DNA from: Octopus sinensis
Taxonomy: Eukaryota
DNA length: 15,520 nt
Direction: 5' to 3'
NCBI RefSeq assembly: GCF_006345805.1
Contig: NW_021825648.1
Location: 1 to 15,520 of the forward strand
In this document: in pieces, positions 1-15,520 of the stretch
How positions within the stretch are numbered: the first letter of the stretch is position 1
How the letters are laid out: every line of letters starts with the position of its first letter
The notes under the pieces: generated by a model
Told to the model about the DNA's origin: nothing
The model's database searches: none
The model's input: the letters and a program-made list of their open reading frames with translations, nothing else
Made by a program: the position numbers and the translations under genes

Positions 1-107
1 CCCCGTCACTTAGCGCTTCGGCAAACGAGACTGACAGAATAAGTACTGGGCTTACAAAGAATAAGTCCCGGGGTCGATGACTGAAACAAGCAAAAGAGTA
101 AAAAGAG
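1..107 (+). mobile_element. 3' fragment of SINE family A (window-truncated, internal deletion)
   Basis: Matches about 4161-4320 of the full copy and ends in a (taaaagag)-like tail. The segment containing ggcggtgctccagcatggccgc is missing. Confidence 0.85.
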
Positions 108-311
108 AAAGTAAATATTCATAATGATTCATCATAAATTTTCTCCCTCTTTGATATCCATCACTATGTTGGCATAAGTGGGATGTACTTTAGTACCCAT
201 GGCAGCATCTGATATTTGTCATATTCTTTGAATATTAAATATTTATTTTCTAATGTGAATTGAAGTCTGCCAATGCAAATGAGGAATGTTTGAAGGAGTG
301 TTGAAGGTTAA

Positions 312-486
312 GGTGACGTAAAAAGCACCCACTACACTCACGGAGTGGTTGGCGTTAGGAAGGGCATCTAGCTGTAGAAACATTGCCAGATCAGACTGGA
401 GCCTGGTGCAGCCTTCTGGCTTCCCAGACCCTGGTCGAACCTTCCAACACATGCTAGTATGGAAAACGGACGTTAAACGATGATGA

Positions 487-523
<37 letters not shown>

Positions 524-678
524 GCACCCACTACACTCACGGTGTGGTTGACGTTAGGAAGGGCATCCAGCTGTTGAAACACTGCCAGATCAGACTGGAG
601 CCTGGTGCAGTTTTCTGGCTTCCCAGACCCCGCTGGAACCGTCCAACCCATGCTAGCATGGAAAACGGACGTTAAACG
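312..678 (+). mobile_element. Two copies of short retroposon family B (RTE-type 3' end / Meta-SINE-like) separated by (TA)n
   Basis: 312-490 and 521-678 share gcacccactacactcacggagtggttggcgttaggaagggcatccagctgtagaaac...gcatggaaaacggacgttaaacg; the first ends in a (gat)n tail. The ttggcgttaggaagggcatccagctgta motif resembles the Meta-SINE central domain (from memory). Confidence 0.75.
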
Positions 679-1366
679 GACATCAAGATCTGAGAACCTA
701 CGCACCACCAACGTATGGACCTACCAAGCACTAGTGCGAACGATTCTCTTTTACACAGCGAGTCATGGCCAACGAGGGTGGAAGATATTAAGCGACTAGA
801 ATCCTTCGATCACTTCTGTATTCGCTGCATCCTTCGTGTCCAATGGCATCACTTTGTCTCCAACAATTCGGTGCGTCATCAAAGCAAAATCACCTCCCTC
901 CGACAAGTCATCCTAAAGAGATGTCTGCGTTGGCTGGGTCATGCCCTCCGTCGTCAACCAGGAGAATTCATCTACGAAGCAATTGCACCAGCTCCCCTTC
1001 AGGGTTGGCGAAAGCGATGTGGTGGACAACGAGAAACCTGGCTGATGACAGTCAAGGCTGATCTGCAACCCAACCTACGAAGCAATTGCTCCAGCTCCCC
1101 TTCAGGGTTGGCGAAAGCGATGTGGTGGACAATGAAAAACCTGGCTGATGACAGTCAAGGCTGATCTGGAACACAACCTACGAAGCAATTGCCCCAGCTC
1201 CCCTTCAGGGTTATGGTCGATGAGGGTGGAAGATATTAAGAGACTAGAATCCTTCGATCACCTCTGTCTGCGCCGCATCCTTCGTGTCCAATGGCATCAC
1301 TTTGTCTCCAAAAATGCGGTGCGACACCAGTGCAAAATCACTTCCCTCCAACAAGTCATCCCAAAG
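679..1366 (+). pseudogene. Degenerate, rearranged C-terminal fragment of an RTE-clade non-LTR retrotransposon reverse transcriptase ORF
   Basis: YQALVRTIL (605..799 frame) frameshifts into SESWPTRVEDIKRLESFDHFCIRCILRVQWHHFVSN...LRWLGHALRR...RKRCGGQRETW...VKADL (715..1164 frame). These match the RTE/BovB-like motifs Y.cEsW, R.ILr..W, LRW.GH..R and R..G.....W. No YADD core is present and there are internal duplications. Confidence 0.88.
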
Positions 1367-1367
1367 A

Positions 1368-2005
1368 GTTCATGGCTTGCAGGACGGCCTGCTGTGCTAA
1401 CCTTGGATCGCTGTTCTTGAGGAGGGCTATTGAGTCAAGTACGTTAACACCAACATCAAAATGAAAATCAAATGGAAATTGTAGTTAAGGTACCCATGCT
1501 GGTGACACATAAAAAGCACAGTCCGAACGTGGCAGATGCCAGCGCCGCCTGACTGGCGTCCGTGTCGGTGACACGTAAAAAGCACCAACCGATCGAGGCC
1601 GTTTTCCAGCCTCCTCTGGCCCCTGCGACAGTGGCACGTAAAAAGCACCCACTACACTCACGGAGTGATTGGCGTTAGGAAGGGCATCCAGCTGTAGAAA
1701 CATTGCCAGATCAGACTAGAGCCTGGTGCAGCCTCCTGGCTTCCCAGACCCCAGTGGAACCATCCAACCCATGCTAGCATGGAAAACGGACGTTAAACGA
1801 TGATGATGATATATATATATATATATATATATGTAGCACCCACTACACTCTCGGAGTGGTTGGCGTTAGGAAGGGTTTCAAGCTGTAGAAACACTGGTAG
1901 ATCAGACTGGAGCCTGGTGCAGCCTCCTGGCTTCCCAGACACTGGCCGAACCGTCCACACCATGCTAGCATGGAAAACGGACATAAACGATGATATGATG
2001 ATATA

Positions 2006-2072
<67 letters not shown>

Positions 2073-2274
2073 TATAAATATATATATATATATGTAGCAC
2101 CCACTACACTCACGGAGTGGTTGGCGTTAGGAAGGGCATCCAGCTGTAGAAACACTGCCAGATCAGACAGGAACCTGGTACAGCCTCCTGGCTTCCAGAC
2201 CCCGGTCGAACCTTCCAACCATGCTAGCATGGAAAACGGACGGAGGACGCTGATATATATTATATATATATATA

Positions 2275-2342
<68 letters not shown>

Positions 2343-2519
2343 ATATGTAGCACCCCTACACTCTCGGAGTGGTTGGCGTTAGGAAGGGCATCCAGCTGTA
2401 GAAACATTGCCAGATCAGACTGGAGCCTGGTGAGGCCTCCTAGCTTCCCAGAACCCGGTGGAACCGTCCAACCCATGCTAGCATGGAAAACGGACGTTAA
2501 ACGATGATGATGATGATGA
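1368..2519 (+). mobile_element. Family B retroposon: one long copy (about 1368-1810) plus three short tandem copies (1833-2000, 2094-2253, 2347-2519) separated by (TA)n
   Basis: The long copy has three ggtg(a/g)cacgtaaaaagcac-like subrepeats before the common ~160-bp 3' module. The short copies each start at gtagcaccc directly after a TA tract and end in a (gat)n tail, degenerate in the 2094 copy. Confidence 0.8.
2000..2093. repeat. (TA)n microsatellite
   Basis: Near-perfect TA dinucleotide run. Similar runs lie at 490-520, 1810-1832 and 2253-2346. Confidence 0.97.
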
Positions 2520-2589
2520 CATGTCAAATAATACAAACATATTTCTTGTCATGAAGAATGTTTACCATTCATTGCTTCTCATTTTGGAA

Positions 2590-3725
2590 GCACTCCGTCG
2601 GTTACGACGATGAGGATTCCGGTTGATCCGATCAACGGAACAGCCTGCTCGTGAAATTAACGTGTAAGTGGCTGAGCACTCCACAGACACGTGTACCCTT
2701 AACGTAGTTCTCGGGGATATTCAGCGTGACACAGAGAGTGACAAGGCCGGCCTTGAAATACAGCGTACAACAGAAACAGGAAGTAAGAGTGAGAGAAAGT
2801 TGTGGTGAAAGAGTACAGCAGGGATCACCACAATCCCCTGCAGGAGCACTCCGTCGGTTACGACGATGAGGGTCCCAGGTGATCCGAATCAACGGAACAC
2901 CTGCTCCTGAAATTAACGTGTAAGGGCTGAGCACTCCACAGACACGTGTACCCTTAACGTATTCTCGGGATATTCAGCGTGACACAGAGAGTGACAAGGC
3001 CGGCCTTTGAAATACAGGTACAACAGAAAAAGAAGTAAGATTGAGAGAAGTTGTGGTGAAAGAGTACAGCAGGGATCACCACAATCCCCTGCAGGAGCAC
3101 TCCGTCGGTTACGACGATGAGGGTCCCAGGTGATCCGAATCAACGGAACAGCCTGCTCCTGAAATTAACGTGTAAGTGGCTGAGCACTCCACAGACACGT
3201 GTACCCTTAACGTAGTTCTCGGGGATATTCAGCGTGACACAGAGAGTGACAAGCCGGCCCTTGAAATACAGGTACAACAACGAAACAGGAAGTAAGAGTG
3301 AGAGAATTTGTGGTGAAAGAGTACAGCAGGGATCACCACAATCCCCGCAGGAGCACTCCGTCGGTTACGACGATGAGGGTTCCGGTGATCCGAATCAACG
3401 GAACAGCCTGCTCGTGAAATTAACGTGTAAGTGGCTGAGCACTCCACAGAACACGTGTACCTTAACGTAGTTCTCGGGGATATTCAGCGTGACACAGAGA
3501 GTGACAAGGCGGCCCCTTGAAATACAGGTACAACAGAAACAGGAAGTAAGAGTGAGAGAATGTTGTGGTGAAAGAGTACAGCAGGGATAAGCACCATCCC
3601 CTGCCGGAGCCTCGTGGAGCTTTAGGTGTTTTCGCTCAATAAACACTCACAACGCCCGGTCTGGAAATCGAAACTGCGATCCTACGACTGCGAGTCCGCT
3701 GCACTAACGACTGGGTCATTGCGCC
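2590..3725 (-). mobile_element. tRNA-derived SINE family C with its 3' ~255 bp tandemly quadruplicated
   Basis: Reverse complement of the single copy at 7346-7735, with the tRNA-like head at about 3655-3725. Repeat units begin at gcactccgtcgg at 2590, 2846, 3097 and 3353. Confidence 0.88.
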
Positions 3726-3898
3726 TCCCCATGTTTACCATAGCAACTATACAAATGTATTATTTATGGAAATATATAGATTTCAGTCAAATCTAAAACA
3801 TATTTTTTAAAATGTTTAATTACAGAAACGAAATTATTGTGTTTTGAATTTTTAAGGTGAAGTGACTTTTTTCTCTATCCATTATCTGAAATACATTA

Positions 3899-4322
3899 GG
3901 CGCAGGAGTGGCTGTGTGGTAAGTAGCTTGCTAACCAACCACATGGTTCCGAGTTCAGTCCCACTGCGTGTCATCTTGGGCAAGTGTCTTCTGCTATAGC
4001 CCCGGGTCGACCAATGCCTTGTGAGTGGATTTGGTAGACGGAAACTGAAAGAAGCCTGTCGTATATATGTATATATATACATATGTATGTGTGTGTGTGT
4101 TTGTGTGTCTGTGTTTGTACCCCTAGCATTGCTTGACAACCGATGCTGGTTTGTTTACGTCCCCGTCACTTAGCGGTTCGGCAAAAAGAGACCGATACAA
4201 TAAGTACTGGGCTTACAAAAAGAATAAGTCGCGGGGTCGAGTTGCTCGACTAAAGGCGGTGCTCCAGCATGGCCGCTGTCAAATGACTGAAACAAGTAAA
4301 AGAGTAAAAGAGTAAAAGAGTA
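3899..4322 (+). mobile_element. Full-length tRNA-derived SINE family A
   Basis: Head ggcgcaggagtggctgtgtggtaag (A box-like) ... gagttcagtccc (B box-like), then a CORE-like tcttgggcaagtgtctt, a central (TA)/(TG) tract, 3' hairpin gcggtgctccagcatggccgc and a (taaaagag)n tail. Many copies occur in the window. Confidence 0.9.
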
Positions 4323-4477
4323 AGAATATTTGCATTTTAAAATAACTAATAAATATATTAGTTGTATACTGTCAATCTAACACGGACGTGACAGTAGGGG
4401 GTTACACCACCGCTGTTTAACCCTAGGAAGCATCGATGCCTCCTGATGGCTTTGACACATTTTTCCTGTGTTCTATG

Positions 4478-5965
4478 TTTTATATATAAAACTGAAGTTG
4501 TGTGTCTGTCTCCTACGATTTAGATTCCTAACTACTCCCACATTTTGCGGTGCAGTGTAACCAAAACCGGGTATCTTATAGTCGTGATTCATATCGAGCC
4601 CTTCTGGGTATTAGCGCGCGTCTACGATGAGTCTACGATTTAAAAAAAATTTACCATGAATTTTCCCCATTTTTAATGCATTTTTTTGCTATTTTTTGCT
4701 CTATAACTCTCTAAAAATGCTTATATAGTTATTCCCTTACAAACCGAGCAACGTCGGGCGATACTGCTAGTTTATATATAAAAGTAAGGTTTTGTGTCTG
4801 TCTCCTACGATTTAGATTCCTAACTAATCCCACATTTTGCGGTGCAGTTTAACCAAAAGCGGGTATCTTATAGTCGTGATTCATATCGAGCCCTTCTTGG
4901 TACTAGCGCGCGTCTACGATGAGTCAACGATTAAAAAAAAAAATTTACCATCAATTTTTCCCATTTTTAGTGCATTTTTTGGCTATAACTCTCTAAAAAT
5001 GCCTATATAGTTATTTCCCTTACAAACCCGAGCAACGTCGGGCGATACTGCTAGTTTATATATAAAAGTAAGGTTTTGTGTCTGTCTCCTACGATTTAGA
5101 TTCCTAACTACTCCCACATTTTGCGGTGTAGTTTAACCAAAACCGGGTATCTTATAGTCGTGATTCATATCGAGCCCTTCTGGGTATTAGCGTGCGTCTA
5201 CGATGAGTCTACGATTTTAAAAAAATTTACCATCAATTTTCCCCATTTTTAATGCATTTTTTTGCTATTTTTTGGCTATAACTCTCTAAAAATGCTTATA
5301 TAGTTATTTCCCTTACAAACCCGAGCAACGTCGGGCGATACTGCTAGTTTATATATAAAAGTAAGGTTTTGTGTCTGTCTCCTACGATTTAGATTCCTAA
5401 CTACTCCCACATTTTGCGGTGTAGTTTAACCAAAACCGGGTATCTTATAGTCGTGATTCATATCGAGCCCTTCTGGGTATTAGCGCGCGTCTACGATGAG
5501 TCTACGATTTAAAAAAAATTTACCATCAATATTCCCCATTTTTAATGCATTTTTTTGCTATTTTTTGGCTATAACTCTCTAAAAATGCTTATATAGTTAC
5601 TTCCCTTACAAACCCGAGCAACGTCGGGCGATACTGCTAGTTTATATATAAAAGTAAGGTTTTGTGTCTGTCTAATCCGATTTAGATTCCTAACTACTCC
5701 CACATTTTGCGGTGTAGTTTAACCAAAACCGGGTATCTTATAGTCGTGATTCATATCGAGCCCTTCTGCGTATTAGCGCGCGTCTACGATGAGTCTACGA
5801 TTTAAAAAAAATTTACCATCAATTTTTCCCATTTTTAATGCATTTTTTGCTATTTTTTGGCTATAACTCTATAAAAATGCTTATATAGTTATTTCCCTTG
5901 CAAACCCGAGCAACGCCGGACGATACTCTTATAGTCGTGATTCATATTGAGCCCTTCTGGGTATT
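4478..5965 (+). mobile_element. Head-to-tail array of ~290-bp non-autonomous Helitron-like element (family E), 5 units plus a partial unit
   Basis: Units start tttatatataaaa and end with the hairpin cccgagcaacgtcggg followed by cgatactgCTAG (CTAG ends at 4770, 5054, 5347, 5640). The fifth unit lacks CTAG and jumps into an internal segment. Confidence 0.85.
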
Positions 5966-6005
5966 ACGAAGGGGAGACAAACACCCCCGGCCGCCCGGGG
6001 CTGCA

Positions 6006-6050
6006 TCTAGGGACACGTGTTCCAGGATGATTGTCCTTCGTCGGCCTAGA
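6006..6050 (-). ncRNA. Minimal type-I hammerhead ribozyme-like motif (family D), variant core
   Basis: Minus strand reads UCUAGG CCGACGA AGGA-caauca-UCCU GGAA CACGUG UC / CCUAGA: 6-bp stem I, 4-bp stem II, palindromic stem III, GUC site. It has U4C and A13G deviations. Confidence 0.7.
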
Positions 6051-6209
6051 GTAGCAGATACCGGTCAGCTGACGATATCTGTCTCGACTCGTAATATATA
6101 TATCTAAATTTCAGTGAAGTCTATTCACTGATTATCAAAATCCGAAATACTAAATTTCTAAATCTCTCGTAGAGACATGTCCAGTGGTGGGGCAATAGAA
6201 TGGTTGTAT

Positions 6210-6301
6210 ACTTATTTCTTTATTACCCACAAGGGGCTAAACACAGAGGGGACAAACAAGGACAGACATAGGTATTAAGTCGATTACATCGACCCCAATG
6301 C
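6210..6301 (-). mobile_element. Probable 3' tail fragment of another SINE family
   Basis: Minus strand ggggtcgatgtaatcgacttaa...tttagccccttgtgggtaataaagaaataag resembles a common octopus SINE 3' end (from memory). It shares ggggtcga...tcgact with family A. Single copy in this window. Confidence 0.45.
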
Positions 6302-6302
6302 A

Positions 6303-6490
6303 TATACTGTCAATCTAACACGAACGTGACAGTAGAGGGGTACACCACCGCTGTTTTGCCCTAGGAAGCATCGACGCCTCCTGATGGCTTTGACACATTT
6401 TCCCTGAGTCCCTATATACATTCACGAAGGGGAGACAAACACCCCCGGCCGCCCGGGGCTGCATCTAGGGACACGTGTATCAGGATAATT
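6303..6490 (-). mobile_element. Second, uninterrupted but truncated copy of repeat family D
   Basis: Matches 4365-4470 joined to 5966-6030. The hammerhead is truncated within stem II (6464-6485). Confidence 0.7.
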
Positions 6491-6757
6491 TTATGTCAGA
6501 TACTTTCACTTTAACAATAAAAATAATAACAATTGAATTATATGTAGTAAGTAATAATTAAAATCAAACTAAAGTATAATATAATCGTAACATAACAAAA
6601 GTAAAAATAGCAATTGGTATAAAATTGCATCAAGGATTTGAACTTGAATAAGTGGTTTCACATGAATGGGAATATATTATAAATAAAATTAGCGTCCAGA
6701 AATGGAATAGTCCAGATGGATAATAAAAATTAAATTAAAGAAAAGACTATTGTCTAT

Positions 6758-7270
6758 AAGGTATACAATGTAGAGAGAAAAAAAGATTTGAACACATGGA
6801 GGAAAGCACCTTCGAAAAGTGTCTTGGTGCTACTATGAAAGAGGCAGTAAATTTGCCTCAATAGAAGCAAGGTTCGAGTCAACGGTGCGCGCAAGGGAGT
6901 ACTCGACTCGAACTTGCAAAGTGGAAATATTTTATTTTTACCTTTATATCTGGGACGTACGACGTCCCAGATAAAAATTAAAAATGTCCCCCACCCCAGA
7001 GGTTAAGGTAGGCTGGATTGTAGCCACACTTCTATACAAGAGGGAGGACAAGATACAATTGATCGAAATTACAAGAGACGGGCTTACAATTCCAGTCTGT
7101 TATATATTTTGAGTATTGTTATCACTAGCGATATCAAGATATAACTTTGTATTTTGTATTTTATGTGTAGGTGTATATATATAGATGTACATGTAATATG
7201 TACACATATATATACGCATATATACATGCACTAGAACTATGACCCGGCAACGACGGGTCTTTAATGCTAG
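6758..7270 (+). mobile_element. Non-autonomous Helitron-like element family F (5' boundary uncertain)
   Basis: Ends in hairpin gacccg-gcaacga-cgggtc, then tttaatg CTAG|T. Homologous to 7271-7884 and to minus-strand pieces between 10824 and 12602. Confidence 0.7.
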
Positions 7271-7884
7271 TAAAGTATACAATGTAGAGAAAAAAGAAGA
7301 GCTAACAATTCCAGTCTGTTATATATTTTGAGTATTGTTATCACTGGCGCAATGGCACAGTGGTTAGGGCAGCGGATTCGCGGTCGTAGGATCGCGGTTT
7401 CGATTCCCAGACCGGGCGTTGTGGGTGTTTATTGAGCGAAAACACCTAAAAGCTCCCCGAGGCTCCGGCAGGAGATGGTGGTGATCCCTGCTGTACTCTT
7501 TCACCACAACTTTCTCTCACTCTTACTTCCTGTTTCTGTTGTGCCTGTATTTCAAAGGGCCGGCCTTGTCACTCTCTGTGTCACGCTGAATATCCCTGAG
7601 AACTACGTTAAGGGTACACGTGTCTGTGGAGTGCTCAGCCACTTACACGTTAATTTCACGAGCAGGCTGTTCCATTGATTCGGATCAACCGGAACCCTCG
7701 TCGTCGTAACCGACGGAGTGCATCCATCCATCCCATTACTAGCGATATCAAGATATAACTTTGTATTTTGCATTTTATCTGTAGATGTATATATATATAT
7801 GTACATGTAATATGTACACATATATATACGCATATATACATGCACTAGCACTATGACCCGGCAACGACGGGTCTTTAATGCTAG
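7271..7884 (+). mobile_element. Second, internally deleted tandem copy of Helitron-like family F, interrupted by SINE C
   Basis: 7273-7345 matches about 6760-6785 joined to 7082-7126. 7741-7884 continues the match to 7127-7270, with the same hairpin and CTAG. Confidence 0.75.
7346..7735 (+). mobile_element. Full-length tRNA-derived SINE family C
   Basis: Head ggcgcaatggcacagtggttagggc (A box-like) ... gtttcgattccc (B box-like) and a (tcca)n tail. Flanked by atcact (7340-7345) and attact (7735-7740), a TSD-like pair. The empty site is visible at about 7120-7135. Confidence 0.9.
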
Positions 7885-8384
7885 TCTTTATATATAAAAG
7901 TGAAGTTGTGTGTCTGTCTCCTACGATTTAGATTCCTAACTACTCCCACATTTTGCGGTGCAGTGTAACCAAAAGCGGGTATCTTATAGTCGTGATTCAT
8001 ATCGAGCCCTTCTGGGTATTAGCGCGCGTCTATGATGAGTCTACGATTTAAAAAAAAAATTACCATCATTTTCTTCCATTTTAATGCATTTTTCGATATT
8101 ATATAAAGGAAGTAACTCTCTAAACATGTCTGCGATGAGTCAACGATTTAAAAAGAAATTTACTATCATTTTTTTCCAATTTAATGCATTTTTTTCGCTA
8201 TTATATAAGGGAAGAAACTCTCTAAAAATGTCTACGATGAGTCAACGATTTTAAAAAAAAATTACCATCATTTTTATTTCCATTTTTAATGCGTTTTTTT
8301 GCTATTTTTTGGCTATAACTCTCTAAAAATGTTTATATAGTTATTTCCCGTACAAACCCGAGCAACGCCGGGCGATACTGCTAG
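7885..8384 (+). mobile_element. Helitron-like family E, single long copy with three internal ~80-bp subrepeats
   Basis: Starts TC (tctttatatataaaag) and ends with hairpin cccgagcaacgccggg + CTAG|T. Contains a repeated gatgagtc(a/t)acgatttaaaaa...aactctctaaa module. Confidence 0.85.
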
Positions 8385-8617
8385 TATACAATAAAACTTT
8401 CCGGCTATAAATCAACTAAAGTCTTTCATCAAGAGTCTTTTCAAAATTCTTACATCAAAAGCCCATCTTGAGTGATGGATAGCTTTCATAGCGCTTCTTG
8501 CATCTAACAAATAACCACTAGAGAATCTATGGCTTTCACTTCTCAAATTCAGTGTAACTATTAAAATGGAGTTAAGAGTTCAAATCCAAGAAGTAAGCAT
8601 ATTTTTAGAGTAAACTT

Positions 8618-8958
8618 GGCGCAGGAGTGGCTGCGTGGTAAGTAGCTTGCTAACAAACCACATGGTTCTGGGTTCAGTCCCACTGCGTGGCACATTGGGC
8701 AAGTATCTTCTACTATAGCCCTGTGCCGACCAATGCCTTCTGAGTGGATTTGGTAGACGGAAACTGAAAGAAGCCCGTCGTATATATATATATAGGTGCA
8801 GGAGTGGCTGTGTGGTAAGTAGCTTTCTTACCAACCACATGGATCCGGGTTCAGTCCCACTGCGTGGCTCCTTGGACAAGTGTCTTCTGCTATAGCCCCG
8901 GGCCGACCAATGCCTTGTGAGTGGATTTGGTAGACGGAAACTGAAAGAAGCCTGTCGT
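8618..8958 (+). mobile_element. Two tandem 5' halves of SINE family A (8618-8781, 8795-8958)
   Basis: Each matches about 3899-4062 and stops at the internal TA tract. Confidence 0.88.
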
Positions 8959-8969
8959 ATATATGTATA

Positions 8970-9088
8970 TAGGAACATAAATTGTGACTAAGGTTTGGTG
9001 GAAGATTTTAATACAAAAATTATGAAAAGAAGACATTTGTACTCAGAGCCAGAGCCGGTATCAGTCGGGTTGGTAACAAAAAGGTTAA
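8970..9088. repeat. Fragment of a repeat also present at about 10512-10605; possible DNA transposon/MITE end
   Basis: Both copies read ggtggaagattttaa...gacatttgtactcaga.ccagagccggt...gttggtaac.aaa.ggttaa and diverge after ggTTAA. Confidence 0.5.
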
Positions 9089-9195
9089 ATATAACAAAGA
9101 ATTTAGTAAAATAACTTAGTTATCATTAAGCTAGTATTAGGAACATAACACATACATACATACATAGGAACATAGGAATTTCACTTTTATTTATA

Positions 9196-10510
9196 CTAGC
9201 AGGATTGTCCGGTGTTGCTCGGGTTTGTTTCGACCTTTTAGAATTAGAATTTTTGAAAAGTAAAAAATTTGCATTATGTAGCTTGTTATTCTCTTTAGGT
9301 GAACATTTTTCTGGTTGAAATACACCGAAAAATAGCGACACGGCTATCAAAAAATCGTAAAAAATAGGGATTTTCATAGAAAAAAAACACCCTTTTTGAT
9401 GTAAATAATTTTTGGTGTTAACATGGTCCGATTTGAATTTATTTTCTACGGAATGAAGAGCAAGCCTTCTTCTATCATACTCTCAATTTAGGTCAACTTG
9501 CGGCGCATGGTCTCAGAGGAGATAGTGTTAGTTGAAGGCTACCAAACCTGCCTTACACATACAGACAACTTCAGCTTTATAAATAGTAAAAAATAGGGAA
9601 TTTCATAGAAAGAAAAGCACCTTTTTTAAGTAAATAATTTTTGGTGTTAACATGGTCCGCTTCGAATTTTATTTTCTACGGAATGAAGAGCAAGCCTTCT
9701 TCTATCATACTCTCAATTTTGGTCAACTTGCACCGCAGGGTCTCGGAGGAGATAGTGTTAGTTGAAGGCTACCGAACCTGCCTTACACATACAGATAACT
9801 TCAGCTTTATAAATCGTAAAAAATTGGGATTTTCATAAAAAAAAGCACCCTTTTGATGTAAATAATTTTTGGTGTTAACATGGTCTGATTTGAATTTTAT
9901 CTTCTACGGAATGAAGAGCAAGCCTTCTTCTATCATACTCTTAATTTTGATCAACTTGCGGCGCAGGGTCTCGGAGGAGATAGTGTTAGTTGAAGGCTAC
10001 CAAACCTGCCTTACACATACAGACAACTTCAGAATTATAAATCGTAAAAAATAGGGATTTTTATAGAAAAAAAGCACCTTTTTGATGTAAATAATTTTTG
10101 GTGTTAACATGGTCCAATTTGAATTTTATCTTCTACGGAATGAAGAGCAAGCCTTCTTCTATCATACTCTCAATTTTGGTCAACCTGCACCACAGGGTCT
10201 CGGAGGAGATAGAGTTAGTTGAATGCTACCAAAAAATAGGGATTTTCATAGAAAAAAAGCACGTTTTTGATGTAAATAATTTTTGGTGTTAACATGTTCG
10301 ATTTGAATTTTATCTTCTACGGAATGAAGAGCAAGCCTTCTTCTATCATACTCTCAATTTTGGTCAACTTGCACCACAGGGTCTCGGAGGAGATAGAGTT
10401 AGTTGAATGCTACCAAAAAATAGGGATTTTCATAGAAAAAAAGCACGTTTTTGATGTAAATAATTTGTGGTGTTAACATGGTCCGATTTGAATTTTATCT
10501 TTTACGGAAT
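9196..10510 (-). mobile_element. Helitron-like family G: one complete ~387-bp element (9196-9582) plus tandem repeats of its 5' ~229 bp
   Basis: Minus-strand 3' end cccgagcaacaccgg...ctgCTAG|T at 9196. Units start at 9352, 9581, 9811 and 10039, followed by ~185-bp deleted units. The minus-strand unit start tataaagctgaagttgtctg resembles the family E 5' end tataaaactgaagttgtgtg. Confidence 0.8.
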
Positions 10511-10881
10511 CTTGGTGGAAGATTTTAATTCAAAACGTATCAAATTATGACATTTGTACTCAGAACCAGAGCCGGTTTTAGCTGGGTTGGTAACGAAAGG
10601 GTTAAAAATATCGCTGTTTAACTTATCCTTTGATGAGGAAGGTCTTTGATGCTAACAATATATAATTCTTCTGTTAAGATGCGTATTTCACTTTCGGAAA
10701 CATTTAGCAATATATCACTCTATCTAGACATTCAAACACCGACATTTTTAATACACTTCTACTTCAAAGGAAAAAAATAAAAACAAAACAGTATTTCTAC
10801 TTGTACTCTTATTTATTGCATTACTAGCGTCATGACCCATCGTTGCCGGGTCATAGTGCTAGTGCATGTATATATATGTAT

Positions 10882-11666
10882 AGGAGTGGCTGTGTGGTAA
10901 GTAGCTTGCTAACCAACCACATGGTTCCGGGTTCAGTCCCACTGCGAGGCACCATGGGCAAGTGTCTTCTGCTATAGCCCCGGGCCGACCAATGCCTTGT
11001 GAGTGAATTTGATAGACAGAAACTGAAAGAAGCCCGTCGTATATATATGTATATATATATATAGGCGCTGGAGTGGCTGTGTGGTAAGTAGCTTGCTTAC
11101 CAACCACATGGTTCCGGGTTCAGTCCCACTGCGTGGCACCTTGGGCGTGGCACCTTGGGCAAGTGTCTTCTGCTATAGCCCCGGGCCGACCAATGCCTTG
11201 TGAGTGAATTTGATAGACAGAAACTGAAAGAAGCCCGTCGTATATATATGTATTATATATAGGCGCTGGAGTGGCTGTGTGGTAAGTAGCTTGCTTACCA
11301 ACCACATGGTTCCGGGTTCAGTCCCACTGCGTGGCACCTTGGGCGTGGCACCTTGGGCAAGTGTCTTCTGCTATAGCCCCGGGCCGACCAATGCCTTGTG
11401 AGTGGATTTGGTAGACGGAAACTGAAAGAAGCCTGTCGTATATATTATATATGTGTGTATGTGTGTGTGTTTGTCCCCCTAGCATTGCTTGACAACCGAT
11501 GCTGGTGTGTTTACGTCCCCGTCACATAGCGGTCCGGCAAAAAGAGACCGATAGAATAAGTACTGGGCTTACAAATAATAATTCCCGGGGTCGATTTGCT
11601 CAACTAAAGGCGGTGCTCCAGCATGGACGCAGTCAAATGACTAAAACAAGTAAAAGAGTAAAAGAG
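10882..11666 (+). mobile_element. SINE family A: two 5' halves (10882-11040, 11064-11241) followed by a full copy (11262-11666)
   Basis: Direct match to 3899-4322, with a taaaagagtaaaagag tail. The second and third heads carry a 14-bp duplication gcgtggcaccttgg. Confidence 0.9.
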
Positions 11667-11707
11667 TATATGTGTACATATTACATGTACATCTATATAT
11701 ATACATA

Positions 11708-12114
11708 CTTTTTTTACTCTTTTACTTGTTTCAGTCATTTGACTGCGGCCATGCTGGAGCACCGCCTTTAGTCGAGCAACTCGACCCCGGGACTTATTCT
11801 TTGTCAGCCCAGTACTTATTCTGTCGGTCTCTTTTTGCCGAACCGCTAGGTGACGGTGGCGTAAACACACCAGCATCGGTTGTCAAGCAATGCTAGGGGA
11901 ACAAACACAGACACACAAACACACACACACATATATATATGTACATATATACGACAGGCTTCTTTCAGTTTCCGTCTACCAAATCCACTCACAAGGCATT
12001 GGTCGGCCCGGGGCTATAGCAGAAGACACTTGCCCAAGATGCCACGCAGTGGGACTGAACCCAGAACCATGTGGTTAGTTTGCAAGCTACTTACCACACA
12101 GCCACTCCTGCGCC
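11708..12114 (-). mobile_element. Full-length SINE family A, minus strand
   Basis: Reverse complement of 3899-4322; the head ends at ctcctgcgcc (12105-12114). Confidence 0.9.
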
Positions 12115-12650
12115 TATATATATATATATCTACGCATAAAATACAAAATACAAAGTTCTTGATATCGCTAATGATAACAATACTCAAAATATATAACAGA
12201 CTGGAATTGTAGGTCCGTCTCTTGTAATTTCGATCAATTGTATATTGTCCTCCCTCTTGTATAGAAGTGTGGCTACAAATCAGCCTACATCTATTTCTGG
12301 AGGGGGCATTTAGAATTTTTTTCCGGGACGTCCTACGTCCCAGATATAAAGGTAAGAATAAAATATTTCCACTTTGCAAGGTTCGAGTCGAGTACTCCCT
12401 TGCATGCTCTGTTGACTCGAACCTTGCTTCTATTGTGGCAAATTTACCACCTCTGATTAGATATCTTTCATAGTGCTAGTGCATGTATATATGTGTATAT
12501 ATATGTGTACATATTACATGTACATCTATATATATATACATCTACACATAAAATACAAAATACAAAGTTATATCTTGATATCGCTAGTGATAACAATACT
12601 CAGACCATGTTATCACTAGAGGTCAGCCGCTTTATCCTGCCAGTCAGACA

Positions 12651-12693
12651 GCTGCAGACATGTTTCAGGGTATTTGCCCTTTATCAATGCAGC
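12651..12693 (-). ncRNA. Minimal type-I hammerhead ribozyme-like motif (U3-A8 variant)
   Basis: Exact reverse complement of 12834-12876. Confidence 0.8.
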
Positions 12694-12833
12694 GTAGTCA
12701 GACCCAGCAGGTGTCGCTACTGACTGTCCCTGTTCGAAGAATCTATTTACCTAGTTTCAGTGGAATACATCCACTTGTTTTCAATAATAGAAATATGGGA
12801 CAGTCAGTAGCGACACCTGCTGGGTCTGACTAC

Positions 12834-12876
12834 GCTGCATTGATAAAGGGCAAATACCCTGAAACATGTCTGCAGC
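12834..12876 (+). ncRNA. Minimal type-I hammerhead ribozyme-like motif (U3-A8 variant)
   Basis: GCUGCA UUGAUAA AGGG-caaaua-CCCU GAAA CAUG UC / UGCAGC: 6-bp stem I, 4-bp stem II, palindromic ACAUGU stem III. Predicted cleavage after C12870. Confidence 0.8.
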
Positions 12877-13101
12877 TGTCTGACTGGCAGGATGAAGCGG
12901 CTGACCTCCCCTGTTCGAAGGTTTATAATGGACGCAGGTTGTGTGTCAAATAGCTAGCTTGAGGCGGTGGCCTCTTGGAGCTAATCAGCGACAGCTTTAG
13001 TCTTATATTTATAAGACTGCCATATAAGTATAGCGATTACTATTAATTCCCAGTAACGCTGCCGTAATCTCTTTTAGAGAGACTTCGTAATTTAATATTT
13101 C

Positions 13102-13139
<38 letters not shown>

Positions 13140-13147
13140 ATATATAT

Positions 13148-13361
13148 GGAAAAAAAAATCAAGATAGAAAATGCTAAAATAATTTCATAAAAAACATTTC
13201 AGTACCGGTTTCAATCATTGAGACATTTTCAACTGTAACAATTAAATATTTAAATGGTTCCTGATCTCTGTTCTAAAGGTTCTAAGAATCCATCCGGTCA
13301 GCCGCCTATATTTCATTGCTAATTTAGCAACATGCACATGAAAGGTTGCATCATCACTCAT
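13148..13361 (-). mobile_element. Hammerhead-bearing dispersed repeat (putative Penelope-like terminal repeat), copy 1
   Basis: Direct repeat of 15316-15520. Both copies follow (TA)n tracts. Confidence 0.65.
13200..13235 (-). ncRNA. Degenerate hammerhead-like motif (U3-A8 variant)
   Basis: Minus strand CAG UUGAAAA UGUC-ucaau-GAUU GAAA CCGG UA / CUG. Stem II is weakened in this copy. Confidence 0.5.
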
Positions 13362-13413
13362 GTAAATACCCGGATTGGCACTAAGGGAGAATGACTTTCC
13401 CCAGACAGAACAG

Positions 13414-13473
13414 AATATATAATTATATAGTATATATATATATGTATATATATATATGTATATATATTATATG

Positions 13474-13556
<83 letters not shown>
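13414..13556. repeat. Interrupted (TA)n microsatellite
   Basis: About 140 bp of TA repeats with occasional G. Another run lies at about 13106-13147. Confidence 0.97.
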
Positions 13557-13558
<2 letters not shown>

Positions 13559-13661
13559 CGGAGTAAACACATAAATGTGAAACAAGGTGGGAAAAAGAGT
13601 ACTCAAATACCAGTGGTAGAGTAATATGCTTTATTTAAAGCAGCAGAAAATTCAACAAAAC

Positions 13662-13699
13662 CTGTTACTCTGAGTTTCACGTTCCCGTTCGTCGGACAG
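13662..13699 (-). ncRNA. Minimal type-I hammerhead ribozyme-like motif (CCGACGA core)
   Basis: Minus strand CUGU CCGACGA ACG-ggaa-CGU GAAA CUCAGAG UA / ACAG. Confidence 0.7.
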
Positions 13700-13729
13700 T
13701 TTTTGCTAAACAGTTTTTGCTAGCAAAAA

Positions 13730-13767
13730 CTGTCCGACGAACGGCAACGTGAAACTCAGAGTAACAG
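13730..13767 (+). ncRNA. Minimal type-I hammerhead ribozyme-like motif (CCGACGA core)
   Basis: CUGU CCGACGA ACG-gcaa-CGU GAAA CUCAGAG UA / ACAG. Stem I extends through AAAA/UUUU, stem II carries a GNRA loop, and predicted cleavage is after A13763. Confidence 0.7.
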
Positions 13768-13812
13768 GTTTTGTTGAATTTTCTGCTGCTTTAAATAAAG
13801 TATATATATATA

Positions 13813-14788
13813 TCTTTATATATAAAAGAAAGGTTGTGTGTCTGTCTAATCCGATTTAGATTCCTAACTACTCCCACATTTTGCGGTGCAGTTTAACCAA
13901 AACCGGGTATCTTATAGTCGTGATTCATATCAAGCCCTTCTGGGTATTAGCGCACGTCTACAATGAGTCTACGATTTTAAAAATAATTTACCATCATTTT
14001 TTTCCATTTTAATGCATTTTTTACTATTTTTTGGCTATAACTCTCTAAAAATGCTTTATAGTTATTTCCCTTACAAACCCGAGCAACGTCGGGCGATACT
14101 GCTAGTTTTATATAAAAGTAAGGTTGTGTGTCTGTCTACTCCGATTTAGATTCCTAACTACTCCCACATTTTGCGGTGCAGTTTAACCAAAAGCGGATAT
14201 CTTATAGTCGTGATTCATATCAAGTCCTTCTGGGTATTAGCGCGCGTCTACAATGAGTCTACGATTTTGAAAAAAGATTACCATCATTTTTTTTTCCATT
14301 TTAATGCATTTTTTACTATTTTTTGCTATAACTCTCTAAAATGCTTTATAGTTATTTCCCTTACAAACCCGAGCAACGTCGGCGATACTGCTAGTTTTAT
14401 ATAAAAGTAAGGTTTTGTGTCTGTCTACTCCGATTTAGATTCCTAACTACTCCCACATTTTGTGGCGTGCAGTTTAACCAAAAGCGGATATCTTATAGTC
14501 GTGATTCATATCAAGTCCTTCTGGGTATTAGCGCGCGTCTACAATGAGTCTACGATTTTGAAAAAAGATTACCATCATTTTTTTCCATTTTAATGCATAT
14601 TTTTTTAAATATAAGGGAAGTAACTCTCTAAAAATGTCTACGATGAGTCAACGATTTAAAAAAAAATTTACCATAATTTTTCTTTACATTTTTAATGCAT
14701 TTTTTGCTATTTTTTGGCTATAACTCTCTAAATCTGCTTTATAGTTATTTCCCTTACAAACCCGAGCAACGCCGGGCGATACTGCTAG
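13813..14788 (+). mobile_element. Helitron-like family E, head-to-tail array of 3 units
   Basis: A|TC start at 13813, hairpin + CTAG ending at 14105, 14394 and 14788, followed by T. The third unit has an extra internal subrepeat. Confidence 0.88.
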
Positions 14789-14796
14789 TATATATA

Positions 14797-15296
14797 TCTA
14801 TATATATAAAACTCTAGTTGTGTGAGTGTCTGTCCCCTTCGATTTAGATTCCTAACTCCTCCCACATTTTGCGGTGCGTTTAACCAAATTCGGGTATCTT
14901 ATAGTCGTGATTCATATCGAGCCCGTCTGACTATTAGCGCGCGTCAACGATGAGTCTACGATTTAAAAAAAATTTAACATCATTTTTTTATTCCATTTAA
15001 TGCATAAAATGCATCGTATGTCGATGGCGGCGGAGTTGGCGTCCACGCTCACAGCTGCACCTGTTTGCTTCTCCCCCTTCCCTCCCTCGTGAAGCTGTTG
15101 GGAAGGGAGTGTAAAGAAATCAACGTCGTAATGCGTTGTGAAGGAAACCAGCGTTCTTTTAGAACAACGACTTCATGGCTTGAAGACCCAAAACAAAAAT
15201 GGCTAAGAAAGCCCGAATTTATAAGGAAGTAACTCTTTAAAAATGCTTATATGTTATTTCCCTTACAATCCGAGCAACGCCGGGCGATACTGCTAG
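14797..15296 (+). mobile_element. Helitron-like family E variant with a distinct ~210-bp interior
   Basis: A|TCtatatatataaaa start and ccgagcaacgccggg...CTAG|T end. About 15005-15215 is absent from the other E copies. Confidence 0.85.
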
Positions 15297-15315
15297 TATA
15301 TATATATATATATAT

Positions 15316-15520
15316 GGAAAAAAATCAAATGCTAAAATAATTTTATAAAACATTTCAGTACCGGTTTCAGTCATTGAGGCTTTTTCAACTGTAACAATTA
15401 AATATTTAAATGGTTTCCTGGTCTCTTGTTCTAAAGGTTCTAAGAATCCATCCGGTCAGCCGCCTACATTTCATTGCCAATTTAGCAACATGCACATGAA
15501 AGGTTGCATCATCACTCATG
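15316..15520 (-). mobile_element. Hammerhead-bearing dispersed repeat, copy 2 (window-truncated)
   Basis: Direct repeat of 13148-13361. Confidence 0.65.
15356..15391 (-). ncRNA. Hammerhead-like motif (U3-A8 variant)
   Basis: Minus strand CAG UUGAAAA AGCC-ucaau-GACU GAAA CCGG UA / CUG, with palindromic ACCGGU stem III and one C-A mismatch in stem II. Confidence 0.55.

What the first reader, a model, noticed from the sequence alone, without database searches (positions are those of the whole stretch)
12619..12920. 112-bp inverted repeat carrying two opposed U3-A8 hammerheads
Seen: arms 12619-12730 and 12797-12908 differ at one position. Each contains GCUGCA-UUGAUAA-AGGGcaaauaCCCU-GAAA-CAUG-UC-UGCAGC, perfect in all three stems. 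The C3>U and G8>A changes together keep the 3-8 pair. Both arms are followed by the same 12-mer ccctgttcgaag (12728-12739, 12909-12920). Inference: a recent Penelope-like insertion with an inverted terminal repeat. Transcription from either strand gives one ribozyme plus its antisense, so the long hairpin could compete with cleavage.
Basis: partly seen in the sequence, partly recalled or inferred. Interest (0 to 1): 0.8.

Follow-up and report, generated by a model that had tools for sequence, protein, structure and literature searches.

The report
Inverted insertion of a hammerhead retrozyme
The two back-to-back self-cleaving RNA motifs are one half-inverted insertion of a 365-base protein-free mobile repeat (a retrozyme) with hundreds of copies in this genome, and the ends of its copies follow the same rule as the genome's own Penelope-like retrotransposons, which likely move it.

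Summary
Observation confirmed: 112-nt arms, one mismatch, a U3-A8 type I hammerhead in each. The repeat is not a terminal inverted repeat. It is the overlap of two oppositely oriented, 5'-truncated copies of a 365-nt ORF-less unit with about 580 hammerhead-bearing copies in the genome, a non-LTR retrozyme. No Penelope ORF lay beside any of 86 loci. Copies end in (TA)n at two fixed points 60 nt apart. Of 41 classifiable inverted insertions, 40 pair one long end with one short end. A homologous sister family (8 of 9) and the genome's autonomous Penelope-like element (6 of 6) do the same. Both arms share one haplotype, arms run up to 2.7 units, and they pass through the cleavage site. This points to Penelope-type double priming on a circular or multimeric RNA. 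Four homologous families show compensatory changes in the hammerhead, including U3-A8 versus C3-G8. This window copy is probably inert: its ribozymes cannot pair in cis, and the hairpin is predicted to unfold them. U3-A8 cores, opposed pairs and tail asymmetry are in print; the insertion-level link for retrozymes was not in the texts I saw. The scan noted a similar case in another genome. Expression untested.

The parts
12619..12796 (-). Inverted arm: last 13 nt of the previous unit (u353-365) plus unit positions 1-165; its outer end is abnormal (ends at u165, not at the short end near u305)
12651..12693 (-). Type I hammerhead, U3-A8 core, predicted cleavage after 12657
12797..13107 (+). Forward arm: unit positions 54-365, 5'-truncated, ending at the long (tail-bearing) end
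12834..12876 (+). Type I hammerhead, U3-A8 core, predicted cleavage after 12870
12728..12739 (-). 5' half of the unit's internal 12-bp inverted repeat (u45-56) that closes the long rod carrying the hammerhead
12909..12920 (+). 3' half of the same internal 12-bp inverted repeat (u166-177)
13048..13107 (+). About 60-nt 'tail' between the two fixed 3' ends (u~305 and u~365); start approximate
13105..13147 (.). (TA)n target microsatellite
12603..12619 (.). Left junction: 5-nt filler plus an inverted copy of 12584-12595; the flanking repeat is cut off at 12602. Likely repair scar of a deletion that removed the outer part of the inverted arm
   Evidence: (sequence), table 7 (normal continuation of the flanking repeat); the repair reading is inference

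Best explanation
The feature is one head-to-head inverted, 5'-truncated insertion of a 365-nt ORF-less hammerhead repeat (a non-LTR retrozyme), likely copied into a (TA)n tract in trans by a Penelope-like RT/GIY-YIG protein. Shown: the unit, its copy number, its two fixed 3' ends, the long+short pairing of arms, the shared haplotype of both arms, and compensatory change in the hammerhead across four families. Inferred: tandem copies are transcribed, self-cleave as dimeric hammerheads and give a circular monomer (or stay an uncut multimer). The PLE protein cuts both target strands. Each free end primes reverse transcription at its own start site on the RNA (u~305 and u~365). The two cDNAs stop at unrelated points and are joined end to end, often by short microhomology. 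Where both pass the hammerhead, two opposed ribozymes result. The window copy then likely lost the outer ~140 nt of its inverted arm, and it is predicted to be an inert by-product.
For: Unit and multimers. Copy number: 56 exact 43-nt hammerheads; 581 loose matches against 7 for the reversed control. No PLE ORF or shared flank at 86 loci. End rule: of 50 simple inverted insertions, 41 have both ends at a fixed end; 40 are long+short, 1 long+long, 0 short+short (binomial p 4e-11, 38 distinct junctions). Same rule in sister family B (8 of 9), in the window's second hammerhead repeat (6 of 6) and in an autonomous RVT_1+GIY-YIG element of this genome (two ends 40 nt apart, 6 of 6). Arms share rare variants at 31.8 per 10,000 sites against 0.89 between loci. 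At polymorphic sites, arms were discordant 19 times against 85 expected, tandem units 18 against 43. 22 of 80 arms exceed one unit, the longest 1000 nt; 3 of 137 5' breakpoints lie near the cleavage site, 4.1 expected. 21 of 40 inversions cannot be fold-backs of one cDNA. Covariation: all 6 stem I pairs and the 3-8 pair (UA 7, CG 6, other 1 of 14) change on both sides. Unit fold z = -8.8. Literature: two RT start sites, cutting of both strands and the tail in PMC11167929; tail on one inverted pLTR in PMC3846280 and PMC8557442.
Against: No specific partner was found. The sampled autonomous PLE shares only the hammerhead core boxes with the unit; in local alignment its pLTR scored no higher than shuffled controls, and its tail is 40 nt, not 60. 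Cleavage, circles and expression were not shown; one search used contigs of runs only guessed to be RNA. The loci are not a random sample (30 came from a query holding the inversion, the rest from hammerhead patterns), which inflates the inverted share and the arms that cross the cleavage site. Shared variants could also come from gene conversion between arms. The covariation rows are about four lineages chosen for an intact core, and the 10.1-11.1 pair fails in 8 of 14. The window copy itself breaks the end rule at its left end, and no listed contig bridged its junctions.
Confidence: 0.78

Rival explanations
1. The unit is the pseudo-LTR of an autonomous Penelope-like element not yet sampled, and these loci are its solo, truncated ends.
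For: Same insertion signature as PLEs. Most PLE hammerheads occur as solo truncated motifs, some opposed 100-700 bp apart (PMC4209133). Only 86 loci of several hundred were read.
Against: All 22 arms longer than one unit run into another copy of the unit, never into coding sequence. In the true PLE the tail leads into ORF1; here it leads back to u1. The hammerhead has the canonical 6-bp/4-bp shape, not the minimal PLE shape.
Confidence: 0.1
2. The inversion forms by fold-back self-priming of a single cDNA, or by priming on an antisense template, as proposed for rotifer Penelope palindromes, rather than by two primers.
For: Head-to-head geometry; junction microhomology and recurrent junctions at the unit's internal inverted repeat; proposed in PMC3846280. 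19 of 40 inversions are compatible with containment of one arm in the other.
Against: 21 of 40 have arms that are not contained in each other in either direction. A fold-back gives no reason for the second arm to stop at the other fixed end in 40 of 41 cases.
Confidence: 0.07
3. The palindrome at this locus is a long-read assembly artefact or a DNA-level rearrangement of a satellite unit.
For: The window is a whole 15.5-kb unplaced, repeat-filled contig. No listed contig bridged its junctions. The left end is abnormal. Local amplification of retrozyme arrays is proposed in bioRxiv 10.64898/2026.07.22.740005.
Against: It is not a mirror: the arms are offset with a 66-nt centre of unit sequence, the right end is the exact long end in (TA)n, and 49 other simple inversions, mostly on chromosome-scale contigs, have the same build.
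Confidence: 0.05

Closest known systems
Metazoan non-LTR retrozymes (Cervera and de la Pena 2020, PMC7229834), e.g. the 350-390 bp Mytilus repeats
   Same: ORF-less 150-450 bp unit, one type I hammerhead per unit, head-to-tail multimers, GC under 50%, strongly self-paired predicted circle, many dispersed copies, coexisting PLEs
   Different: U3-A8 core; mostly 1-2.7 units rather than long arrays; frequent inverted 5' arms, two fixed 3' ends and (TA)n targeting, none of which appeared in the parts of the paper that I read; circles not shown here
EN+ Penelope-like element insertions (PMC3846280, PMC8557442, PMC11167929)
   Same: 5' truncation, partial tandems, head-to-head inverted arm, tail on only one end, AT-rich or (TA)n target, hammerhead
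   Different: No RT or GIY-YIG ORF; the tail leads back into the unit; the tail is about 60 nt (45 in family B) against 30-40; canonical rather than minimal hammerhead
U3-A8 minimal hammerheads of Schistosoma PLEs (PMC4209133)
   Same: Same core covariation; opposed pairs 100-700 bp apart; palindromic helix III
   Different: Here in a canonical 6-bp stem I / short stem II frame, in a retrozyme clan whose sister families keep C3-G8
Non-autonomous Chlamys elements such as MRC1 (PMC8557442, passage)
   Same: Non-autonomous, PLE-mobilised, head-to-tail multicopy insertions
   Different: Those share 3' sequence with an autonomous family; no such partner was found here

Membership tests
Non-LTR retrozyme | Short (150-450 bp) unit with no coding capacity | tested here: met
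   365-nt unit; no PLE ORF at 86 loci
Non-LTR retrozyme | Type I hammerhead in each unit | tested here: met
   U3-A8 variant; Rfam gave no hammerhead hit at E<=1
Non-LTR retrozyme | Head-to-tail tandem copies with at least two hammerheads | tested here: met
   L011, L048, L050, L108, L117, L120; not at the window locus itself
Non-LTR retrozyme | Highly self-paired monomer, GC under 50%, no LTR-type flanks | tested here: met
   z = -8.8; GC about 43%; ends run into (TA)n. PBS and PPT were not searched for
Non-LTR retrozyme | Self-cleavage in vitro | not testable with these tools
   Only covariation and folding
Non-LTR retrozyme | Expressed as linear and circular monomer RNA | tested here: inconclusive
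   contigs from runs only guessed to be RNA; no strand, ends or level
Autonomous Penelope-like element | ORF with RT and GIY-YIG between pLTRs | tested here: not met
PLE-type insertion (works like) | 5' truncation, inverted 5' arm, tail at only one end, microsatellite target | tested here: met
   40 of 41; control PLE 6 of 6
PLE-type insertion (works like) | Sequence shared with a specific autonomous partner | tested here: inconclusive
   Only the core boxes UUGAUAA and GAAACAUGU are shared with one PLE family; 30 of 147 GIY-YIG places plus 12 longer stretches were examined
MITE or DNA transposon with terminal inverted repeats | Fixed terminal inverted repeats and target-site duplication | tested here: not met
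   Arm breakpoints differ among loci, and 37 of 93 insertions are single-orientation; the 12-mer is internal to the unit

The most novel reading that the evidence does not exclude
This clan is a fossil record of Penelope proteins copying retrozyme RNA circles by double priming: one dimeric RNP cuts both target strands and starts each cDNA at its own fixed site on the same circular monomer, which gives the strict long+short arm rule, arms longer than one unit and one haplotype per insertion. It would be the first insertion-level evidence for both the mobiliser and the circular template of animal retrozymes, with a ready in vitro substrate.
Probability: 0.35. Interest if true: 0.7.

Novelty: new member of a known kind. 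Interest (0 to 1): 0.42.

Why it matters
The locus alone is one of hundreds and probably inert. The family matters more. Which enzyme moves animal retrozymes is still argued from co-occurrence and phylogeny (PMC7229834 discussion; bioRxiv 10.64898/2026.07.22.740005, which asks for work on mobilisation). Here the insertion ends of ORF-less retrozymes obey the same two-end, one-tail rule as a PLE in the same genome. The 40 of 41 pairing also turns the two RT start sites seen in vitro (PMC11167929) into a testable model: one start site per target strand. The clan gives a natural U3-A8 versus C3-G8 swap in homologous ribozymes.

Tried and rejected
Rfam scan of the window: no hammerhead family at E<=1; only generic miRNA-hairpin hits below gathering score, rejected.

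Linked ORF: the candidate pair 3.95 kb apart (L091) encloses an unrelated ORF; no PLE ORF at any of 86 loci (ORFs were listed for L091-L130, shared flanks were checked for L001-L030, and only unit maps and ends were read for L031-L060).

Partner search: GIY-YIG scan (147 places, 30 loci read), 12 longer stretches and local alignment. The two hits above the shuffled maximum (58 and 50 against 38-44) were sister retrozymes lying near PLEs, not PLE ends.

Expression: no RNA holder listed on record. Contigs of four runs cover the unit, but the neighbouring repeat too; A>G differences also occur in the large unclassified runs, so no editing claim; no contig bridged this locus's junctions. No evidence either way.

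Exact microhomology count is noisy: five loci served as their own templates and mismatches near junctions read as gaps. 16 of 23 gap-free junctions overlap by 2 nt or more (about 16% expected); 23 of 46 scored as gapped. Treated as weak. The negative correlation of arm lengths (rho -0.42) was dropped as a sampling effect.

Circle versus homogeneous multimer could not be separated.

Lunse et al. 2017 is not held; only its title was seen, in a reference list. Supplements of PMC7229834 and PMC4209133 were not read and could list cephalopod or U3-A8 retrozymes. Repbase and Dfam could not be searched.

Full report
Observation. The two arms are real: 112 nt each, one difference at 12633/12894. Each holds a type I hammerhead with a U3-A8 core; cleavage is predicted after 12870 (+) and 12657 (-). 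None of 40 shuffles gave a motif this strict. Helix III (ACAUGU) is palindromic and leaves a 2-nt loop, the form that PMC4209133 describes as needing a second ribozyme in tandem. Rfam did not call it. The window is a whole 15,520-base contig of a 2.72-Gb genome, filled with repeats. That the host is an octopus is my recall from its SINEs, not a tested result.

What the arms belong to. A search of the own genome gave 107 matches from 40 scored candidates of 2338. Mapping them showed a 365-nt unit in head-to-tail copies (natural reference L011:1448-1812, 'u'). The window copy is an inverted stretch (u353-365 plus u1-165, window 12619-12796) joined without overlap to a forward stretch (u54-365, 12797-13107) that ends in (TA)n. 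The 112-bp repeat is the part both stretches share, u54-165. The 66-nt spacer is unit sequence. The 12-mer is the unit's own inverted repeat (u45-56 with u166-177), which closes a long rod with the hammerhead at its tip (z = -8.8). The exact 43-nt hammerhead occurs 56 times and a looser pattern 581 times against 7 for the reversed control. Opposed pairs within 1 kb number 5 in the first list and 12 in the first 100 rows of the second, all head-to-head.

No ORF. After removing duplicates, 86 loci gave 93 insertions: 50 simple inverted, 37 single-orientation, 6 complex. None runs into a Penelope ORF. Arms longer than one unit always continue into another unit. This fits a non-LTR retrozyme as defined in PMC7229834 and not an autonomous PLE.

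Insertion signature. Copies end at two fixed points, u~305 and u~365, followed by (TA)n. Nine of the 50 simple inversions have an eroded or atypical end, the window copy among them, and were left out. Of the other 41, 40 pair a long end with a short end, one is long+long (L119, whose left arm in fact runs on into the next unit), and none is short+short (p = 4e-11, 38 distinct junctions). Sister family B does the same in 8 of 9 classifiable inversions among 20 loci, and so does the window's second hammerhead repeat in 6 of 6 (7 loci). As a control, this genome has intact-ORF PLEs (775-883 aa frames, RVT_1 plus GIY-YIG). One family of them ends in (TA)n at two points 40 nt apart; in the 6 of 14 long-end loci where an inverted second end was in range, it was the short end each time. 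A tail on only one inverted pLTR is a known PLE mark (PMC3846280; PMC8557442). PMC11167929 traces it to two RT start sites and shows that the protein cuts and extends both target strands.

Template. Both arms of an insertion share rare non-CpG variants at 31.8 per 10,000 sites (39 shared, 265 not), tandem units at 38.5, and different loci at 0.89. At sites polymorphic within a subfamily, arms disagree 19 times in 328 against 85 expected, tandem units 18 in 168 against 43. No insertion mixed the old and young subfamilies. Among the 80 arms of the 40 long+short insertions, 58 pass the cleavage site and 22 exceed one unit (the sample favours arms that hold the ribozyme); the longest is 1000 nt. 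Only 3 of 137 5' breakpoints lie within 5 nt of the cleavage site, 4.1 expected. So a cleaved linear monomer was not the usual template; a circle or an uncut homogeneous multimer was (inference). In 21 of 40 neither arm is contained in the other, which excludes a fold-back of one cDNA there. Gene conversion between arms could add to the shared variants and was not excluded.

Is the ribozyme under selection? Local alignment turned up homologous families: B (353 nt) and C with C3-G8, and D mostly with U3-A8. In 14 hand-picked intact rows, all six stem I pairs, two stem II pairs, two stem III pairs and the 3-8 pair change on both sides; 46 such cells against 18.3 in shuffles, 0 of 500 reaching it. 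These rows are about four lineages, so the count overstates independence, and the 10.1-11.1 pair fails in 8 of 14. Private mutation rates within family A are about the same inside and outside the ribozyme (0.013 against 0.013-0.024), as expected for neutral genomic copies.

This locus. The two ribozymes lie on opposite strands, so one transcript carries only one, and it cannot form the cis dimer. With both arms, stems I and II are predicted at probability 0.00, against 0.97-0.99 for the single arm, monomer or circle. The left end stops at u165 beside a 5-nt filler and a 12-nt inverted duplication of the flank, which is itself cut short; I read this as a later deletion with a templated repair scar (inference). 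Expression could not be judged.

Partner. One PLE family carries a U3-A8 minimal hammerhead with the same core boxes and the same palindromic helix III. It shares nothing else above shuffled controls, and its tail is shorter. It is a candidate only.

What is known. U3-A8 cores and opposed dual hammerheads 100-700 bp apart are in PMC4209133. PLE mobilisation of retrozymes is proposed in PMC7229834 from shared hammerheads, tandems and co-occurrence, and in bioRxiv 10.64898/2026.07.22.740005 from distribution and phylogeny; in the latter's main text 'tail' occurs 0 times and 'inverted' once, in a reference title. Searches for retrozyme+Penelope+inverted, retrozyme+octopus, octopus+Penelope+hammerhead, tail/inverted/pLTR and U3-A8 listed no paper on this family or on the end rule in retrozymes; the library lacks most subscription papers, Repbase and Dfam. 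Seen: PMC4209133 parts 1-2 of 4; PMC11167929 parts 1-2 of 4; PMC7229834 discussion, first third of results and passages; the 2026 preprint part 1 of 5 and passages; PMC8557442, PMC3846280 and PMC11722881 passages only; no supplements.

Verdict. A real but ordinary copy of a new member of a known kind. The family-level end rule is a useful, testable addition to an open question. Interest 0.42.

Noticed in passing
window 13557-13806: A second head-to-head pair of hammerheads (core CCGACGA, cleavage predicted after 13666 on - and 13763 on +). It is a ~156-nt element with a ~67-nt tail on one arm only; 6 of 7 loci holding it are inverted long+short pairs. No parent PLE was sought.
   Followed up: partly
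window 13150-13410 and 15317-15520, minus strand: Two copies of another AT-rich repeat beside (TA)n with a degenerate U3-A8 minimal-hammerhead-like motif; better-preserved relatives were seen in L073 and L179.
   Followed up: no
L146:1468-1820; L164-L174; L125:1150-1850 and L175-L182: Three sister retrozyme families (B, C, D) homologous to the unit over its whole length, each with over 2000 first-look candidates in the genome.
   Followed up: partly
L132:2253-4595, L135, L139: Young autonomous PLE family with intact 780-aa RT+GIY-YIG frames, an upstream 479-aa ORF with no Pfam match, a U3-A8 minimal hammerhead and a 40-nt tail.
   Followed up: partly
window 4479-5927, 7877-8394, 13819-14990; 6830-7260, 12130-12602: Tandem ~290-nt units and a second repeat that end in a short hairpin followed by CTAG, which recalls non-autonomous Helitrons (label from memory).
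   Followed up: no
window 694-1420: ORF fragments that resemble the C-terminal part of an RTE-type LINE protein, with 103-nt tandem duplications (label from memory).
   Followed up: no
window 11452-11923: A 212-nt inverted repeat formed by two opposed copies of a very common SINE-like element.
   Followed up: no
window 2589-3610 and 9352-10510: Tandem arrays of 255-nt and 229/184-nt units; my hammerhead descriptors found no motif in them.
   Followed up: partly
unit positions 165, 188, 235 (family A): Recurrent C>T or G>A changes in non-CpG TCC/GGA context that differ between arms of one insertion more often than lineage variants do; cause unknown.
   Followed up: no

Follow-up and report, generated by a model that had tools for sequence, protein, structure and literature searches.

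Head-to-head terminal repeats of a Hydra-type Penelope-like element in Octopus sinensis and their probable origin from two primings

The insertion lies in contig NW_021825648.1 of Octopus sinensis, which was analysed over its full 15,520 bases (the window), and consists of 244 bp within a (TA)n repeat: two pLTR copies of a Penelope-like retroelement arranged head-to-head. It is a solo pLTR pair, probably formed when the reverse transcriptase–endonuclease of the element started two cDNAs, each from a different strand of the cut target, at two fixed sites inside the element RNA. The locus is one decayed copy among thousands of pLTR leftovers, many of them head-to-head, and is ordinary for its family. 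It is explained by a known element class and is unremarkable taken singly—inverted pLTRs, tails, (TA)n targeting and dimer-type hammerheads are all published features. Of modest interest are the arm statistics at the level of the family and the series that leads from a C4 to a U4 hammerhead core.

Both ends of the insertion abut (TA)n, at 13415–13555 on the left (70.5 copies of period 2 in Tandem Repeats Finder) and at 13801–13813 on the right, in agreement with the target named in the initial annotation. The long arm (13557–13708, minus strand) derives from the 3′ pLTR of a Hydra-type Penelope-like element and includes both hammerhead and tail. Across 152 nt it is 93% identical to L066, an ORF-bearing copy, at the 3′ end of the latter, which bears out the Penelope-like origin proposed at the outset. 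The tail occupies the outermost 72 nt of this arm (13557–13628, minus strand) and is bounded by two fixed 3′ end points, one after AATAAAG and one after CCGGT, which recur across loci; it would be the stretch between two start sites of reverse transcription. The short arm (13721–13800, plus strand) is a second pLTR piece that ends at the internal AATAAAG site and has no tail. Since the left element continues 72 nt further, to 13557, the insertion is asymmetric. The 80 nt that the arms share (13629–13708 and 13721–13800) differ at a single position, C at 13684 against G at 13745. They are separated by a spacer of 12 nt (13709–13720), AACAGTTTTTGC, which repeats the arm end as originally described: Tandem Repeats Finder resolves a 14-nt unit in 1.9 copies at 13696–13722 (plus strand), a tandem duplication unique to this locus. 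The turn itself is a perfect palindrome centred on the self-complementary CTAG (13710–13733). Its perfection had been recognized correctly, its length of 24 nt exceeds the earlier figure by 2 nt, and it may represent a microhomology joint.

The initial annotation had allowed for a chimeric-read or assembly origin of the palindrome; the insertion type is real. The central palindrome occurs in short-read contigs of 4 of 4 runs, and a 26-nt perfect version of the turn is found at 157 loci genome-wide. Asymmetric joints appear in short-read contigs of the 4 runs as well, including joints with left-arm ends at 13625, 13634 and 13635. An artefact that accounts for the whole structure would draw on the small, unplaced contig of 15,520 bases, and is very improbable in the face of fixed, biologically defined outer ends, of the identical turn at so many loci and of short-read contigs from several studies that carry both the palindrome and the asymmetric joints. 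An artefact limited to the 14-nt duplication is unlikely too, though to a much lesser degree: the duplicated spacer has a single match genome-wide and is bridged by no contig of the 4 short-read runs—these are contigs, so this gap proves nothing—while small duplications at the turn also occur elsewhere (L005, L016 and L174). The duplication, which is read from the assembly sequence, probably goes back to slippage when the ends were joined. In one run, guessed to be RNA, the central palindrome is present at low depth, which is no evidence of transcription.

The long arm used as query yields 1085 first-look candidates across the 2.7-Gb assembly, of which 40 were scored. Exact matches to the core pattern amount to 2790 with U4 and 1842 with C4 genome-wide; these at least 4632 matches count arms and are lower bounds. 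Reversed-pattern controls for the core gave 0 matches genome-wide, and the hammerhead family is therefore not a product of chance. The parent element is enclosed by widely spaced inverted pairs. In L066, an open frame of 723 aa lies upstream of the same pLTR and features, as judged by motifs, a reverse transcriptase followed by a C-terminal GIY-YIG endonuclease in a single ORF: RWK at residue 49, DKT at 125 with no DKG, YRDD at 356, CxCX5C at 574 with no CX2-5CxxC linker, VVY...YTG at 593–612, CxxC at 679 and CxH at 707. Searches of this ORF against Pfam and the PDB gave 0 matches each; GIY-YIG, RVT_1 and HTH_animal are found in some members of its atlas neighbours. The parent body spans about 3.3 kb from ORF start to tail end, with the hammerhead approximately 210 nt upstream of the ATG. 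Of the 24 loci that hold an ORF 5′ end, 18 are partial tandems in which hammerhead, AATAAAG, tail, CCGGT, 5′ UTR and ATG follow one another, which places the ends of both arms inside the element RNA. A (TA)n-type repeat follows the short arm at 55 of 62 junctions tallied, exactly TATATATA at 42, with 7 unread.

By its ORF motifs, the parent is assigned to the Penelope-like elements with Hydra-clade features. According to the available part of Craig et al. 2021 (PMC8557442), this clade is marked by RWK, a change of DKG to DKT, a CxCX5C linker and CxxC plus CxH near the end, with no CCHH; the octopus element shares with it the reverse transcriptase with C-terminal GIY-YIG, RWK, DKT, CxCX5C, the (TA)n target and the pLTR hammerhead. 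The same part of that work gives a length generally below 3 kb, as a tendency and no rule, and describes inverted 5′ copies and one-sided tails as typical, with their formation left unresolved. The hammerhead of Hydra-2_aMil matches that of the octopus family in stem I (ctgt/acag) and in the actc-N-gagt stem III, and Penelope-13_HM resembles the octopus family in the inverted, 5′-truncated copy attached to it. The octopus element differs from typical Hydra elements in its length of roughly 3.3 kb against <3 kb, in its 72-nt tail against the 30–40 bp described and in its long-lived ccga lineages, whereas all 26 Hydra rows in File S2, a set biased by its descriptor, carry ctga. Because both hammerhead and protein sequence differ, the family is distinct from Hydra-1_oBim. 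A remnant of a second, distant Hydra-type endonuclease with CxCX5C and 31% identity to the L066 ORF lies at L074:943-1332 (G000:C1, near 78,367,000), and similar remnants occur in L045 and L262. A further region, L072:4316-7429, holds an array of approximately 3 kb of trinucleotide-rich higher-order repeats.

The arms were compared in 108 non-redundant loci picked by core pattern, a sample that favours neither arm. A head-to-head pair is present in 65 of them: 58 are long/short, 0 are long/long and 7 are other. The outer ends are fixed 72 nt apart, one arm ending at each point, and the inner ends vary: in 17 of the 58 long/short pairs it is the short arm that extends >8 nt further 5′, in 5 it is the long arm (p=0.017), and 74 of 116 arm 5′ ends fall within 20 nt upstream of the core. 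In 7 cases the long arm consists of tail only, and four of these stop at +63 to +69, which is the start of the short arm. The initial annotation had invoked fold-back or template-switch synthesis, and these asymmetric inner ends speak against fold-back as a complete explanation. Sequence that the long cDNA lacks cannot be present in a copy of it, and so fold-back alone fails; sequence found in the short arm only therefore needs two primings, unless a one-sided deletion followed later.

A pure fold-back would have a tail-primed cDNA snap back on itself, be copied up to AATAAAG and join (TA)n through ATAT microhomology, with all asymmetry left to later deletion. The near-identical arms of the locus fit this course, as do the 36 of 58 long/short pairs that are near-symmetric at the turn and the element sequence CATAT after AATAAAG, which is target-like; self-priming has, moreover, been proposed for palindromic inverted junctions (PMC3846280, available part). 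We nevertheless regard it as improbable, given the excess of longer short arms, the clustering of tail-only long arms at the short-arm start and the existence of solo short copies (11 of 31 solo arms). The commonest recurrent turn among the 38 turns read is found with either arm longer (5 versus 3), that is, in both polarities, and a looped snap-back would not readily produce zero-spacer palindromes such as those at 157 loci. The other turns vary and include small duplications as well as both polarities. Against two primings, later deletion within palindromes could yield the asymmetry, and snap-back also explains the near-symmetric pairs.

Under the preferred reading of two primings, the enzyme would nick both strands in (TA)n; one cDNA would start from the tail end and the other from AATAAAG within the RNA, and as a rule both would use a single RNA, or RNA of the same source, as template. 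Both cDNAs would stop early, mostly ≤20 nt 5′ of the hammerhead core, and their 3′ ends might join via the self-complementary CTAG. Alternatively, one cDNA might snap back before it anneals to the other. A slip of 14 nt in fill-in would then give the duplication of this locus. Subfamily alleles disagree between the arms at 15 of 173 comparisons within pairs against 47.5% between pairs, in a set that includes 30 loci chosen for their likeness to the window; because alleles are thus mostly shared within pairs, the arms appear to derive mostly from one RNA or one source. In L030 and L014, the arms differ at two subfamily-diagnostic sites, which suggests two different RNAs in some insertions. In L113, an inverted arm that consists of tail only is fused immediately 5′ of the ATG in an ORF copy. 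The first base of L101 lies 17 nt upstream of the core, at the usual end of short arms and possibly at an RNA 5′ end.

In LINE-1 twin priming, the opposite strand of the target supplies a second primer for a start within the RNA, which gives an inverted 5′ part. The octopus pairs differ from this in that the second start lies at one fixed site and that the arms usually overlap, which duplicates approximately 80 nt. A biochemical parallel in its starts is Poseidon PAc of Anolis (Frangieh et al. 2024, PMC11167929), for which the available part of the source reports, in vitro, two adjacent internal starts of reverse transcription at the borders of the tail and extension on both target strands, besides a predicted dimer of the protein; hammerhead mutants leave insertion unaffected, so that hammerhead cleavage is dispensable in vitro. 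PAc belongs to another clade, and its hammerhead overlaps the ORF start (PMC11167929), unlike the one in octopus. The account given in the available part of that source does not derive head-to-head pairs from the two starts. The Penelope element of Adineta vaga (PMC3846280) and minimal PLE hammerheads (PMC4209133), as presented in the available parts of these sources, share with the octopus copies head-to-head pLTRs, a palindrome at the joint, a tail on one arm and solo pLTRs, as well as pairs of motifs on opposite strands, 100–700 bp apart, with palindromic stem III. The rotifer study favours self-priming (PMC3846280), whereas the octopus arm statistics favour two primings. A non-LTR retrozyme consists of head-to-tail tandem units, each with a hammerhead (bioRxiv 10.64898/2026.07.22.740005, available part), in contrast to the head-to-head octopus copies with motifs on opposite strands. 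The available part of PMC13282606 does not mention hammerheads.

A literature search found no description of twin priming for Penelope-like elements. For the idea that inverted Penelope terminal repeats arise by dual priming, a matter left open in the sources cited, the family offers genomic support that can be counted; if true, twin priming would explain both the inverted pLTRs and the one-sided tails.

The hammerhead motif of the locus features a stem I of 4 bp (CUGU/ACAG), the core CCGACGA, a stem II of 3 bp with GNRA loop, GAAA, UA and a palindromic stem III with a 1-nt loop (ACUC-N-GAGU type). Stems I, II and III around the core, together with GAAA and UH, make it a type I motif, and the dimer type of stem III that had been recognized earlier is supported. 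The consensus core C3-U4-G5-A6-N7-G8-A9 is departed from in both arms, which carry C at position 4. Two CCGACGA cores had been described and both are present, starting at 13734 (plus) and 13695 (minus); their placement was corrected, in that the two motifs lie on opposite strands. The plus-strand motif (13730–13767) has a GCAA loop and a predicted cleavage site after A13763, its H17 position, and the minus-strand motif (13662–13699) has a GGAA loop and a predicted cleavage site after the A opposite 13666. An Rfam search of the window at E≤1 gave no hammerhead and only hairpin-driven miRNA matches below threshold; the call therefore rests on motif anatomy and on likeness to published hammerheads of Hydra elements.

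The pairing of these two hammerheads into a dimer, suggested by the short loop of stem III, does not hold at this locus: the motifs are mutually antisense, and any one transcript carries a single sense motif, buried in an 80-bp hairpin of −133.9 kcal/mol in read-through RNA against −2.6 kcal/mol for the hammerhead fold. The hammerhead is thus predicted to be a passenger, inactive in a read-through transcript. For same-strand motifs, pairing through stem III has been proposed (PMC4209133, available part), and in this family it appears plausible only for such motifs in partial tandems. An 856-bp direct tandem duplication at L074:3072-4818, with old-subfamily UTR and C4 hammerhead, carries two same-strand motifs that could dimerise.

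The sole difference between the arms falls, as the initial annotation had noticed, in the stem II loop, and both versions are GNRA. It is, however, no sign of selection: GGAA and GCAA are both common subfamily alleles and separate two sister haplotypes, to which 34 and 13 arms, respectively, belong out of 168. A G/C mismatch at this loop site occurs in 2 of 45 pairs, including the locus, and the difference could reflect two templates or one point mutation. Because one mismatch per 80 nt lies within the usual divergence of C4 pairs, selection at the locus is not indicated. That the locus is a selected, functional pair, which dimerises, cleaves and has kept its GNRA loop, is accordingly extremely improbable. 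In its favour, all stems and the core are intact except for U4, the stem III self-duplex is worth −7.4 kcal/mol and, across subfamilies, 5 of 38 motif positions change against approximately 30% of the upstream UTR. Against it stand the opposite strands, the far more stable hairpin, an arm mismatch ordinary among C4 pairs (54/1748) and loop alleles that are spread family-wide; the conservation of the motif would reflect selection on source elements and not on the copy at the locus.

The C4 core is an inherited subfamily state, and its activity is probably weak at best. A fixed C4, which the initial annotation had proposed to check genome-wide, is contradicted by the excess of U4 among the exact matches given above. 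In an ORF tree, 12 C4 copies split from 11 U4 copies on one branch (support 100/98; 9 rows have no core in reach), and C4 lineages therefore had ORFs of their own. Divergence between arms is lower for U4 pairs (20/1438) than for C4 pairs (54/1748; p=0.001), which indicates that the U4 copies are younger. The oldest group has an upstream UTR diverged by approximately 30%, ORF remnants of 63–77% identity and C4 in 16 of 22 cores; its 6 cases of T lie dispersed over the tree and agree with CpG decay, although their rate is the highest of all CpG sites. When the tree is rooted on this group, the U4 copies form a nested clade (FastTree 0.935, 190-nt alignment), and U4 is found in 18 of 18 full-length tandems tied to an intact ORF, at loci selected by likeness to L066. 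C4 is the older state, with canonical U4 in the youngest ORF-bearing lineage. A recent degeneration to C4 was considered and rejected.

The oldest and youngest groups differ at 5 of the 38 motif positions (U4, N7, the N of GNRA, 11.1 and the loop of stem III), three of which are free sites (N7, GNRA N and loop III), and none of the changes over these 38 positions is a compensatory pair change. The comparison of motif with UTR change gives p=0.044 for sites defined after inspection of the data and hints at selection for the fold among source elements. Loss of the A10.1-U11.1 pair preceded the appearance of U4. Possible traces of cleavage were sought among 140 copies that break ≤3 nt from the predicted site. 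Among the 100 breaks listed, 49 were kept by eye as truncations (24 U4-type and 25 C4-type) and 51 small indels were dropped; in a control window 5 nt upstream, 77 of 89 were kept (20 U4-type versus 57 C4-type). The resulting odds ratio of 2.7 (p=0.012) is post hoc, hand-sorted, confounded by microhomology and concerns approximately 1% of copies.

A natural viroid hammerhead carries the identical core change (U4C; cited in Perreault et al. 2011, PMC3088659). The available part of that source, which tolerates weak stem II, gives it much lower activity in vitro, with infectivity still permitted. Unlike this variant, the octopus C4 is a lineage state of a retroelement that persisted over several amplification waves. 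As core variant, the available part of PMC4209133 names U3-A8 and not C4. A literature search found no C4-core (U4C/CCGANGA) lineage in retroelements; it did not extend to the study of variant dimeric PLE hammerheads by Lunse et al. 2017, which may bear on this point. Standard CUGANGA descriptors would overlook approximately 40% of the motifs of the family. As a tentative and rather doubtful reading, the thousands of asymmetric inserts may preserve the outcome of twin priming in vivo, carried out by a dimeric Penelope-type enzyme at two fixed RNA sites, with U4C kept through the waves and U4 arising only after loss of A10.1-U11.1, as if cleavage were deliberately held low, a stronger core being offset by a weaker stem II. 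The natural allele series—C4 against U4, and 10.1-11.1 paired against mismatched—could test whether cleavage matters for the elements.

Two further inverted repeats in the window are unrelated to the hammerhead pLTR family, namely 11452–11663/11712–11923 (212 nt, 92%) and 12619–12730/12797–12908 (112 nt, 99%); the sub-threshold Rfam miRNA matches at these two repeats are a reflection of their hairpins. A 290-bp repeat forms tandem arrays at 4479–5927, 7794–8093 and 13819–14604, the last of which begins directly after the right (TA)n flank. Other tandem families of 255, 229, 198 and 191 bp are present in the window, and the contig consists nearly entirely of repeats.
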